In this document: positions 1 through 64,000 of the stretch, in pieces
How positions within the stretch are numbered: the stretch's first letter is position 1
Layout: each line of letters starts with the position of its first letter
Assembly (NCBI GenBank): GCA_046291555.1
Contig: JBKBRW010000011.1
Span: 575 to 64,574 of the forward strand
Direction of reading: 5' to 3'
Length of the DNA: 64,000 nt
From: Thiobacillus sp.
GTDB taxonomy: Bacteria; Pseudomonadota; Gammaproteobacteria; Burkholderiales; Thiobacillaceae
The notes under the pieces: generated by a model
Databases searched by the model: none
What the model was told of the DNA's origin: nothing
Seen by the model: only the letters and a program-made list of their open reading frames with translations
Program-made: the position numbers and the translations under genes

Positions 1-2289
1 ACAGGTGATCGGTGAAGCCGGCCGTGTCGGTGTAGTGCTCCTCGATGCGCAGGTCGGATTCGTGATACAGCAGCCCATCCAGGACGTGGGTGGCGTCGCG
101 CACCGTGGCGTTGATGACCTTGGTGTGAAATGGCGCGTACTGGTCGGAGATGTGGGTGTAGAACTGCACGCCCGGCTCCTGACCGTACTTCAGGTTCACC
201 TGGCCGGCAGCTTGGCCACGACCGCCGGCCTTGAAGTTCTGGCCGTCCGATGACGACGTGGTGCCGTCGCCCCAGTAGGCGGCGAAGGGTTGGCGGAACT
301 GAGCATTGACCAGCTCGGCCAGACTCGCCGAATAGGTTTCGTCACGGATGTGCCACGCCTGCAACCAAGTCAGCTTGGCGTAGGTCACACCGGGGCAGGA
401 CTCGGCCATCTTGGAGAGGCCCAGGTTGATGGCGTCGGCCAGGATGGTCGTCAGCAGCAGATGCTGGTCTTCGGCTGCCGCGCCACTCTTGAGGTGCTTG
501 AAGTGGCGGCTGAAGCCGGTCCAGCCATCGACTTCCAAAAGCAGTTCGGTGATCTTCAGATGCGGAAGCAGGCTGTACGCCTGCTGCATCAGCGCCTCGG
601 CCTCGTCGGGCACGGCGTTGTCCAGCGGAGAAATCTTGATTCGCCCGGTGCTGGTGATGGCCGCATCGGGCAGTTCGTTGGCGGCGGCCAGTCGCTCGAC
701 TGTCGCCAGTTGCTCTTGCAGCACCGCAAGCCTGGCTTCCAGAAAGCGGTCACAGTCGGTATCGACAGCTAAGCCCAATTCACGCTGATCACGCTGCGCC
801 GCGAATCGCGGCGGCGGCAACAGGTAGTCCTCGAAGTCCTTGAACTGGCGCGATCCCTGTACCCAGATGTCGCCGGAGCGCAGTGAGTTCTTCAGTTCCG
901 ACAAAACGCACAGCTCATAGAAGCGCCGATCCAGCCCATCCTCCGTGCGAACCAGGTTTTCCCAGCGCTTGCGCACAAACGACGTGGGCGCGTCGTCCGG
1001 CACCTTGCGCGCCTGACGGTCGTTCATCCTTTTGAGCACTTCGACGCCGGCCAGCAGTTCGCGCGCTGCCGGCGCGGCCTTCATGGTCAGCGCTTCCAGC
1101 AGGGTCGGCGTGTATCGCCGGAGCTGGGTGAAGCCGTCGCCGACCAGGGACAGAAAATCGAAGTCTTCCGGCCGGGCCAGCGTCTCCGCTTCAGTGATAC
1201 TTTCGCTGAATACATCCCAGGGTATGATCGCCTCGATGGCGGCGAACGGATCGCCACCCAACTGCTTGGCTTCCAACAAGGCGCGGCCGATGCGCGAGTA
1301 CAGCCGCACCTTGTCGTTGATCGCCTTGCCGGACTGCTGGAAGCGGTCGGCATGGTTGCGCTTGGCCTTACTGAACAGCGAACCCATGAAACGGTCGTGC
1401 AAGTCGATGATTTCGTCGATCAGCGTGGCGCTGGTGTCGAGGATCACCGCGACCAAAGTTGCATAGCGACGGTTTGGCTCCAGGTCGCGCAGATGCTGGG
1501 CTGTCATCTGTCCGCCTTCGCGGGCGAGCTTCAGCAGACGGTTCTGGTGAATGGCGTGTTCCAGGCTGCCCGGCAGCGCTAGGTGTCGCGAACGGTTTTC
1601 AGGCGTTCCAGGTGGGCCAGCACATGCTTGGGCTTCGGCGGGCCGGGCGGCTGGCGTAGCCAGATCAGCCCGCTGCTCTTGATGCCCTCGCGGATCGCCA
1701 GCAGGCCGTCAAGCGCGCGGCGGTGGAAATCACCGAGCGGCGCGGTGAGCACCTCGTAGACCTGGCGCGTGCCGCGTGTCAGCGCCTCGCTGCACACGCG
1801 CTCGATGACATCGACGGTCGGAAGAATGATGCGTTGCTGCCGCAGCAACTCGACCAGCGCTTCGGCCAGCACGATACCCCGGTCGGTCTGCTGGGCCAGA
1901 TCAGCGAGCTGGTGGACGAAGTGCCGATAGTCCGCGACAGCGAACGGCGTCAGCTTCAGCCACGCCTGCAACTCCAACAGGTGCTCGCGCCTCGTTTCCG
2001 GCCGCTGCGCGTACTGCGGCCAGATGTCCGGCTCGATGCGCAACTGGCGACCGACGATGTTCAGCAGGGAGGCGGGAGGCTCCGCGTCAGTCGGCAGGGC
2101 AAAGCCTGGATAGCGCAGGTAGCACAACTGCACCGCGAAGCCGAGCCGGTTGTGGCTGCCGCGCCGCTGACGGATCACCGACAGGTCGGGTTCGGCGAAG
2201 GTGTAATGCTGGATGAGTTCGTCGTCGGTGGCCGGGAAGGCGAGCAGGCCGGTACGCTCGGCGGGCGTCAGCAGATTGCGGCGCGGCAT
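1..2289 (-). pseudogene. tnpA: Tn3-family transposase, frameshifted, 3' end outside window
   Basis: Starts MPRRNLLTPAER at 2289. Frame 1 stops at 1579-1581; translation resumes in another frame ([26 protein letters not shown]...[10 protein letters not shown]...[13 protein letters not shown]) and is open to base 1. Removing 2 nt at 1583-1584 restores the frame. Confidence 0.93.
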
Positions 2290-2291
2290 GG

Positions 2292-2852
2292 TTAGTCTTC
2301 CGCTTTCAGGTACTGGTAGAGGGTTTCGCGGCTGATGCCAAACTCGCGAGCGAGCTGCGCCTTCTTCTCGCCGGCAGCAGCACGACGGCGCAGCTCGGCC
2401 ACCCGCTCCGGCGCGAGCGCCTTCTTGCGGCCCCGGTAGGCTCCACGCTGCTTGGCGAGCGCGATACCCTCGCGTTGCCGCTCGCGGATCAAGGCACGCT
2501 CGAACTCGGCGAACGCACCCATCACCGAGAGCATCAGGTTCGCCATCGGCGAGTCCTCGCCGGTGAAGGTCAGGTGCTCCTTGACGAACTCGATGCGCAC
2601 GCCGCACTGGGTGAGGCCCTGCACCAGGCGGCGCAGATCGTCCAGGTTGCGCGCCAGGCGGTCCATGCTGTGTACCACCACCGTGTCGCCTTCCCGCACG
2701 AACCCGAGCAGCGCGTCGAGCTGCGGGCGCTGCGTGTCTTTGCCCGACGCCTTGTCGGTGAACACCTTGTCCACCTGGACGAGTTCCAATTGCCGCTCCG
2801 GGTTCTGGTCGAAGCTGCTGACGCGGACGTAACCGATGCGATGCCCTTGCAA
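2292..2852 (-). CDS. tnpR: Tn21/Tn501-type resolvase (serine recombinase), 186 aa, TTG start
   Basis: QGHRIGYVRVSSFDQNPERQL...HSMDRLARN...C-terminal HTH GISRETLYQYL. Confidence 0.96.
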   Translation of the reverse strand: MQGHRIGYVRVSSFDQNPERQLELVQVDKVFTDKASGKDTQRPQLDALLGFVREGDTVVVHSMDRLARNLDDLRRLVQGLTQCGVRIEFVKEHLTFTGEDSPMANLMLSVMGAFAEFERALIRERQREGIALAKQRGAYRGRKKALAPERVAELRRRAAAGEKKAQLAREFGISRETLYQYLKAED

Positions 2853-2872
2853 AATGGCTCCCGAACTGAAAG

Positions 2873-2973
2873 TGTCAGGCAGAAATCTATGGCCCTTGGC
2901 GGCATCCGTCAAGAAATAGGGAATGCGGCTCTATTCTGACGCTCCCAAGTGGCTTACCCTGACACCCGGTTAG
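2873..2973 (-). promoter_or_regulatory. res site of the Tn21-like element, truncated within subsite I
   Basis: Directly upstream of tnpR; CGTCA(2907)...TGACG(2941) inverted subsite and further TGTCA/TGACA half-sites; cut off at 2974 by a Tn402-type IR. Confidence 0.75.
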
Positions 2974-3021
2974 TGTCATTTCCAGAAGGCGACTGCACAC
3001 TTTTTCAGCAGTGCTCTGCAC
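2974..3021 (+). repeat. Tn5053/Tn402-family 25-bp terminal IR plus second TniA-binding repeat
   Basis: TGTCATTTCCAGAAGGCGACTGCAC (2974-2998) differs at 2 positions from the Tn402-type IR as recalled (TGTCATTTTCAGAAGACGACTGCAC); a second ...CTGCAC repeat ends 23 bp further in (3021). Confidence 0.85.
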
Positions 3022-3473
3022 TACAAAAACAGTCGGCCCTATCTCGGCATGATTGATCAGTCGATGCCGAAGGGTTACAATGTCGAACTTCATTAACTGC
3101 GGAGTTCCCAAGTGGGCACTTGTTCGAGTGACAGTAGTCAGCCGGTTCCAATGACCGGCACCCCCTCGGCAAGATAACGCGCAGGCTCCCCTGCCGCTAT
3201 CTCGCCGAAGGCGAGAGGCGGCAATCGCGTCGCGGCATCCGCTGCACGCAATTACTTCCTCCAGACAACTGAGTGGCCGATCGTCTTGTGGCGTTCGGCA
3301 GCGAACCGGGCGCATTGCTGACATCGGGCAGTGCGCTGCCCTCCTTGTGACCTTCGACGTCCGCCAGGTTGGCACACGTGTGTGCCCGCCTTGGCGGCGG
3401 ATGAATAGGTAGCCGATGCGGCAACATGGGGCCTGATTCGATCAGGCGTGTCATCAACCAACCGGAGCCCGTC

Positions 3474-3569
3474 ATGGACCCAGACCTGAGTCGATCTTGC
3501 TTTAAACCGTTTTTGAATTCTTCCACTGCATTACCGGCTACCCGTAGCCGGGGGACGCCACCGGCTTAA
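3474..3569 (+). CDS. Candidate Pro-containing leader peptide, 31 aa (MDPDLSRSCFKPFLNSSTALPATRSRGTPPA)
   Basis: GGAG 6 nt before ATG; ends in a Pro-Pro motif just before an SD-sequestering hairpin; speculative. Confidence 0.3.
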   Translation: MDPDLSRSCFKPFLNSSTALPATRSRGTPPA

Positions 3570-3615
3570 TCGGCCCGGCATGCCCTCGGCTGCGCCAAGC
3601 CGAAAGGAGCATGCC
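3534..3615 (+). promoter_or_regulatory. Structured 5' leader of the barrel-mgtE-mgtC operon
   Basis: Hairpin CCGGCTA-CCCG-TAGCCGG (3534-3551); long stem GGCATGC-CCT-CGGCT / AGCCG-AA-AGG-A-GCATGCC (3577-3615) pairs over the AAGGAG SD. Confidence 0.5.
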
Positions 3616-4392
3616 ATGTCGCACTTCGTTGTTCTCGCTTTTCGTCGTGACGCGACGTCACGGCGCCTCTCTTCGTTCTCGCGCGCTTCAGGTTGGCAGC
3701 AATGTGTGCGCCTGCTCACGGCGCTTGCCTTGTCCGCAACCATGGTCCCGGCCCATGCCGGCAGGCCGCTGGCGACCGATGATGCCGCTATCGTCGATGC
3801 CGGTGCCTGCCAGCTCGAAACCTGGAACGAACGCACCCGTGACGCCCGTAGCCTCTGGCTGAACCTCGGCTGCAATCCGTTCGGGAAGACCGAGTTTTCC
3901 CTCGGCGGTGCTCAAGTGCGTCCCAGCGGCGAATCGTCATTCACGGCGCGGCAATGGCAGGTCAAGCAGATGCTGCGCGCCCATGACGACGAGCAGACCG
4001 GCTTTGCGCTGGCAGTGGGCGGTCAGCGCACGCGCCACACGGACGCACGCGACGTCTTCGTTCACGGCATCGCCACCCTGCCGCTGGCGGGGAAGGCGCG
4101 TGTGCTGCATGTGAACCTGGGCGCGCTGCGCGCGCACGAGGACGGCCGTCACCGCGACCGCGCCACCTGGGGCCTGGCGTATGACGCCGAGGTGGCCGCG
4201 GCGACGCGTGCCTCGCTGGAGACTTATGGCGTCTCGGGCGAGCGCGCCCGCTGGCAGTTCGGCCTGCGTCACGAGTGGCTGCCCGGCCACGTGCAGATCG
4301 ACGCCAGCATCGGCAGCCGCTTGGGCCGCTGGAACGACGACCGCCTGCTGACCGTGGGTCTGGTGTTCGTCAGCCCGCCGTTCCTGCGCTGA
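3616..4392 (+). CDS. Exported putative outer-membrane beta-barrel transporter
   Basis: AAGGAG SD then ATG 3616; signal peptide ending AHA; GRPLATDDA..CQLETW start; alternating aromatic/hydrophobic strands. Confidence 0.7.
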   Translation: MSHFVVLAFRRDATSRRLSSFSRASGWQQCVRLLTALALSATMVPAHAGRPLATDDAAIVDAGACQLETWNERTRDARSLWLNLGCNPFGKTEFSLGGAQVRPSGESSFTARQWQVKQMLRAHDDEQTGFALAVGGQRTRHTDARDVFVHGIATLPLAGKARVLHVNLGALRAHEDGRHRDRATWGLAYDAEVAAATRASLETYGVSGERARWQFGLRHEWLPGHVQIDASIGSRLGRWNDDRLLTVGLVFVSPPFLR

Positions 4393-4428
4393 GCGCAGCC
4401 AACCCGTTGACACGAAAGGAGAACGATC

Positions 4429-5814
4429 ATGAACCGCGAAGAACTGCTGTTCAGCGTGCGCACCCTGGCCCTGTCGCTCGACGGCAAGGCGTTCGCCCAA
4501 CTGGTGCGCCACACCCCTGCAACCGATCTGGTAGAAGCGCTCGACGTGCTCGACACCCGGCAGACCGTGGCCCTGCTGATGACGCTGCCACCGCAAGAGC
4601 GGGCCGAACTGTTCGCGCACTTTCCCGAGTCGCGCCAGGACATCCTGCTGCGCGCACTGCCGCGCGAGGCGGTGGCGGGTTTGTTCGAACGGATGCCCGC
4701 GGACGACCGTGCCGACCTGTTCAACCGCCTGAGCGAGGAGGCCAAGGCCCGCCTGCTGCCGGCGCTGGCGCAGGTCGAGCGCGACGACATCCTCAAGCTC
4801 GCCGCCTATGCGGAGGGCTCGGTCGGCTCGGTGACGACCTCGGACTATGCGCACGTCACGGCCGACATGACGGTGGCCCAGGCGCTGGCGCACATCCGCG
4901 CCACGGCGCCGGACAAGGAGACCATCTACGCCATCTATGTGCTGGATGAGCAGCATCGCCTGCGCGGCACGGTGTCGCTGCGTGAACTGGTGCTGGCCGA
5001 CGAGCAGGCGCGCATCGGCGACATCATGCGACCGGAGCCCGTGTTCGCGCGCGCGCAGTGGCCGCGGGCGCAGGCGGCGGAGATCATCCGCCGCTATGAC
5101 CTGCTGGCGCTGCCGGTGGTCAACGGCGGCGACAGGATGATCGGCATCGTCACCGTCGATGACGCCATGGACATCGAGAAGGAACAGGACGCGGCACAAC
5201 TGGCGCGCTTCGGCGGCACGGCCATGATGGGGGGACCGGATCTGGACGTGCTCGCCTCGCCGTTTGCGCGCATGTACCGCGTGCGCGTGTTCTGGCTGGC
5301 CGTGCTCACCTTCTTCGGCATCCTCACCAGCACCTTCGTCGCGGCGCAGGAGGAAATCCTGTCGCAGGTCATCGTGCTGGCAGCCTTCATCGCGCCCATC
5401 ATCGACATGGGCGGCAACACCGGCAGCCAGTCGGCGACCCTGGTCATCCGTGCCATGGCGCTGGGCGAATTGAAGCTGCGCTGGCGTGACGTGTGGCTCA
5501 TCGTCCAGCGCGAGCTGCCGGTGGCGGCGGCCTTGGGCCTGACCATCGCCGTGCTGGAAACCGTACTCGCCTACTTCGCCAAGGGCGTGGGCTGGGACGT
5601 GCTGATGGTGGTGGGGCTGTCCATGCTGGCCTGCACCGCGTTGGGCGGCATCATTGGTGCGCTGCTGCCGTTCGCGGCGCGGCGCATCGGCACCGACCCG
5701 GCCACGCTGTCCGCACCGATGATCACCTCCATCATGGACCTGTTGGGAGTGTTCATCTACTTCGGCATCGCCTATGCGTTCCTGGGCGATCTGCTGACCC
5801 AGGCGTCGGGTTGA
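4429..5814 (+). CDS. mgtE: Magnesium transporter MgtE
   Basis: MgtE_N, tandem CBS domains (IGIVTVDD), TM domain DMGGNTGSQSATL and APMITSIMDLLG. Confidence 0.96.
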   Translation: MNREELLFSVRTLALSLDGKAFAQLVRHTPATDLVEALDVLDTRQTVALLMTLPPQERAELFAHFPESRQDILLRALPREAVAGLFERMPADDRADLFNRLSEEAKARLLPALAQVERDDILKLAAYAEGSVGSVTTSDYAHVTADMTVAQALAHIRATAPDKETIYAIYVLDEQHRLRGTVSLRELVLADEQARIGDIMRPEPVFARAQWPRAQAAEIIRRYDLLALPVVNGGDRMIGIVTVDDAMDIEKEQDAAQLARFGGTAMMGGPDLDVLASPFARMYRVRVFWLAVLTFFGILTSTFVAAQEEILSQVIVLAAFIAPIIDMGGNTGSQSATLVIRAMALGELKLRWRDVWLIVQRELPVAAALGLTIAVLETVLAYFAKGVGWDVLMVVGLSMLACTALGGIIGALLPFAARRIGTDPATLSAPMITSIMDLLGVFIYFGIAYAFLGDLLTQASG

Positions 5815-5904
5815 AGCCCAACCCACGACCTGTCCGGGCCTGAGCGGATCCGGGCAGGTCATTTCGACGTCACGGGGTTCGGCTAAGCTGAGCCCCATCT
5901 TTTT
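5811..5904 (+). promoter_or_regulatory. Candidate attenuator upstream of mgtC: 10-codon Pro-rich mini-ORF plus alternative hairpins and terminator
   Basis: TTG ORF 5811-5843 (MKPNPRPVRA) overlaps the mgtE stop; stem 5827-5837/5850-5860; terminator-like stem 5874-5883/5887-5896 followed by ATCTTTTT. Confidence 0.5.
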
Positions 5905-5917
5905 GGGATCACCGTCC

Positions 5918-6646
5918 ATGTATATCGCACAGCATCTGGATTTCGCCGCCTCGCTCAATACGCTGGGCAGTTTGCTGCTCGCCTTCGTGCTCGGCGCGGT
6001 CATTGGCCTGGAGCGGCAATACCGCCAACGCACGGCGGGCTTGCGCACCAACGTACTGGTGGCCGTTGGCGCGGCCTTGTTCGTCGACATCGCCATGCGC
6101 TTTCATGCCCTCTACGGCGGCACGCCCAGCCCGCTGCATGTGGTGGCCTACGTGGTCTCCGGCGTGGGTTTTCTAGGCGCGGGCGTCATCATGCGCGAAG
6201 AGGGCAACATCCGCGGCATCAACACGGCGGCCACCTTGTGGGGTTCGGCTGCGGTCGGCGTGGCGGCAGGCACGGGAATGCTGGTGGAAGCGATCCTCGG
6301 CACGCTGTTCGTGCTCTCGGCCAATACCTTGCTGCGCCCCGTGGTCAATGCGATCAACCGCCAGCCGATCGATGTGGAATCGGTCGAGGTCACCAACATC
6401 GTCTATGTCATTGCCAGCCGTGAGCGGCAGAAGGAAGTGATGGCTACTGTCGAAGCCGAACTGGAGCGCAATCGCTACCCGGTGCGAGACTTGGAGGTGC
6501 ATGCCTTTGGCGATGAGGATGTCGAGATCGAGGCCACGCTGACCGTGACCTCGGTGGACGGCGACGAGCTGGATGCGCTGGTGGCGAGAATCGCCAAGCA
6601 ACCCGGCGTGCGTCAGGCATTCTGGAGTCCGAGCACCTCGGAATAA
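5918..6646 (+). CDS. mgtC: MgtC/SapB family membrane protein with C-terminal ACT-like domain
   Basis: IGLERQYRQRTAGLRTNVLVAVG; VVSGVGFLGAGVI; RGINTAATLW. Confidence 0.93.
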   Translation: MYIAQHLDFAASLNTLGSLLLAFVLGAVIGLERQYRQRTAGLRTNVLVAVGAALFVDIAMRFHALYGGTPSPLHVVAYVVSGVGFLGAGVIMREEGNIRGINTAATLWGSAAVGVAAGTGMLVEAILGTLFVLSANTLLRPVVNAINRQPIDVESVEVTNIVYVIASRERQKEVMATVEAELERNRYPVRDLEVHAFGDEDVEIEATLTVTSVDGDELDALVARIAKQPGVRQAFWSPSTSE

Positions 6647-6660
6647 CGAATGACTTGGCT

Positions 6661-7278
6661 CTATCCAGAACGACCAAGCAGTCTTTCGCCATCAGGTCTC
6701 AATTTACCTTTTGGAGAGAGATGTCGGTACAGCGTCTGCCTGGTGATGCCAAGTTCCTGGCATAGATCACCGACCTTGGTTTCCGGCTGCCCCATGGCGG
6801 CCATCGCCAGCCGCAGCTTGGCCGCCGTCATCTTGAAGGGTCGTCCGCCTTTGCGGCCCCGTGCCCGCGCCGAGGCCAGCCCTGCCACAGTGCGCTCGGC
6901 GATCAGCTCGCGCTCGAACTCGGCTAGTGCGGCGAAGATGCCAAAAACCAGTTTGCCGGCGGCGGTCGTGGTGTCGATGGCCGCGCCGTGACCGGTCAGC
7001 ACCTTCAGGCCAACGCCGCGCCCAGTCAGGTCGTGCACGGTGTTGATGAGATGCCGCAGGTCGCGCCCAAGCCGGTCGAGCTTCCACACGACCAGCGTAT
7101 CTCCCGGCCGCAGCGCCTTCAGAGAGCTCGCCAGGCCGGGGCGATCCTCGCGCTTGCCCGATGCCTGATCCTCGTACAGATGCGCCGGATCGACGCCGGC
7201 AGCGATCAGCGCGTCACGCTGTAAATCCGTAGCCTGGGAGCCATCCGCCTTCGACACCCGCATGTAGCCAATCAGCAT
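6661..7278 (-). CDS. tniR: Tn5053/Tn402-type resolvase TniR
   Basis: MLIGYMRVSKADGSQ...WKLDRLGRDLRHLINTVHDL...GGRPFKMTAAKLRLAM...GITRQTLYRH. Confidence 0.9.
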   Translation of the reverse strand: MLIGYMRVSKADGSQATDLQRDALIAAGVDPAHLYEDQASGKREDRPGLASSLKALRPGDTLVVWKLDRLGRDLRHLINTVHDLTGRGVGLKVLTGHGAAIDTTTAAGKLVFGIFAALAEFERELIAERTVAGLASARARGRKGGRPFKMTAAKLRLAMAAMGQPETKVGDLCQELGITRQTLYRHLSPKGKLRPDGERLLGRSG

Positions 7279-7287
7279 GCCTCACCC

Positions 7288-7420
7288 GTCACATATACGT
7301 TCGATTATGTGACAGTGTGCACCAGAACATGCTGGCCGTCAAAATTTGTCACTTAACCCGTTATTCTGTCTAAGACCTACAAAGGGTGTTTATGGTTATT
7401 AAAGTGACTTAACAAGACAG
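7288..7420 (-). promoter_or_regulatory. res region upstream of tniR
   Basis: AT-rich; palindrome GTCACATA(7288-7295)...TATGTGAC(7306-7313) and further GTCAC/GTGAC half-sites. Confidence 0.65.
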
Positions 7421-7467
7421 CATCGTGCGAGGGACTCTGAAGCAATCCCATTCCCTCGCGGCGACTC

Positions 7468-7511
7468 GTGCATAGGACTACTGAACAAGTCGTGTCAGCA
7501 GTCCTATGCAC
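7468..7511. repeat. 17-bp inverted repeat (1 mismatch) with 10-bp spacer
   Basis: GTGCATAGGACTACTGA (7468-7484) / TCAGCAGTCCTATGCAC (7495-7511). Confidence 0.85.
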
Positions 7512-7544
7512 TCGGTACCTGGTGAAGTGAAGACAGATGAGCGG

Positions 7545-7582
7545 CTTAACGTACGATTTTTTCCGTTTCGTGAGCTGACCCC
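7545..7582 (-). repeat. 38-bp Tn3-family terminal inverted repeat
   Basis: Minus strand GGGGTCAGCTCACGAAACGGAAAAAATCGTACGTTAAG; GGGG...TAAG architecture of Tn21/Tn501 IRs. Confidence 0.93.
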
Positions 7583-8319
7583 GGGTACGCCGCGTTCCTC
7601 GCCGATGCCGTTGGGCACCGCACCGTCCTCCTTCAGGCGAAAGCGCGTCGTGCGCCACGCTGCGCCGAGCCCGACGTTCCAGCCGCCGTCGAGCCGGTAC
7701 TCGAGTTCGAGGCCGGCCGGCCCCGTCGGTCCAGCGGGTAGCGGGTTCATGAGACGCCAGCGATCGCCCAGCCGCCAGTCGACGAGCAGAAACGGGAACA
7801 CACTCGTCTCCTCGATGCGGTCGAACACACCCATGCCAAAGCCGAGCCGGTTGCCTTGTTCGAAGCGCTTGGTCGACGATACGATGCCGCCCCAGCTAAA
7901 GGCGTCACCCGCGTCGGCGCCATTCTCGCGGAACCAGTCCAGCGAGGGCGTGACGCCGACGCTCCAGCCGTCGTTCAGCGCAAACGAAAGGGGAACCGCC
8001 ACGCCGTAGCGCTGCACAACGTTCCAGGGCGCAACGTTGCCGAAACGGGCCGGATTCGAGAACGAATAGTCCGTGTAATCATGGCTGAGGGTCACGCCGG
8101 CCCGGTTGCCGCGGCCGAGGTCGCGCGAAACGCCGGCGCGCGTCATGACGCCCTGCGCGCTGTAGTCGCCGCCGCCGTCGAGATCGCCCTGCCCCTGATA
8201 GACCGGCGTGACCGAGAGGAATGGGCGCCAATCCGTCTCCTGCGCGTGCGCCGCGCCAGCTGTGCGAGTGCGAGGAGAAGCCCCGTCGAACGCGTGCGTG
8301 GCGATAGTTTGATGTTCAT
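7583..8319 (-). pseudogene. Outer-membrane beta-barrel gene truncated by the transposon and frameshifted in its signal peptide
   Basis: GGAG+ATG at 8319 gives MNIKLSPRTRSTGLLLALA; a 1-nt shift near 8265 gives TAGAAHA/QETDW; barrel-like strands follow; frame runs into the IR at 7582. Confidence 0.75.
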
Positions 8320-8532
8320 TGAATCTCCAAGGAAGGACCCGAAACGCTACCGGCAATCACGACGGCAGCACGAAAGAACCCGCAAGAAACCCGGCAACAC
8401 CGGCTCAGAAGCCTCGGTCGGGGAGGAAGTTCCAGCGCCCGGCATCCGCCCCGGTGCAATCATGGCACCAAAGACGGAAAGCGGGGCCACTCACACCGTC
8501 TCGATGGCGCGCAGTCACGCCGGGCAGCGGTT

Positions 8533-11500
8533 TCAATGAAAATCCCGCGAATGCGTGACGAGATTCCCCAGCAACGGCGTCAGATCACGCAGATGCCCGG
8601 CGATGAGATGCGCCACCTCGCCCTGCCGCTCGAGTTTTCCGTACACCGCCAAGAGGCGCGCGCCCAGCAGCGCGCGCCGCTGCCGCTCGGCGAGGTCGCG
8701 CCACACGACCACGTTCACGTGCCCCGTCTCGTCTTCCAGCGTGAGAAAGGTGACGCCGCTCGCGGTGCCGGGGCGTTGGCGGTTGAGAACGAGGCCGGCG
8801 GCGCGGACGAGGCGGCCGTGCGGCAGGCGGCCCAACGCTTCGGCAGTGACGAGCCGTTCGCGCGCGAGGCGGCTGCGCAAAAGCGCGAGCGGATGGCGGC
8901 CGAGGGTCAGGCCGAGGCTGGCATAGTCGGCGACGAGGTCCTGACCTTCGGTCAGCGGAAACAAATCGGGCTGCGGCTCCTTGACCTGTCCCATGACGAG
9001 CGGCGTGGGGCGCTCGATGCCGGCGACATCCCAGTAGGCCTGGCGGCGGTGGCCGGCGAGCCGCTTGAGCGCGCCGGCGGCGGCGAGGCACTTGAGGTCG
9101 CGCGGGTCGAGGCCGCTGCGGGTGGCGAGGTCGTCGACGCTGGTGAAGGGCTTCTGCGCGCGGGCGGCGGTGAGGCGCGCTGCGCCTTCGAGGGAGAAGC
9201 CGTTGACCATGGAGAGGCCGAGGCGAAGGGCGGGCTGGTTCGTACCTTCGCGTACGCCCGCCCCCTCTCCCCGGCCCTCTCCCCGCTGGGGAAAGGGGGT
9301 GAACCTGGTCGTGGAGTCGATTCCGTCAGCCCTCGCCTCACCCCCAGCCCCTGAATCCTGCCCGCTGAATCCTGACCCCTGCTCCAGCGTGCAATCCCAT
9401 TCACTTTCCAGCACGTCGACCGGCCGCACCTCGACGCCGTGGCGGCGCGCGTCCTGCACGATCTGCGCGGGGGCGTAGAAGCCCATGGGCTGGCTGTTGA
9501 GGAGCGCGCAGGCGAAGGCGGCTGGTTCGTGGCACTTCAGCCACGCCGAGACGTACACCAGCAGCGCGAAGCTCGCGGCGTGCGATTCGGGAAAGCCGTA
9601 TTCGCCAAAGCCCTGGATCTGCATGAAGATCTGCCGCGCGAAGTCTTCCGCATAGCCGCGTTCACGCATGCCGTCGATGAGGCGCCGCTCGAAGTGCTCG
9701 AGTCCGCCCTTCCTGCGCCACGCCGCCATCGAACGGCGCAGCTGGTCTGCGTCGCCCGGGGTGAAGCCGGCGGCGACCACCGCGAGCTGCATCACCTGCT
9801 CCTGGAAGATCGGCACGCCCAGCGTCCTCTCCAGCACGCCGCGCACCGCCTCGCTCGGGTAGCTGACCGGCTCGGCGCCTTCGCGCCGGCGCAGGTAGGG
9901 GTGCACCATGCCGCCCTGAATCGGGCCCGGCCGCACGATCGCGACCTCGATCACCAGGTCGTAGAAGCGGCGCGGCTTCATGCGCGGCAGCATGACCATC
10001 TGCGCGCGCGATTCGATCTGGAACACGCCGACCGTATCCGCGCGGCCGATCATGTCGTAGACCGCCGGATCCTCGGACGGCACGTCGCTCATCGCGAACG
10101 GGCGCCCGCGCAACGCGCTCACCAGATCGAGCGCGCGGCGGATCGCCGAGAGCATGCCGAGCGCGAGCACGTCGATCTTCAGCAGGCCGAGCGCGTCGAG
10201 GTCGTCCTTGTCCCACTGGATGATGGTGCGCTCGGGCATCGCCGCGTTCTCGATCGGCACCAGCTGCGACAACTGGCCGCGCGCGATGACGAAGCCGCCG
10301 ACGTGCTGCGAGAGGTGGCGCGGAAAGCCGACCAGTTCGTCGACGAGCTTGATCAGCAGCGCGACCTTTCTGTTGGCAGGATCGAAACCGGCTTCCATCA
10401 GGCGCTCGGGCTTGATCCTGCGACCATCCCACCACGCCATCGACTTCACCAGCCGGTCGACCTGCTCGAGGTCGAAGCCGAGCGCCTTGCCGACGTCGCG
10501 CATCGCGCTCCGCGGACGGTAGCGGATCACCGTCGCGGCGAGCGCGGCACGGTCGCGGCCGTATTTCGCGTAGAGGTACTGGATCACCTCCTCGCGCCGC
10601 TCGTGCTCGAAGTCGACGTCGATGTCGGGCGGCTCGTTGCGCTCGCGCGAGATGAAACGCTCGAACAGCATGGCCATGCACGCCGGGTTCACTTCCGTGA
10701 TGCCCAGTGCGTAGCACACCGCCGAGTTGGCCGCCGAGCCGCGCCCCTGGCAGAGGATGCCGCGCGAGCGGGCGAAGCGGACGATGTCGTGCACGGTGAG
10801 AAAGTACGGCTCGTATTTGAGCTCTTCGATCAGCGCGAGCTCGTGCTCGATCTGCCCGCGCACGCTGTCGGGCGTGCCGTCGGGGAAGCGGCGCAGCAGG
10901 CCCGCCTCGGTCAAGGCGCGCAGGTGCCCGATCGCGGTTTCGCCGGCGGGAACGACTTCCTCCGGGTATTCGTAGTGCAGCTCGTCGAGCGAGAAGGTGC
11001 AGCGCGCCGCGATCACGAGCGTCTCGTCGAGCAGCGCCTGCGGATAGAGTTGCGCGATGTCGCTGAACGAACGCAGGTGCCGCTCGCCGTTGGGAAAGAG
11101 CGCATCACCCGCATCGGCCACCGGCACGCCGAGGCGGATCGCGGTAAGGACATCCTGCATGGGACGACGCTCGGGCACGTGCATGTGCACGTCGCCCGCG
11201 GCCGCCAGCGGCAGGCCGGCAGACTCGGCCAGTTCGGTCGCCGCGGCGAGCCGCTCGGCGTCGTCGGGCGCGCGGAACAGTTCCAGCGCAAGCCAGGCGC
11301 GGCCGGGGAAGCGTGCGGCGATGGCTTGTGCATACTCCAGGCTTGGCGGCGGGTCGGCGAGCAGCAGCGCAAGGCAACCCGGCAACCCATCGCGAAGATC
11401 GTCGAGGCTCAGCGTGTAGCATCCCTTCAGCGCGCTGCGCCGCCCGCGCGTGATGAGCGCGGACACGTTGCCGTAGCCGGCGCGGTCGGTCGCCAGCAGC

Positions 11501-11730
11501 ACGATGCGCGGGCCGTCGACCAATTTGATCTCGCTGCCGACGATGAGCTTGAGCCCCATTTCCTTCGCTGCCACGTGCGCGCGCACGACGCCTGCCAGCG
11601 AGCACTCGTCGGTGAGCGCGAGCGCCGCGTAGCCGAGTTCGTGCGCGCGTTCGACCAGCTCTTCCGGGTGCGACGCGCCGCGCAGGAAGGTGAAGTTGGA
11701 GACGCAGTGGAGTTCGGCGTAGGCCTTCAT
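8533..11730 (-). CDS. dnaE2: Error-prone DNA polymerase DnaE2 (ImuC)
   Basis: PHP N-terminus [20 protein letters not shown]; GRGSAANS; PPDIDVDFE; C-terminal SRDFH. Confidence 0.97.
9262..9375. repeat. REP-like palindrome and CTGAATCCTG tandem unit inserted in-frame in dnaE2
   Basis: CCCCTCTCCCCGGCCCTCTCCCCGCTGGGGAAAGGGG at 9262-9299; CTGAATCCTG twice near 9350-9375. Confidence 0.7.
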
Positions 11731-11824
11731 ACGTCCGCCCTCCGTCTGCTTGGCCGGCGGATGGGGGACTCATGTCGAGGGCAGCCCCCATTTGCAGGCG
11801 CTCGCACGCCCCGAGGGTCGCTGC

Positions 11825-13225
11825 TCATGCGAACACCCCATGCACGTACCACTCGCCGCTCACACGGTCGCAGTACACCCACAGCCGCGCACCGTTGCGG
11901 TCCTCCGCCACGTAGTAGTCGCGGGCGACGTCGCCGCCGTCCCACCAGCCGCTTTCGATGCGCTCGGGGCCCGAGGTCAGCTTGATTCCGCCGTCGCGGC
12001 ACGGCAGCGGACGGGGCAAGAGCCACAGCGGGCGGTGGCGGTTGGCCTCGGCCGCGCGCTTCGGACCCTGCGCAGGACGCCAGGCGCGCTCCGGGCGATG
12101 GTCGGCGACGGTCTCGACGCCGTGGACCGCGTCTTTCCCCAGGCGGATGCGCAGACGCTCGAGCAGCAGGTCGCCGTCGGCCTCGCGGGTTTTCTGGAAC
12201 AGGTCGGTGTTCGATGCCGACAACGGCAACACGAGCGGCGCGCGCAGGGCGATCGTGTGCACCGGCGCATCCAGCCGGGTGCGGCCGAGCGTCTCGCGCA
12301 AGAGGAGCTGCATGCGCGCAGCGTCGCGCGTCGGCTTGGCGAAGCCGAGCTTCAGCACCGTGGCATCGCGTCGCTCGTGGCGGCAGACGAGTTCGAGCGC
12401 CGCGACGCCGGCCTGGCGCTGCACGAGGAAGCCTTCGAGTTCCGGCAGCAGGCGGCGCACGGCGAACTGCAGCGCCTCCGCATCGTGCACCGGCGCGGGC
12501 AGTTCGAGCGACCGCTCGAAGCTTGCCGGCGGCACGAAGAAAGCACGCGCCTCGGGCAGCCGGCCGAGCGCGAGGTCGAGTTCGTCGACGAGCGCCTGGC
12601 CGAAGCGGCGCGCGATGCCGTCGCGCGGCAGGCGCAGGCAGTCGCCCAGGGTCGAGGCGCCGATTCGGTCCAGCCCCTCAATCACCGCCGGCGGCTGGTC
12701 GAGCAGCGCGAGCGGCAGCGCGGCAAGGCGTTTTTCCAGCCGCGCGGGATCGCGCACGGCTTTCTCGATGCCGGCTTTCGCCAAGAGCCAGGCGCCGTGC
12801 GCAGTCGGCGCGCAGGCCATCGTTGCCGCGTAGCCCATGTCGGCCGCGCCGCGTCGCGCCAGCTTCAGGAGATTGGCAAGGCCGCGGTGCAAACTCAAAC
12901 AGGTGCCGATTTCGAGCAGCAGGCCCGCGGGCGGCGCGAGACTCACCGACGGCGTGAAGCGCCCCGCCCACACGGCCAGCCCCTCCAGCGACGCACGCTC
13001 AGCTTCCGGGTCGCGCCGGCGCACGACAAGGCCGTCGGCCAGCGCCTGCGCCGCGGACGCCGCCATGCCGGCGTGCACGCCGCAGGCTGCCGCGGCCTCG
13101 TTGCACGCGATCACCCGCGTGCGGCCGCCCTGCTTCTCGACCACGGCCAGGGGCTCTGCCACGGCCGCGCCCCGAGTGAACACTTCGAGGGACAGCGAAT
13201 GAAAGTGGAGCGCGAGCCACAGCAT
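11825..13225 (-). CDS. imuB: ImuB, inactive Y-family polymerase
   Basis: MLWLALHF; IACNEAAAACGVHAGM; C-terminal GPERIESGWWDGGDVARDYY. Confidence 0.93.
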   Translation of the reverse strand: MLWLALHFHSLSLEVFTRGAAVAEPLAVVEKQGGRTRVIACNEAAAACGVHAGMAASAAQALADGLVVRRRDPEAERASLEGLAVWAGRFTPSVSLAPPAGLLLEIGTCLSLHRGLANLLKLARRGAADMGYAATMACAPTAHGAWLLAKAGIEKAVRDPARLEKRLAALPLALLDQPPAVIEGLDRIGASTLGDCLRLPRDGIARRFGQALVDELDLALGRLPEARAFFVPPASFERSLELPAPVHDAEALQFAVRRLLPELEGFLVQRQAGVAALELVCRHERRDATVLKLGFAKPTRDAARMQLLLRETLGRTRLDAPVHTIALRAPLVLPLSASNTDLFQKTREADGDLLLERLRIRLGKDAVHGVETVADHRPERAWRPAQGPKRAAEANRHRPLWLLPRPLPCRDGGIKLTSGPERIESGWWDGGDVARDYYVAEDRNGARLWVYCDRVSGEWYVHGVFA

Positions 13226-13261
13226 GACGACAAACCCGGTGGACGGACTTCGGGATGCGGC

Positions 13262-13939
13262 TCAGGACTGGACCAGCGACAGCGCGGGCGTCTTGCGTCT
13301 CGCACGGCGGACCGCGCCCACCTGCGGCAGCGCCACGACTACCGGCCGGCTCACCGGCCCGCCGCGGCGCTTCAGGACGTGCACCGCGAGCCCTTCCTCT
13401 GCAGGTTCGAGCAGAAGCCGCAGTGCGGCGGGCGAACGCTCTTCGGCGGCGCGCGCATGGCGGAACAGCACGCCCCAGGCGTGGCCGGTCTCGGCCGCGA
13501 GCTGCAGGCGGCGCATGCGGCGCTCGTCGGCCGCGCGCAGCCACGCCAGGAGCGCGCCGCAGGCGCCGGAGCGCAACGCCTGCTCCGCCGTCCACCAGGT
13601 GTCGTCAGGCGTGGCGGGCTTCGCGACCAGCAAGCGTTTCAGGTCGATGCCCGTCGCAGCAAGCGCCGCGGCATAGGGCACGTAAGGCGGCGCCACCCAG
13701 GCAAGCCAGCCGTCGGCTTCCGACAACCGCGCCAGTGCCGGCGTCAACAGCCGCAACTCGCCGATCCCCTGCCGGGCGATCAGCAGTTCGGTCAGCGCCC
13801 CGCGCGGCCAGCCGCCGCCCGGAAGCACCGCGTCGAGCGCGGCGAAGCCCGTCGGCAGCGCGGCTCCGGCCGTCTGCGCGCGCTGGTCGCCGCGCCAGAT
13901 GCCGGGGTGCTGCAAGACCGATTCGAGGGAGGGGTTCAC
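13262..13939 (-). CDS. imuA: ImuA (RecA/SulA-like)
   Basis: LPTGFAALDAVLPGGGWPRGALTELL; GELRLL; RRLQLAAE. Confidence 0.93.
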   Translation of the reverse strand: MNPSLESVLQHPGIWRGDQRAQTAGAALPTGFAALDAVLPGGGWPRGALTELLIARQGIGELRLLTPALARLSEADGWLAWVAPPYVPYAAALAATGIDLKRLLVAKPATPDDTWWTAEQALRSGACGALLAWLRAADERRMRRLQLAAETGHAWGVLFRHARAAEERSPAALRLLLEPAEEGLAVHVLKRRGGPVSRPVVVALPQVGAVRRARRKTPALSLVQS

Positions 13940-13975
13940 GGGGTCAAATCTCCGGTCGAACCATTTCGAAAAGCT

Positions 13976-14578
13976 TCACAGGTTCTTCCCGCTGCGGATC
14001 ACCCCCACCGCGATGCCCTCGATCACCAGCTCCTGGCGTGCCAGGTCGACGACGATCGGCTCGAAATCCAGGTTTTCTGGCAGTAATTGCACGATATTGC
14101 CGCGCTTCTTGAAGCGCTTGACGGTCACCTCGTCGCCGAGGCGCGCCACGACGACCTGCCCGGCATGGGCTTCGGCGCTGCGATGCACCGCGAGCAGGTC
14201 GCCGTCGAGGATGCCGGCGTCCTTCATGCTCATGCCGCGCACCGTCAGCAGGTAGTCCGCACGCGGGGTGAACAGGGCGGGGTCGAACTGGACATGGCGC
14301 TCGATGTTTTCCTGCGCGAGGATAGGGCTGCCGGCGGCGACCTGGCCGACCACCGGCACCCCGCCGCCGCCCTTCAGCCGGATGCCGCGCGAGGTACCCG
14401 GCACCAGATCGAGCACGCCCTTCTTCGCCAGCCCCTTCAGGTGCTGCTCGGCGGCGTTGGGCGAGCTGAAGCCGAAGCGCTCGGCGATCTCGGCGCGGGT
14501 GGGCGGCAGGCCGGTGGTCTCGATCCATTCGCGGATGAGGCTGAGGATTTCTTCCTGGCGGCGGGTCAGGTCTCGCAT
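13976..14578 (-). CDS. lexA: LexA repressor, 200 aa
   Basis: [11 protein letters not shown]; VAAGSP cleavage site; GMSM catalytic Ser; VTVKRF catalytic Lys. Confidence 0.97.
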
Positions 14579-14592
14579 GGGCTTCCCCCAAG

Positions 14593-14612
14593 TACTGTAT
14601 ATGTGTACAGTA
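14593..14612. promoter_or_regulatory. SOS box CTGT-N8-ACAG
   Basis: TACTGTATATGTGTACAGTA, 15 nt upstream of the lexA ATG. Confidence 0.92.
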
Positions 14613-14675
14613 TAAATACCGAACCGGAAAAATGCCAAGCGCGAAATCCCCCCGCGCCGGCACTAGGAGACCCTC

Positions 14676-14939
14676 ATGATGAAGCTCGGAAAAATCAGCG
14701 CCTTCGCCTACACCCGCATGAAGCAGCGCGGGATTTCGCTCGACGCCCTGAACGACCTGCTCCGCCGCGGCCAGGTCGAAAGACAGTTCGACGGCGCGCA
14801 GGTGATCTACCTCGACGACCCTGCGCCCGCACCGAACTGGGCCGGCCGCCCGCAGCCCCGCCTGTATGCCGTGGTGGACGCGGCGGGCGACGTGCTGACG
14901 GTGGAGAAGCGCGTGCGGCTGCGGCGAAAGCCTGCCTGA
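14676..14939 (+). CDS. Small DUF4258-like protein
   Basis: AGGAG SD; A..RMKQRGIS...LRRG and YAVVD...VLTV pattern. Confidence 0.6.
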   Translation: MMKLGKISAFAYTRMKQRGISLDALNDLLRRGQVERQFDGAQVIYLDDPAPAPNWAGRPQPRLYAVVDAAGDVLTVEKRVRLRRKPA

Positions 14940-15040
14940 CTCCCCGCCTTGCGGCGCCTTCCCTCACTGCCTAAATTGAGAGCTGAGACGCGCCGATGGC
15001 GCTATCGCCTCAGCCCCAACGCAACCCGGAGGGAACGATC

Positions 15041-15511
15041 ATGAACACACGCTTGATGGTATTGGCGGCCGCCTTGGCCCTTGTTGTCGCCGGCTGCGCC
15101 GACATGCCACAGTTGGGCGGCGGGCCGAAGTACGGCGACACCGCGGGAACCGTCGCCAGCCAGGCCAATCGCAACGGCACGATCACCGCGCTCGAAATCA
15201 TCCAGGTCGACGAAAACTACAAGCTCGGCATCAGCACCGCCGTCGGCGCGGTCGCCGGCGGCCTGCTCGGCTCGCAGATCGGCGAGGGCCGCGGTTCCAC
15301 CGTCGGCGCCGTGCTCGGCGCCGCGGCAGGCGCCGCCGCGGGCACCGTGGTCGAAAGCAAGATGAAGAAGCAGGACGCGCAGCGCGTGTCGGTAAAAATG
15401 AGCACCGGCGGCACGGTCACCATCGTCCAGCCGGTCGACGGCCGGCTCAAGAGCGGCATGGCCGTGCGCGTCGAGGGCAGCGGCGAAAGCGCACGGGTGG
15501 TGCCGCGTTAG
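15041..15511 (+). CDS. Glycine-zipper 2TM outer-membrane lipoprotein (SlyB-like)
   Basis: Lipobox VAGC; GAVAGGLLGSQIGEGRG glycine zipper. Confidence 0.85.
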   Translation: MNTRLMVLAAALALVVAGCADMPQLGGGPKYGDTAGTVASQANRNGTITALEIIQVDENYKLGISTAVGAVAGGLLGSQIGEGRGSTVGAVLGAAAGAAAGTVVESKMKKQDAQRVSVKMSTGGTVTIVQPVDGRLKSGMAVRVEGSGESARVVPR

Positions 15512-15691
15512 CCCCTTAGCGCCGGAAAGCAGTCGCCGCGCTCTCCGGCCTGCCGGTTTTTGCAGCTGCCATAGGGCAGCGATTGCAGCTCAGAACGATC
15601 CATAAAACTTACTAAAAAAGTCGTCTTGAATTCGGGACGTCTCTCTTGCGGAACATCAATGTCGTCGCAGACCTTATTCAAGGGAGAAATC

Positions 15692-16529
15692 ATGATTGCC
15701 ATGCGTCCACTCATTCATGCAAGCGCCAGTCTGGTCCTTGCCCTCGCGTCCGGCCTTGCCTCCGCCCAGCCCTTCACCCCGGTCATCGATGAATTCTGAG
15801 TAATGAAGAACGGCCAGGAGATATCCGCGATTCTTTCGCCGACGGCGTGGCACCGCCGAGCGGGCCGGACGGTGCCAACACCTACGTCATGCTCGGACAG
15901 CCCGGCATGATCGGCGAGACCGGTGGCAAGCTGACGATGACGCCGTCGCTCGGCGACCAGGTTCTTATCACCCCCACTCTCGCTGACGTGACCACCGCCG
16001 CGATGCGGCGCGTGGGCACCGGCGCTGCCAACCCCAACACGCTCGATCAGGCCAGCTCGTTCGCGCCAACGACCACGCGCCCGACCTGGGATTGGATGGC
16101 AACAACACCTTCTACCTCTTCGTCGGCGTGTCCGAGGCGACAGGAAGAACCGGCGTCTTCCTGCGGCTCAACGATTTCGAGAACGACACCAGCGTGGTGC
16201 TGTGGACGAGCTTCATCGACGCAGTGCTGGCCAGCGCAGACCAGATCGAGTTGGTGCTGTCCAAGGACGCCGGCAGTAACCAGATCAACGCCGCGTTTAC
16301 GATCTTCGATGCCTTGAACGCAGTCCTGCTGTCGGATTCCATCCTCAACGCGGGCCTGCTGTATCAGCCAGAAACCGCGCCCGACGGTTCGACGATCACC
16401 GAAATCTTCGTCCGCCCCCAATTCATGTCCACCGACCGCATCACCGTACCGGAGCCGGCCACGCTGGCTTTGTTGGGCATCGGCATCGGTGGCCTGCTGC
16501 TGACGCGCAAACGCGTGGCACACGCCTGA
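15692..16529 (+). pseudogene. PEP-CTERM sorting-domain protein pseudogene
   Basis: Signal peptide from ATG 15692; in-frame TGA 15797-15799; frameshifts near 15824 and 16064; C-terminal VPEPATLALLGIGIGGLLLTRKR. Confidence 0.82.
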
Positions 16530-16622
16530 ACGCCTGCGCCGCGTCACCCTCAGCCCCGGCCATGCGCCGGGATTCTTGTTGGCGGTCGGATGCGTTTCCA
16601 ATCGGTTCCGCACCCACCCCAC

Positions 16623-17291
16623 TCAGCCGCCCGTGCCGCTTCCCCGCTCGCGCCGCCGCATCACCCACTGCAGCGCCACCACGATGAGCACGATCGCGAT
16701 CACCAGCGCGAACGGCGCGAAGCGATTCACCGTAGCGGCCCAGTCGCTGAGTTCGTTCAGCAGCAGGCCCCACACGCCGATGGCGACGTAGGTCGCGCTC
16801 AGCACCACGACGAGGTTCAGCCACGGCCGCAAGCCGATCAGAAAGCCGATGACCGCGCCGACCACCGGTCCCGTCATCCAGAACGGCACAAACACGAAGA
16901 CGAAGAGGCCCACGATGCCGAACGGGCGCACCGCGCCCCCGCCCGATGCCGCCGCGCGGTGCATGCGCAACAGCATCGGCTGCAGGCGCGGCCACCGGAT
17001 CAGCTGCCGCCAGCTCAGTGCGAACAGCGGATACACCACCAGCACCTGGATCGTCTCGACCAGCATGTCGAGCGGGACCACCTGGGCGTGGCCCAGCCCG
17101 CTCGCGTAGCCGAAGCTCATGCCGGCTGCGCGGCCAATCACGAGATTGAGCCCCGTCATCGCCGCGTAGGTCAGGATGGTGTCCGGAAACAGCTGCCAGC
17201 CAGTGCCGAGCGCGAGCAGCAGCAATCCCGTGAGCGCCAGTCCCACCGCCAGCAACCGGCCTTCGGCGCTCCCCAACAAGCTCACCCCCAT
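16623..17291 (-). CDS. Small multi-drug export family membrane protein
   Basis: Multiple TM helices; FVFVPFWMTGPVVGAVIGFLIG motif. Confidence 0.7.
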   Translation of the reverse strand: MGVSLLGSAEGRLLAVGLALTGLLLLALGTGWQLFPDTILTYAAMTGLNLVIGRAAGMSFGYASGLGHAQVVPLDMLVETIQVLVVYPLFALSWRQLIRWPRLQPMLLRMHRAAASGGGAVRPFGIVGLFVFVFVPFWMTGPVVGAVIGFLIGLRPWLNLVVVLSATYVAIGVWGLLLNELSDWAATVNRFAPFALVIAIVLIVVALQWVMRRRERGSGTGG

Positions 17292-17427
17292 GCGTTTCTC
17301 GCGTCGTCGATCGTGTCGGGCGCACTGTGCCAGAAAGCGGCGATGCCGGGTGGCCCGAGTCGTTGCTTTCCGCGGCGCGGGCTAAGATGAGCGGACCGTT
17401 TTCACCGACCCATCGAGCCAGGCCTGC

Positions 17428-18891
17428 ATGACGGCACCATCCGCCCACGCGCTGCCCGACTACCGCGGCGGCAGCCTCGTCAACCTCATAAGCTCCGTTT
17501 CCGCGGCGCTCGGCGCGGGTAGCGCCTATGCGCCGCTCGCCGCCCTGCCGCCGGACGCGCTCGCCAGGGCCCGCCACGTCGTGCTGCTGGTTGTCGACGG
17601 CCTCGGCCTCGACTACGTGCTCGGCCATGAGGGTGCGCTGCGCAGCCACCTGCGCGGGCGGCTCACCTCGGTCTTCCCTTCCACCACCGCGAGCGCGATC
17701 CCCGTGTTCCTCACTGGCCTCGCCCCGCAGCAGCACGGCCTCACCGGCTGGCACATGTATTTCCGCGAAATCGGCGCCGTCGCCGCGCCGCTGCCGTTCC
17801 GCCTGCGCACCGGCAGGCAGGGCATGCGCGACGCCGGCGTGACGCCAACGCAGCTGTTCGGGCTCACCTCGCTGTTCGACCGCCTGCCCGTGCCCTGCCA
17901 CGTCGTCAGCCCGCAGCACATCGCCCATTCCGACTTCAACGTCGCGCTGTCCGGCCGCGCGCAGCGGCACGGCTACCACACGATGGACGAGATGTTCGGC
18001 ACCATCGCCGGCCTGCTGCAAAGCACGGTGCCGCGCAGCTACGTGTACGCCTACTGGCCGCAGCTCGACAGCCTCGCCCACGAATACGGCATCGGCAGCG
18101 CTCAGGTCGCCGCGGCCTTCGCCGCGCTCGACGCCGCGTTTGCGCAACTGCTCGAGGCCGCGCACGGCACCGACAGCGTCATCGTCGTCACCGCCGACCA
18201 TGGCTTTATCGACACCGACCAGACCATCGACCTCGACGACCACCCCGTACTGCGCGACACCCTGCTGCTGCCGCTGTGCGGCGAACCGCGCGCGGCCTTC
18301 GCCTACGTGCGGGAGGGCCGCGCGCAGCAGTTCGAGGACTACGTGCGCACGCAACTGGGTGACCGGCTCGACCTCGTCCCGAGCGAAAACCTTCTCAACG
18401 AGGGCTGGCTCGGCCCGGGCGCGGCGCACCCGCGCCTCAGGGACCGCATCGGCGACTACGCGCTGCTGCCGCGCGGCAAAGCGATCCTGCGCGACTGGCT
18501 GGTGGGCGAGCCGCGTCACGTCCACGTCGGCGTGCACGGCGGCACCAGCGCCGCGGAAATGACCGTGCCGCTCGTCGTCGCCGCCACCGAGTCGCCGACC
18601 GCGGCGCGCACCGCCAACCCGACGAGCGCGACCGCCGCGCACGGCAGCCACACCCAGCGCAGCTCCGAGCGCAGCACGGCGAGCCCGCGCCGGGACAGCA
18701 ATTCGAGCGGGCGCAGGGGCGAGACCTCGATCACCCGCCAGGGCAGGAAATGGCGCCGCTGCGAGAACGGACTGAACAGCCCCACGCCGAGGCCGCCGGT
18801 GGTCATGGCGTCGATGAGCCCGTGCGAGGCCGCGGAAACGAACAGCACCGCGAACGCAAGCCACGGGTCCAGGCCGAACGACGACATGTAG
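17428..18891 (+). CDS. Alkaline phosphatase/nucleotide pyrophosphatase family protein with read-through C-terminal tail
   Basis: LLVVDGLG; SVFPSTTASA; LDSLAHEYG; VTADHG; HGG. Homology appears to end near 18585. Confidence 0.85.
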   Translation: MTAPSAHALPDYRGGSLVNLISSVSAALGAGSAYAPLAALPPDALARARHVVLLVVDGLGLDYVLGHEGALRSHLRGRLTSVFPSTTASAIPVFLTGLAPQQHGLTGWHMYFREIGAVAAPLPFRLRTGRQGMRDAGVTPTQLFGLTSLFDRLPVPCHVVSPQHIAHSDFNVALSGRAQRHGYHTMDEMFGTIAGLLQSTVPRSYVYAYWPQLDSLAHEYGIGSAQVAAAFAALDAAFAQLLEAAHGTDSVIVVTADHGFIDTDQTIDLDDHPVLRDTLLLPLCGEPRAAFAYVREGRAQQFEDYVRTQLGDRLDLVPSENLLNEGWLGPGAAHPRLRDRIGDYALLPRGKAILRDWLVGEPRHVHVGVHGGTSAAEMTVPLVVAATESPTAARTANPTSATAAHGSHTQRSSERSTASPRRDSNSSGRRGETSITRQGRKWRRCENGLNSPTPRPPVVMASMSPCEAAETNSTANASHGSRPNDDM

Positions 18892-19544
18892 AACGCCCCC
18901 GCGCCTGCAACCACCGCCGCGAACGGCAGCGAATGCGTGAAGCCGCGATGGCCGAAGGGATGCCCGTAGGGAATCCCCAGCCACGTCCCCAACGCGTCGA
19001 GATCGGGCAGCAGGGCCACCGGCGGCTCGTGCTGCGTGGGCACCTGCAGCCGGGGTCGCCGCACGCGGTCGAGCATGGACGCCAGCGAGGCGCGGAGCGC
19101 CGCTGCGCGCCGCGGGCCGATGCCCGGCACCAGTTCCAGCTGCCCGTCGTGCGCGGCGGCCTCCAGCGCTTCCAGCGTATCCACCGCGAGCGTGTCGTGG
19201 AGGCGGTGGGCGAGGTCTTCGCCCACGCCGGGAAGCGTCTGGAACAGCGCGACCGGATCGGCCGTGCCGCGCAGCCGCTCCAGCTGCGCCCAGCGGCCCG
19301 TGGTCAGAAGCTCCGCGATCGCCGAGGCGATGCCCTTACCCACCCCGGGAATCGTGTCGAGCCCGTCCACCCCCTGCGTTTCGAACAGCTCGCGCACGTC
19401 CTGCGGCAGCCGCGCCAACGTGTCGCCCGCCCGGCGGTAGGCCGCCGCGCGGAAGGGATTCGCGCCCTGCGCCGCGAGCAGGTCGGCCATTTCGCGCAGG
19501 CGCTCGGCGATGGCCAGATTGTCGGAGGTGGCTTGGTCAGGCAT
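18516..19544 (-). CDS. Chimeric ORF: PolX-type helix-hairpin-helix N-terminus fused to a membrane metal-dependent hydrolase (YdjM/YbcI-like) C-terminus
   Basis: NPFRAAAYRRA, IPGVGKGIA, VPGIGPRRA; then PDLD, HRGFTHS, SHGLIDAMT; junction about 19008-19016. Confidence 0.75.
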   Translation of the reverse strand: MPDQATSDNLAIAERLREMADLLAAQGANPFRAAAYRRAGDTLARLPQDVRELFETQGVDGLDTIPGVGKGIASAIAELLTTGRWAQLERLRGTADPVALFQTLPGVGEDLAHRLHDTLAVDTLEALEAAAHDGQLELVPGIGPRRAAALRASLASMLDRVRRPRLQVPTQHEPPVALLPDLDALGTWLGIPYGHPFGHRGFTHSLPFAAVVAGAGAFYMSSFGLDPWLAFAVLFVSAASHGLIDAMTTGGLGVGLFSPFSQRRHFLPWRVIEVSPLRPLELLSRRGLAVLRSELRWVWLPCAAVALVGLAVRAAVGDSVAATTSGTVISAALVPPCTPTWT

Positions 19545-19638
19545 GGCGGTGCGCTTCGGACCCATCTGGGTTTGTGGCGCGGGCGGGTACTATTAGGCCT
19601 TCGTTTCGCATCTACGCCCCGCGCGCTTCAGAGTGTCG

Positions 19639-21645
19639 ATGAACATACCGGCGAGTCCAGCCCGCATCAAGCTTCGGGAAAGCCCGGCGGGCGAATCTGG
19701 CCCCCGCGCGGTTGTTTTCGATGAGGCCGAGACAGCGTGCCTGCGGGACTGCATCGCGCAATATCAGGCGCGGATTCCGGGGCTGGCCGAACTGGGCGAA
19801 CAGCTCAACGCGCTCGCCACCCCATCCCCTCTCCCCGCCGGGGAGAGGATCAGGGAGAGGGGCGGTGTTCGCCCCCAGTCGCCGTCCGCAGCCCCCTCTT
19901 CCCACCCCTCTCCCTCGAAGGGAGAGGGGATCGACGCGCTCAACACGCTTTACGACCAGAGCTACCCCCTGCTGGAACAGGTGATGTGGTCGGGCGCGGC
20001 CGACTTTCACTCCCTGCTCGCGACCTACCAGGCGCTGCACCGCGAGCAGGAGGCGCTCATCGCCCGCACAGGCAACGACGACCGGCACGACTTCATCGTC
20101 GCCATTCCGGTGGCCGACCGCCCGCCGCACCTCCAAGCCTGCCTGGAAAGCATTTATCGGGTGTGCAAGGCGTTCGACTACGGCGGCCACGCCTCCGGCA
20201 CGTGGCAGAAGATCACGATCCTCGTCGCCGAGGACAGCCGCGACACAGCCAACGTGCGTCGCCATCAGGCGCTCGTCGACGACTACCGCCAGAAAGGCCT
20301 AGAGGTCATCCACTACGGCCTCGCCGAGCAGTACGAACTGCTGCACGCCCTGCCACCGTCGCAGCGTGAGCAGCTCGGCCACCTGCTCACCACGCAGCCG
20401 AAGGACGCCTTTTACCTCAAGGGCCAGGCCGCCAACCGCAACCTCTGCTATCTGAAATTCCTGCAGCTCACGCAGCACCGCGACCGCACGCTCTACTACC
20501 TCGTCGACAGCGACGAGAGCCTGTGCGTGAACCGGCAGACCGGCGCCGGCGAGGACATCGTCCACGCGCTGCCCTACTTCCACGCCATCGACCGCATTTT
20601 CCGCAGCACCGACACGCTGATGCTCACCGGCAAGATGGTCGGCGACCCGCCGGTGTCGCCGGCGGTGATGGCGGTCAACTTCCTCGACGACGTCGCCGCC
20701 TTCTTCGCGCGGCAGGCCACGCTGGGTGGCAGCGACGCCTGCAGCTTCCACGGCGCGCAGGGCCCGGTCGCCGGCGACGCCGCCTATCACGACATGGCGA
20801 AGCTCTTCGGATTTGAGCACCAGACGGCGACCTACCCCTACGCCTGCCGCCTGCATGGCGACCACGACCACGCCGCGTGCCTCGCCGACTTCGCCAGCCG
20901 TCTCAACGCCTTCTTCTTCGGCGAGCACCTCACGCGCAAGACCTGGTTCGCCTACGGCAAGGGCTTCCGCGAGCTTGTCCCCGCGCGCACCGTCTACCCG
21001 GGCAACTACGTCGTCAGCTACGCCGGGCTCAAGTACATCATCCCCTTCGGACATCTGCGCCTACGCATGTCCGGCCCCACCGCCGGCCGGCTCATCGCCG
21101 CCGAGATCGGGCCGCGCTTCGCATCCGCCAACCTGCCCAACCTGCACCGGCGCACCACCAAGGCCGGCTTGCATGACGACTTCCGCCCCGGCGTGGAGCT
21201 GGGCGAAGCGGGCGTCGATCTCTCCAACGAATTCGAGCGCCAGTTCTTCGGCGACCTGATGCTGTTTGCCACCGAAGTGCTGGTGAAGAAGGCCGACGTC
21301 AACCGGCCCTTTGCGCGCGACGTCGTCGAAGCCATAGTCAACCAGAAGGAAGCCGAACTGCTGGCACTCTACCAGCAGAAGCACGACGCGATCGTCGAGC
21401 GCAGCCGGCAGTTGAACAAGCTGGTTTTCGGGGCCGGCCACTGGTGGCTCTACGCCCCCGAACTCGCCGACGCCCTGCAGCAGGTGCGCGCCTTCCTCGA
21501 CAACATCGACCGCAACTTCGGCGAGCACGCACTGGCCTGGCAGCTGATCCAGTCCGCCGAACACCGCGCCGCGCGCAAGGCGCAGATCGTCGAGGCCCTG
21601 CTGAACTACCGGGCCGAGCGCGACGCCTGGGACAAGCTGTTCTGA
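19639..21645 (+). CDS. Large uncharacterised protein with GT-A (GT2-like) fold motifs
   Basis: FIVAIPVADRPPHLQACLES; LVAEDS; GQAANRN; YLVDSD (DxD). Confidence 0.6.
   Translation: MNIPASPARIKLRESPAGESGPRAVVFDEAETACLRDCIAQYQARIPGLAELGEQLNALATPSPLPAGERIRERGGVRPQSPSAAPSSHPSPSKGEGIDALNTLYDQSYPLLEQVMWSGAADFHSLLATYQALHREQEALIARTGNDDRHDFIVAIPVADRPPHLQACLESIYRVCKAFDYGGHASGTWQKITILVAEDSRDTANVRRHQALVDDYRQKGLEVIHYGLAEQYELLHALPPSQREQLGHLLTTQPKDAFYLKGQAANRNLCYLKFLQLTQHRDRTLYYLVDSDESLCVNRQTGAGEDIVHALPYFHAIDRIFRSTDTLMLTGKMVGDPPVSPAVMAVNFLDDVAAFFARQATLGGSDACSFHGAQGPVAGDAAYHDMAKLFGFEHQTATYPYACRLHGDHDHAACLADFASRLNAFFFGEHLTRKTWFAYGKGFRELVPARTVYPGNYVVSYAGLKYIIPFGHLRLRMSGPTAGRLIAAEIGPRFASANLPNLHRRTTKAGLHDDFRPGVELGEAGVDLSNEFERQFFGDLMLFATEVLVKKADVNRPFARDVVEAIVNQKEAELLALYQQKHDAIVERSRQLNKLVFGAGHWWLYAPELADALQQVRAFLDNIDRNFGEHALAWQLIQSAEHRAARKAQIVEALLNYRAERDAWDKLF
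19826..19929. repeat. Inverted pair of REP-like palindromes inserted in-frame in the GT-like gene
   Basis: CCCCTCTCCCCGCCGGGGAGAGG...GGGAGAGGGG (19826-19862) and CCCCTCTTCCCACCCCTCTCCCTCGAAGGGAGAGGGG (19893-19929). Confidence 0.8.
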
Positions 21646-21788
21646 CGGCACGGCCCCTCTCCCCCGGGCGCGGCAGGGGGTGTGGGCTCAGCGCGTGGTT
21701 CCGTCTTTCCAGACGCCGGACCAGCCCAACATTCCCTTCGCCTGATCTACATTGAAAGGAGTGCACATTCGCGGAAGGGGGCGACCTC

Positions 21789-22626
21789 ATGGACTTCCTC
21801 AATGGTCGTTTGCAGGCGTTTCTCGGCCCGACCGGCGCGGCGGGGGGGGCTCGACACCAACCGCAAGCAGTTCGTGACCCTGCTGCGCCGCGCGGTAGAC
21901 GGCAAAATCGACTTCAATCCGAAAATCTTCCACCACAAGTTCATCGTCCGCGACCAGGGCGAGGCTCGCGAGGCTGTCCTGACCGGGTCGGCCAACTTCA
22001 CGACCACCGACACGCAGCGCAACCTCAACCACACCGTGATCTTCCACGACATCGGCGTGGCGGCTGCGTACCAGAGCGAGTTCGATCAGCTGTGGGACGG
22101 CATCTTCGGCGAGCGGTCGCCGAAGCTCACCACGGCCGATCCGCTCACGCTCGACATCGAGGGTAGCCCGGTGCAGATCCTGTTCTCCCCCGACAACACC
22201 CCCGAGTTGCGCATCCTCAACGAAATCCTCACGGCGCAGACCTCGGCGCACTTCATGATGTTCACCTTCGCGAAGTCCACCACCATCGACGACGCGCTCC
22301 TCAGCAAGCTGCAGGGCGGCAGCTTCGAGGTCGTCGGCGTGCTCGACGACGGCCAGTCGGCGCAAAAGTGGTCACCGCACAAGGCGCTCATCAAGAAAGG
22401 CGCCAGGCTCCGGCGCGAGACGCTCCCCAACAACGGCAAGCTTCACCACAAGCTGCTCGAGCTCGACGACCGCACCGTGATCGGCGGAAGCTTCAACTAC
22501 ACGGGACCGGCGAACCGCTACAACGACGAGAACCTCTTCCTGGTGCGCGACGCCGCCGTAGCGGCGTTCTTCAAGGCCGAGGTGAAGCGCGTGTTCGAGA
22601 GCAACACGCTGTCGGCAGATTTTTAG
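21789..22626 (+). pseudogene. Phospholipase D-like (two HKD motifs) gene, out of frame at a G8 tract
   Basis: ATG 21789 (MDFLNGRLQAFLGP) is out of frame with FHHKFIVRD...GSANF and LHHKLLELD...GSFNY; G8 at 21842-21849. Confidence 0.7.
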
Positions 22627-22691
22627 CCGAAGTTCAGGCGTCGCACTGAGGCAGGCGGCTGGCGGCGCGGAAACGTGGCGATCGCGACCTA

Positions 22692-22781
22692 CCCCTCTCC
22701 CCAACCCTCTCCCCCAAGGGGGCGAGGGAGCGTTGGCAGACCCCCCTCTCCCGCTCGCGGGAGACGGGCCGGGGGAGAGGG
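22692..22781. repeat. Intergenic pair of REP-like palindromes
   Basis: CCCCTCTCCCCAACCCTCTCCCCCAAGGGGGCGAGGG and CCCCTCTCCCGCTCGCGGGAGACGGGCCGGGGGAGAGGG. Confidence 0.8.
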
Positions 22782-22787
22782 CCGCCC

Positions 22788-23525
22788 TTAAGGCACCAAC
22801 GAATCCGCCGCCCCGCCAATCATCGCCTGCCGGCATTCCCGATACGCTTCCCGCGCCGCCGCCAGCACGTCATCCGGCACCGCGATGTGCGAATAGTCCG
22901 ATCTGGCCGGATCGATGCGTCCGCTGCCCATGCGCGCCGAAGTATCCCCCCGCCGCGCCTTGCCCGTATGGCTGAACACCTGGTACTGCTCGGTGAGCGG
23001 CGAATCCAGCGCCAGCCAGGCCGTCAGCCGGGGAAGCAGCGTTTCCGGCGCACGCTGCAGCCGCTCCGCGTCGAAGTAGAAATACGGCCAGTCCGTCGTC
23101 CGGCAGAACGCCGCCAACGCCCGCACCCGCTCCACGTAGTACTGCGCCGCCTGCACCGGCGAGGCGTACAGGTCCGGGTCCGGCTTCTGCGCGAAGAGAT
23201 GCACGATGCTCCGGATCGTGTGCGCCGGTTCCGCCAGCGCCACCAGGATCTTGATGTCGGCCAGGCCCAGCCGCTCGGGCTTGAGCACATAGTCGTTATG
23301 CAGCAGCTTGTCGAAGAGGTAGCGGCTGCCCGGCTTGATCGTATCGCCCTGCCGGTAAAGCTCGAGCTGCCGATCCAGCGCGGCGGGCTCCTCGTAGCCG
23401 AGGTGCATTTCGTAGTAGCCGTTGATTCTCGGATGCGAGCCGAGGATGTGCCCCGCCAGGCTGGTGTAGGCGCGCATGTGGCTCAGCAGGAAGATGCGGG
23501 CGTAGGGGTCGGACACAGCGCTCAT
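22788..23525 (-). CDS. Sulfotransferase-family (P-loop) protein
   Basis: IFLLSHMRAYTSLAGHILGSHPRINGYYE resembles the 5'-PAPS-binding segment; family-level call only. Confidence 0.6.
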   Translation of the reverse strand: MSAVSDPYARIFLLSHMRAYTSLAGHILGSHPRINGYYEMHLGYEEPAALDRQLELYRQGDTIKPGSRYLFDKLLHNDYVLKPERLGLADIKILVALAEPAHTIRSIVHLFAQKPDPDLYASPVQAAQYYVERVRALAAFCRTTDWPYFYFDAERLQRAPETLLPRLTAWLALDSPLTEQYQVFSHTGKARRGDTSARMGSGRIDPARSDYSHIAVPDDVLAAAREAYRECRQAMIGGAADSLVP

Positions 23526-23660
23526 TGTTTCAATTCGTCGTGGTCGTTCGTCCGCATTCTCATTTCAAGAATTGGGAATAGCCAAGCGCCTGCGCTTATT
23601 TGCCATTCGCGAATGGCGAACACAGTCCCCTTGGACCAAGAAGCGAGCGCACCCGTCAAA

Positions 23661-23693
23661 ACGACAAACCCGGCATCGAGCCGGGTTTGTCGT
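23661..23693. terminator. Perfect 14-bp hairpin, likely terminator
   Basis: ACGACAAACCCGGC-ATCGA-GCCGGGTTTGTCGT downstream of the TA cluster. Confidence 0.7.
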
Positions 23694-23707
23694 GGGTCCA
23701 GGATCGG

Positions 23708-23880
23708 TCAGGCCGCTTTTCTGTCCGATGCCGGCGCCGTATTCCGCTTGCTTGCGTCGAGCACTTCAACGCCGGCCACTTGTCCGTTCTCGTCAAAGTC
23801 CAGAATGATTCCGGGCTGCACTTCCTCTGACTCGATGATCTTTGCTTCATTGAGCCGAATGCACAGTGCATCCACCTGGG
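23708..23880 (-). pseudogene. DUF2283-domain protein (antitoxin-like), N-terminus degenerate, no partner toxin
   Basis: VDALCIRLNEAKIIESEEVQPGIILDFDENGQVAGVEVLDASKR; no clear SD/ATG. Confidence 0.65.
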
Positions 23881-23922
23881 GAAGCGAATTGATTGTGCAG
23901 GCTGAGCAAACGCTTCGTTCAC

Positions 23923-24330
23923 TCAATTACCCGGCACATCCTTCCAGTCCACGACCTTGAGCCCGGGCACGTGGGAGAAAGCCCGATCGGCGCTAACCAG
24001 CATGCAGTCGTCGGCGCGCGCGTGCGCTGCGATCAGCAAATCCATCGGCGCAAGGGGTTTGCCAAGCGAATCGAGTTCGGTGCGCAGCGTACCGTAGTGC
24101 TCGGCACACGCGGATGTCCATGGGCGGATGTCGCTAGCCAGAAGCAGGTTCTCGATCAGGCTGCGCAGGTCAGCATGAACCGGGCGACGCGCCAGACCGA
24201 AGCGTAATTCGGCTTCGGTGATGACGGACAGGCAGAACGGACGTTGTACCAAAATCTGGCTGAGGCGTGCGGCCTGCCCTTTGACCAGCGCCGAAACGGC
24301 GTTGGTGTCGAGCATGAGCACGGCGCTCAT
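23923..24330 (-). CDS. vapC: VapC PIN-domain toxin
   Basis: MLDTN, ITEAEL, MDLLIAAHA, VSAD acidic tetrad. Confidence 0.93.
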   Translation of the reverse strand: MSAVLMLDTNAVSALVKGQAARLSQILVQRPFCLSVITEAELRFGLARRPVHADLRSLIENLLLASDIRPWTSACAEHYGTLRTELDSLGKPLAPMDLLIAAHARADDCMLVSADRAFSHVPGLKVVDWKDVPGN

Positions 24331-24584
24331 GGCCAGTCACGCTCGCTGTGCGGGCCATTGTCACGCAGGTCGTCGAGCGCGCTGAATTCTTCCTTGGGAA
24401 TGCCGGGCAGCAGGCGGTCGCGCAGCTTCACCCAGTCTTCGAACTTCTTGTTGCGCGGGCTCAGGATGACGTCGCCTGTGACGGGGTCACGGCGGATGAG
24501 CACTTCTTCGCCTTCGAAGCGGAACTCTGCGGGCAGGCGCACCGCCTGACTGCGCCCGTTTTTGAAAAGCTTGGCGGTTTGCAT
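24327..24584 (-). CDS. vapB: VapB antitoxin (AbrB/SpoVT)
   Basis: MQTAKLFKNGRSQAVRLPAEFRF; 4-nt overlap with vapC; TGATATA/TATATCA inverted repeat upstream (24607-24630). Confidence 0.92.
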   Translation of the reverse strand: MQTAKLFKNGRSQAVRLPAEFRFEGEEVLIRRDPVTGDVILSPRNKKFEDWVKLRDRLLPGIPKEEFSALDDLRDNGPHSERDWP

Positions 24585-24676
24585 GGCTGGCCTCCTTCTG
24601 CGTCGATGATATATACCGTGTTGTATATCACTGATGCCAGCGATGCTCAAGTCCGGCAATAGCCGGCCCGTCGGCC

Positions 24677-25357
24677 TCACATCACCCGACTCACCTCGAA
24701 CACCGCCTCGATGCCCTCCCCGTTCCACTGGTATTCCAGGTAGGCGGCGTGCAGGCAGTTCTTCACCAGCGCGGTGCGGAAGGCAGCGAGGCACTGGCCG
24801 CCAGGGTGGCGCACGGAGGGGTAGACGATGCCGAGCGCGCCTTCGCTGCGCAGGCTGCGGCCGATGGTCTGCGGGTAGGCGTAGTCGTCGGGGTCGACGA
24901 TGCGCGGCTCGGCTTGCGCGGCCTTGCGCAGGTCGGCGACGCGGCCTTGCGCGTCGACGCTGTAGAGCCGCATTTGTAATCTCATGGACGGCTCGCGCGT
25001 CGCGGCCATGAAGCGCGCGGCGTGATAGCGGGTTTCGGCAATCGCCGTGTCGCGGTGGCGCGCGCAGTAGAAGACGCCGTAGCTGCCGTCGCTGAAACGG
25101 CTGCCGTGCGGGTTGAGGTGGGTGAAGGCGGCCATGATGCAGGTGCTGCCGGCGCCGTACAGGCGCTCTTCCGGCGGCACGAGGCTGATGTCACCGACTT
25201 CGTCGCGTAGGCGGTCGTTGGTCATGGCCTCCAGCGCGTAGAGGGCGTCGAAATCCTCGGGTCGGGCGACGCGCTCAAACAGGCCCACGGCCGGAAAGCG
25301 GCTGGGGATGACGCGCCAGGCCGGGCGCCATTTGATCGAAACGGTGGGGTAGCTCAA
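24677..25357 (-). CDS. RES-domain toxin (NAD+ phosphorylase family), TTG start
   Basis: GSRFSDGSYGVFY, AIAETRYH, IVYPSVR; TTGA overlap with the antitoxin stop. Confidence 0.88.
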   Translation of the reverse strand: MSYPTVSIKWRPAWRVIPSRFPAVGLFERVARPEDFDALYALEAMTNDRLRDEVGDISLVPPEERLYGAGSTCIMAAFTHLNPHGSRFSDGSYGVFYCARHRDTAIAETRYHAARFMAATREPSMRLQMRLYSVDAQGRVADLRKAAQAEPRIVDPDDYAYPQTIGRSLRSEGALGIVYPSVRHPGGQCLAAFRTALVKNCLHAAYLEYQWNGEGIEAVFEVSRVM

Positions 25358-25770
25358 CCCCAGCCGCCGCGCTGGGCGTCGAGATACTGGCGCACGGCGA
25401 CGAGGTCGGCGACGTTGCCGCCGAGCATGCGCTCGAGCGCGCTCTTGCCGCCGAAGCCCGGCGCGGTGTTGGGCTTTTTCACCCAGGCGTCGGCCGCCGC
25501 GGCGTCGGGCAGCAGGATCTGTAGCGCCTTGTAGATGCCCAGCAGATAAGAGAGCCGCTCGAGCGTGTCGCGCTTGAGCTCGATCGACTCGGGCGCGGCT
25601 TTCCACTTGAAGAAGGTCGAGCGCCCGGGCGAGCCGAGCAGCACCATCTGCTCCTCGGTGGTGAGCCCCCAGTCGCGCGCGATGTTGAAGAAAGCGCGCA
25701 GGCCGGCGGCGGAAATCTCGCGCGCGCTCGGTTTTGGCGGGGTGTGAGAGGCAGCGGCTGCTTTGGGCAT
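25354..25770 (-). CDS. Xre/MbcA/ParS-type antitoxin (DUF2384)
   Basis: HTH LGSPGRSTFFKWK; ERLSYLLGIYKALQIL; WVKKPN..FGG. Confidence 0.88.
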   Translation of the reverse strand: MPKAAAASHTPPKPSAREISAAGLRAFFNIARDWGLTTEEQMVLLGSPGRSTFFKWKAAPESIELKRDTLERLSYLLGIYKALQILLPDAAAADAWVKKPNTAPGFGGKSALERMLGGNVADLVAVRQYLDAQRGGWG

Positions 25771-25947
25771 AGGAGTTCGCTAATACGCCATTAGACAATG
25801 GATAGTCCATTTATAGACTTATGGCAAGGCGACCGGAAACGATGGGGCGCCCAACCAAACGCCACCCGACTTCAGCACTGCGGACACAAAATGCTGTTGC
25901 CAAGGCCGTGTCCCGGCTTGCCGTTCTCAGCCCGTCTGTCCGCCAGA

Positions 25948-26199
25948 CTAACGAGCGTAAAGCCAGGCCACTCCGGAAAAGATCAGTCCCGTTGCGCTCA
26001 ACCCGAGCACGAACTGGATGAAGTGGAACCCTTCGTACCCGCGACCCACCGCAATGCCATTCGCGGAGACCGCCGCATAGAGAAGCGGGAGAAGCCTGTA
26101 AACCCAGCCCCGCTCCCACCGGAGACCGCAGAAGACAAAAGCCAGGAACAATCCCCCGACCCAGATAATTGCGCCTACCAAGGACCCCAATTCGTACAT
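25948..26199 (-). CDS. Small hypothetical membrane protein (about 3 TM)
   Basis: 83-aa hydrophobic ORF just downstream of trpS. Confidence 0.45.
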   Translation of the reverse strand: MYELGSLVGAIIWVGGLFLAFVFCGLRWERGWVYRLLPLLYAAVSANGIAVGRGYEGFHFIQFVLGLSATGLIFSGVAWLYAR

Positions 26200-26216
26200 C
26201 GGGCGCTTCCGCGCCC

Positions 26217-27419
26217 TCAGCCGAAGGTGAGCCCCATCGACTCGCGCACGTCGCGCATCGTGTCGCGCGCCAACTCCTGTGCCTTTTCGCAGCCGTCGGC
26301 GAGGATGTTACGCACCTGGTCGGGGTTGTCCTCGTAGTACTGCGCGCGTTCACGGATCGGCGCGAGTTCGTTGAGCACGGCGTCGATCACGGGCTGCTTG
26401 CATTCGAGGCAGCCTATGCCAGCACTCGTGCAGCCGGCGGTGACCCACTGCCGCACGGCGTCGTCGGAATACACCATGTGGAACTGCCACACCGGGCAGT
26501 TGGCCGGGTTGCCGGGGTCGGTGCGGCGCACGCGCGCGGGGTCGGTCGGCATGGTACGGATCTTCTTCGCGACGGTGTCGGGGTCTTCCCTTAACGCGAT
26601 GGTGTTGTTGTACGACTTGGACATCTTCTGGCCGTCGAGGCCCGGCATTTTCGAGGCCTCGGTGAGCAGCGCCTCGGGTTCGGCGAGGATCATCTTGCCC
26701 GAGCCTTCGAGGTAGCCGAACAGGCGCTCGCGGTCGCTCATCGACAGGTTCTGCGCGTCGTTGAGCAGCGCCTTGGCGGATTCGAGCGCTTCCTCGTCGC
26801 CCTTTTCCTGGTAGGCGGTGCGGCATTCCTCGTAGACGCGCGCCTTCTTCGAGCCGAGCTTCTTCACCGCGGCGCGCGCCTTGTCCTCGAAGCCCGGCTC
26901 TCGGCCATAGAGGTGGTTGAAGCGGCGGCAGATCTCGCGGGTGAATTCGATGTGCGGCACCTGGTCCTCGCCGACCGGCACGAGGTTGGCGCGGTAGATG
27001 AGGATGTCCGCGCTCTGCAGCAGCGGGTAGCCAAGGAAGCCATAGGTGGAAAGGTCCTTCTCGCTCAACTTTTCCTGCTGGTCCTTGTAGGTCGGCACGC
27101 GTTCCAGCCAGCCGAGCGGCGTCATCATCGACAGCAAGAGATGCAGCTCGGCGTGCTCGATCACGCGCGACTGCACGAAGAGCGTGGCCTGCGCCGGGTC
27201 GACGCCGGCAGCGAGCCAATCGACCACCATGTCGCGCACGTTGGCCTCGATGACCTCGGGGGTGTCGTAGTGGGTAGTGAGCGCATGCCAGTCGGCGACG
27301 AAGAACAGGCACTGGTACTCGCTCTGCAGCCGCAGCCAGTTTTTCAGCACGCCGTGGTAGTGGCCGAGGTGGAGGCGCCCGGTGGGGCGCATGCCGGAGA
27401 GAACGCGGTCGGAGTACAT
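26217..27419 (-). CDS. trpS: Tryptophanyl-tRNA synthetase
   Basis: SGMRPTGRLHLGH; VPVGEDQ; KMSKS. Confidence 0.98.
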   Translation of the reverse strand: MYSDRVLSGMRPTGRLHLGHYHGVLKNWLRLQSEYQCLFFVADWHALTTHYDTPEVIEANVRDMVVDWLAAGVDPAQATLFVQSRVIEHAELHLLLSMMTPLGWLERVPTYKDQQEKLSEKDLSTYGFLGYPLLQSADILIYRANLVPVGEDQVPHIEFTREICRRFNHLYGREPGFEDKARAAVKKLGSKKARVYEECRTAYQEKGDEEALESAKALLNDAQNLSMSDRERLFGYLEGSGKMILAEPEALLTEASKMPGLDGQKMSKSYNNTIALREDPDTVAKKIRTMPTDPARVRRTDPGNPANCPVWQFHMVYSDDAVRQWVTAGCTSAGIGCLECKQPVIDAVLNELAPIRERAQYYEDNPDQVRNILADGCEKAQELARDTMRDVRESMGLTFG

Positions 27420-27463
27420 GTCGGGGGTCAGGCTTCAGGGATCAGAATTCGGGGCGCGCTGGA

Positions 27464-28168
27464 TCAGCGCAGCACGACGTTGATGAGGCTGGCGAGCTCT
27501 GCCGGTGCAATGCCGGTGAGCAACGCGACGAGACCGATGAAGATCGAGATCAGCGGCCACAGGATGATGCCGAGGATGCCGGTGAACAGCAGCGCGAGCA
27601 GGATGATGAGGCCGTAAGGCTCGATGCGGGAGAACTGGATGGCCTGGCGCATCGGCAGCAGGCTCACCGCGATGCGCCCGCCGTCGAGCGGCGGCAGCGG
27701 GATGAGATTCAGCGCCATCAGGATGACGTTGATGAACACTCCCGCCGCGCCCATCAGCATCATCGGCGCCGTCGCGAAGCCGCTGCCGAGCGCGTGGCCG
27801 AGCTGGATCACGAGCCCCCAGAACACCGCCATGACGAGATTCATGGCCGGCCCGGCGGCGGCGACCCACAGCATGTCCTGCTTGGGGCGGCGCAGGTTGG
27901 CGAAATTCACCGGTACGGGTTTGGCCCAGCCGAACAGGATCGCGCCGCCACCCAGGAGCTTGCTGGTGACGAGGATGATGAGCGGCACGAGGATAGTCCC
28001 GACCGGGTCGACGTGCTTGATCGGGTTGGCGGTGATACGCCCCTGCGCAGCCGCCGTCATGTCGCCAAAGTAGCGCGCGACGTAACCGTGTGCGGCTTCG
28101 TGCAGGGTAATGGCGAAGATCACCGGCAGCGCGAAGACGGCGATTTTCTGGATCAGGGTCAGTTCCAT
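27464..28168 (-). CDS. Site-2 protease (M50)
   Basis: HEAAH; NLIPLPPLDGG. Confidence 0.93.
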   Translation of the reverse strand: MELTLIQKIAVFALPVIFAITLHEAAHGYVARYFGDMTAAAQGRITANPIKHVDPVGTILVPLIILVTSKLLGGGAILFGWAKPVPVNFANLRRPKQDMLWVAAAGPAMNLVMAVFWGLVIQLGHALGSGFATAPMMLMGAAGVFINVILMALNLIPLPPLDGGRIAVSLLPMRQAIQFSRIEPYGLIILLALLFTGILGIILWPLISIFIGLVALLTGIAPAELASLINVVLR

Positions 28169-28169
28169 G

Positions 28170-28793
28170 TCAGGACTCGAAGGCCGACGCGTCGCCCTTG
28201 CCGTAGCGCAGCACCGCCGGCTCGTCGCCGGTGAGGTCGACCACAGTGGTGGGGGTCAGCCCGCAGGCGCCGCCGTCGATCACGAGGTCGACCTGGTGCT
28301 CGAGCCGCTCGCGAATTTCCCAAGGCTCGGTGAGCGGCACGTCCTCGCCGAAGAGCAGCAGCGTCGACGACAGGATGGGCTCGCCCAGCTCCTCCAGCAG
28401 CGCCTGCACGATCGGATGCGCGGGCACCCTGAGGCCGATGGTGTCGTGCTTCTTGTGCAGCAGGCGCTTGGGCACCTCGCGCGTTCCACGCAGGATGAAG
28501 GTATAGGGTCCCGGGGTATGCGCCTTCAGCAGCCGGAAGGCCGCGTTGTCGACCTGCGCGTAGCGGCCGAGCTCGGAGAGGTCGCGGCACACCAGCGTGA
28601 GGTCGTGGCCGGTGTCGAGCCCGCGCACCGACAAAAGCCGCATCGCCGCCTCCTTGTCGCCGATGTGGCAGCCGAGCGCGTAGCACGAGTCGGTCGGATA
28701 GACGACGACGCCGCCGCGCTTGAGGATGTCGACGGCCTGCTGGATCAGGCGCGGCTGGGGGTTGTCTGCATGAATATTGAAGAATTGCGCCAT
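28170..28793 (-). CDS. Sua5/YciO/YrdC family protein
   Basis: VYPTDSCYALGC; TPGPYTFIL; TIGLRVP; IDGG. Confidence 0.93.
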   Translation of the reverse strand: MAQFFNIHADNPQPRLIQQAVDILKRGGVVVYPTDSCYALGCHIGDKEAAMRLLSVRGLDTGHDLTLVCRDLSELGRYAQVDNAAFRLLKAHTPGPYTFILRGTREVPKRLLHKKHDTIGLRVPAHPIVQALLEELGEPILSSTLLLFGEDVPLTEPWEIRERLEHQVDLVIDGGACGLTPTTVVDLTGDEPAVLRYGKGDASAFES

Positions 28794-28799
28794 AGGGTC

Positions 28800-29663
28800 T
28801 CAGGCCAGGGAAAGGGTCGCGGCGGGCGCGAGTTCGGCCCAGCCCTGCCAGACCGGCTGGCAGTAATGCGGCAGCGCCGGCAGCCGGCCGATGTCGATGC
28901 CTTCGCCCGGCGCGTGGAAGTCGGCACCGCGCGAGGCCTTGAGGCCGAAGGCGCGGGCGAGGTCGGCCCACTTACCGTATTCGGACGGATGATGGCTACC
29001 GGTGATGACTTCGATGCCCTCGCCGCCGAGCGAACGAAAGGCGTCGAGCAGAAGGTGGATTTCGCGCGCGTCGAAGGCATAGCGCCCGGGGTGCGCGATC
29101 ACCGCCAAGCCGCCGCTGGCGCAGATCCAGCCGACGGCGTCCTCGAGCGATGCCCACTGATGCTCGACGTAGCCCGGATTGCCACGCGTGAGGAAACGGC
29201 GGAACGCGCTCCGGATGTCGGGCGCGTGGCCCTGCTCGACGAGCCAACGCGCGAAGTGGGTGCGGCCGACCATTTCCTTGTTGGCGGCATAGCGGTAGGC
29301 GCCTTCGTAGGCGCCTTCGATGCCGGCGCGGGCGAGGTCGTCGCCCATGCGCCGCGCGCGTTCGATGCGGCCACGGCGGATGTCAGCCAGCCCCGCGGCG
29401 AGCTCGGGGTGATCGGGGTCGATGCGCAGGCCCACGATGTGCACCGTCTGCCCGCCCCAGCTGACGGAGATCTCCACGCCCGAGATGAAGGCGATCCCGA
29501 CTGCCGCGGCCGCCGCGCGGGCGGCAGGCAGGCCGGCAACGTCGTCATGATCGGTCAGCGCCAGCGCATGCACGCCGTTGGCCGCGGCGCGCGCGACCAC
29601 ATCGGCCGGCGGAAGCAGGCCGTCGGACACGTTGGAATGGCAATGCAGATCGATATTGAACAT
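28800..29663 (-). CDS. PHP-domain phosphoesterase (YciV/TrpH-like)
   Basis: DLHCHSNVSDG; ALTDHD; AHP; GADFH. Confidence 0.92.
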   Translation of the reverse strand: MFNIDLHCHSNVSDGLLPPADVVARAAANGVHALALTDHDDVAGLPAARAAAAAVGIAFISGVEISVSWGGQTVHIVGLRIDPDHPELAAGLADIRRGRIERARRMGDDLARAGIEGAYEGAYRYAANKEMVGRTHFARWLVEQGHAPDIRSAFRRFLTRGNPGYVEHQWASLEDAVGWICASGGLAVIAHPGRYAFDAREIHLLLDAFRSLGGEGIEVITGSHHPSEYGKWADLARAFGLKASRGADFHAPGEGIDIGRLPALPHYCQPVWQGWAELAPAATLSLA

Positions 29664-29780
29664 CGGGTACGGGACGCCACGGCCCCGCATGAAGCGCTTG
29701 GTCAGGAGGGGGAATCATAGCAAAATACCGCGTCGCCCCCATGTCAGGGCCTCGCCTCCGCCCGGACAGAACAAAACCGA

Positions 29781-30413
29781 ATGAGAAAACTGCTGTTCGA
29801 CCTGTTTCCCGTCATCATCTTCTTCATCGCCTACAAACTGGGCGATGCCAACGCCGAAGCCACGCGCACCTTCATGGCCGACATCGGCCTGCCGCAGCCG
29901 GGTGCCGCGGGCGAAAAACCGGGCATCTACCTCGCCACCCTGGTCGCCATCGTCGCCAGCTTCGGCCAGATCGCCTGGGTCAAGCTGCGCGGACAGGCCG
30001 TCGAAACCATGCTGTGGGTGAGCGTCGTGCTCATCGTGGTATTCGGCGGCGCCACGCTGTGGCTGCACGACGAGGCCTTCATCAAGTGGAAACCCACCGT
30101 GCTCTATTGGCTGTTCGCGGTGATCCTATTCGGCGCCGCCGCCTTCGGTCGCAACCTCATCAAGAGTCTGATGGGGTCGCAGATGGAACTTCCGGACGTC
30201 GCCTGGAGTCGGTTGAACGCCAGCTGGGGCGCTTTTTTTGCGCTCATGGGGCTTGCAAATCTGATTGTCGCCTTCAACTTCTCGACCGACACGTGGGTCA
30301 ATTTCAAGCTGTTTGGCAGTCTCGGGCTGATGCTGGTGTTCGTCATCGGCCAGAGCATGATGCTGACCCGCTATCTCGACAAGGCCGATCTGGATAAGGA
30401 AAACCAGGAATAA
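29781..30413 (+). CDS. yciB: Septation/inner-membrane protein YciB
   Basis: [11 protein letters not shown]; [11 protein letters not shown]; WVNFKLFG. Confidence 0.95.
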
Positions 30414-30715
30414 TGCTGTACGCCATCGTCGGGCAGGACGTGCCCGATAGCCTCGCCAAGCGCCTCGCCGCCCGCCCCGCCCACCTCGAACGGCTGCAGG
30501 CGTTACAGGCTGCTGGCCGCCTGCTGCTCGCCGGTCCCTTCCCTGCCATCGACGGCAACGATCCGGGTGCTGCCGGTTTCACCGGCAGCCTCATCGTCGC
30601 CGAATTCGATACGCTCGCCGCGGCTCAGGCCTGGGCCGATACCGACCCTTACGTCCGTGCGGGCGTTTATTCGAGCGTTTCGGTCAAACCGTTCAAGAAA
30701 GTGTTTCCCGCATGA
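30413..30715 (+). CDS. yciI: YciI family protein
   Basis: RPAHLERL; LAGP; GSLIVAEF; DPY. Confidence 0.95.
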
Positions 30716-30975
30716 GCACCGCCGACCTCATCCGCGCGCGCCTCGCCGCGCTCGAACCCGAAACCTTCACGCTGGAAGACGAAAGCGCCCAGCACAAGGG
30801 CCATGCGGGGGCCGCCGGCAGAGGCGGGCATTTCCGCCTCACGATCGTATCCCCGAAATTCCGCAATCTCTCCACCCTTGCCCGTCACCGCCTGGTGTAC
30901 GAAACCATGGGCGAACTGATGCAGCGCGAGATCCATGCGTTGTCGATCACCGCCCTCACCCCGGAAGAACTTTGA
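30712..30975 (+). CDS. bolA: BolA family protein
   Basis: [11 protein letters not shown]; HFRLTIVS; RHRLVY; IHALSI. Confidence 0.93.
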
Positions 30976-30986
30976 AAGGATCCTGC

Positions 30987-31793
30987 ATGCGTCTCGCCCC
31001 CCTTCCCGCCCTGCTCCTCCTGGCCCTTACACCGCTGGCGCAGGCCCAGTCCCCCGCCGCGGCTTCGGCGGCCGAGGCCAGCAAACCGGTCGCCGTCGTC
31101 AACGGCCGCGAGATCCCGGCGCTCTACGGCGAGCTCGTCAAACGTGAAATGGCCCAGGGTCAGCCGGCGAACGACCAGCTCGACTCGCGCGTGCGCGAGT
31201 CGCTGATCAACCTCGAGCTCCTCTCGCGCGCCGCGGTCGACAAGGGCCTCGACAAGGATCCGCGCATCGCCGCCATGCTCGACATCCGTCGTAAGGACCA
31301 GCTCGCGAAGGCGTATCTCGATGACTACGTGAAGACCCACCCGGTGACCGATGCGGAAGTCCAGTCGTTCTACGACAAGGTCAAGGCCGAGAAAAAGGAG
31401 CCGGAATACCGCGCGCGCCACATTCTGGTCGCGACCGAAGCCGAGGCGAAGAAGATCATCGCCGACCTCGGCAAGAAGGTGAAATTCGAGGATCTCGCGA
31501 AGAAATTCTCGAAAGATCCGGGCTCGGCCAAGAACGGCGGCCAGCTCGACTGGGCCGATCGCCGCGTCTTCGTGCCAGAATTCTCGGAGGCGCTGGCAGG
31601 GCTGAAGAAGGGTGAGACGACCAAGGCGCCCGTCAAGACGCAGTTCGGCTACCACGTGATCCGCCTCGACGACACGCGCGAACCGCAACTGCCGGCGCTC
31701 GAGGCTGTGCGCGGCGAAATCGTCCAGCAGCTTCAGCAGCAGCGCGTACGCGACGCGATCATGGCCCAGCGCGCCGCAGCAAAAATCGATTAA
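30987..31793 (+). CDS. Exported parvulin (PpiC-type) peptidyl-prolyl isomerase
   Basis: Signal peptide; ARHILV; FEDLAKKFSKDPGS..GGQLDW; TQFGYHVI. Confidence 0.92.
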   Translation: MRLAPLPALLLLALTPLAQAQSPAAASAAEASKPVAVVNGREIPALYGELVKREMAQGQPANDQLDSRVRESLINLELLSRAAVDKGLDKDPRIAAMLDIRRKDQLAKAYLDDYVKTHPVTDAEVQSFYDKVKAEKKEPEYRARHILVATEAEAKKIIADLGKKVKFEDLAKKFSKDPGSAKNGGQLDWADRRVFVPEFSEALAGLKKGETTKAPVKTQFGYHVIRLDDTREPQLPALEAVRGEIVQQLQQQRVRDAIMAQRAAAKID

Positions 31794-31849
31794 TCGGCTA
31801 AGTATTAAAGGAGGGGCGCCGCCCCGATTCCAACGACAGGGAGCCTGAA

Positions 31850-32095
31850 ATGGCCAAAGAACACAACCAGTTGCAGGATCTTTTTCTCAACACGCTGCGC
31901 AAGGAGCGCATTCCGGTGTCGGTGTTCCTGGTGAACGGCATCAAGCTCATGGGACGCATCGAGTCGTTCGATCAGTTCGTGGTGTTGTTGAAGGGGCAGG
32001 ACCAGGCGGCGCAGATGATCTTCAAACACGCCATTTCGACCATTTCGCCGTCGCGCGAAGTGGTGCTTCCGCCGCGCGACGCCGCCGAGTCCTGA
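31850..32095 (+). CDS. hfq: Hfq-family RNA chaperone (probable paralog)
   Basis: [27 protein letters not shown]...FKHAIST. Confidence 0.9.
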
Positions 32096-32101
32096 TTCCG
32101 G

Positions 32102-33706
32102 CTATTCGACGTGGACGGCCAGCAAGCTGGCCGCAGTCGGGGCGTCGACGAGGACGACTGATCCGCCGCGGTACAGTTGCCCAAAGCGCGCCGGGACGGC
32201 CTTGTAGTCGTCCCGGTGTTCGAGATAGATCACCATGTAGCCGTCGGGGTGCGCCGCGAGCCAGGGCGCGAGCGCGTCGCCCCTCAATTCCACGAGCGGT
32301 TTCTCCAGTCGCCCAAGGAACTGATACTGGGCGTGATAACGCGCGGCGTTCGCGACCGGCCGACCCTCGTCCTGCACCGCCTTGATCGCCGTCGCCATCG
32401 GCTTGACGTCGTAGAGCGGCGCCATCGCCCGCATCACCGACACCTGCACCAGCGCCATCAGCGCAGCGCCGAGAAGCGCCAGGCTGAGCGTGGCCGGCAC
32501 GCCGCGCCGCCCCGCCCACCAGGCGGCGCCGGCCACAGCAATCAGCAAGGCACCGGGCCACGCAGGCGGCAGTTCGACGATGTTGCCGTGCAGATGACCG
32601 AACTGCCCTGCCGCCACCAGGATCAGTACGCCTCCCAGCGCCCCTGCGAACAGAGCAGGCATCCCCACGCGGGAGGCGGGCCGGTCACGCAATACGCGCA
32701 CCGCGAAGAGGACGAAGGCCGGGAAAAGCGGTATCAGGTAATGCGGTTGCTTGCCGCTTATGAATGAAAATGCAATGAAAACGGGCAGCATCCACGCGAG
32801 ACAGAAACGCGTGCCCCGATCGAGCCCGCCCTTCACGTGCGCGACCAAGCCGCGCCAGAAGCCCGGCCAGACGAAGCTTGGAAACAGCAACACCGGCAAC
32901 AGGGGCACGTACCACCAGAACGGCCGCCGGTGAGCGAAGGACTCGACCACGCGATCGGCAGTTTGTCCCCAGAAGATCGCGTTGCGATAAGCCTCCCCTC
33001 CGGCGTTGCCCGCAGGGATCGCCCAAGCCAGCGCAATTGCGGCGCCCAGCGCCACTGCGAACCCGACGCCGCCAAACCACCGCCCCCATTTCAACCCCCG
33101 GTTCCACCATGGCGCCAGCACGGCCACGGGCAACAGGTTGAGCAGGATGACCGGCCCCTTGGTGAGCACGCCGAGCCCGATGGCGATACCCAGCATCACG
33201 AAGCCCCGACGCTTGCCCTCCGCCGCAGAGAGGATGCCGTGCATCCCGACGAGCACCCAGAAGGCGAGCATGACGTCGAACATCACCGCCGTCGAGAACA
33301 CCACCCACAGCAGCGTACCCGAGAGCAGCAACGCAGCCTCGCCGCCGACACCGGCGTGCTGTGGCCAGAGCCGTCGTCCCAGCGCCCAGGTCAGGAGCAA
33401 GCCGCCGGCGGAAAACAGCGGCAGCACCAGGCGCGGCCACCATTCGTTCACGCCGAACAACGCCCAGCCAGCATGGAACATCCAGAACATGAACGGCGGC
33501 TTGTGGTCGTAGGGCTCGCCGTTCTTGTAGGGCACAAGAAAGTCGCCCCGCAGCCACATCTCCCACGCCGCGCTGACATAGCGCGTCTCGTCGATCGGCG
33601 TGAGCGGCCGCGCCGTCCAAGCCACCGCAACCAGTACAGCCAGGAGCACCAGAGCAAGGGTGAGGCGCGGGCGGTCGCCTGACTCAGGGTCGTTTAACCA
33701 CTTCAT
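32102..33706 (-). CDS. GT39/ArnT-like polyprenyl-phosphate-sugar transferase
   Basis: PIDETRY; YDHKPP; LTKGP; many TM helices. Confidence 0.88.
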   Translation of the reverse strand: MKWLNDPESGDRPRLTLALVLLAVLVAVAWTARPLTPIDETRYVSAAWEMWLRGDFLVPYKNGEPYDHKPPFMFWMFHAGWALFGVNEWWPRLVLPLFSAGGLLLTWALGRRLWPQHAGVGGEAALLLSGTLLWVVFSTAVMFDVMLAFWVLVGMHGILSAAEGKRRGFVMLGIAIGLGVLTKGPVILLNLLPVAVLAPWWNRGLKWGRWFGGVGFAVALGAAIALAWAIPAGNAGGEAYRNAIFWGQTADRVVESFAHRRPFWWYVPLLPVLLFPSFVWPGFWRGLVAHVKGGLDRGTRFCLAWMLPVFIAFSFISGKQPHYLIPLFPAFVLFAVRVLRDRPASRVGMPALFAGALGGVLILVAAGQFGHLHGNIVELPPAWPGALLIAVAGAAWWAGRRGVPATLSLALLGAALMALVQVSVMRAMAPLYDVKPMATAIKAVQDEGRPVANAARYHAQYQFLGRLEKPLVELRGDALAPWLAAHPDGYMVIYLEHRDDYKAVPARFGQLYRGGSVVLVDAPTAASLLAVHVE

Positions 33707-34403
33707 GGAGCGTGTTCTCCTTGGTGTCGAGTTCCGCGTCGATCTCGGCGTCGAGGCTCTCTCCGTGACGGAAGCGGCGGTACAGCCATACGCCGAGCAC
33801 TCCGGAGACGAGAAAGAGGCCGACGGCGAGCGAGAGTTTCAGTGCTGGATCGAGATGCGCGCCGCTCCCGACCAAAGCAAACACGAGTGTTTGCGGCAAA
33901 TATCCGACGAACGTACCAAAGAAGAAATGCCGCCCGCGGATGCTCGAAATGCCTGCGGCAAGATTGGTGGCGAGGTTGCTGCCCACGGGCAACAGCCGAA
34001 TGAGTACCGTCATCGAAATCGGGTGGTCGTGGACGAAGCGATCGAAGCGCGCCACGCGCTCGCCCAGGCGAGCACGCAGAAAGCCCTTGCCGAAAAAACG
34101 CGCGTAGGCGAAGGCCAACATGCAGCCGAGCAAAGCCGCCAGCGCCCCAAGCAGCGTGCCGAGCGCGGTGTGGAACGCATAGCCAGCAAGAAACGCGATG
34201 AGCTGGCGCGGCAGGCCGACCGCGGTGAACAGCCCCCCCATGAGCAGGAACAGCACTGCCCCGCTGAGACCATGACCACGCACCTTGGCGTCGATCCAGG
34301 CTTCGTTGAGGCTTCCGCCAAGGTCACTGGTCTTGAACAGGTAGCCCAGCAAGGCGAGGCTCAGGATGAGCGCGAGGCCCTTGAGAATGACGCGCGCGTT
34401 CAT
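33684..34403 (-). CDS. TVP38/TMEM64 (DedA/VTT domain) membrane protein
   Basis: AVGLPRQ; VLIRLLPVG; GTFVGYLP. Confidence 0.88.
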   Translation of the reverse strand: MNARVILKGLALILSLALLGYLFKTSDLGGSLNEAWIDAKVRGHGLSGAVLFLLMGGLFTAVGLPRQLIAFLAGYAFHTALGTLLGALAALLGCMLAFAYARFFGKGFLRARLGERVARFDRFVHDHPISMTVLIRLLPVGSNLATNLAAGISSIRGRHFFFGTFVGYLPQTLVFALVGSGAHLDPALKLSLAVGLFLVSGVLGVWLYRRFRHGESLDAEIDAELDTKENTLHEVVKRP

Positions 34404-34423
34404 GATGCCGCCCGCCCCTGCGC

Positions 34424-35173
34424 CTAAAGGTCGGAATCCGGCTCGATCACGGGCAGCCGCACCCGCCGCTGCAGCCATGCCACGCCAAACAAGTCGACGA
34501 TGCCGACCCACAGCCGGTTGTGGATGCCGTATTTGGAAGCGCCCCGTTCGCGCGGGCGGTGGCGCACCGGCACCGACACCACGGCGCCGCCGTTGCGCAG
34601 CACCAGCGCCGGCAGAAAACGGTGCATGTGGTCAAAGTTGGGGAGCGCGAGAAAGGTTTCGCGGGCGAAAAGCTTGAGGCCGCAGCCGGTGTCGGGCGTG
34701 TTGTCCTTCAACATGCGCGCGCGCACGCCGTTGGCGATCTTCGAAGACAGTCGGCGGACGAAGGTATCGTTGCGCTTGGAACGCCAGCCGGCGAGGAGCT
34801 CCAGATTGGCAGGCCGCGCCGGGTCGGCGAGCTGTTCCAACAGCGCGGGGATATCGGCCGGGTCGTTCTGGCCGTCGCCGTCGAGGGTGGCGATCCACTC
34901 GTACCGGGCGGCGGTCACGCCGGTGGTGACCGCGCGGCTCTGGCCGCAGGATTCGCGGTGGCGTATCACCCGCAGCATGGGGAACTCGCCTTTCAGCGCA
35001 TCGAGGCGGACCTGGGTGGCATCGGAACTGCCGTCGTTGACATAGATGATTTCGAACTCAGCTTTGCCCTCGAGCGCAGCGGCGATCTCCCGCACCAGCG
35101 GCTCGACGTTGTCCTGTTCGTTCTTGACGGGGACGACCACGGAAAGCCTGCCGTGGTAGGCGTATTTCGGCAT
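34424..35173 (-). CDS. GT2 polyprenyl-phosphate glycosyltransferase (DPM-like)
   Basis: VVVPVKNE; VNDGSSD; TLDGDGQNDP; MHRFLP. Confidence 0.92.
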   Translation of the reverse strand: MPKYAYHGRLSVVVPVKNEQDNVEPLVREIAAALEGKAEFEIIYVNDGSSDATQVRLDALKGEFPMLRVIRHRESCGQSRAVTTGVTAARYEWIATLDGDGQNDPADIPALLEQLADPARPANLELLAGWRSKRNDTFVRRLSSKIANGVRARMLKDNTPDTGCGLKLFARETFLALPNFDHMHRFLPALVLRNGGAVVSVPVRHRPRERGASKYGIHNRLWVGIVDLFGVAWLQRRVRLPVIEPDSDL

Positions 35174-35195
35174 GAGTCTGTGCGGTCGACGAGTG

Positions 35196-35286
35196 TGGCG
35201 GAGAGGGGGGGATTCGAACCCCCGTCAGGGTATTACCCTGAACACGCTTTCCAGGCGTGCGACTTAAACCACTCATCCACCTCTCC
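35196..35286 (-). tRNA. tRNA-Ser (GGA)
   Basis: Minus strand GGAGAGG acceptor stem, anticodon loop CTGGAAA, long variable arm, GGTTCGAATCC, encoded CCA. Confidence 0.97.
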
Positions 35287-35374
35287 GGGAAGCCGCGCAT
35301 GATACCGGAAGCGCCGGGGCCGGGCAAACCGCGCACCGCCGCGGCGCAACGCCGGAAATAATTGATCTCTGCCT

Positions 35375-35402
35375 CTTGAATGCGGATTTGCCGTCCCCAT
35401 GT
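35375..35402 (+). promoter_or_regulatory. Sigma-32 promoter of grpE
   Basis: CTTGAA-N14-CCCCATGT. Confidence 0.85.
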
Positions 35403-35428
35403 GCACGTCGAATCAACCGGGAGACCCC

Positions 35429-35950
35429 ATGCAAGACGAAGCCAAGAACGCGGCCGCAGCAGCCGAGAGTCATGACAAGGAAACCATGCCCAGCCTGGAG
35501 GAGATGCTCAAGGCGGCCGAACTCCAGGCGGCCGAGCACCACGACGCCTGGCTGCGCGCCAAGGCGGAAACCGAGAACGTGCGCCGCCGCGCCGCGGAAG
35601 ACGTCGACAAGGCACGCAAGTTCGCCGTGGAGGGTTTTGCCGCCGAATTGCTGGCGGTGAAAGACAGCCTCGAGGCCGCGCTCGCTGACACGTCGCCCAG
35701 CGTCGAGACGCTCAAGAGCGGCGTCGACCTGACGCTCAAGCAGCTCGCCGCGGCGTTCCGCAAGTTCAACCTCGTCGACATCGATCCCGTGGGCGAGAAG
35801 TTCGACCCCCACTTGCACCAGGCGATCCAGATGGTCGACTCCGACCAGCCGGCCAATACGGTGGTGACGGTGCTGCAGAAGGGCTATCGCCTCCACGACC
35901 GGATCCTGCGGCCCGCGCTGGTGATGGTCTCGAAAGGCCCCGCCGGCTGA
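35429..35950 (+). CDS. grpE: Nucleotide exchange factor GrpE
   Basis: [13 protein letters not shown]; FDPHLHQAI; [17 protein letters not shown]. Confidence 0.97.
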
Positions 35951-35974
35951 GGCGCGAAAGGCCCTGCTGGCAGG

Positions 35975-36002
35975 CTTGAAATAGGCCTCCCTCCCCCCAT
36001 AT
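35975..36002 (+). promoter_or_regulatory. Sigma-32 promoter of dnaK
   Basis: CTTGAA-N14-CCCCATAT. Confidence 0.88.
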
Positions 36003-36039
36003 CGAAACCAATTCAAACATCTCTGGAAGGAAACACATC

Positions 36040-37971
<1,932 letters not shown>

Positions 37972-38002
37972 GGCAAGCCCGCGAGGGCTGCCTCACGATC
38001 GG

Positions 38003-38030
38003 ACGCCGGCCTGCGTGTCGGCGTTTTTTT
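38003..38030 (+). terminator. Intrinsic terminator after dnaK
   Basis: ACGCCGGC...GTCGGCGT hairpin followed by a T-run. Confidence 0.8.
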
Positions 38031-38070
38031 GCGCGCGGGCGACGCGTCCGCGGCCGGTGCCGTCGGCGCG

Positions 38071-39201
38071 TCAGACGCCCGGCTGCAGCACCACGGGCAG
38101 GTCGCTCTTCTGACCGGCTCGCAGTACCGTCACCTGCACGGTGTCGCCGACGCGGTGATCGTCGAGGCGCGCCAGCAGTTCGCGTACCGACCGCACCGGC
38201 TTGCCGTTGATTGCAACAATGGTGTCGCCGGGCACGATGCCGCCGTCGCGCGACGCCGTCGCCCCCTTGAGCCCGGCGGTATCCGCGGCGGAACCCGGGG
38301 CGACGCGCAGGATCACCACGCCCTCGACACCAGTCAGCTGCATCAGGCGCTCGTTGAGCCCCTCGTCGACCTCGATGCCCAGCGCGGGCCGAATGTAGCG
38401 GCCGCTGCGGATGAGCTGCGGCACGACGCGGTTCACCGTATCCACCGGCACGGCGAAGCCGATCCCGGCGGAAGCGCCGCTCGGGCTGTAGATCGCCGTG
38501 TTGATGCCGATCAGCCGGCCGGCGGAATCGAGCAACGGCCCGCCCGAGTTGCCCGGATTGATCGCGGCATCGGTCTGGATCAGGTGCTCGATGCTGCGGC
38601 CGTTGTTGCCCTCGAGCGAACGATCGAGCGCCGAGACGATGCCGGTGGTGAGCGTCCAGTCGAGCCCGAAAGGGTTGCCGATCGCAAAGACCTTCTGCCC
38701 CACCTTCAGGTCATGGCTGGTGCCCACCGGCACCGGCGGCGGGCGCTTGAAACCGACGCCGATCTTGAGCACCGCGATGTCGTGCGCCGGGCTCACGCCG
38801 ACCAGCCCGGCCCTGAAGCTGCGCCCGTCCGCGAGCTTCACCGTCGCCTCAGAGGCCCCCTCGATCACGTGCAGGTTGGTGATGACATGCCCGGCATCGT
38901 CCCAGACGAAACCGGAGCCGGTGCCGCGCGGCACCGAGAACACGTTGCGCGTCCACACGTCCATCACCTGCGCGCGCGTGGTGATGTAAACGACCGATGC
39001 GCGCGACTTCTCGAACAGCGCGATGGTGGCCTGCTCGTCCGCAGCGAGATCGCCCCGGGCCGTCACCGTGCGCGCCGTCGCCGAGGGTTCGCCGGCAAAC
39101 CAGCTTTCGATGGCCGGCATGCTGCGCCACAGCACCATCAGCAGCGCGGCAGCGAGCGTGAGCCAGACGAGACGGGAAAGGAAGCGGTCTTTCGCAGGCA
39201 T
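38071..39201 (-). CDS. DegP/HtrA-like serine protease with one PDZ domain
   Basis: GTGSGF, TNLHV, DIAVL, GNPFG, TDAAINPGNSGGP. Confidence 0.95.
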   Translation of the reverse strand: MPAKDRFLSRLVWLTLAAALLMVLWRSMPAIESWFAGEPSATARTVTARGDLAADEQATIALFEKSRASVVYITTRAQVMDVWTRNVFSVPRGTGSGFVWDDAGHVITNLHVIEGASEATVKLADGRSFRAGLVGVSPAHDIAVLKIGVGFKRPPPVPVGTSHDLKVGQKVFAIGNPFGLDWTLTTGIVSALDRSLEGNNGRSIEHLIQTDAAINPGNSGGPLLDSAGRLIGINTAIYSPSGASAGIGFAVPVDTVNRVVPQLIRSGRYIRPALGIEVDEGLNERLMQLTGVEGVVILRVAPGSAADTAGLKGATASRDGGIVPGDTIVAINGKPVRSVRELLARLDDHRVGDTVQVTVLRAGQKSDLPVVLQPGV

Positions 39202-39267
39202 GGCGTTCAATCAGATCGAATGGGTTGGCGATCGGCGACTGCCCGCAAACGTCACGGGCCACCGGCG

Positions 39268-39765
39268 TCAGCGGGCTTCAGCGTCCCCGCGCTGCGCGGC
39301 ATTGTCCCGCAGATCCCGTTCCCGCAACAGCCAGTAGACCAAGCCCAGCGCGAGGGCCGCGCCGGCGAGCGCCGCCAGCTTGGCCGGTGCGACGTCGGCA
39401 TCGAGGATGATGAACTTGCGGGACAGCGCGAGCAGCGCGATCAGCACGACCGTCTTGACCTGAATGATGCTGTCGCGGCGCAACGCGACCTTGAGAATGG
39501 AATGCTTGAATTCCATCGCGATAAGCAGCGTCATGATCATCCCGAACACCGTCTGGAACACCTGGTGTTCGAGCGGGTTGAAGGAATCGAGCACGAGCAG
39601 CACGAAAACCGTGCGGATCAACTGCACCAGCGACACCACGATGACGACGGCGATAACGGCGGAAAGGATGAGCGCGATGACCTGCTCGAAACGCTCGTAG
39701 AAGCTCATCACGCCCCACTCCTGGCGGAAGCGTTCGAGCTTGGTCTTATAGTCCTCGTTGGTCAT
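39268..39765 (-). CDS. PsiE-family membrane protein
   Basis: FGMIMTLLIAMEF; VKTVVLIALLALSRKFIILD. Confidence 0.85.
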   Translation of the reverse strand: MTNEDYKTKLERFRQEWGVMSFYERFEQVIALILSAVIAVVIVVSLVQLIRTVFVLLVLDSFNPLEHQVFQTVFGMIMTLLIAMEFKHSILKVALRRDSIIQVKTVVLIALLALSRKFIILDADVAPAKLAALAGAALALGLVYWLLRERDLRDNAAQRGDAEAR

Positions 39766-39831
39766 CGGTCAAGTTCCCCCTGTGGTACACGTTTTCCAAG
39801 CCTCGGGATGCGCGCGTCGAAAACCTCGGCC

Positions 39832-41679
<1,848 letters not shown>

Positions 41680-41695
41680 CGTCGCTTCCTTCCGA

Positions 41696-42637
41696 TCAGC
41701 GCCAGATACCGCCGGGGTACCAGCGAGGCGACCCGCGCGGGGCTGCGCCACCGCCGAAGACGGCCGTAGCGTCCCAGCGGTCCGCCGGCGCTGGCCACTC
41801 CAGCGCGAGCAGGCGGCGGATGCGCGCCTCGGTCGCGGGGTGGGTGCGCAGCCAGGACGGCTCGGGATTGCCCCAGCCGGGCAGCAGCCAGGCGCGCCAG
41901 CCGCGCGACACCCGGTCGATCTTGGCGAGCGCCGACGCGAGGCCTCGCGGGTCGCCGGTGAGACGCGCGGCGGCAAGGTCGGCGTCGAACTCGCGCACGC
42001 GCGACAGGCCGAGCTGGGCGAGCAGCGCGAGATGCGGCGAGAAGGCGAGCAGCAAAAGCCCGAGCCAGGGCACCTCGGCCTCGCCCGCGAGCCAAGCGGG
42101 CAACAGCAGCAAGAGAATGACCTGCCCCATCAGCGCGAACAGCCCGGTGAGGCGGCTCACGTAGTCGGCGAGGCTCATCACCTTGATCTCGCGGTGCGCG
42201 TGGGGGCCAACCTGGGGCGCGCGCCCGCCGGCGAGCTCGCGCGGGCTCAGGCTTGCGAGCAGGCCATCGGTGAGCGCGACGGCGGATTGACTTCGCCCAC
42301 CCACGGCGAAGGCGTTGACGACGCCACTCGGAACATAGTGCGGTTCCGGCACCGCCGGCAGTCCCGCCCGCTCGGCCAAGACTTCCAGCGTACGCCAAAG
42401 CTGCGGCGCCTCGTCCGGCGCGATGGGGCGCGCCCGGTACAGCGCGAGGGTGAGCCGGGTGACGGCGAGCGGCTCCACCAGCAGGGTGACCAGCGTCGCG
42501 CCGAGCGCCACCCAGAGCCCGCTTTCGCCAAACAAAATGAAGCCGGCGAGTCCGGCGATGGCGAACAGCGCGCCGACCAGCAGCACGGTCTGCAGGCGGT
42601 TGGCGACCGCATGCCCGTGCGCCACCTCACGGTTCAT
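41696..42637 (-). CDS. htpX: HtpX/M48-family protease homolog with destroyed HExxH motif
   Basis: VVNAFAVG, ALTDGLL, SRVREFDAD, LASALAKI, THP; HExxH position reads PQVGP (42203-42217). Confidence 0.85.
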   Translation of the reverse strand: MNREVAHGHAVANRLQTVLLVGALFAIAGLAGFILFGESGLWVALGATLVTLLVEPLAVTRLTLALYRARPIAPDEAPQLWRTLEVLAERAGLPAVPEPHYVPSGVVNAFAVGGRSQSAVALTDGLLASLSPRELAGGRAPQVGPHAHREIKVMSLADYVSRLTGLFALMGQVILLLLLPAWLAGEAEVPWLGLLLLAFSPHLALLAQLGLSRVREFDADLAAARLTGDPRGLASALAKIDRVSRGWRAWLLPGWGNPEPSWLRTHPATEARIRRLLALEWPAPADRWDATAVFGGGAAPRGSPRWYPGGIWR

Positions 42638-42641
42638 GGTA

Positions 42642-42947
42642 TCAGCCGCCCAGCGTGCGCACGCGCGTGCGCAGCGCGTCGAGCTCGGCGAGCAGGTCGG
42701 CCATCAGCGCCGCCAGCTCGGGCACAGCGTCGAAGTCGCGCTCGAGCGCGCGCATGCGCCGCGCGTGGACCAGCGCGAGTCCGGAGAAACGCCACACGCC
42801 GGATACGCTCTCGGCGTGCGGAATCAGGCCTTCCTGCAGGTGGCGGACGAGCCAGTCCGGCTCGACCGCGCACGCGGCGGCCACCTGCTCCAGCGTCAGC
42901 CAGCTGTCTTCCATCAGGGTGCCGATCAGAATGTCGTCGTCAGCCAT
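42642..42947 (-). CDS. cbpM: CbpM chaperone modulator
   Basis: MerR-like small protein directly downstream of cbpA; ARRMRALERDF. Confidence 0.85.
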   Translation of the reverse strand: MADDDILIGTLMEDSWLTLEQVAAACAVEPDWLVRHLQEGLIPHAESVSGVWRFSGLALVHARRMRALERDFDAVPELAALMADLLAELDALRTRVRTLGG

Positions 42948-42950
42948 GAT

Positions 42951-43907
42951 TCATCTCCCTTGCCGTGGATCGAAGGCGAATTCCTTCGCCATCTGCTCGT
43001 AGAACGCGCGCGCCCGCGGCGTGTCGGCCGGCGGCAGCATGACCTCGACGGTCAGCAACAGGTCGCCGGGCGGCTCCCCCGGAATGCCTTTGCCGCGCAC
43101 CCGCAGTTGACGGCCGGACTGCGCACCCTCCGGAATGCGGACTTTCACCGGGCCGCCCGGCAGGTCGACGCTGACGATCGCGCCCAGCGCGGCCTCCCAG
43201 GGCGCCACCGGCAGCGTGAGGTAGAGGTCGCGCCCGTCCACCCGAAAGCGCGGATGCGGCTTGAACTGGACTTCCAGCAGCAGGTCGCCGGGCGGTCCGC
43301 CGCCGAAGCCTGGCGCGCCCTGCCCGGCCAGACGGATCACCTGGCCGGCCTTGATGCCCTTGGGAATCCTCACGTTGAGCGTGCGGGACGCGAGCGTCAC
43401 GCGGCCCTGCGCATCCATCTTCGGCGCACGCAGCGCGATCTGCCGCGTGGCGCCGGTGAAGGCGTCCTCGAGGTCGAGCAGCACCTTGGCGTGGTGATCC
43501 TCGCCCTGCATGCGCGCGCCGCCGCGGCCGGCATGGGCCTGGCCGAAGCCGCGCCCGCCCATGCCGGCGCGGCCGAAGATCTGCTCGAAGAAGTCGGAAA
43601 AGCCCGCCGCCTCGTCCGCGCGGTAGCCGTGGCCGGAAAACTCGAAACCGGCGTCCCAGTCGGGCGGCGGCCGGAAGTCCTGGCCGGGCTGGTAGCCGCG
43701 GCCCAACTGGTCGTAGGCGGCGCGCTTCTCCGGGTCGGAGAGCACCGCGTAGGCCTCGTTGACGTCCTTCATGCGCGCCTCGGCGTCCTTTTCCTTGGAC
43801 ACGTCCGGGTGGTACTTGCGCGCGAGTTTGCGAAACGCCTTCTTGATGTCCTCGGCAGTCGCGTCGCGCGGTACCCCCAGCACCTCGTAATAGTCCCTAA
43901 ATTGCAT
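42951..43907 (-). CDS. cbpA: CbpA, class II J-domain protein
   Basis: J domain with HPD; G/F region; DnaJ_C; no zinc finger. Confidence 0.92.
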
Positions 43908-43946
43908 CGCGATCCTCTCGCTTGCTCGTTGGATTGATGTTTAACT

Positions 43947-43974
43947 TTCTGGAGTTTCCGGCCCGAATTTCAAG
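43947..43974 (-). promoter_or_regulatory. Possible sigma-32 promoter of the cbpA operon
   Basis: Minus strand CTTGAA-N14-CTCCAGAA; weak -10. Confidence 0.45.
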
Positions 43975-44208
43975 ATATTGAAATTTGCCTGCTTAGGCAT
44001 TAACTGCAGATTACAGGCATTCGCCGACGCAGCGCGAGGCACGAGGGTGCACCGCTCTTTTCATGCTAGTTCACCCTTGAGGTCGCCTCCGCCGGGTCAG
44101 GCCGCCTCGCGGGCGATCTCGAACCCCGGCCGCCACGTGCATCGGACAGCGCCGCCCGGGCATCGCCCGCCCCGCGATTCTGGTATTCGATGAAACAAGG
44201 AGCGAACC

Positions 44209-44583
44209 ATGATCAATCCAGCCCCCATCCTCTCGGTTATTCAAGGCAAGCAGCTGATCCGCAACCACTATGGCGACCTGGTCGAGATCGACGAATGGTC
44301 GCATGACATCGCGCGCAAGCTCGCGGCGGACGCAGGCATCGAACTCGGCGTAGCGCACCTGGAAGTCCTCGACTACCTGCGCGACTACGTGATCAATCAG
44401 GGCGGCAGCCAGGAAGACGCGCAAAAGATCCTGCTCGCGCTCGAGCATCGTTTCGCCGACCGCGGCGGCAACCGCTGGCTTTATTCACTGTTCCCGGGCG
44501 GGCCGGTGACCCAGGGCATGAAGCTCGCTGGCCTGCCCGAGGCACCGCACGCGATCGACCCGTCCTACGGCACGGCAAGGTAG
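44209..44583 (+). CDS. DsrC/TusE-family protein without cysteines
   Basis: WSHDIA..LA...GIEL...HLEVLDYLR; LYSLFPGGP.....LAGLP; no Cys in the sequence. Confidence 0.85.
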   Translation: MINPAPILSVIQGKQLIRNHYGDLVEIDEWSHDIARKLAADAGIELGVAHLEVLDYLRDYVINQGGSQEDAQKILLALEHRFADRGGNRWLYSLFPGGPVTQGMKLAGLPEAPHAIDPSYGTAR

Positions 44584-44707
44584 CCACGCGCGCCGGGTCC
44601 GCCGCCCGATAGGCGGCGCCCCGCGGTGCCGGCGCAAACTCGGTTAGAATCGCAACGGATCCGGCATCGGACGCCTGCGCGCCGCGCGACGAATTCCGCC
44701 CCTCGCC

Positions 44708-44735
44708 CTTGATTTCACCCGGGCTTGCCCCAAGA
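44708..44735 (+). promoter_or_regulatory. Probable sigma-32 promoter of dnaJ
   Basis: CTTGAT-N14-CCCCAAGA. Confidence 0.6.
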
Positions 44736-44797
44736 TGGGCAGTCCACGGCAGGCCGTTGTCGGCCGCGCACCCCTTCGGCGAAAGACGAAAGAATAG

Positions 44798-45913
44798 ATG
44801 TCTAAACGCGACTACTACGAGGTCCTCGGCGTCGCCAAGAACGCCTCGGACGAAGATATCAAGAAGGCCTACCGCAAGCTGGCGATGAAATTTCACCCCG
44901 ACCGCAACCCGGACGACAAGAACGCGGAGGAGAAATTCAAGGAAGCCAAGTTGGCCTATGAAATCCTGTCGGATGCCGACAAGCGTGCGGCCTACGACCA
45001 GTTCGGCCATGCCGGGGTGGATCAGCAGGCCGGCATGGGTGGCGGTTTCGGCGGCAGCGGCTTTGCCGACGCCTTTTCCGATATTTTCGGTGACATCTTC
45101 GGCGGCGGGGGCGGCAACCGGCGCGACCGCGTGTACCGCGGCGCCGACCTGCGCTACAACCTCGAAATCAGCCTCGAAGAAGCGGCGCGCGGGACCGAAA
45201 CCAAAATCCGCATTCCCACGCTGGAAGCGTGCAGCACCTGTCATGGTTCAGGGGCCAGGCCGGGTAGCCAGCCCACCACCTGCACCACCTGTGGTGGACA
45301 CGGCCAGGTAAGAATCCAGCAGGGCTTTTTCTCGGTGCAGCAGACCTGTCCGCGTTGCGGCGGCAGCGGCAAGATCGTCACCGACCCCTGCCCCGCTTGC
45401 CATGGCGAGGGCCGGATCAAAAAGCACAAGACGCTGTCGGTGAAAATTCCGGCCGGCGTGGACAGCGGTGACCGCATCCGCCTCGCCGGCGAAGGCGAAG
45501 CCGGCGTGAACGGTGGCCCGGCCGGCGATCTGTACGTGGTGATCAACCTCAAGGAACACCCCGTGTTCAAACGCGACGGCGACGATCTGCATTGCGAAAT
45601 GCCAATCTCCTTTGTCAGCGCAGCGCTGGGAGGCGAAGTCGAAATTCCCACGCTCGATGGTCACGCCAAGGTGAAAATTCCAGCCGAAACCCAGACCGGC
45701 AAAGTATTCCGCCTGCGCGGCAAAGGCATCAAGGGCGTGCGCAGCGCGGCACCCGGCGACCTGCTCTGTCACATCCTGGTGGAAACGCCGGTCAATCTGT
45801 CGGAACGCCAGCGCGACCTGCTGCGCGAATTCGAATCGCTGGCCCCGGGGCGCAACAACAATCCACGCGCCCAGTCGTTCATGGACAAGGTCAAGGCTTT
45901 CTTCAGCCAGTAA
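44798..45913 (+). CDS. dnaJ: Chaperone DnaJ
   Basis: HPD; four CxxCxGxG repeats. Confidence 0.98.
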
Positions 45914-46055
45914 TCCCGCCGCACGGCTGATTCAAGACGTTCCCATCCTGTCCGTTACACATCTGGACGGTTGATCCGCACTGCCCTGCAGCAGCCGGAG
46001 AAAACGCCCTCATAACAGCGGGGCGGGCGGGCTGCCGGTTCGCGCCGCCACATGG

Positions 46056-47699
46056 ATGGATTGGAAACGCATGGGTCGTCTGAAGCTGGACACGCTGTCC
46101 GGGCGGATTTTCGTATTCTTTTTTGTGCTGATACTCATCGCCCAGCTGGGCAGTATCGGCATCAGCAGCACGCTGAGCGACTCGATCGCCCGCCAGACCC
46201 TGCGCAACGAACTCGTCACCGCCGAGCGGGTGGTGCGACTCCAGCTTGCCCAGAACACCGACTACCTCGACCTCGGCGCGCGCGTGCTGGCGGCGGACTA
46301 CGGCTTTCGCGAAGCAATGACGAGCCGCGACATCCCCACTATCGTCTCGGCGCTCGACAACCACAGTGCCCGTATCCATGCCGACTGGATGCTGCTGACC
46401 GACGCCCACGCCATGCCCCTGGCCGCCAGCACCGGAGCAGCGGCCCTGCTGCAGCATGAACCGCTGGTGAGCTGGCTGCGCGCCCTGCACCGGCACGGCG
46501 AATCCGCCACCCTGGCCACGGTGAACGGCATGCTATACCAGATCATTGCCGTGAGGATTACCGCGCCCATCCCCGTCGGAACCATCGTCGTGGGTTTCCA
46601 CCTGGATGACGAGGTCGCGCAGAAGCTGGGTGCCATCGCCGGCGTGCGGCTCAGCTTCGCGCGACTCAACGCCGAACAACGCTGGGAAGTGGTGACGAGC
46701 AATCTGGATGCGGCGTCCCGCCGCCTGCTGATCGATGCCTTGAACCAGCCGGATGCCGGTTGGGATACGGCGCTGGACCGGCCGCCGCACCGCATGCTCG
46801 GCGTGCACGGGCCGCTCGCAGCCGTACCCGGCCATCGGGTCGAGCTGGTGGTGCAGAAATCACTCGATGAGGCGCTGGCTCCTTTTCAAAAGCTGCGCAA
46901 CTGGCTGCTCTGGCTCACGCTGGGCGGGCTGGCGCTGGCCGGCCTGTTCAGCTTCCGCATCGCCCGGGGCGTTACCCGGCCGCTGGTGGCCCTGGCCACA
47001 TCGGCTGACCGGATCGCGCGCGGCGACTATTCGCGCGGCCGCAGAATCACGGCTCCACGCGAAATCGCCGCACTGTCGCACGCACTCGACACCATGCGCG
47101 AGCGCATCGCGCAGCGCGAAGCCCGTATCCTGGAACTGGCCACGCGAGAAGCCCATATGCTCGACCTGGCTTACCACGACAGCCTCACCGGTCTGCCTAA
47201 CCGGGCGTTGTTCAACGAGCGGCTGGAGCAATCGCTGGCCGTCACTCTCCGCGCAGGCGCCCCGACCACCATCATGCTGCTCGATCTGGATCGGTTCAAA
47301 CAGGTGAACGACACCCACGGTCATCTGCTGGGTGACCAGCTGCTGGTGGCCGTGGCCCAGCGGCTACGGGCCCATCTCCAGCGCGGCTCCGATGTGGTCG
47401 CCCGTTTAGGCGGCGATGAATTCGCATTCCTGCTTCCCACCGCCACGCCAGCATCGGCCGCGCAGATTGCGCGCGCCCTGCTCGACGACCTCGCCCGCCC
47501 CTTCCTGATCAGCGACCACGAATTCGAGATCGGCGGCAGCTTGGGCATCGCCAGCGCCCCGGACAACGGCCGCGACGCCCAGACCCTGATGCACGAGGCC
47601 GATGTGGCCATGTATTACGCCAAACGGATGCGTATCGGGCTGGCGTTCGCGCAGTCGGCACAGACGCCGAAGACCGTGCCGCCGGCTGTGCAGAAATGA
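46056..47699 (+). CDS. Membrane diguanylate cyclase (TM-periplasmic Cache-like-TM-HAMP-GGDEF)
   Basis: DSLTGLPNR; DLDRFKQVND.HGH..GD; RGSD I-site; RLGGDEF. Confidence 0.92.
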   Translation: MDWKRMGRLKLDTLSGRIFVFFFVLILIAQLGSIGISSTLSDSIARQTLRNELVTAERVVRLQLAQNTDYLDLGARVLAADYGFREAMTSRDIPTIVSALDNHSARIHADWMLLTDAHAMPLAASTGAAALLQHEPLVSWLRALHRHGESATLATVNGMLYQIIAVRITAPIPVGTIVVGFHLDDEVAQKLGAIAGVRLSFARLNAEQRWEVVTSNLDAASRRLLIDALNQPDAGWDTALDRPPHRMLGVHGPLAAVPGHRVELVVQKSLDEALAPFQKLRNWLLWLTLGGLALAGLFSFRIARGVTRPLVALATSADRIARGDYSRGRRITAPREIAALSHALDTMRERIAQREARILELATREAHMLDLAYHDSLTGLPNRALFNERLEQSLAVTLRAGAPTTIMLLDLDRFKQVNDTHGHLLGDQLLVAVAQRLRAHLQRGSDVVARLGGDEFAFLLPTATPASAAQIARALLDDLARPFLISDHEFEIGGSLGIASAPDNGRDAQTLMHEADVAMYYAKRMRIGLAFAQSAQTPKTVPPAVQK

Positions 47700-47719
47700 A
47701 CACCGCAGGCCCAGCCCGA

Positions 47720-48571
47720 TCAATAGGCCAATTGCACCGATAGATAGCTTGCGCGCTGCCCGGCCTTGTCGGCAACCGTGCCCAGCCATGCATGGGCAAT
47801 CGTGAACGAGATCTGCTTGTTCGGCCACCAGGCCAGGAACACGTCGCGGTAATCGTCTTCGGGGAACACGCTGAGGTTGTTTGGTTTTTGCCTGTATTCG
47901 GCGCCCAGCGCCAGGTTGTCCTGCAACATCCAGGCCGCGCTGCCTTCAAACTGGGCCTTGATGCGGTCGCCCAGATCACCGCCAAAACCGAGCAGGCCCA
48001 TCTGGTTGGCGCGGGTGCCGCGCACAGTCAGATTCAGTAGCAGGCTGCGCCCCAGTGGGCCGTCGATATAGAACTTGGTGGCGCTGGCATAAAGATCGGT
48101 ATCGCTGTCTCGCCGCGCGCCGAGCGTGGCCGGCACCGCAGCGAAATCGCGGTTGCGCTTGTGCTGCGCGCCGATCGCAATCTGCGGCAGCCAGCGATCC
48201 TGGTCATAGATCGCATCGCCCGCCAGCCGCACCTTGATGCCGAAAACGTCCTGCTCGATCGCGGCCCCCGGCACGGTTGTGCCCAACCCCAGACGTTGCC
48301 GTGCGAACGAGAGTTCCAGCCGGTCGTAGATGCCCACGCCCACGCCCGCAGCGGTGAGCCGGAAATCGCTGATGTCGAGATGCGTGACGAACGCCGTCGT
48401 ACCGATTTCGCGATTGGTCCCCGTTCCGGCAATGAGTGCCCAGGGCGACAGGCCGCCGCCTGCCGCGCCTTCGATCTGGGTCACGCCCCCGGTCGCCACC
48501 AGACGCCCGCCGCCCTGCACCGGCGCGCTCAGCGCCAGCAGCGCGCACGCCAGGATTCCGCCTGTTTTCAT
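47720..48571 (-). CDS. DUF3034-family outer-membrane beta-barrel protein
   Basis: Signal peptide; RLVATGGVTQIEGAAGGGLSPWALIAG; YRQKPNNL; C-terminal aromatic residue. Confidence 0.8.
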   Translation of the reverse strand: MKTGGILACALLALSAPVQGGGRLVATGGVTQIEGAAGGGLSPWALIAGTGTNREIGTTAFVTHLDISDFRLTAAGVGVGIYDRLELSFARQRLGLGTTVPGAAIEQDVFGIKVRLAGDAIYDQDRWLPQIAIGAQHKRNRDFAAVPATLGARRDSDTDLYASATKFYIDGPLGRSLLLNLTVRGTRANQMGLLGFGGDLGDRIKAQFEGSAAWMLQDNLALGAEYRQKPNNLSVFPEDDYRDVFLAWWPNKQISFTIAHAWLGTVADKAGQRASYLSVQLAY

Positions 48572-48713
48572 GAATGCCCCGGATGTTCTGCCTGCCTGTC
48601 CTCTTATGACGACGTTTTCCGTCCGGACTTTAGCGGCGGGCGCGGGCAAGCGTCAAGTTCTGCGGACTTGTTCCGTTACTACCTGCGCGGAGTACCGATA
48701 CAGGACAAAAAAC

Positions 48714-49130
48714 ATGCATAACCTGCTGACTGGCTTGTTGGGCTTTGCGCTGGCCGCCGGCATGGCGCACGCGGATGATTCGCTTTACGCGCGTCTCGGC
48801 GGCGAGGCCGGCGTGGCGCAGATCACCTCGGAATACATCGACGCCGTGGCGTCCGATCCTGCCGTCAATCAGTCCTTCGAGAAAGTCAACCTCAAACGCG
48901 TGAAAAAAATGCTCGTCGAATTGACCTGCGCGCTTACCGGCGGCGGCTGCGTCTACAGCGGCGACGACATGAAAATCGTGCACAAGAACCTGAAGATCAC
49001 CGAACGTGAATTCAATGCCCTGGTGGAAGCCCTGCGTATTTCGCTGGATCGCCACGGCATCGCGCAACGCGACAAGAATGCGCTGCTGGCCATCCTGGCG
49101 CCGATGAAGCGGGATATTGTCGAAAAATGA
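48714..49130 (+). CDS. Exported group 1 truncated (2/2) haemoglobin
   Basis: Signal peptide ending AHA; SLYARLGGEAGV; TGGGCVYSG; MKIVH (proximal His); EFNALV. Confidence 0.9.
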   Translation: MHNLLTGLLGFALAAGMAHADDSLYARLGGEAGVAQITSEYIDAVASDPAVNQSFEKVNLKRVKKMLVELTCALTGGGCVYSGDDMKIVHKNLKITEREFNALVEALRISLDRHGIAQRDKNALLAILAPMKRDIVEK

Positions 49131-49717
49131 AATCCGCCCTGCTCCTCGCCCTGTTCCTGCCGACTATGGTCCAGGCCGCCACGCTCACCCTCAACCTGCG
49201 CGACGAGCGCGGCAACCCGGCCGAGGACACGGTTGTTTACCTGATGTCGGAGAAAACTCCCGGGATGCCCCTGAGGCAGCCACAAACCCAGATCGACCAG
49301 ATCAACAAGACCTTCGTGCCACTGGTATCCGTGGTGCAACGGGGCACCCGCATCCAGTTTCCCAACAAGGACAACATCCGGCATCACGTGTACTCCTTCT
49401 CGAAAGCCAAAAAATTCGAGATCAAGCTGTATGCCGACACCCCGGCCAAGCCCATTCTGTTCGACCAGCCGGGCTATGTGGCCATGGGCTGCAATATTCA
49501 CGACACCATGATTGCCCACCTGCTGGTGGTCGAAACGCCGTATTTCGCAGTCGCCGACAGGAGCGGGCGAGCCGTGATCGGCGACGTGCCGCCCGGCAAT
49601 TATTCGCTGATCGCCTGGCACTACATGCGCCCGGACGAGGATGCGCTGGTGATGCCGATCAAACTCGGCGCAGACACCACCCTCAGCGCAAGCGTGCGCA
49701 CCAGGAACGGGGACTAG
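49127..49717 (+). CDS. Exported cupredoxin (type 1 copper; 'methylamine utilization protein'-like)
   Basis: Signal peptide; IDQINKTFVP; FPNKDNIRHHVYSFS; GCNIHDTM (His, Cys, His, Met ligands). Confidence 0.88.
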   Translation: MKSALLLALFLPTMVQAATLTLNLRDERGNPAEDTVVYLMSEKTPGMPLRQPQTQIDQINKTFVPLVSVVQRGTRIQFPNKDNIRHHVYSFSKAKKFEIKLYADTPAKPILFDQPGYVAMGCNIHDTMIAHLLVVETPYFAVADRSGRAVIGDVPPGNYSLIAWHYMRPDEDALVMPIKLGADTTLSASVRTRNGD

Positions 49718-49719
49718 AC

Positions 49720-52101
49720 GTGAGACTGCCGCGTTTCAGAACTTTGCAGGGTCGCATCTTTGCGTTTTTCTTCGGCCTCCTGCTGCTGACTCAGGTCGCT
49801 GGCTACGCCCTCACGAGCACGGTAGGCTGGTCGATCATGCAGGACATCATGGCCGAGGATCTGCGCGGCGGACAGCAGGTATTCAAACGGCTGTCGGAGC
49901 AGAACACCCAGTTTCTGACCCAGGCAGCACGGGTGCTGACTACGGATTTTGGATTTCGCGAAGCCATTGCCAGCAAGGATGCCGACACCATCGCATCGGC
50001 CCTCGAAAACCATGGCAGCCGCATCCAGGCCGATTTGATGATGTTCGTCGATAACGACGGCACACCTTATCTCGGCAGTGGCAAGCCCTCCTCACTGGAA
50101 GACTCCCAAGGGATCGCGCGTCTTCTGGCCGTCATCTCGCCACAGGACGAAACCACCGGCTACGCCCGTTTGGGGAACGATCTGTACCAGGTGATCGTAG
50201 CACCGGTGAAAACCCCTTTGCCCATTGGCAACGTCATTGCCGGTTTTCGCATCAATATCGAAACCGCGCGCGAGTTCAGCCGCATCACGAATACCGACAT
50301 CAGCTTTCTGAGCCGCGTGCAAGACGGAAACTGGCTGACCCACGCCAGCACCCTGCCCGCTGCCATGCAGAAAAAAATCGCCGCTGATCCGGGCAGCGCG
50401 CCCGGCCTGGTCATGTCACCGCGCAGGGTGGATACACCCGGTGCAAGCTATCTCGCTCTCGATGTTCCCCTAGCCGCGCTCAATGTCGAGCACGCACGCG
50501 TCCTTCTGCAGTCGAATATCGATCAGGCGATGCTGCCGTTTTACGAACTGCGCAACAGTATGACGATACTGGGCCTGACCGGACTGCTGCTGTCGAGCCT
50601 GGCGAGCTTCATCATCTCGCGCGGCATCGCCGCACCGCTGCGCACGCTGTCGCAGCACGCCCGCCACATCGCCAGTGGCGACTACCGCTCGCCGCCTTCG
50701 CTGGATCGTGCTGACGAACTTGCGGATCTGGCCCACGCCTTCGGCGACATGAGCCAGGCCATTGCCGAGCGCGAGAACCGCATTCTCGAACTCGCCTATA
50801 CCGACACCCTCACAGGGCTGTCCAACCGTGCGCACTTCATCGAACGTCTGGCCACGGCACTCGCCACGACGGGGCGCGAGGGCGCACCGCTCGCGGTCGT
50901 GCTGCTCGATCTCGACCGTTTCCGCTACGTCAACGAGTCGCTGGGGCATCCCATGGGCGATCAGGTGCTGCGGGAAGCCGCCCGGCGCCTGGTCGCCACG
51001 CTGCGGCAGACCGACACGGTCGCTCGCCTGGGCGGCGATGAGTTTGCCATCCTGCTGCCTACCGCCACGCCCGCCGCTGCCCGCAAGGTCGTCAACAGCT
51101 TGCTGCTCGCGCTCGAAGCACCCATGGATATCGAAGGCCAGCTGGTCGACATCCATGGCAGTTTCGGCATTGCCACTTCGCCAGAACATAGCGCCGATCC
51201 GACCACGCTCATGCGCTGTGCCGACATCGCCATGTACAAGGCCAAGCAAGACAACCTGGGCTTTGCCGAATACGACACGCGCTACGACGAAAAAACGCTC
51301 GACCGGCTCTCGCTGATGAGTGAGCTGCGTCAGGCGGTGGAACAGAACCAGCTCGTGCTCTTCTATCAGCCCAAGGTCGACCTGAAGAACATTGGCAAGC
51401 CCGCCGTCGAGGCACTGGTGCGCTGGGTGCATCCGCTTCGCGGCTTCGTCCCGCCGGACCGTTTCATTCCTTTTGCCGAGCACACCGGCTATATCCAGGA
51501 AATCACCCGCTGGGTACTGCGCGAGGGGATACGGCAATGCAGCGCCTGGCAACGCGCCGGACTCGACGTGGCCATTTCGGTCAACCTGTCGGCGCGCGAT
51601 CTGATGAATACCGAATTGCCAGCCTACTTCGCCGCGCTGCTCAAAACACACGATTGCCGACCAGACCGGATCTGCCTGGAAATCACGGAAAGCGCCGTTC
51701 TGGATGATCCCCGTCATGCCCTGGAAAACCTCAAACGGCTGGAGGCTACCGGCTGCAAGCTCGCGCTCGACGATTACGGCACGGGCTATTCCTCGCTCGC
51801 CTATCTCAAGCAAATGCCCGTGAGCGAGCTGAAAATTGACCGTTCCTTCGTCCAGAACATGGTCAACGATCCCAACGATACGGTGATCGTGCGCTCCACC
51901 ATCGATCTGGCGCACAACCTCGGTTTGCGGGTGGTGGCGGAAGGCGTGGAAAACGAAGCCATCCTGAGCCAGCTGTGTCTATTGGGGTGCGACCAGGCGC
52001 AGGGCTACCATTTTTCCAAACCGGTGTCGGCGGCAGATTTTGAAGCCTGGGTGCAGTCCCCGGCCTGGCAGCATCAGGTGCGGGTCGCGCGCCACGCCTG
52101 A
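49720..52101 (+). CDS. Membrane GGDEF-EAL protein (TM-Cache-like-TM-HAMP-GGDEF-EAL), GTG start
   Basis: RQTD I-site; RLGGDEF; FYQP; VEALVRW; LEITES; DDYGTGYSS; KIDRSFV; AEGVE. Confidence 0.94.
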   Translation: MRLPRFRTLQGRIFAFFFGLLLLTQVAGYALTSTVGWSIMQDIMAEDLRGGQQVFKRLSEQNTQFLTQAARVLTTDFGFREAIASKDADTIASALENHGSRIQADLMMFVDNDGTPYLGSGKPSSLEDSQGIARLLAVISPQDETTGYARLGNDLYQVIVAPVKTPLPIGNVIAGFRINIETAREFSRITNTDISFLSRVQDGNWLTHASTLPAAMQKKIAADPGSAPGLVMSPRRVDTPGASYLALDVPLAALNVEHARVLLQSNIDQAMLPFYELRNSMTILGLTGLLLSSLASFIISRGIAAPLRTLSQHARHIASGDYRSPPSLDRADELADLAHAFGDMSQAIAERENRILELAYTDTLTGLSNRAHFIERLATALATTGREGAPLAVVLLDLDRFRYVNESLGHPMGDQVLREAARRLVATLRQTDTVARLGGDEFAILLPTATPAAARKVVNSLLLALEAPMDIEGQLVDIHGSFGIATSPEHSADPTTLMRCADIAMYKAKQDNLGFAEYDTRYDEKTLDRLSLMSELRQAVEQNQLVLFYQPKVDLKNIGKPAVEALVRWVHPLRGFVPPDRFIPFAEHTGYIQEITRWVLREGIRQCSAWQRAGLDVAISVNLSARDLMNTELPAYFAALLKTHDCRPDRICLEITESAVLDDPRHALENLKRLEATGCKLALDDYGTGYSSLAYLKQMPVSELKIDRSFVQNMVNDPNDTVIVRSTIDLAHNLGLRVVAEGVENEAILSQLCLLGCDQAQGYHFSKPVSAADFEAWVQSPAWQHQVRVARHA

Positions 52102-52872
52102 TCAGGCGCGGGCAGCAGCAAACAGGCGAAAAAAGTTCTCGGTCGTGGCGGCACCGATGATTTCGGGCGTGGTGCCCCGCACGCGCGCAATCTCTTCCGC
52201 CACATGCTTGACAAAGCCCGGTTCGTTGGTCTGGCCACGATGCGGCACCGGGGCAAGATACGGTGAGTCGGTCTCGATCAGGATCCGTTCCAGCGGGATG
52301 CTTGCCGCCACCTCACGCAGCGTTGCGGCATTCTTGAACGTGACGATGCCGGAAAACGAGATGTAGAACCCCATTTCGATGGCGGCTTCGGCCACCGCCA
52401 GGCTCTCGGTGAAGCAGTGCATCACCCCGCCCGTCCGCCCGGCGTCCTCTTCCCGCATGATCGCCAGCGTATCGTCCGCCGCGGCACGGGTGTGGATGAC
52501 CAGCGGTTTGCCGCTGGCCCGGGCCGCACGGATATGGGTGCGGAAGCGTTCGCGCTGCCATTCGAGATCGCCCGTCAGACGGAAATAGTCGAGACCGGTT
52601 TCACCGATGGCCACCACCCTGGGATGGTCGGCCAGCGCAACGAGTTCGTCCACGCTCGGTTCGGTGCAGTCTTCATGGTCGGGATGCACGCCTACCGACG
52701 CGAAGACATTCGGGTGCGCCTCGGCGAGTGCGCGCACCTCGGGAAATTTCTCCAGTTCCACGCTGATGCACAGCGCATGGCTCACCTCATTGGCGGCCAT
52801 GCGGCCGAGCACCTCGGGCAGTTTCTCCGCAAGCTCCGGGAAATTGATGTGGCAGTGAGAATCGACGTACAT
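52102..52872 (-). CDS. TatD-family hydrolase
   Basis: DSHCH; IGETGLDY; IHTR; ETDSPY. Confidence 0.95.
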   Translation of the reverse strand: MYVDSHCHINFPELAEKLPEVLGRMAANEVSHALCISVELEKFPEVRALAEAHPNVFASVGVHPDHEDCTEPSVDELVALADHPRVVAIGETGLDYFRLTGDLEWQRERFRTHIRAARASGKPLVIHTRAAADDTLAIMREEDAGRTGGVMHCFTESLAVAEAAIEMGFYISFSGIVTFKNAATLREVAASIPLERILIETDSPYLAPVPHRGQTNEPGFVKHVAEEIARVRGTTPEIIGAATTENFFRLFAAARA

Positions 52873-52996
52873 GCGCCGTATTGTAATGGCGTTTTGAAGT
52901 CACACAGCTTGAGAAGGCGCGCGGCCGCAGATGCTTCAGCAATGGCGCGTCGACGCCGGCAAGCAGCGTTGCTTCGAAACGCCCAGCCCCCACGGG

Positions 52997-53368
52997 CTAC
53001 ATGGTGTGCGTGGGACGCACGGATTTCAGCGACCCGCCGAGCAAGCCCTCGATCTTGTTCTGGGCGGCCTTGCCGCTTTCGTTGTTGACGAACTGCACGC
53101 CGACGCCTTGCGTCCGCCCGCCGTGCGCGCCGGCCGGCGTCTGCCAGATGACCTTGCCGGATACCGGCAGTTTCGCCGGGTCGTCCATCAGCGTCAGCAG
53201 CATGAACACTTCCTCGCCCATGCGATATTGCTTGTTGGTGGGAATGAACAGGCCGCCGCCGCGAATGAAGGGCATGTACGCCGCGAACAGCGCGGACTTC
53301 TCCTTGATCGACAGCGACAGCACGCCGGGGCGGACGTGGCCTGCGGGATCGTTGACTGCAGCGTTCAT
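52997..53368 (-). CDS. pilZ: Type IV pilus PilZ protein
   Basis: LSLSIKEKSALFAAYMPFIRGGGLFIPT; RPTHTM. Confidence 0.95.
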   Translation of the reverse strand: MNAAVNDPAGHVRPGVLSLSIKEKSALFAAYMPFIRGGGLFIPTNKQYRMGEEVFMLLTLMDDPAKLPVSGKVIWQTPAGAHGGRTQGVGVQFVNNESGKAAQNKIEGLLGGSLKSVRPTHTM

Positions 53369-54360
53369 GATCGTCTCTCTTCCTCGAATACATGCCGGTA
53401 GCGCACCAGCCAGGCCTGCAGCTGGAGCGCCCGGTTGAGCGGGTGCGTCAGCGTCCGGCCCTCGTCCGCCAGTTCGCGCGCCAGCGCCAGGAGCTTGGGC
53501 AAGCGCGCCGTCGCGCCGAGCCTGGCCAGTTCTGCGCCGAAGTCGGGGTTGAACTGCGCCGCGCCGCCAAGCCGGACGGCCAGCAGGTCGCCGAGCCACT
53601 TGCTGGCGAGCGCATGCCACGCCTGCGGGCTGACCGTTTTCCAGCGCTCGCCGAGCGTGACCGGGTCCAGGCGGTCCGCGCCGGCCAAGCCACGCAACAC
53701 GTCCTCCCGGACGTCCAGCGCGTCGCCTTCGATCCACTCGAGCGCAGCCAGCGGCGCGCCGCCCGCCAGGGCCAGCAGCACATCGACGCCGCCGACGCCC
53801 TGCTCCGTGAGCCAAGCGGCCGCGACGGCGGCGGGGGGCAGGCCGAGGTCGACCCGGGTACAGCGGCTGCGGATGGTCGGCAGCAGACGCCGCGGCTGGT
53901 CCGACACCAGCACGAACACCGTATTTAACGGCGGTTCCTCGAGCACCTTTAACAGGGCGTTGGCCGCCGCAAGGTTCAGCGTGTCGGCAGGATCGACCAG
54001 CACGACCCGGCGACCGGCGCGATAGGTCGACAACTGGACGAAATCGACCGCCGCGCGTGCCTGGTCGACCTCGATCGCCGTCGCCATGCGCGTCTCACCC
54101 TCCTTGGTGGTCTTTTCCTGCAGGGTGACGTGGAGGAAATCCGGGTGGCTTCCGTGCTCGAACCAGTGGCAGGCCGGGCAGGCGCGGCAGGCACCGTCAT
54201 CGGTCGGAGCCTCGCACAGCAGCGCCTGCGCCCAGGCGCGCGCCAGCTCGCCCTTGCCGACCCCGCGCGGTCCGGCCAGCAGCAGGGCCTGCGCGGGCCG
54301 GCTTCGACCGGCCAGCAAACGTCGCCACGCCGCATCGAGCCACGGATAGGGTGCGCTCAT
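53365..54360 (-). CDS. holB: DNA polymerase III delta' subunit
   Basis: GPRGVGK; C..C.ACH..HPD; [13 protein letters not shown]; LPTIRSRC. Confidence 0.95.
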
Positions 54361-54968
54361 CCCAGCCGCTCCAGGAGCGAGCGAATCTGCCCCTGCAGGG
54401 TTTCGATGGTCTGGCGGGCGTCGAGCACCTGAATCCGTTCCGGCTCGGCGCGGGCGCGCTCGAGGTAGGCGTTGCGCACGCGGGCAAAGAAACTGTCGGC
54501 TTCGCGCTCGAAACGGTCGGCGGCGCGCACCGCCGACCGCCGCGCCTCCGCGACCTCGGGCGGTACGTCGAACAGCAGCGTGAGATCGGGCGTGAAACCG
54601 CGCTGCACCCATGCTTCCAGGGCGGCGATGCGCTCGGCGGCGATGCCGCGCCCGCCGCTTTGGTAGGCGTAGCTGGCGTCGGTGAAGCGGTCAGACACCA
54701 CCCACGCCCCGCGCGCCAGCGCTGGCAGGATCAGTTCCGCCAGATGCTGCTGGCGCGCGGCGAACATCAGCAGGAGTTCCGTATCCGGCGCCATCGGCTG
54801 GTGCAGCAAGAGCTCGCGCAGCGTCTCACCGAGCGGCGTGCCGCCCGGTTCGCGGGTAACGACGACCTCCCTGCCCTGCACACGCAGCCAGTCGGCGACG
54901 AAGGCGAGGTGGGTGCTCTTGCCGGCGCCGTCGACGCCCTCGAGGGTGATGAATTTGCCGCGGCTCAT
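54357..54968 (-). CDS. tmk: Thymidylate kinase
   Basis: [10 protein letters not shown]; TREPGGT; [11 protein letters not shown]. Confidence 0.97.
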
Positions 54969-55957
54969 CGTCCGCGCTGGTACTGGTTGACGGCGCGGTT
55001 GTGCGCGTCGAGCGTGCTGGAAAACACGTGGGTGCCGTCGTTGCGCGACACGAAGTACAGCGCACTGGTTTTCGCCGGATTGAGTGCCGCCCGAATCGCC
55101 GCCTCGCTCGGCATCGCGATCGGCGTCGGCGGCAGGCCGCCCCGCGTGTACGTGTTGTAAGGCGTGTCGGTCTGCAGGTCGACGCGGCGCAGGTTGCCGT
55201 CGAAACGCTCGCCGAGCCCGTAGATCACCGTGGGGTCGGTCTGCAGGCGCATACCCTTCCTCAAGCGGTTGACGAAGACGCCGGCGATTTCGGGGCGCTC
55301 ATGCGCCACGCCGGTTTCCTTCTCGATGATCGACGCCATGATGAGCGCCTCGTAGGGGGTCTTGTAGGGAAGATCCGGCGCCCGCGTCTCCCACGCCGCG
55401 GCGAGTTTCTCCTGCTGCAGCCGGTAGGCGCGGCGCAGTACCTGCAGATCCGACGCGTGCGGCGCGAAAAGATAGGTGTCGGGAAACAGCAGACCCTCGA
55501 TGTGCGATTCGGTGGCGCCGATCGCGTGCAACACCTCGGCCTCGGTCATGCCCGCGCTGTCCTGTTTCAGGTAGGGCTGCGCCGCGAGCGCGGCGCGCAC
55601 GTCTAGCCAGTTCCACCCTTCGATGAACTGCACCGCGGCGAGCGTGACATCGCCACGCTCGAACTTGTCGAGCAGCGCCAGGGGGGTGAGCGGCGTGTCG
55701 ATCGTGTAGGTGCCGGCGCGCAGGACGTGTCCCTTGCCGAGCACGCGGCCGAGCAGCCAGAAAGCCTGGCCGTTGCCGACCACGCCTTCGCGCTCCAGCA
55801 TCGCGGCAAGGCTCCGGAGATGCATTCCCGGCGTGACGCTGACGGTCTTCGGCAAGTTCTCGATCGCCAACGGGCGCTGCACGAGCCAGGCGACGGTGCC
55901 CGCGCCGACCAGGGCGGCGAACACGACCAGCAAGACGATGCGTTTAATCCAGTTCAT
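54965..55957 (-). CDS. mltG: Endolytic transglycosylase MltG
   Basis: EGLLFPDTY; ASIIEKETG; [10 protein letters not shown]; YNTY..GLPPTPI. Confidence 0.96.
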
Positions 55958-56750
55958 ACAGGAGCCGATTCAGTCGGGGGGTCCAGCCGGCCGGCGCCCA
56001 GCTGCGCCCCTCCAGGGCGGCGACGCGTTGAACGCCGATCAGGCTGTTGCACAACATGACCTCGTCGGCACCGAGTATAGCGTCCCGGGTCAGGCGGCCG
56101 ACATGCACGGGAAAACCGGCCGCTGCCACCCCGCGCAAGAGCCGTTGCCGCGCCACGCCCGCGACGCCGCAGGCGTCGAGCGCCGGGGTGAAGAGTTCGC
56201 CGTCTCTCGCGATGAATACGTTGGTCATGACGCCGCCGATCACGCCATCGGCGTCGTCGCACAGCAGGCCCTCGAAAATCTCCGGGTCGTTCCACTCTGC
56301 TCGCGCCAGTACCTGTTCAAGCCGGTTGAGGTGCTTGATTCCGGCGAGCCGCGGTTGCCGCGCCAGCCGCAGCGTGCACCAGCGGACGCGCACGTCGGTC
56401 GGCGCGTCGGGCGCGGCATGCGGCGGCAGCGGTGCCGCCATCACGATGCGGGTGGCGAGCAGACCCGGCATCGGCGCGTAGCCACGCGCGCCTTCGCCGC
56501 GGGTCAGGATGAGCTTGACGACGCCATCGTTGCCGCCCGCCACGCGTTCAACCTCACCGCGCACCAGCGCCTCGTCGGGGCAGGCGATCGCCAGCGCAGC
56601 CGCGTCGGCGGCCCACTTCGCGTACTGATCCGCCCACCACTGAGGCTTGCCGCTGCGGATGCGCAGGGTGCGGAACACCCCGTCGCCGTAGGCGAGGCCC
56701 CGGTCGCGCGCACTCAGGTGGTCGCTGGGCTGGCCGTCGACGAGGATCAT
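55944..56750 (-). CDS. pabC: Aminodeoxychorismate lyase
   Basis: DRGLAYGDGVFRT; IKHLNRLEQV; GVAGV. Confidence 0.93.
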   Translation of the reverse strand: MILVDGQPSDHLSARDRGLAYGDGVFRTLRIRSGKPQWWADQYAKWAADAAALAIACPDEALVRGEVERVAGGNDGVVKLILTRGEGARGYAPMPGLLATRIVMAAPLPPHAAPDAPTDVRVRWCTLRLARQPRLAGIKHLNRLEQVLARAEWNDPEIFEGLLCDDADGVIGGVMTNVFIARDGELFTPALDACGVAGVARQRLLRGVAAAGFPVHVGRLTRDAILGADEVMLCNSLIGVQRVAALEGRSWAPAGWTPRLNRLLYELD

Positions 56751-58084
56751 GGCTCCAGCGCGCGCAGCAGCCCGCGCGCCTTGGCGCGGGTTTCCTCGAG
56801 TTCGCGGGTGGCGATGGAATCGGCGACGATGCCGGCGCCGGCGCGGAACTCCAGCGTCTTGCCGCGCACAAGGAAGCTGCGGATGAGGATGTTGAAGTCG
56901 AAGCTGCCGTCGCGGTTGATGTAGCCGACGCTTCCCGTATAGCTGCGGCGCGGCGTCTGCTCGAGTTCACGAATGATCTGCATCGTCCGGATCTTGGGGC
57001 AGCCGGTGATCGTGCCGCCGGGAAAGACCGCGCGCAGCACGTCGATCACCCGCGTGCCGTCCTGCAGGCGGCCGCGCACCGTCGATTCGATGTGGTGCAC
57101 GTGGCGATAGCTGGCGATTTCCATCAAGGCCGCAACGTCCACGCTGCCCGGTTCGCACACACGGCCGAGGTCGTTGCGCTCAAGGTCGACCAGCATCACG
57201 TGCTCGGCACGCTCCTTGGGATGCGCGGCAAGGCGCGCGCGCAACGCGGCGTCCTCGGCGGGATCCTCGCTGCGCGGATGGGTGCCGGCGATCGGGCGCG
57301 TCTCGAGCGTGCCGTCGCGGTACAGGCGCACCAGCCGCTCCGGCGACGAACTGACGATCGCCCACGCGCCCGAATCGACCAGCGCCGAGAAAGGCGCCGG
57401 ATTCTTCTGCATCAGCTGGTTGAAAAGCGCGGCCGGTGGCACGGCAGCGCCAAACTCAGCCTGCCAGCCGCGGGAGAGATTGACCTGGAACACATCGCCC
57501 GCGCGAATGTATTCCAGGATCCTTTCGACCCCGTTGAGAAATCGCTCGGCGGGCTCCTCGTCGAGCGCCCGCAGCGCGGGCATGGCAGGCACGTCAGGCG
57601 GCAGGGAGGCGAGGTCGCGCTCCATCGCGTCCAGCAAGGCGCCCTGCCCGGCTTCCGCGACCAGCAGGCAGCGCCCCGTGCTGCGCTGGTAGAGCATCGC
57701 GGCGGGAACGCGCACGAGCCAGGCCAGCGGAAACGTGTCAGGATCGCGCGCTCGCCCCGCGCTCGGTTCGAAGGCGCTGCCGAGCGCGTAGGAGAGGACA
57801 CACAGCCAGCCGCCGCCGAACGGGAGGCCCGAATCGGGCGTCGGTCTGGGCTGCAACTGCATGGCGGGATGGGCCTCGAGGGCGGCGAGCGCCGCCTCGG
57901 ACGCGACCGCGACGCAATCCTCGGGAAACGCGAACAGGATATCCCAGCCAGTGTCGCCGCTGCCCCGGAAGATACCGGGATAACGCCCGGGGTGCGCTGC
58001 CTGCAGCCGCTCGAACTCCGGCCGCCGCACGAGCGGCAGGACACGGATTTCGGGGGCGTTCAGGCCGGACGCAAGGGGGGTCAA
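56747..58084 (-). CDS. pabB: Aminodeoxychorismate synthase component I (start uncertain)
   Basis: VFQVNLS; SSSPE; PIAGT; [18 protein letters not shown]; [11 protein letters not shown]. Confidence 0.88.
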
Positions 58085-59313
58085 ACGCGCTTGAAGACCA
58101 GCGAGCCGTTGGTGCCGCCGAACCCGAAGTTGTTTTTCAGCGCGGCGCCGATCTTCAACTCACGCGCCGTGTTGGCGCAGTAGTCGAGATCGCACTCCGG
58201 ATCCTGATTGAAGAGGTTGATCGTCGGCGGAGACACCTGGTGATGCACGGCCAGCACGGTGAACACGCACTCGACTCCGCCGGCCCCGCCGAGCAGATGA
58301 CCCGTCATCGACTTGGTCGAGTTGACCACCGTCTTGTACGCCGCATCGCCGAGCGCGAGCTTGATCGCGTCCGTTTCGTTCTTGTCGCCCAGCGGCGTGG
58401 AGGTGCCGTGTGCGTTCACGTATTGAATCTCGTCGGGATTCACGCCGGCGTCGCGCAGGGCGTTCACCATCGAGCGCCGGGGACCGTCGGTGGAAGGCGC
58501 AGTCATGTGGTAGGCGTCGCCGCTCATGCCGAACCCCGCCACCTCGGCGTAGATCTTGGCGCCGCGCGCCTTGGCGTGCTCGTATTCCTCGAGCACCAAT
58601 ACGCCGGCGCCCTCGCCCAGCACGAAGCCGTCGCGGTCCTTGTCCCACGGACGGCTCGCGGTCGCGGGGTCGTCGTTGCGGGTCGACAGCGCGCGGGCGG
58701 CGGCGAAGCCACCGACGCCCAAGGGCGACACCGCGGACTCGGCTCCGCCTGCAATCATCACGTCGGCGTCCCCGTGCTCGATCATGCGCGCCGACCAGCC
58801 GACCGCATGAAGGCCGGTGGTGCACGCGGTCACGACCGCGAGGTTTGGCCCCTTGATCCCGTAGAGGATCGACAGGTTGCCGGAGATCATGTTGATGATC
58901 GAACCCGGAATGAAGAACGGCGAAATCTTCCGCGGCCCAGACTCGAGCATCAATGCGTGGGTCTCCTCGATCAGCGGCAGGCCGCCGATCCCGGACCCGA
59001 TGTTGATGCCGATACGCTCGGCGTTCGCCTCGGTGACCTCGATGCCCGAATCGCGGATCGCCTGGATGCCGGCCGCCATGCCGAACTGGATGAAAGTATC
59101 CATGCGGCGGGCTTCCTTCGGGTTGAGATACTGCTCAACGTCGAAATTCCTGACTTCGCCCGCCATGTGGGAGGCGAACGCCGACGGATCGAAGCGGGTG
59201 ATGCGGGCGATGCCGGTGCGGCCAGCGACCAGGTTGTCCCATGCTTCGGGGATGGTATTGCCGACCGGGGAGACGATCCCCAGGCCGGTCACGACGACGC
59301 GACGCTTGGACAA
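58081..59313 (-). CDS. fabF: 3-oxoacyl-ACP synthase II
   Basis: TACTTG; AHGTST; KSMTGHLLG; FGFGGTN. Confidence 0.97.
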
Positions 59314-59344
59314 CTTCAGTCCTTATTTCAAGTCGGGGGAAGAA

Positions 59345-59578
59345 TCAGCTGGCGTGGCTGTTGACGTAGTCGATGGCCTGCTGAACCGTGGTGATCTTTT
59401 CGGCTTCCTCGTCCGGGATCTCGCAGCCGAACTCTTCTTCAAGCGCCATGACCAGTTCGACGGTGTCGAGCGAATCAGCGCCCAGGTCGCCGACGAAAGA
59501 GGACTCGTTCTTGATGTCCGCTTCGTTCACGCCCAACTGCTCGGCGACGACTTTGATTACACGCTGCTGGTTATCCAT
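59345..59578 (-). CDS. acpP: Acyl carrier protein
   Basis: [20 protein letters not shown]. Confidence 0.98.
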
Positions 59579-59666
59579 TCCTGCTCCTCTCTAGAAATAA
59601 GGGCTTCAAGTTGCTTGAAGCCCGAAAAAATCAAACTTCGCGATTTTACCAAACTTTGTTGGCGGG

Positions 59667-60437
59667 TCACGCCATGTACATGCCGCCGTTCACGTGGAGG
59701 GTGGTGCCGGAAACATAGCCGGCCCCGGGCGACGCAAGAAATAGCACCGCCTGCGCGATATCCTCCGGCGAGCCGAGCCGGCCAAGCGGAATGTGAGCGA
59801 GCAGCGCCTGCCGTTGTGCCTCAGGCAACGCGCGCGTCATGTCGGTGTCGATGAAACCGGGCGCAACGCAGTTGACCGTGATGTTGCGGCTGCCGACCTC
59901 GCGCGCGAGCGACTTGGTGAAGCCCATGATGCCAGCTTTCGCGGCGCTGTAGTTGGTCTGTCCGGCGTTGCCCATGGCCCCCACCACCGAGGCAATCGAG
60001 ATGATGCGCCCTTGCCGCGCCTTCATCATCGCGCGCAGCACCGCGCGCGACAGGCGAAACACCGAGGTGAGGTTGGTGGCGAGAATGTCGTCCCACTCCT
60101 CGTCCTTCATGCGCATGAGCAGGTTGTCGCGCGTGATGCCGGCGTTGTTGACGAGGATGCCGACTGCGCCGAAGTCCTTCTCGATCGCCGCAATCACGGC
60201 GTCGACTTCGCCCGCGTTGCAGACGTCGAGCGTCATGCCCGCTCCTTTGATGCTGGCCGCGGCGAGATAGTCACTGATCGCCTGCGCGCCCTTCTCGCTG
60301 GTGGCCGTGCCGATCACCGTCGCGCCGGCCTGCCCGAGCGCCAGCGCAATGGCCTGACCGATGCCGCGGCTGGCGCCGGTAACGAGTGCCACCTGACCTT
60401 CAAGATTCGCGCCAGGCGCGAGGCGTCCTTGCAGCAT
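59667..60437 (-). CDS. fabG: 3-oxoacyl-ACP reductase
   Basis: TGASRGIG; NNAGITRD; NYSAAK; NGG. Confidence 0.96.
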   Translation of the reverse strand: MLQGRLAPGANLEGQVALVTGASRGIGQAIALALGQAGATVIGTATSEKGAQAISDYLAAASIKGAGMTLDVCNAGEVDAVIAAIEKDFGAVGILVNNAGITRDNLLMRMKDEEWDDILATNLTSVFRLSRAVLRAMMKARQGRIISIASVVGAMGNAGQTNYSAAKAGIMGFTKSLAREVGSRNITVNCVAPGFIDTDMTRALPEAQRQALLAHIPLGRLGSPEDIAQAVLFLASPGAGYVSGTTLHVNGGMYMA

Positions 60438-60448
60438 GCTGTCTCCTC

Positions 60449-61372
60449 TCAGTTTTCCAGGGCGGCGGCGAAGCTCGCTTCATCGACCAGCGCGACGGCC
60501 GGCAGGCTGTCGTCGATGCGCTTCGCCAGCCCTGCCAGCACCTTGCCAGGGCCGCACTCGATCATGCGTTCGACGCCGGCGGCCTTGATCGCCCGCACCG
60601 TCTCGACCCAGCGCACGGGGGTGTGCAACTGCTTCGCGAGGGCGAGGCGGATCGCTTCCGGGCTGGAGTGCGCCTCGACATCGGTGTTGTGCAACACGGG
60701 AATCGTCGGCGACATGATCGTCACGTCCTGCAGGTAGGCCAGCAGCTTGTCGGCCGCCGGCGCCATCAGCGAGGAATGCGACGGCACCGATACCGGCAGC
60801 GGCAGCGCACGCTTGGCGCCTTTTTCCTTTGCCAGCGCCATGGCGCGCTCGACCGCGGTCTTGCTGCCGGCGATCACCACCTGGCCGGGCGAATTCAGGT
60901 TCACGGCCTCGACCACGTCGCCCGCCGCCGCTTCGCTGCAGACCGCGCGCACGTCATCGTCGTCGAGGCCTAGGATCGCTGCCATCGCGCCGCTGCCTTC
61001 CGGCACCGCGGCCTGCATCGCCTCGGCCCGGAAACGCACGAGCTTGATCGCGTCGGGAAAGCTCAGCGCGCCCGCCGCCACCAGCGCGGCGTACTCGCCG
61101 AGGCTGTGGCCCGCCATCACCACAGGCTGCGCGCCGCCCATCGCTTGCCACACGCGCCACGTCGCGATATCCGCAGCAAGCATGGCGGGCTGGGTGTTGA
61201 TGGTCAGATTCAGTTGCTCGGCGGGCCCCTCCGTGACCAGCGCCCACAGGTCCTGGCTCAACGCGTCCGAGGCTTCGGAAAAGGTGAGGCGAATTTCGGG
61301 GCGGGTGGCAAGGCCCTGCATCATGGCGACCGATTGCGAGCCTTGCCCGGGAAATACGAATGCGAGTTTCAT
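60449..61372 (-). CDS. fabD: Malonyl-CoA-ACP transacylase
   Basis: FPGQGSQ; GHSLGEY; SVPSH. Confidence 0.97.
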   Translation of the reverse strand: MKLAFVFPGQGSQSVAMMQGLATRPEIRLTFSEASDALSQDLWALVTEGPAEQLNLTINTQPAMLAADIATWRVWQAMGGAQPVVMAGHSLGEYAALVAAGALSFPDAIKLVRFRAEAMQAAVPEGSGAMAAILGLDDDDVRAVCSEAAAGDVVEAVNLNSPGQVVIAGSKTAVERAMALAKEKGAKRALPLPVSVPSHSSLMAPAADKLLAYLQDVTIMSPTIPVLHNTDVEAHSSPEAIRLALAKQLHTPVRWVETVRAIKAAGVERMIECGPGKVLAGLAKRIDDSLPAVALVDEASFAAALEN

Positions 61373-61384
61373 GATGGTGTTCGC

Positions 61385-62344
61385 TCAATACTTCAACAAT
61401 GCGGAGCCCCACGTGAAGCCACCGCCGAAGGCTTCCATCAGCACCGTCTGGCCGCGCCGGATGCGGCCGTCGCGCACGGCGACGTCGAACGCGAGTGGAA
61501 CCGACGCGGCCGAGGTGTTGCCGTGGCCGGCCACCGTGGTCACCACGTTGTCCATGCTCATGCCGAGCTTCTTGGCCGTGGCGGAAATGATACGGATGTT
61601 GGCTTGGTGCGGCACCAGCCAGTCGATGTCGGATTTCGAGAGACCGTTGGCCTCGAGCGTCTCGTCGACGATGCGGTCGAGCGTGTTGACCGCCATCTTG
61701 AAGACGGCGTTGCCCTCCATACGCATCACCGCCGGCTCCTTGAGACCCGTCGACGCGCCGGAGGTGGTGCGCAGCAGCTCCTTGTGGCGGCCATCGGCGT
61801 GGATGTGGGTGGCGATGATGCCGGGCTCCTCCGACGCGCCGAGCACCACGGCGCCGGCGCCGTCGCCCCACAGGATGCAGTTGCTGCGGTCGTTCCAGTC
61901 GGTGATGCGCGACAGCGTTTCGGCCCCGATCACCAGCACGCGCTTCGCCATGCCGGTCTTGATGAACTGGTCGGCCACGCTCAGGGCGTAGACGAAGCCG
62001 CTGCACACCGCCTGCAGGTCGAACGCCGGCTTGCCGTTGGCCATGCCGAGTTTCGCCTGCACGATGCACGCGGTGCTCGGGAACACCAGATCAGGCGTGG
62101 TGGTCGCGACGAGCAGCAGGTCGACGTCGTCGACCGCAACACCCGCCGATTCCAGCGCGGCGCATGCCGCGTGGGTCGCGAGGTCGCTGGTCAGTTCGCC
62201 CTCCGCGGCGATGTGGCGTTCGCGGATGCCCGTGCGCTCGACGATCCACTGGTCGCTGGTGTCGACGAGCTTCTCGAGGTCGGCGTTGGTGAGGATGTGC
62301 GCCGGCAGATAGCTGCCAGTGCCGAGTATCCTGGAATAGGTCAA
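61385..62344 (-). CDS. fabH: 3-oxoacyl-ACP synthase III
   Basis: AVCSGF; PHQAN; GNTSAAS; GGGFTWG. Confidence 0.97.
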
Positions 62345-63360
62345 GCGGCCACCCGTTGAATGAGTTGCATTTGGTCGGAGATGCGTTTCAGGACGCTGTT
62401 GCGGACCTCGTCGGCAGCCGTTTCGATGGCGTGCTCGAAAGCGAACCGGTCAGCCGATCCATGGCTCTTGACGACCACTCCCCGCAAGCCGAGCAGCGTG
62501 GCACCATTGTAGCGGCGCGGGTCGAGGCGGCGGCGGATCGCCGCCAGCACCGGCATCGCCACCAGGCCTGCCAGCCGCGTCAGCCAGTTGCGCTTGAACT
62601 CGGCGCGCATGGTCGACGTGATCATCTTCGCCAGGCCTTCGGAGGCCTTGAGCGTGACGTTGCCGACGAAGCCATCGCACACGACGACGTCCGTCGTGCC
62701 CTTGAAGATGTCGTTGCCTTCGACGTTGCCGTAGAAGTTGAGGTGGCTCGCGCGCAGCAGTTCGGCCGCCTGCTTCACCAGCTCGTTGCCCTTGATGTCT
62801 TCCTCGCCGATGTTGAGCAGGCCCACGCTCGGACTTGGCTTGTGCTCGACCGCCGACACCAGCATCGCGCCCATGATGCCGAACTGCAGCAGGTGCTCGG
62901 CAGTGCAATCGACGTTGGCGCCGAGGTCGAGCACCAGCACATGGCCGTTGAGCGTCGGCATCACCGTGGCGATCGCCGGCCGGTCGATGCCCGGCAAGGT
63001 CTTCAGGACGAAGCGCGCAGTCGCCATCAGGGCGCCGGTGTTGCCTGCCGACACGCAGGCGTCGGCCTCGCCAGACTTGACGAGGTCGATCGCGACCCGC
63101 ATCGAGGAATCCTTTTTCTGGCGCAGCGCGAGCGCCGGCGCCTCGTCCATCGCGACGACCTGGCTGGCATGGCGCACGATCAGGCGCGGACCCGGCCGGG
63201 CCCGCCGCGCCTTGAGCTCGGCAGCAATGACGTCCTGCGGGCCGACCAGGATGACGTTCAGGTCCTCGTGGCGCGCAAGACTGCGGATCGCCGCCGGAAC
63301 AGTGACATGGGGACCATGGTCGCCCCCCATGACATCAATGGCGACAGTGATGTTTCTCAT
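62341..63360 (-). CDS. plsX: Phosphate acyltransferase PlsX
   Basis: [10 protein letters not shown]; SAGNTGA; LDLGAN; LLNIGEE; KSHG. Confidence 0.97.
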
Positions 63361-63414
63361 ACAGCCGGGGAATTTGGCTGGGCGGGACGCACCGACACGC
63401 GGCGCGCCGGGGGA

Positions 63415-63594
63415 TTATTCGCCCTTGGCCTTGACGACCTTGCGGCCGCGATAAAAACCGCTCGGGCTGATGTGATGGCGCAGGTGCGTCTCACCCGTGG
63501 TCGGCTCGACGGCCAGCGGCGGATTAGTCAGAAAATCGTGCGCACGATGCATGCCGCGCTTCGACGGGGACTTCTTGTTCTGCTGGACAGCCAT
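63415..63594 (-). CDS. rpmF: 50S ribosomal protein L32 (absent from ORF track)
   Basis: [22 protein letters not shown]...GFYRGRKV, 59 aa. Confidence 0.96.
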
Positions 63595-63623
63595 TTCCTA
63601 CTCCTAAAAAAATTAAACGCCCC

Positions 63624-64000
63624 TCAGGTGGGGCATGCGCCTTCTGCGTGCATCGGTGCCAGCGGAAGGCTCAACAACACTTCATCCTCAACCAGGGCGA
63701 TCAGCTCGAGCTTCTCGCCGGCGAGGATCGCATCGCTGTCGGGCAGGGCATCCAGCCGTTCCAACTCGTCGTCGGTGCGCGCCAGATGCACCGTGCGGTC
63801 GATTTCCACGGCATGATGCATCCCGCCCAGGCAACGCTGACAGGCCAGCTCGACGTCGCCGCGAATGTGCAGTTCCAACGCCAAGCCACCGCGCGAATCC
63901 ATGCGGCCACTGACTCGACAGAACAGCTCGCCTTGCGTAAATTCTGCAACCAGACGTGGAAACGCCGACACGGCTGAGCGGTTTTCCCAAGCCTGCGCGT
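63624..64000 (-). CDS. yceD: YceD/DUF177 protein, 5' end outside window
   Basis: CQRCL; LVEDEVLLSLP; canonical position upstream of rpmF. Confidence 0.9.
   Translation of the reverse strand, partial: AQAWENRSAVSAFPRLVAEFTQGELFCRVSGRMDSRGGLALELHIRGDVELACQRCLGGMHHAVEIDRTVHLARTDDELERLDALPDSDAILAGEKLELIALVEDEVLLSLPLAPMHAEGACPT

What the first reader, a model, noticed from the sequence alone, without database searches (positions are those of the whole stretch)
2873..7582. Res-hunter transposon nested in a Tn21-like res site, carrying Mg2+-uptake cargo instead of mer or an integron
Seen: a Tn402/Tn5053-type IR begins exactly inside res subsite I (preceded by GTTAG, 2969-2973). Cargo is barrel-mgtE-mgtC, then tniR and its res. 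tniABQ, the second IR and the rest of resI are missing before the Tn3 IR at 7545. Known: Tn5053-family elements target res sites and typically carry mer operons or class 1 integrons. Inference: a Tn5053-family member with a cargo I do not recognise, now captive and moved only by the outer Tn3 element.
Basis: partly seen in the sequence, partly recalled or inferred. Interest (0 to 1): 0.65.

Follow-up and report, generated by a model that had tools for sequence, protein, structure and literature searches.

The report
Decayed transposon nest carrying magnesium-uptake operon
A crippled Tn402/Tn5053-type "res-hunter" transposon carrying an intact, self-regulated magnesium-uptake operon sits inside the res site of a small Tn21-like transposon that is itself broken; the architecture is a known kind, and the most interesting by-product is an apparently uncatalogued leader RNA in front of the operon.

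Summary
A Tn402-family IRi starts at 2974, directly after GTTAG, and splits the tnpR-distal res subsite of a cryptic Tn21-subgroup transposon. The cargo is a 12-strand porin-like barrel (PF27733), mgtE and mgtC, followed by tniR and its res, and the Tn3-type IR lies at 7545-7582.

The interpretation needs three corrections.
- tniABQ were not lost here. The element belongs to a recurrent tniABQ-less lineage with the same res-to-IRt junction as pYKBR041, pRSB223 and pMRCP1333. Locally only about 44 bp of the IRt end and about 100 bp of the carrier were deleted.
- Magnesium cargo in this family is already on record as "Tn402 with mgtAC" on pSM0227-07. The window holds an mgtE variant with a chimeric leader.
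- The outer transposon cannot move it. Its tnpA is frameshifted and cut by an IS5-family element, and no left IR exists in the assembly.

The whole insert is flanked by a 5-bp repeat, GGGTA, in a DUF6268 outer-membrane gene. Its left end is a truncated traG-like gene, which suggests one-ended transposition.

The operon's leader is a conserved structured RNA family with no Rfam match.

Verdict: new member of a known kind, moderate interest.

The parts
1..2289 (-). tnpA of the outer Tn3-family (Tn21-subgroup) carrier; pseudogene
   Evidence: It has DUF4158 and DDE_Tnp_Tn3 domains. It is 91.6% nt identical to the transposon on P. aeruginosa plasmid NZ_CP116716. A 2-bp insertion near 1580-1585 shifts the frame. 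Homology stops at residue 928 of 989, left of the window, where a multi-copy IS5-family element begins at C2:1-77.
2292..2855 (-). tnpR, serine resolvase of the carrier
   Evidence: Resolvase and HTH_7 domains; colinear with the tnpR of L002 and L003.
2856..2973 (.). carrier res region, cut in its tnpR-distal subsite after GTTAG (2969-2973)
   Evidence: Alignment with the intact res of L002 and L003 ends at 2973/2974.
2974..3040 (+). IRi end of the Tn402/Tn5053-family element (25-bp IR at 2974-2998 plus a subterminal repeat)
   Evidence: 21-23/25 identity to known IRi/IRt; homology with pSM0227-07 starts exactly here.
3053..3081 (+). sigma-70-like promoter of the cargo operon (TTGATC-17-TACAAT)
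   Evidence: It is the only such site in 2974-3650, against 0.2 expected. The two hexamers are conserved in relatives.
3093..3330 (+). structured leader RNA, mgtA-type 5' part
   Evidence: 76-98% identical to pSM0227-07. Covariance-model hit at 3093-3233, 163 bits. In 37 sequences, 86.5% of cells pair and 27 of 37 pairs show compensatory change. Two mutually exclusive helices are both about 98% paired. No Rfam match.
3474..3569 (+). 31-codon upstream ORF (MDPD...), in the mgtE-type 3' part of the leader
   Evidence: The Shine-Dalgarno, ATG and first 9 codons are conserved in native barrel-mgtE-mgtC operons L021 and L015. This region is 58-82% identical to them and does not align with pSM0227-07.
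3616..4392 (+). outer-membrane 12-strand beta-barrel, PF27733 (UCP029691)
   Evidence: 92 homologues, all carrying PF27733. AlphaFold2 model pLDDT 87 with 12 strands after a signal helix. Best fold matches are the KdgM, NanC and OmpG porins.
4429..5814 (+). mgtE, Mg2+ channel
   Evidence: TIGR00400 at 344 bits against a cut-off of 233. MgtE_N, CBS and MgtE domains. 76-81% identical to MgtE of native operons, and the same 461 aa.
5918..6646 (+). mgtC
   Evidence: MgtC and MgtC_SapB_C domains. 86-88% identical to native mgtE-type operons and 72% to pSM0227-07.
6661..7278 (-). tniR (tniC), serine resolvase of the inner element
   Evidence: 95% aa identity to the pSM0227-07 TniR. Hundreds of plasmid hits are annotated TniR/TniC.
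7279..7390 (.). tni res, including the palindrome GTCACATATACGTTCGATTATGTGAC
   Evidence: Nearly invariant in pSM0227-07 and pYKBR041.
7391..7520 (.). tniQ-3' remnant joined to the inner repeats of the IRt end; the last ~44 bp with the outer 25-bp IRt are missing
   Evidence: 89.6% identical across the junction to 7 tniABQ-less elements that continue into IRt. Bases 7432-7518 match the IRt-proximal segment after IS6100 in pB3.
7521..7582 (-). right end of the carrier: 24 bp plus the 38-bp IR (7545-7582)
   Evidence: 90% identical over 62 bp to the right end of the complete 3.86-kb relative in E. coli plasmids.
7583..7587 (.). GGGTA, right copy of the 5-bp target duplication
   Evidence: The other copy lies at C78:89431-89435. 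Joining the two flanks rebuilds an uninterrupted DUF6268 ORF colinear with a 302-aa homologue.
7583..8319 (-). 5' part (246 codons) of the disrupted chromosomal DUF6268 outer-membrane barrel gene
   Evidence: Homologues are 302 aa and up to 91% identical; the best named one is a Thiobacillus sp. MAG.

Best explanation
Shown:
- A small cryptic Tn21-subgroup transposon (tnpA-tnpR-res, then ~130 bp, then IR) was hit in the tnpR-distal subsite of its res by a non-autonomous Tn402/Tn5053-family element.
- That element had the layout IRi, promoter, leader RNA, barrel, mgtE, mgtC, tniR, res, short IRt end. It has no tniABQ.
- The element belongs to the same lineage as 'Tn402 with mgtAC' of IncP-1 plasmid pSM0227-07.
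- Its cargo from the middle of the leader to mgtC matches native chromosomal barrel-mgtE-mgtC operons, not the mgtA version.

Inferred:
- It must have been moved by Tni proteins supplied in trans.
- The cargo was exchanged by homologous recombination between the shared leader and mgtC.
- A ~150-bp deletion then removed the outer IRt repeat, the second GTTAG copy, the rest of res subsite I and ~100 bp of the carrier. This fixed the inner element and destroyed the carrier's resolution site.

Chromosomal integration:
- The block entered a DUF6268 outer-membrane gene together with DNA from a conjugative element. The insert is flanked by the 5-bp repeat GGGTA.
- It starts at the carrier's right IR but ends in a 5'-truncated traG-like gene with no IR.
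- I infer one-ended transposition from that single IR, at about 50% confidence.
- Later the carrier's tnpA acquired a frameshift and an IS5-family insertion.

Function (inferred from homology): the three cargo genes keep their native lengths and their own promoter and leader. The locus therefore now works as a fixed, probably Mg2+-regulated magnesium-acquisition module. The barrel would act as an outer-membrane channel, MgtE as the inner-membrane Mg2+ channel, and MgtC as a low-Mg2+ adaptation factor.
For: - Boundaries and split res.
- Complete minimal relative of the carrier, with TSD AAATA.
- Relative element with mgtA-mgtC, tniQBA and TSD TTATC. It is listed as 'Tn402 with mgtAC' in PMC9499019.
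- tniABQ-less junction shared with pYKBR041, pRSB223 and pMRCP1333; pYKBR041 has TSD CCTTT.
- Native barrel-mgtE-mgtC operons with the same gene lengths of 258, 461 and 242 aa.
- Chimeric leader and protein identities.
- No tni genes in the genome.
- tnpA defects.
- GGGTA duplication and rebuilt ORF.
- Left end is traG' and not an IR.
- The leader RNA family precedes mgtA in at least 20 of 29 loci.
- The leader is absent from the 9 other sampled genomes of the host family.
- Literature on defective res hunters moved in trans and nested in Tn501-type carriers.
- Literature on one-ended transposition in the Tn3 family.
Against: - The assembly has 78 contigs.
- The DNA between contigs C78 and C2 is not assembled, so the insert's full content is unknown.
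- The second GTTAG copy is deleted, so the res insertion cannot be proven to be a direct transposition event.
- The right-hand crossover of the proposed cargo swap cannot be placed. Identity to both lineages is similar over the last 250 bp of mgtC.
- That one-ended transposition leaves a 5-bp duplication is from my memory of the 1980s papers, not from a text I could read.
- Function of the cargo is inferred from homology only.
Confidence: 0.75

Rival explanations
1. One reading: a complete Tn5053-family transposon with tniABQ inserted here, and one large local deletion then removed tniQBA, IRt and the rest of res I.
For: The region between the tni res and the Tn3 IR is short, and the second TSD copy is missing.
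Against: Window 7385-7520 is 89.6% identical, across the res-to-IRt-proximal junction, to seven elements on unrelated plasmids. Those elements continue for ~44 bp into IRt, and the pYKBR041 copy (L004) has a clear 5-bp duplication. The tniQBA loss therefore predates this insertion.
Confidence: 0.07
2. The carrier entered the chromosome by ordinary two-ended transposition, as a larger Tn3-family element or a cointegrate. A later deletion then removed the left IR and adjacent DNA up to traG.
For: The 5-bp duplication GGGTA is the normal Tn3-family signature. The destroyed res would leave cointegrates unresolved. IS elements that could drive deletions are present.
Against: The deletion would have to end exactly at the outer edge of the left IR while keeping the 5-bp repeat intact. 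The first 45 nt of the insert show no IR similarity: 9/38 in register, and a local score reached by 1376 of 2000 shuffles.
Confidence: 0.3
3. The nest is an assembly or binning chimera: mobile-element contigs wrongly joined to this genome.
For: The region lies at the end of a contig in a 78-contig assembly. Contig ends share 77-base repeats. No reads could be laid.
Against: The junction with chromosomal DNA is internal to an 87-kb contig. The two halves of the target gene lie on two contigs and rebuild a perfect ORF with a 5-bp duplication, which an artefact would not produce. An independent Logan contig is 100% identical over mgtE'-mgtC-tniR'.
Confidence: 0.04
4. The mgtE-type cargo was captured independently by a Tn402-like backbone, not exchanged with the mgtA-type cargo by recombination.
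For: The barrel is only 39% identical to that of pSM0227-07. MgtC is closer to native mgtE-type operons, at 86-88% against 72%.
Against: Both elements share the IRi end, the promoter and about 200 nt of leader at 76-98% identity. In both, mgtC ends 11-14 bp from the tniR stop. Two independent captures would not give the same two borders.
Confidence: 0.15

Closest known systems
'Tn402 with mgtAC' on IncP-1beta plasmid pSM0227-07 (LC623903; Hayakawa et al. 2022, PMC9499019 Table 3)
   Same: Both have a Tn402-type IRi (22/25), the same promoter and 5' leader (76-98%), a PF27733 barrel as first gene, mgtC abutting tniR, and TniR at 95% aa identity. Both inserted in a resolvase-associated res region with IRi next to the resolvase gene.
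   Different: pSM0227-07 carries mgtA (a P-type ATPase) where the window has mgtE. Its barrel is only 39% identical. It keeps tniQ-tniB-tniA, IRt and a TTATC duplication, and it sits in the IncP par res.
tniABQ-less Tn402 derivatives: Tn402-delta(tniABQ) of P. monteilii HB157 (bioRxiv 2020.12.23.424275) and the elements in pYKBR041, pRSB223 and pMRCP1333
   Same: They have tniR plus res and then a short IRt end with no tniQBA. The three plasmid elements share the identical junction sequence with window 7385-7520.
   Different: Those elements carry integron cassettes or unnamed ORFs and keep IRt and, in pYKBR041, a clear duplication. The HB157 element has a different deletion, involving IS6100. 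The window copy has lost its last ~44 bp.
Tn6606 family: defective Tn5053-family res hunters nested in Tn501/Tn6603 carriers (Petrovski and Stanisich 2020, PMC7765201)
   Same: They are tni-defective elements found in or next to the res of Tn21/Tn501-group carriers. IRo/IRi lies next to tnpR, and they are presumed to be moved by tni functions in trans.
   Different: The remnants differ (tniA', tniR', merR, merB') and there is no Mg cargo. Most keep both IRs and 5-bp repeats.
Tn21::In2 and Tn1696::In4 type nesting of Tn402-derived class 1 integrons in Tn21-subgroup transposons
   Same: A Tn402-family element inside or beside res of a Tn21-subgroup carrier, captive through loss of tni functions (established knowledge). 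The closest relative of this carrier, L002, also carries a class 1 integron beside res.
   Different: The cargo here is a metal-uptake operon, not an integron. The carrier here has no mer or other passenger genes and is itself defective.
Salmonella/E. coli mgtA and mgtCBR leaders (Rfam Mg_sensor RF01056; mgtL, mgtP)
   Same: A long 5' leader before Mg2+ transport genes, with alternative helices and a short proline-containing upstream ORF.
   Different: There is no Rfam match at E<=1. The sequence is unrelated by eye, and the family is confined to a subset of Burkholderiales sensu GTDB. Mg2+ sensing is untested.

Membership tests
Tn5053/Tn402 family | 25-bp terminal inverted repeat at the IRi end, at a true element boundary | tested here: met
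   21-23/25 identity to family IRs. Homology with pSM0227-07 begins at the first base, and the flanks differ.
Tn5053/Tn402 family | matching 25-bp IRt at the other end | tested here: not met
   Only the inner IRt-proximal repeats remain (7432-7520). The outer repeat present in L004, L005 and L006 is deleted. No second IR exists in the genome.
Tn5053/Tn402 family | tniA-tniB-tniQ transposition module | tested here: not met
   tblastn with the pSM0227-07 TniA, TniB and TniQ finds nothing in the assembly. This is as in described defective derivatives.
Tn5053/Tn402 family | tniR/tniC serine resolvase with its res immediately upstream | tested here: met
   95% aa identity to TniR. The res block is conserved.
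Tn5053/Tn402 family | 5-bp target duplication | tested here: inconclusive
   GTTAG precedes IRi, but the far side is deleted. Relatives show TTATC (L001) and CCTTT (L004).
Tn5053/Tn402 family | insertion in or near a res site, with IRi next to the resolvase gene | tested here: met
   The insertion splits the carrier res 118 bp upstream of tnpR. This is the orientation described in PMC7765201.
Tn3 family, Tn21 subgroup (outer carrier) | 38-bp terminal IRs at both ends | tested here: not met
   The right IR is present (7545-7582). No left IR exists in any contig, and the left end of the insert is not an IR.
Tn3 family, Tn21 subgroup (outer carrier) | intact DDE transposase TnpA | tested here: not met
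   The domains are present, but there is a 2-bp frameshift and truncation by an IS at residue 928 of 989. The frameshift is not verified by reads.
Tn3 family, Tn21 subgroup (outer carrier) | tnpR with a three-subsite res | tested here: inconclusive
   tnpR is intact. The res is present up to the break, and the distal subsite is half deleted. Subsite naming is from memory of Tn21 (one search found no exact dyad).
Tn3 family, Tn21 subgroup (outer carrier) | 5-bp target duplication | tested here: met
   GGGTA lies on both sides, and the rebuilt empty site gives an intact ORF.
One-ended transposition product (Tn21/Tn1721 type) | insert begins exactly at a single IR, ends at an arbitrary donor position without an IR, and is flanked by a target duplication | tested here: met
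   The phenomenon is cited in PMC4133298. That the duplication is expected is from memory, and a transposase source is not testable.
MgtE Mg2+ channel (TIGR00400) | full-length match above the curated cut-off, with MgtE_N, CBS pair and membrane domain | tested here: met
   343.8 bits against a cut-off of 232.75; Pfam domains.
MgtC/SapB | MgtC membrane domain plus C-terminal ACT-like domain | tested here: met
   PF02308 and PF21770 are above cut-off. The match is below the NCBIfam equivalog cut-off, at 160.7 against 255.
Known Mg2+ riboswitches (M-box RF00380, Mg_sensor RF01056) | covariance-model match | tested here: not met
   No match at E<=1 in 2800-7700.

The most novel reading that the evidence does not exclude
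The ~240-nt leader carried by this transposon (3093-3330, plus the MDPD upstream ORF at 3474-3569) represents an undescribed Mg2+-responsive riboregulator class of Burkholderiales. It would switch between two covariation-supported, mutually exclusive helices to control barrel-mgtA/mgtE-mgtC operons. Tn402-family elements would then spread it together with the transporters as a self-regulating module.
Probability: 0.35. Interest if true: 0.7.

Novelty: new member of a known kind. Interest (0 to 1): 0.4.

Why it matters
- Res-hunter transposons are studied almost only as carriers of mercury resistance and class 1 integrons. This locus, with pSM0227-07 and the Ramlibacter and Aquabacterium copies, shows a small environmental lineage that moves a complete magnesium-acquisition operon with its own regulation. 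The cargo can also be swapped (mgtA for mgtE) while the transposon ends are kept.
- It gives a clean natural example of how such a nest decays, with every mobility function lost and the cargo intact. It may also be a natural product of one-ended Tn3-family transposition.
- The practical lead is the leader RNA. It is a conserved structured element found in 20 of 167 sampled genera of the order. It lies almost always upstream of Mg2+ transporters and has no Rfam family.

Tried and rejected
- Rfam scan of 2800-7700 at E<=1 gave only a spurious miRNA hit.
- Exact look-up of the TniR protein in public contigs found none. The MgtC look-up gave only one 1.4-kb identical Logan contig.
- Two metagenome scans, one for the exact IRi and one for the uORF motif, gave no hits. 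No complete mgtE-type copy with both ends was found.
- A distant search of plasmids with IRi plus leader found only pSM0227-07.
- An inverted-repeat search for a dyad in the intact res of L002 found nothing at seed 6. The 'subsite I' label is therefore not tool-supported.
- I first read C2:1-76 as a possible alternative tnpA end or a foreign Tn3 IR. I rejected this because it is the end of a multi-copy IS5-family element.
- I considered that the shared GGGTA might be microhomology only. I rejected this because the rebuilt ORF is exact.
- I considered a short ORF inside the leader hairpin (ATGACCGGC...). I rejected it because the ATG is absent in pSM0227-07.
- The L009 row in alignment A6 was not mgtC, owing to my wrong coordinates, and was ignored.
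- Avila et al. 1988 could not be read.


Full report
**1. Observation**

Reading the window and listing ORFs gives the following layout.

| Feature | Coordinates | Strand |
|---|---|---|
| tnpA | 2289 to <1 | - |
| tnpR | 2292-2855 | - |
| Non-coding stretch ending GTTAG | up to 2969-2973 | |
| TGTCATTTCCAGAAGGCGACTGCAC | from 2974 | |
| First cargo ORF (barrel) | 3616-4392 | + |
| Second cargo ORF (mgtE) | 4429-5814 | + |
| Third cargo ORF (mgtC) | 5918-6646 | + |
| Resolvase gene (tniR) | 6661-7278 | - |
| Tn3-type IR | 7545-7582 | |

- Pfam and NCBIfam confirm a Tn3-family transposase (DUF4158 and DDE_Tnp_Tn3), two serine resolvases, MgtE (TIGR00400, 344 bits, cut-off 233) and MgtC.
- The 25-mer at 2974 is 21-23/25 identical to IRi/IRt of Tn402-family elements.
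- Homology with the Tn402-like element of plasmid pSM0227-07 begins at exactly this base, and the left flanks are unrelated. So 2974 is a true element boundary.

**2. The carrier**

- Window 1-2973 is 91.6% identical to a transposon on P. aeruginosa plasmid NZ_CP116716 (L002). It is 84% identical to one on E. coli plasmids (L003).
- L003 is a complete minimal element of 3.86 kb: IR, tnpA, tnpR, res, ~130 bp, IR. It is flanked by AAATA.
- In both relatives the sequence runs on past GTTAG as GGTATGCCTCAACCTGAC or GGTTTACTCAATCTGAC. The window's res is therefore split 118 bp upstream of tnpR, in the subsite farthest from tnpR.
- That this is subsite I is what Tn21-subgroup organisation predicts. 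It rests on my memory, because the repeat tool found no exact dyad.
- The last 62 bp before 7582 match the right end of L003 at 90%. The carrier therefore resumes at about 7521.

**3. The inner element**

- Plasmid searches found mgtC next to tniR on pSM0227-07. Its layout is IRi, leader, a 242-aa barrel, mgtA, mgtC, tniR, tniQ, tniB, tniA, IRt. It lies in the IncP par res and is flanked by TTATC.
- Hayakawa et al. 2022 list it as 'Tn402 with mgtAC'.
- Identities to the window are TniR 95%, MgtC 72% and barrel 39%.
- The same mgtAC element occurs in a Ramlibacter MAG, where IRi lies inside the tnpR of a related Tn3-family element. It also occurs at a contig end in Aquabacterium commune DSM 11901.

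**4. tniABQ were lost before this insertion**

- Window 7279-7518 aligns at 82-90% with pYKBR041, pRSB223, pMRCP1333 and four other plasmids.
- In the plasmids examined (L004, L005, L006), tniR-res is followed by the same ~130 bp, then ~20 bp, then IRt, and then the plasmid backbone. pYKBR041 has a CCTTT duplication.
- Bases 7432-7518 also match the IRt-proximal remnant behind IS6100 in pB3.
- The window therefore holds a member of a recurrent tniABQ-less lineage. Comparable defective elements are described as Tn402-delta(tniABQ) and Tn6606.
- Locally, only the last ~44 bp with IRt, the second target copy, the rest of the split res subsite and ~100 bp of the carrier are gone.
- The genome holds no tniA, tniB or tniQ and no other Tn402 IR.

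**5. The cargo**

- The first gene belongs to PF27733 (UCP029691). AlphaFold2 gives a confident 12-strand barrel behind a signal helix (pLDDT 87). Its best structural matches are the small monomeric porins KdgM, NanC and OmpG.
- Barrel(258)-mgtE(461)-mgtC(242) operons with identical gene lengths occur in unrelated chromosomal contexts. Barrel-mgtA-mgtC operons occur in Curvibacter, a Rhodocyclaceae MAG and Hylemonella.
- Against native mgtE-type operons the window's proteins are 76-81% (MgtE), 86-88% (MgtC) and 60-71% (barrel) identical.
- The leader is a mosaic.
  - Bases 3063-3260 are 76-98% identical to pSM0227-07 and only 44-58% identical to mgtE-type leaders.
  - Bases 3425-3500 are 58-82% identical to mgtE-type leaders and do not align with pSM0227-07.
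- In both elements mgtC stops 11-14 bp from the tniR stop.
- I infer that an mgtA-type element exchanged its cargo with a chromosomal mgtE-type operon by homologous recombination. The right crossover cannot be placed.

**6. The leader RNA**

- A sigma-70-like promoter (3053-3081) precedes ~240 nt that are far more conserved than the coding sequence.
- Two mutually exclusive helices share the strand CCUGCCGCUAUCUCGCC. Each is about 98% paired in nine sequences, and one has five compensatory pairs.
- A covariance model built from nine sequences gave the following hits.

| Sampled set | Genomes with a hit |
|---|---|
| Order | 26 of 401 genomes (20 of 167 genera) |
| Class | 2 of 400 genomes (one of them the window's own) |
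| Other genomes of the host's family | 0 of 9 |

- In the 37-sequence alignment 86.5% of cells pair and 27 of 37 pairs show changes on both sides. No shuffle out of 500 reached these values, and slid controls gave 30-50% pairing. The alignment is fitted to the model, so these figures lean towards the structure.
- The next gene is mgtA, with or without a barrel, in at least 20 of 29 loci.
- There is no Rfam match, and I found no paper on it.
- The upstream ORF at 3474-3569 (MDPD...) is conserved in native mgtE-type leaders. This agrees with an earlier first-reader note.

**7. The carrier is dead, and how the block entered the chromosome**

- tnpA has a 2-bp insertion relative to L002. Its homology stops at residue 928 of 989, where a multi-copy IS5-family element begins at C2:1-77. 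That 77-base sequence is repeated at the ends of four other contigs. No left IR or tnpA tail exists in the assembly.
- To the right of the IR lies a DUF6268 outer-membrane gene lacking its last 56 codons. Homologues are 302 aa, and the best named one is from Thiobacillus. Those 56 codons are on contig C78.
- Joining C78 up to 89435 (ending GGGTA) to window 7588 onwards rebuilds an uninterrupted ORF colinear with the homologue. The insert is therefore flanked by a 5-bp repeat.
- Its left end is a 5'-truncated TraG_N gene with no IR similarity.
- The pattern is a precise start at one IR, an arbitrary end in donor DNA and a target duplication. This is the pattern reported for one-ended transposition of Tn21-type elements (cited). 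The duplication detail is from my memory, because the original paper could not be read.
- The alternative is two-ended insertion followed by a deletion ending exactly at the left IR.

**8. Verdict**

- The thing is a new member (mgtE cargo, tniABQ-less, truncated) of a known kind. Its closest relative is already noted in the literature.
- It is now a fixed, probably Mg2+-regulated uptake module, not a mobile element.
- The uncatalogued leader RNA family and the possible natural one-ended transposition product are the parts worth following up.

**Limits**

- No read validation was possible.
- The gap between C78 and C2 is unassembled.
- No functional data exist.

Noticed in passing
window 3093-3330 (covariance-model hit 3093-3233): A conserved structured leader RNA with two mutually exclusive, covariation-supported helices. 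It occurs in 26 of 401 genomes of the order, mostly directly upstream of mgtA or barrel-mgtA, and has no Rfam family.
   Followed up: partly
window 3474-3569: A 31-codon upstream ORF starting MDPD. Its Shine-Dalgarno and first codons are conserved in native barrel-mgtE-mgtC operons (L021, L015). It is reminiscent of mgtL-type leader peptides.
   Followed up: partly
genome contig C2:1-77 (left of the window), also C33:154527-155262: A multi-copy IS5-family insertion sequence interrupts the carrier's tnpA at residue 928. Its 77-base end is shared by the ends of contigs C3, C7 and C12.
   Followed up: partly
genome contig C78:89436-91422: A 5'-truncated traG-like (TraG_N) conjugation gene forms the left end of the inserted block, directly after the GGGTA repeat. 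The contig then ends in another multi-copy repeat.
   Followed up: partly
window ~8255-8270: By eye, the disrupted DUF6268 gene also has a 1-nt deletion in its signal-peptide region (MNIKLSPRTRSTGLLLALA, then out of frame). This suggests further decay or a sequencing error.
   Followed up: no
L004 4276-6893 (pYKBR041); L005, L006: Complete tniABQ-less mini-Tn402 elements (IRi, cargo, tniR, res, IRt), the pYKBR041 copy with a CCTTT duplication, recur on unrelated plasmids. They seem to be a distinct non-autonomous lineage.
   Followed up: partly
L010 2150-2200 (Ramlibacter MAG): The mgtAC-type Tn402 element has its IRi inside the coding sequence of a Tn3-family tnpR related to the window's. This is a second association of this lineage with this kind of carrier.
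   Followed up: partly
L002 6951-7340 (P. aeruginosa plasmid NZ_CP116716): The closest relative of the carrier has a class 1 integron IRi about 360 bp beyond its intact res, and an IS5075 next to its left IR.
   Followed up: no
L035 (genome G666, contig 3): A leader-RNA hit followed by mgtA lies within 1.5 kb of a resolvase 49% identical to TniR. This may be another mobile Mg-uptake module.
   Followed up: no

What the first reader, a model, noticed from the sequence alone, without database searches (positions are those of the whole stretch)
46056..52101. Candidate trans-envelope haem/copper sensing system wired to two c-di-GMP enzymes
Seen: a tightly coupled operon of exported truncated globin (48714), exported type-1 copper protein (49127, 4-nt overlap) and membrane GGDEF-EAL (49720, 2 nt after the stop). 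It is divergent from a DUF3034 outer-membrane barrel, and a second membrane diguanylate cyclase lies beyond that. The block sits between core genes dnaJ and tatD. Known: truncated globins bind O2/NO, cupredoxins shuttle one electron, and YfiBNR-type systems use an outer-membrane protein plus a periplasmic partner to control an inner-membrane cyclase. Inference: a periplasmic haem-copper relay that reads O2/NO/redox state and sets c-di-GMP. I recall similar gene neighbourhoods in other proteobacteria but know of no characterised mechanism. Best candidate for an undescribed system in the window.
Basis: partly seen in the sequence, partly recalled or inferred. Interest (0 to 1): 0.85.

Follow-up and report, generated by a model that had tools for sequence, protein, structure and literature searches.

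The report
Haem-copper envelope module on c-di-GMP enzymes
The window carries a real gene set found in many bacteria: an outer-membrane barrel, an exported small haemoglobin, an exported blue-copper protein and membrane enzymes that make and break the biofilm signal c-di-GMP. I found no study of it, and it most likely lets the cell read a redox or gas cue outside the cytoplasm.

Summary

- **Copper protein:** Pfam misses it, but its AlphaFold model matches pseudoazurin, amicyanin and plastocyanin. His86, Cys122, His125 and Met128 are invariant, with amicyanin spacing.
- **DUF3034:** it models as a 12-stranded outer-membrane barrel.
- **Globin:** it is a subgroup-2 group-N truncated haemoglobin with a signal peptide, a conserved Cys pair and the proximal His.

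The set is two linked pairs, not one fixed operon.

- **Barrel plus globin:** DUF3034 has an exported globin next to it in 77 of 80 named-genome loci. In Oxalobacteraceae the two are fused into one protein (at least 77 protein clusters).
- **Cupredoxin plus sensor:** the cupredoxin sits beside a dCache_3 membrane protein. Its output is GGDEF-EAL, a class III cyclase, or nothing.
- **Linkage:** in a phylum-wide sample, 32 of 33 DUF3034 genomes also have the cupredoxin, and 26 have it within 3.5 kb.
- **Second partner:** the barrel-globin pair also sits next to ECF sigma/anti-sigma genes in 25 of 119 loci.

The signal, the haem-to-copper relay and the barrel's role are inferred, not shown. The resemblance to YfiBNR is by analogy only. 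The second cyclase is lineage-specific. I found no literature on the module. Earlier agents in this scan saw it in at least 11 other genomes.

The parts
46056..47699 (+). Membrane diguanylate cyclase: TM, periplasmic dCache_3-like domain, TM, HAMP, GGDEF (GGDEF and RxxD I-site intact). It is a paralogue of the downstream sensor.
   Evidence: Pfam GGDEF 1e-47, HAMP 2e-8, dCache_3 1e-5. It is 40% identical over 539 aa to the GGDEF-EAL protein, periplasmic domain included. It is present only in the nearest relative, L088.
47720..48571 (-). DUF3034: exported 12-stranded outer-membrane beta-barrel. The Gly-rich mature N-terminus is highly conserved (ATGGVTQIEGAAGGGLSPWALI).
   Evidence: Pfam PF11231 E 6e-101. 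AF2 pLDDT 78 with 12 strands; the N-terminal residues 16-42 have low confidence. Foldseek top hits are FapF, NanC, OmpG and KdgM. Start codon read. Invariant N-terminal residues.
48572..48713 (.). Divergent 142-bp intergenic region between DUF3034 and the globin operon.
   Evidence: Sequence. There is one sigma-70-like match on the minus strand, which is no more than shuffles give. No FNR-like box is present.
48714..49130 (+). Exported group-N subgroup-2 truncated haemoglobin with a Sec signal peptide (…AGMAHA|DD). Key positions: proximal His90, Cys72/Cys79 pair, apolar B10 (I42), E7 (V63) and E11 (L67), Phe55 at CD1.
   Evidence: Pfam Bac_globin 5e-12. The best solved relatives are Shewanella benthica TrHbN-2 (7tt9/8tls/8ugz), E about 1e-18, against 1e-10 for subgroup 1. 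Conservation. Signal peptides or lipoboxes are present in all neighbouring homologues. Residue mapping follows PMC11904497.
49127..49717 (+). Exported cupredoxin ('MauL-like', labelled 'methylamine utilization protein' or 'plastocyanin' by sources). It has a type-1 Cu ligand set, H86, C122, H125, M128 (C-x2-H-x2-M), plus an Ig-like (CarboxypepD_reg-like) part.
   Evidence: AF2 pLDDT 88.6. Foldseek top hits are pseudoazurin with an amicyanin loop (2ux6), plastocyanin, amicyanin and a NirK domain. The ligands are invariant in 42 sequences, and C-x2-H-x2-M is present in 127 of 128 locus sequences. There are 5518 homologue clusters.
49720..52101 (+). Membrane c-di-GMP enzyme: TM, periplasmic dCache_3, TM, HAMP, GGDEF, EAL. 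Read directly, the GGDEF, RxxD, EAL, DDYGTGYSS and EGVE motifs are all intact.
   Evidence: Pfam EAL 1e-75, GGDEF 5e-44, dCache_3 1.5e-16, HAMP 7e-13. GTG start 2 nt after the cupredoxin stop. The family-specific periplasmic motif DfxfRxA…NHGxRIxA…YQ is conserved in 46 sensors.

Best explanation
This is a conserved, modular envelope signalling system made of two coupled units.

Unit 1, at the outer membrane: the 12-stranded DUF3034 barrel holds a subgroup-2 truncated haemoglobin at its periplasmic face.

Unit 2, at the inner membrane: a type-1-copper cupredoxin acts as co-receptor of a dCache_3 periplasmic domain. That domain drives a HAMP-coupled output through the membrane.

Proposed working (inferred):
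1. The haem reacts with a small oxidant, gas or anion (O2, NO, sulfide, peroxide or nitrite) that reaches it through or beside the barrel.
2. The resulting change in redox or ligation state passes to the cupredoxin by one-electron transfer or by contact.
3. The dCache_3 domain reads the state of the cupredoxin.
4. This shifts the balance between c-di-GMP synthesis and breakdown.

In this window two paralogous receivers would share the input: a pure cyclase and a cyclase-phosphodiesterase.

Shown: gene content, export signals, folds, cofactor ligands, co-occurrence, natural fusion of globin and barrel, and variable outputs. Inferred: cofactor loading, any protein-protein contact between the units, the direction of signalling and the nature of the signal.
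For: - **Translational coupling:** globin to cupredoxin to sensor, by ATGA overlap then a 2-nt gap.
- **Barrel-globin adjacency:** 77 of 80 named-genome DUF3034 loci and 31 of 38 in the order sample have an exported globin within 1.5 kb.
- **Fusion:** a signal peptide-globin-linker-barrel protein occurs in at least 77 clusters. This places the globin in the periplasm, on the barrel.
- **Cupredoxin-sensor pair:** the cupredoxin is followed by a dCache_3-HAMP protein whose output varies: GGDEF-EAL, Guanylate_cyc or none. Constant input with variable output is the usual signature of a sensory input module.
- **The two units travel together:** 57 of 80 named loci have them adjacent. In the phylum sample 32 of 33 DUF3034 genomes have both, and 26 have them within 3.5 kb.
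- **A second signalling back end:** the barrel-globin pair also sits beside ECF sigma plus RskA or ChrR anti-sigma genes in 25 of 119 loci.
- **Tethering:** in many lineages the periplasmic parts are tethered (lipoprotein globins; lipoprotein cupredoxins on long Pro/Ala linkers). That fits fixed complexes better than free carriers.
- **Cofactor sites:** conserved.
Against: - No experiment exists on any member, and no RNA data exist for this organism.
- ECF sigma/anti-sigma pairs usually sit beside the genes they control. That association fits barrel-globin as a regulated stress effector as well as it fits a sensor.
- Xanthomonadales carry a dCache-HAMP protein with no output domain. The membrane protein may therefore have a structural or transport role.
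- The cupredoxin-sensor pair works without barrel and globin in about half of the cupredoxin loci.
- No FNR-type box is enriched upstream, and the genome has neither NirS nor H-NOX. Nothing points to a particular signal.
Confidence: 0.48

Rival explanations
1. Periplasmic redox or detoxification machine. The barrel-tethered globin is an enzyme (NO dioxygenase, peroxidase, or sulfide or nitrite handling). The cupredoxin is its one-electron reductant. The dCache_3 enzyme and the ECF sigma factors are only regulators encoded nearby.
For: - ECF sigma plus ChrR- or RskA-type anti-sigma genes, which are oxidative/redox stress regulators, lie beside barrel-globin in 25 of 119 loci, usually upstream and co-directional.
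- An AhpC/redoxin gene neighbours the fusion proteins.
- This genome's second DUF3034-globin pair sits in an operon with cytochrome P460 and an FGE-sulfatase-like protein.
- The solved relative SbHbN reacts with peroxide and does not form a stable oxy complex (PMC11904497).
Against: - The sensor gene is translationally coupled to, or sandwiched between, the accessory genes. That is the usual layout for co-receptors.
- The cupredoxin tracks the dCache_3 protein more faithfully than it tracks the globin.
- No reductase or cytochrome c that would feed the cupredoxin is conserved in the neighbourhood.
Confidence: 0.27
2. Two independent functions that merely share a neighbourhood. The cupredoxin plus dCache_3 pair is a self-contained copper or periplasmic-redox sensor. 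Barrel plus globin serve something else, such as haem or porphyrin capture, or a small-anion channel with a haem gate.
For: - Each pair occurs alone in many genomes.
- In Pseudoduganella and Duganella the fused barrel-globin is unlinked from the cupredoxin-sensor pair.
- The barrel resembles small specific porins such as NanC and KdgM.
Against: - 32 of 33 DUF3034 genomes in the phylum sample also carry the cupredoxin, and 26 have it within 3.5 kb, across three proteobacterial classes and several gene orders.
- Overlapping start and stop codons join genes of the two pairs in this window.
Confidence: 0.17
3. Chance juxtaposition or annotation artefact: spurious ORFs in high-GC DNA.
For: High GC content gives many long spurious ORFs in this window.
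Against: - All five genes have strong family matches or confident folds.
- The arrangement recurs in hundreds of genomes.
Confidence: 0.01

Closest known systems
YfiBNR (TpbB) system of Pseudomonas aeruginosa and E. coli
   Same: An outer-membrane component, a periplasmic accessory protein and an inner-membrane HAMP-GGDEF enzyme are encoded together. The periplasmic partner gates c-di-GMP output. (From my own knowledge of the system.)
   Different: No shared families. YfiB is an OmpA/Pal-like lipoprotein, not a 12-stranded barrel. YfiR carries no cofactor. The window's sensors score 161-173 bits against a cut-off of 325 for DgcN/YfiN, and only over HAMP-GGDEF. Here there are two cofactor proteins (haem and Cu) and a dCache_3 input.
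Stand-alone haem sensors with partner enzymes: H-NOX with HaCE or HnoK, and NosP
   Same: A small haem protein encoded in an operon with a c-di-GMP enzyme or kinase, controlling it by protein-protein contact on gas binding. (Own knowledge.)
   Different: Those are cytoplasmic and have unrelated folds. H-NOX (PF07700) is absent from this genome. Here the haem protein is a periplasmic 2-on-2 globin tied to an outer-membrane barrel, and a cupredoxin stands between it and the sensor.
Periplasmic co-receptor sensors: NspS-MbaA, LuxP-LuxQ, TorT-TorS
   Same: A soluble periplasmic protein encoded next to, and acting through, the periplasmic PAS/Cache-type domain of a membrane signalling enzyme. (Own knowledge.)
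   Different: Those co-receptors are solute-binding proteins without redox cofactors, and no outer-membrane partner is involved.
Shewanella benthica SbHbN and the TrHbN-2 clade (PDB 7tt9, 8tls, 8ugz; PMC11904497)
   Same: The closest solved relatives of the window's globin, E about 1e-18. Shared features are apolar B10/E7/E11, Met at E10, Cys at E16 and the proximal His.
   Different: The paper does not mention export, operons or neighbouring genes. The crystallised chain begins at the residues that follow the signal peptide in the window's globin. SbHbN lacks the C-x6-C pair and has Tyr at CD1, where the window has Phe. The paper assigns no function to the clade.
Amicyanin, pseudoazurin and 'MauL' cupredoxins
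   Same: Cupredoxin fold, and the His…Cys-x2-His-x2-Met ligand loop of amicyanin length.
   Different: The window's protein has an extra Ig-like/CarboxypepD_reg-like part. It is not in a methylamine dehydrogenase cluster. It is partnered with a dCache_3 membrane protein instead of a redox enzyme. Identity with the genuine MauL of mau clusters was not tested.
Cell-surface signalling by TonB-dependent transducers (FecA-FecR-FecI)
   Same: An outer-membrane barrel carrying an N-terminal periplasmic domain that talks to an inner-membrane anti-sigma factor or sensor. The globin-barrel fusions and the ECF sigma/RskA neighbours give the same outline.
   Different: The barrel has 12 strands, not 22. 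No TonB box or plug domain was recognised. The periplasmic domain is a haem globin.

Membership tests
Type-1 (blue) copper cupredoxin | Cupredoxin beta-sandwich fold | tested here: met
   AF2 pLDDT 88.6. The Foldseek top 50 are pseudoazurin, plastocyanin, amicyanin, and NirK or N2OR cupredoxin domains, all with probability 1.00.
Type-1 (blue) copper cupredoxin | His, Cys, His, Met ligand set, with Cys-His-Met on one loop | tested here: met
   H86, C122, H125 and M128 are invariant in 42 homologues. C-x2-H-x2-M is present in 127 of 128 locus sequences.
Type-1 (blue) copper cupredoxin | Binds copper, with 600-nm absorbance and narrow EPR hyperfine splitting | not testable with these tools
   Needs purified protein.
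Truncated haemoglobin group N, subgroup 2 (TrHbN-2) | Bac_globin 2-on-2 domain with proximal His F8 and Gly-Gly motifs | tested here: met
   Pfam PF01152 5e-12. H90 and LY..GG are conserved at 90% or more in 44 sequences.
Truncated haemoglobin group N, subgroup 2 (TrHbN-2) | Closer to subgroup 2 than to subgroup 1; hydrophobic B10, E7 and E11; Phe at CD1 | tested here: met
   SbHbN E about 1e-18 against M. tuberculosis HbN and THB1 at about 1e-10. I42, V63, L67 and F55 mapped on the SbHbN numbering from PMC11904497. No phylogenetic tree was built.
DUF3034 (PF11231) | Match above the Pfam gathering score | tested here: met
   337.7 bits against a cut-off of 25.
Outer-membrane beta-barrel | Signal peptide, even number of amphipathic strands closing a barrel, C-terminal aromatic residue | tested here: met
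   12 strands in the AF2 model. Foldseek hits are FapF, NanC, OmpG and KdgM. The C-terminus reads …VQLAY.
GGDEF-EAL c-di-GMP enzymes | GGDEF and EAL domains with catalytic motifs | tested here: met
   Pfam hits. Motifs GGDEF, RxxD, EAL, DDYGTGYSS, KID, EGVE and QG read in the translation. Enzyme activity was not tested.
YfiBNR system | YfiN/DgcN equivalog, YfiR periplasmic repressor, YfiB OmpA-like lipoprotein | tested here: not met
   NCBIfam DgcN/YfiN scores 172.6 and 161 bits against a cut-off of 325. None of the accessory proteins gives a YfiR or OmpA family hit.
H-NOX-associated c-di-GMP control | H-NOX (PF07700) haem domain protein | tested here: not met
   No PF07700 match in the whole genome.
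Globin-coupled sensors (DosC/BpeGReg type) | Sensor globin fused to the output domain in one cytoplasmic protein | tested here: not met
   The globin is a separate, exported 2-on-2 protein. The only fusions found are to the DUF3034 barrel.

The most novel reading that the evidence does not exclude
This is a new kind of trans-envelope signalling device. A small outer-membrane barrel carries a haem globin on its periplasmic side. The globin passes a redox signal through a tethered blue-copper protein to an inner-membrane Cache-type receiver. The same outer-membrane front end plugs into c-di-GMP enzymes, cyclic-nucleotide cyclases or ECF anti-sigma factors in different lineages. It would be a haem/copper counterpart of TonB-dependent cell-surface signalling.
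Probability: 0.3. Interest if true: 0.85.

Novelty: new variant of a known kind. Interest (0 to 1): 0.7.

Why it matters
- Most c-di-GMP enzymes have periplasmic input domains whose signals are unknown. This module offers a defined, cofactor-bearing input that can be purified and followed by spectroscopy.
- It gives a first functional context to three orphan families: DUF3034, which has no literature; the roughly 1500-member TrHbN-2 globin clade, which has no assigned function; and the 'methylamine utilization protein' cupredoxins found outside mau clusters.
- The globin-barrel fusions show that a b-type haem globin works in the periplasm, attached to the outer membrane. That also raises the question of how haem b is delivered there.
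- The module occurs in about 8% of sampled Pseudomonadota genomes. Carriers include methylotrophs, sulfur oxidisers, Oxalobacteraceae and Xanthomonadales. Its function would bear on biofilm and motility control in many environmental bacteria.

Tried and rejected
- **Family and sequence searches on the 196-aa protein.** Pfam and NCBIfam gave no cupredoxin hit. A PDB sequence search found only a weak Ig-like match. The fold search was needed.
- **Literature.** 'DUF3034' returned 3 unrelated papers. 'Methylamine utilization protein' with GGDEF returned none. MauL with cupredoxin, and mauL with methylamine dehydrogenase, returned nothing useful. The 'dCache_3' hits were text artefacts. The search for periplasmic truncated haemoglobins found only cable-bacteria cytochrome-globin fusions.
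- **FNR/Dnr-type boxes.** In 54 divergent DUF3034/globin intergenic regions, 10 loci had a box against 5.7 ± 2.1 in shuffles. Some of those loci are duplicates and the window has none, so I did not take this as evidence.
- **Promoter and terminator scan.** No more matches than in shuffles.
- **NO link from the genome.** No NirS and no H-NOX, so NO is not favoured over other signals.
- **RNA evidence for co-transcription.** Only hot-spring DNA metagenomes hold the sequence.
- **P460 or FGE-sulfatase as general partners of DUF3034-globin.** They were found only in this genome's second locus.
- **A faulty script.** A first attempt to read the Cu ligands from an hmmalign output used wrong column mapping. 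I replaced it with a motif scan.
- **Fusions of the cupredoxin with the globin or the sensor.** None was found in 167 loci.

Full report
**What is in the window**

ORF listing and Pfam scans give this order:
- dnaJ, 44798-45913 (+).
- A 547-aa membrane protein, dCache_3-HAMP-GGDEF, 46056-47699 (+).
- A DUF3034 protein on the minus strand (E 6e-101).
- A 138-aa Bac_globin with a signal peptide, 48714-49130 (+).
- A 196-aa exported protein with no significant Pfam or NCBIfam family, 49127-49717 (+).
- A 793-aa dCache_3-HAMP-GGDEF-EAL protein, 49720-52101 (+).
- tatD, 52102-52872 (-).

The DNA confirms the ATGA overlap between globin and the 196-aa gene. It also confirms TAG-ac-GTG before the GGDEF-EAL gene. 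The DUF3034 start is the ATG at 48571, which leaves a 142-bp divergent intergenic region.

**The three accessory proteins**

The globin's best solved relatives are the Shewanella benthica group-N subgroup-2 truncated haemoglobins, at E about 1e-18. Subgroup-1 proteins score about 1e-10.

I mapped the residues onto the numbering in the paper on that protein (PMC11904497). The window's globin has:
- Ile42 at B10.
- Phe55 at CD1.
- Val63 at E7.
- Met66 at E10.
- Leu67 at E11.
- Cys72 at E16.
- His90 at F8.

This is the apolar distal pocket typical of the clade. The paper describes the clade as little studied, counts about 1500 sequences, and assigns it no function. It does not mention export or gene neighbours.

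Among 44 globins found next to DUF3034 or the cupredoxin, several features are at least 90% conserved: the proximal His, the LY..GG motif and a C-x6-C pair. Every one has a signal peptide or a lipobox.

The 196-aa protein gives a confident AlphaFold model (pLDDT 88.6). Its best PDB matches are pseudoazurin carrying the amicyanin loop, plastocyanin, amicyanin and the NirK cupredoxin domain. His86, Cys122, His125 and Met128 are invariant in 42 homologues. C-x2-H-x2-M occurs in 127 of 128 sequences from the fetched loci. The remainder of the protein is Ig-like, resembling CarboxypepD_reg. Public sources label the family 'methylamine utilization protein' or 'plastocyanin', and it has 5518 clusters.

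DUF3034 models as a 12-stranded barrel (pLDDT 78). Its matches are FapF, NanC, OmpG and KdgM. Its most conserved stretch is the Gly-rich mature N-terminus, which the model does not place with confidence.

**Conservation, and what it shows about the architecture**

I built my own HMMs for each component and ran them over 167 fetched loci.

*Barrel and globin.*
- DUF3034 and an exported globin are almost inseparable. 77 of 80 DUF3034 loci from named genomes have a globin within 1.5 kb. Two of the three exceptions (L100, L110) are cut by a contig end.
- In an even sample of 301 genomes of the order, 31 of 38 DUF3034 loci have a globin within 1.5 kb.
- The named carriers include Methylophilaceae, Comamonadaceae, Aquabacterium, Sulfuriferula, many Xanthomonadales, Steroidobacter, Moraxellaceae and Nitrospirillum.
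- In one complete genome the two are a single ORF: signal peptide, globin, short linker, then the mature DUF3034 N-terminus and barrel.
- A database search with that fusion found at least 77 clusters of 415-452 aa carrying both Pfam domains. They come from Pseudoduganella, Duganella, Janthinobacterium, Rugamonas and a Sphingomonadaceae MAG.
- The N-terminus of an even-stranded barrel lies in the periplasm. The fusion is therefore strong evidence that the globin is periplasmic and works on the barrel.

*Cupredoxin and sensor.*
- The cupredoxin is usually followed by a membrane dCache_3-HAMP protein.
- The output of that protein varies. It is mostly GGDEF-EAL. In several lineages it is a class III adenylate/guanylate cyclase.
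- In Xanthomonadales there is no output at all, only TM-dCache-TM-HAMP of about 350 aa.
- There the cupredoxin is often a lipoprotein on a Pro/Ala-rich linker of 100-170 residues.

*The two pairs together.*
- They are adjacent in 57 of 80 named loci.
- In a phylum-wide sample of 401 genomes, 33 have DUF3034, 49 have the cupredoxin and 32 have both. In 26 the two lie within 3.5 kb, in several different gene orders.
- Fisher p is about 1e-33, uncorrected for phylogeny.

*A second partner.*
- The barrel-globin pair has a second recurrent partner: an ECF sigma factor with an RskA-type or ChrR-cupin anti-sigma factor. This occurs in 25 of 119 loci.

**This genome in particular**

The block sits between dnaJ and tatD, as it does in a Thiobacillus relative. 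A third relative keeps only cupredoxin and sensor at the same site.

The extra cyclase (46056-47699) is 40% identical to the GGDEF-EAL protein over 539 residues, periplasmic domain included. It is found only in the closest relative (L088). It is therefore a recent paralogue that probably listens to the same partner.

Both proteins keep GGDEF and the RxxD site, and the second keeps all the EAL motifs (read).

The genome has a second DUF3034-globin pair on another contig. It lies in an operon with an FGE-sulfatase-like protein and a cytochrome P460, next to a third globin (a lipoprotein) and an ECF sigma factor.

The sequence comes from hot-spring metagenomes, and no RNA runs hold it.

**How it most likely works**

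These points are shown:
- Export of the three accessory proteins.
- Their folds.
- Conserved cofactor ligands.
- Linkage of the genes across genomes.
- Fusion of globin and barrel.
- Variable output of the sensor.

The following is my inference. The barrel-tethered haem protein is the front end. It reacts with a small oxidant, gas or anion. The cupredoxin couples it to the dCache_3 domain, by electron transfer or by contact. The dCache_3 domain sets the HAMP-driven output, which in this window is the balance of c-di-GMP synthesis and hydrolysis.

Three things favour a sensory input module:
- The input is constant while the output varies.
- The genes are translationally coupled.
- The periplasmic parts are tethered in many lineages.

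I put this at about 0.48.

The main rival (0.27) is that barrel, globin and cupredoxin form a periplasmic detoxification or redox enzyme system, with the sensors and sigma factors only regulating it. Supporting it:
- ECF/ChrR/RskA neighbours.
- AhpC-like neighbours.
- The P460 context.
- The peroxide reactivity of the solved relative.

A third reading (0.17) is that the two pairs have independent functions.

Nothing I found identifies the signal:
- The genome has no NirS and no H-NOX.
- FNR-like boxes are not convincingly enriched.
- The promoter scan is uninformative.

**Comparison with known systems**

The module works like the accessory-protein-gated c-di-GMP enzymes and kinases: YfiBNR, NspS-MbaA, LuxPQ and H-NOX/HaCE. 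In the fused and ECF-linked forms its outline also resembles FecA-FecR-FecI cell-surface signalling.

It is a member of none of them:
- The DgcN/YfiN model scores far below its cut-off.
- No YfiR or OmpA-like protein is present.
- H-NOX is absent.
- The globin is not fused to the output.

The individual parts do meet the tests I could run for a type-1 cupredoxin, a TrHbN-2 globin, DUF3034, and GGDEF/EAL enzymes.

**Novelty**

I found no paper on DUF3034 function, on exported TrHbN-2 globins with these partners, or on cupredoxin-dCache_3 pairs.

Earlier agents in this scan reported the same four-gene set in at least 11 other genomes and also found it uncharacterised. I treat those as leads that agree with my result, not as support.

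- The globin-barrel fusion family.
- The split into two separable pairs.
- The ECF sigma/anti-sigma alternative partner.
- The output-less and lipoprotein-tethered Xanthomonadales variant.
- The lineage-specific second receiver in this window.

I class the finding as a new variant of a known kind (accessory-protein-gated envelope sensors). It has a fair chance of being something more distinct.

Noticed in passing
G000 contig C33:94090-97095 (L003:6091-9095, minus strand): A second DUF3034 plus exported globin pair in the same genome. It lies in an operon FGE-sulfatase-like, DUF3034, globin, cytochrome P460 (CRSCH haem-c motif; Pfam PF16694 6e-22). This again places a haem protein beside a possibly copper-dependent one, but here with no cupredoxin or dCache sensor.
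   Followed up: partly
L003:9896-10360 (-) and L003:10269-11123 (+): A third exported truncated globin, of lipoprotein type (…VTFSAAC…), lies next to an ECF sigma factor. A GT2 cellulose-synthase-like gene and BcsS lie 2-5 kb away (L003:2418-5330).
   Followed up: partly
L074:6512-7789 (+); proteins P0241-P0317: Natural fusion proteins of 415-452 aa: signal peptide, truncated globin, then DUF3034 barrel. They occur in Pseudoduganella, Duganella, Janthinobacterium and Rugamonas. They are often flanked by a 4HBT thioesterase and an AhpC/redoxin gene, and in one case by ECF sigma plus RskA.
   Followed up: yes
L133, L134, L145, L149, L162 (Xanthomonadales loci), upstream of DUF3034: The cupredoxin is a lipoprotein, or is secreted on a Pro/Ala-rich linker of 100-170 residues (TonB-like in composition). 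The adjacent dCache protein ends after a HAMP-like segment and has no output domain.
   Followed up: partly
window 52997-53368 (-): A small PilZ-domain protein follows tatD, in the conserved tmk-holB-pilZ-tatD block. The same order is seen in relatives L004 and L006. It is probably unrelated to the module, despite the link of PilZ domains to c-di-GMP.
   Followed up: no
window 48500-52000: GC content falls to about 0.60-0.64 across the module, against 0.69-0.72 in the flanks beyond 42 kb and 53.5 kb. Sampled genomes of the same GTDB family and genus lack both DUF3034 and the cupredoxin. The module may have been acquired, or lost in relatives.
   Followed up: no
L006:1115-1624: In a relative that lacks barrel and globin, an HbpS-like (PF03928) haem-binding protein gene lies just after dnaJ, upstream of the cupredoxin-sensor pair. 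This may be coincidence.
   Followed up: no
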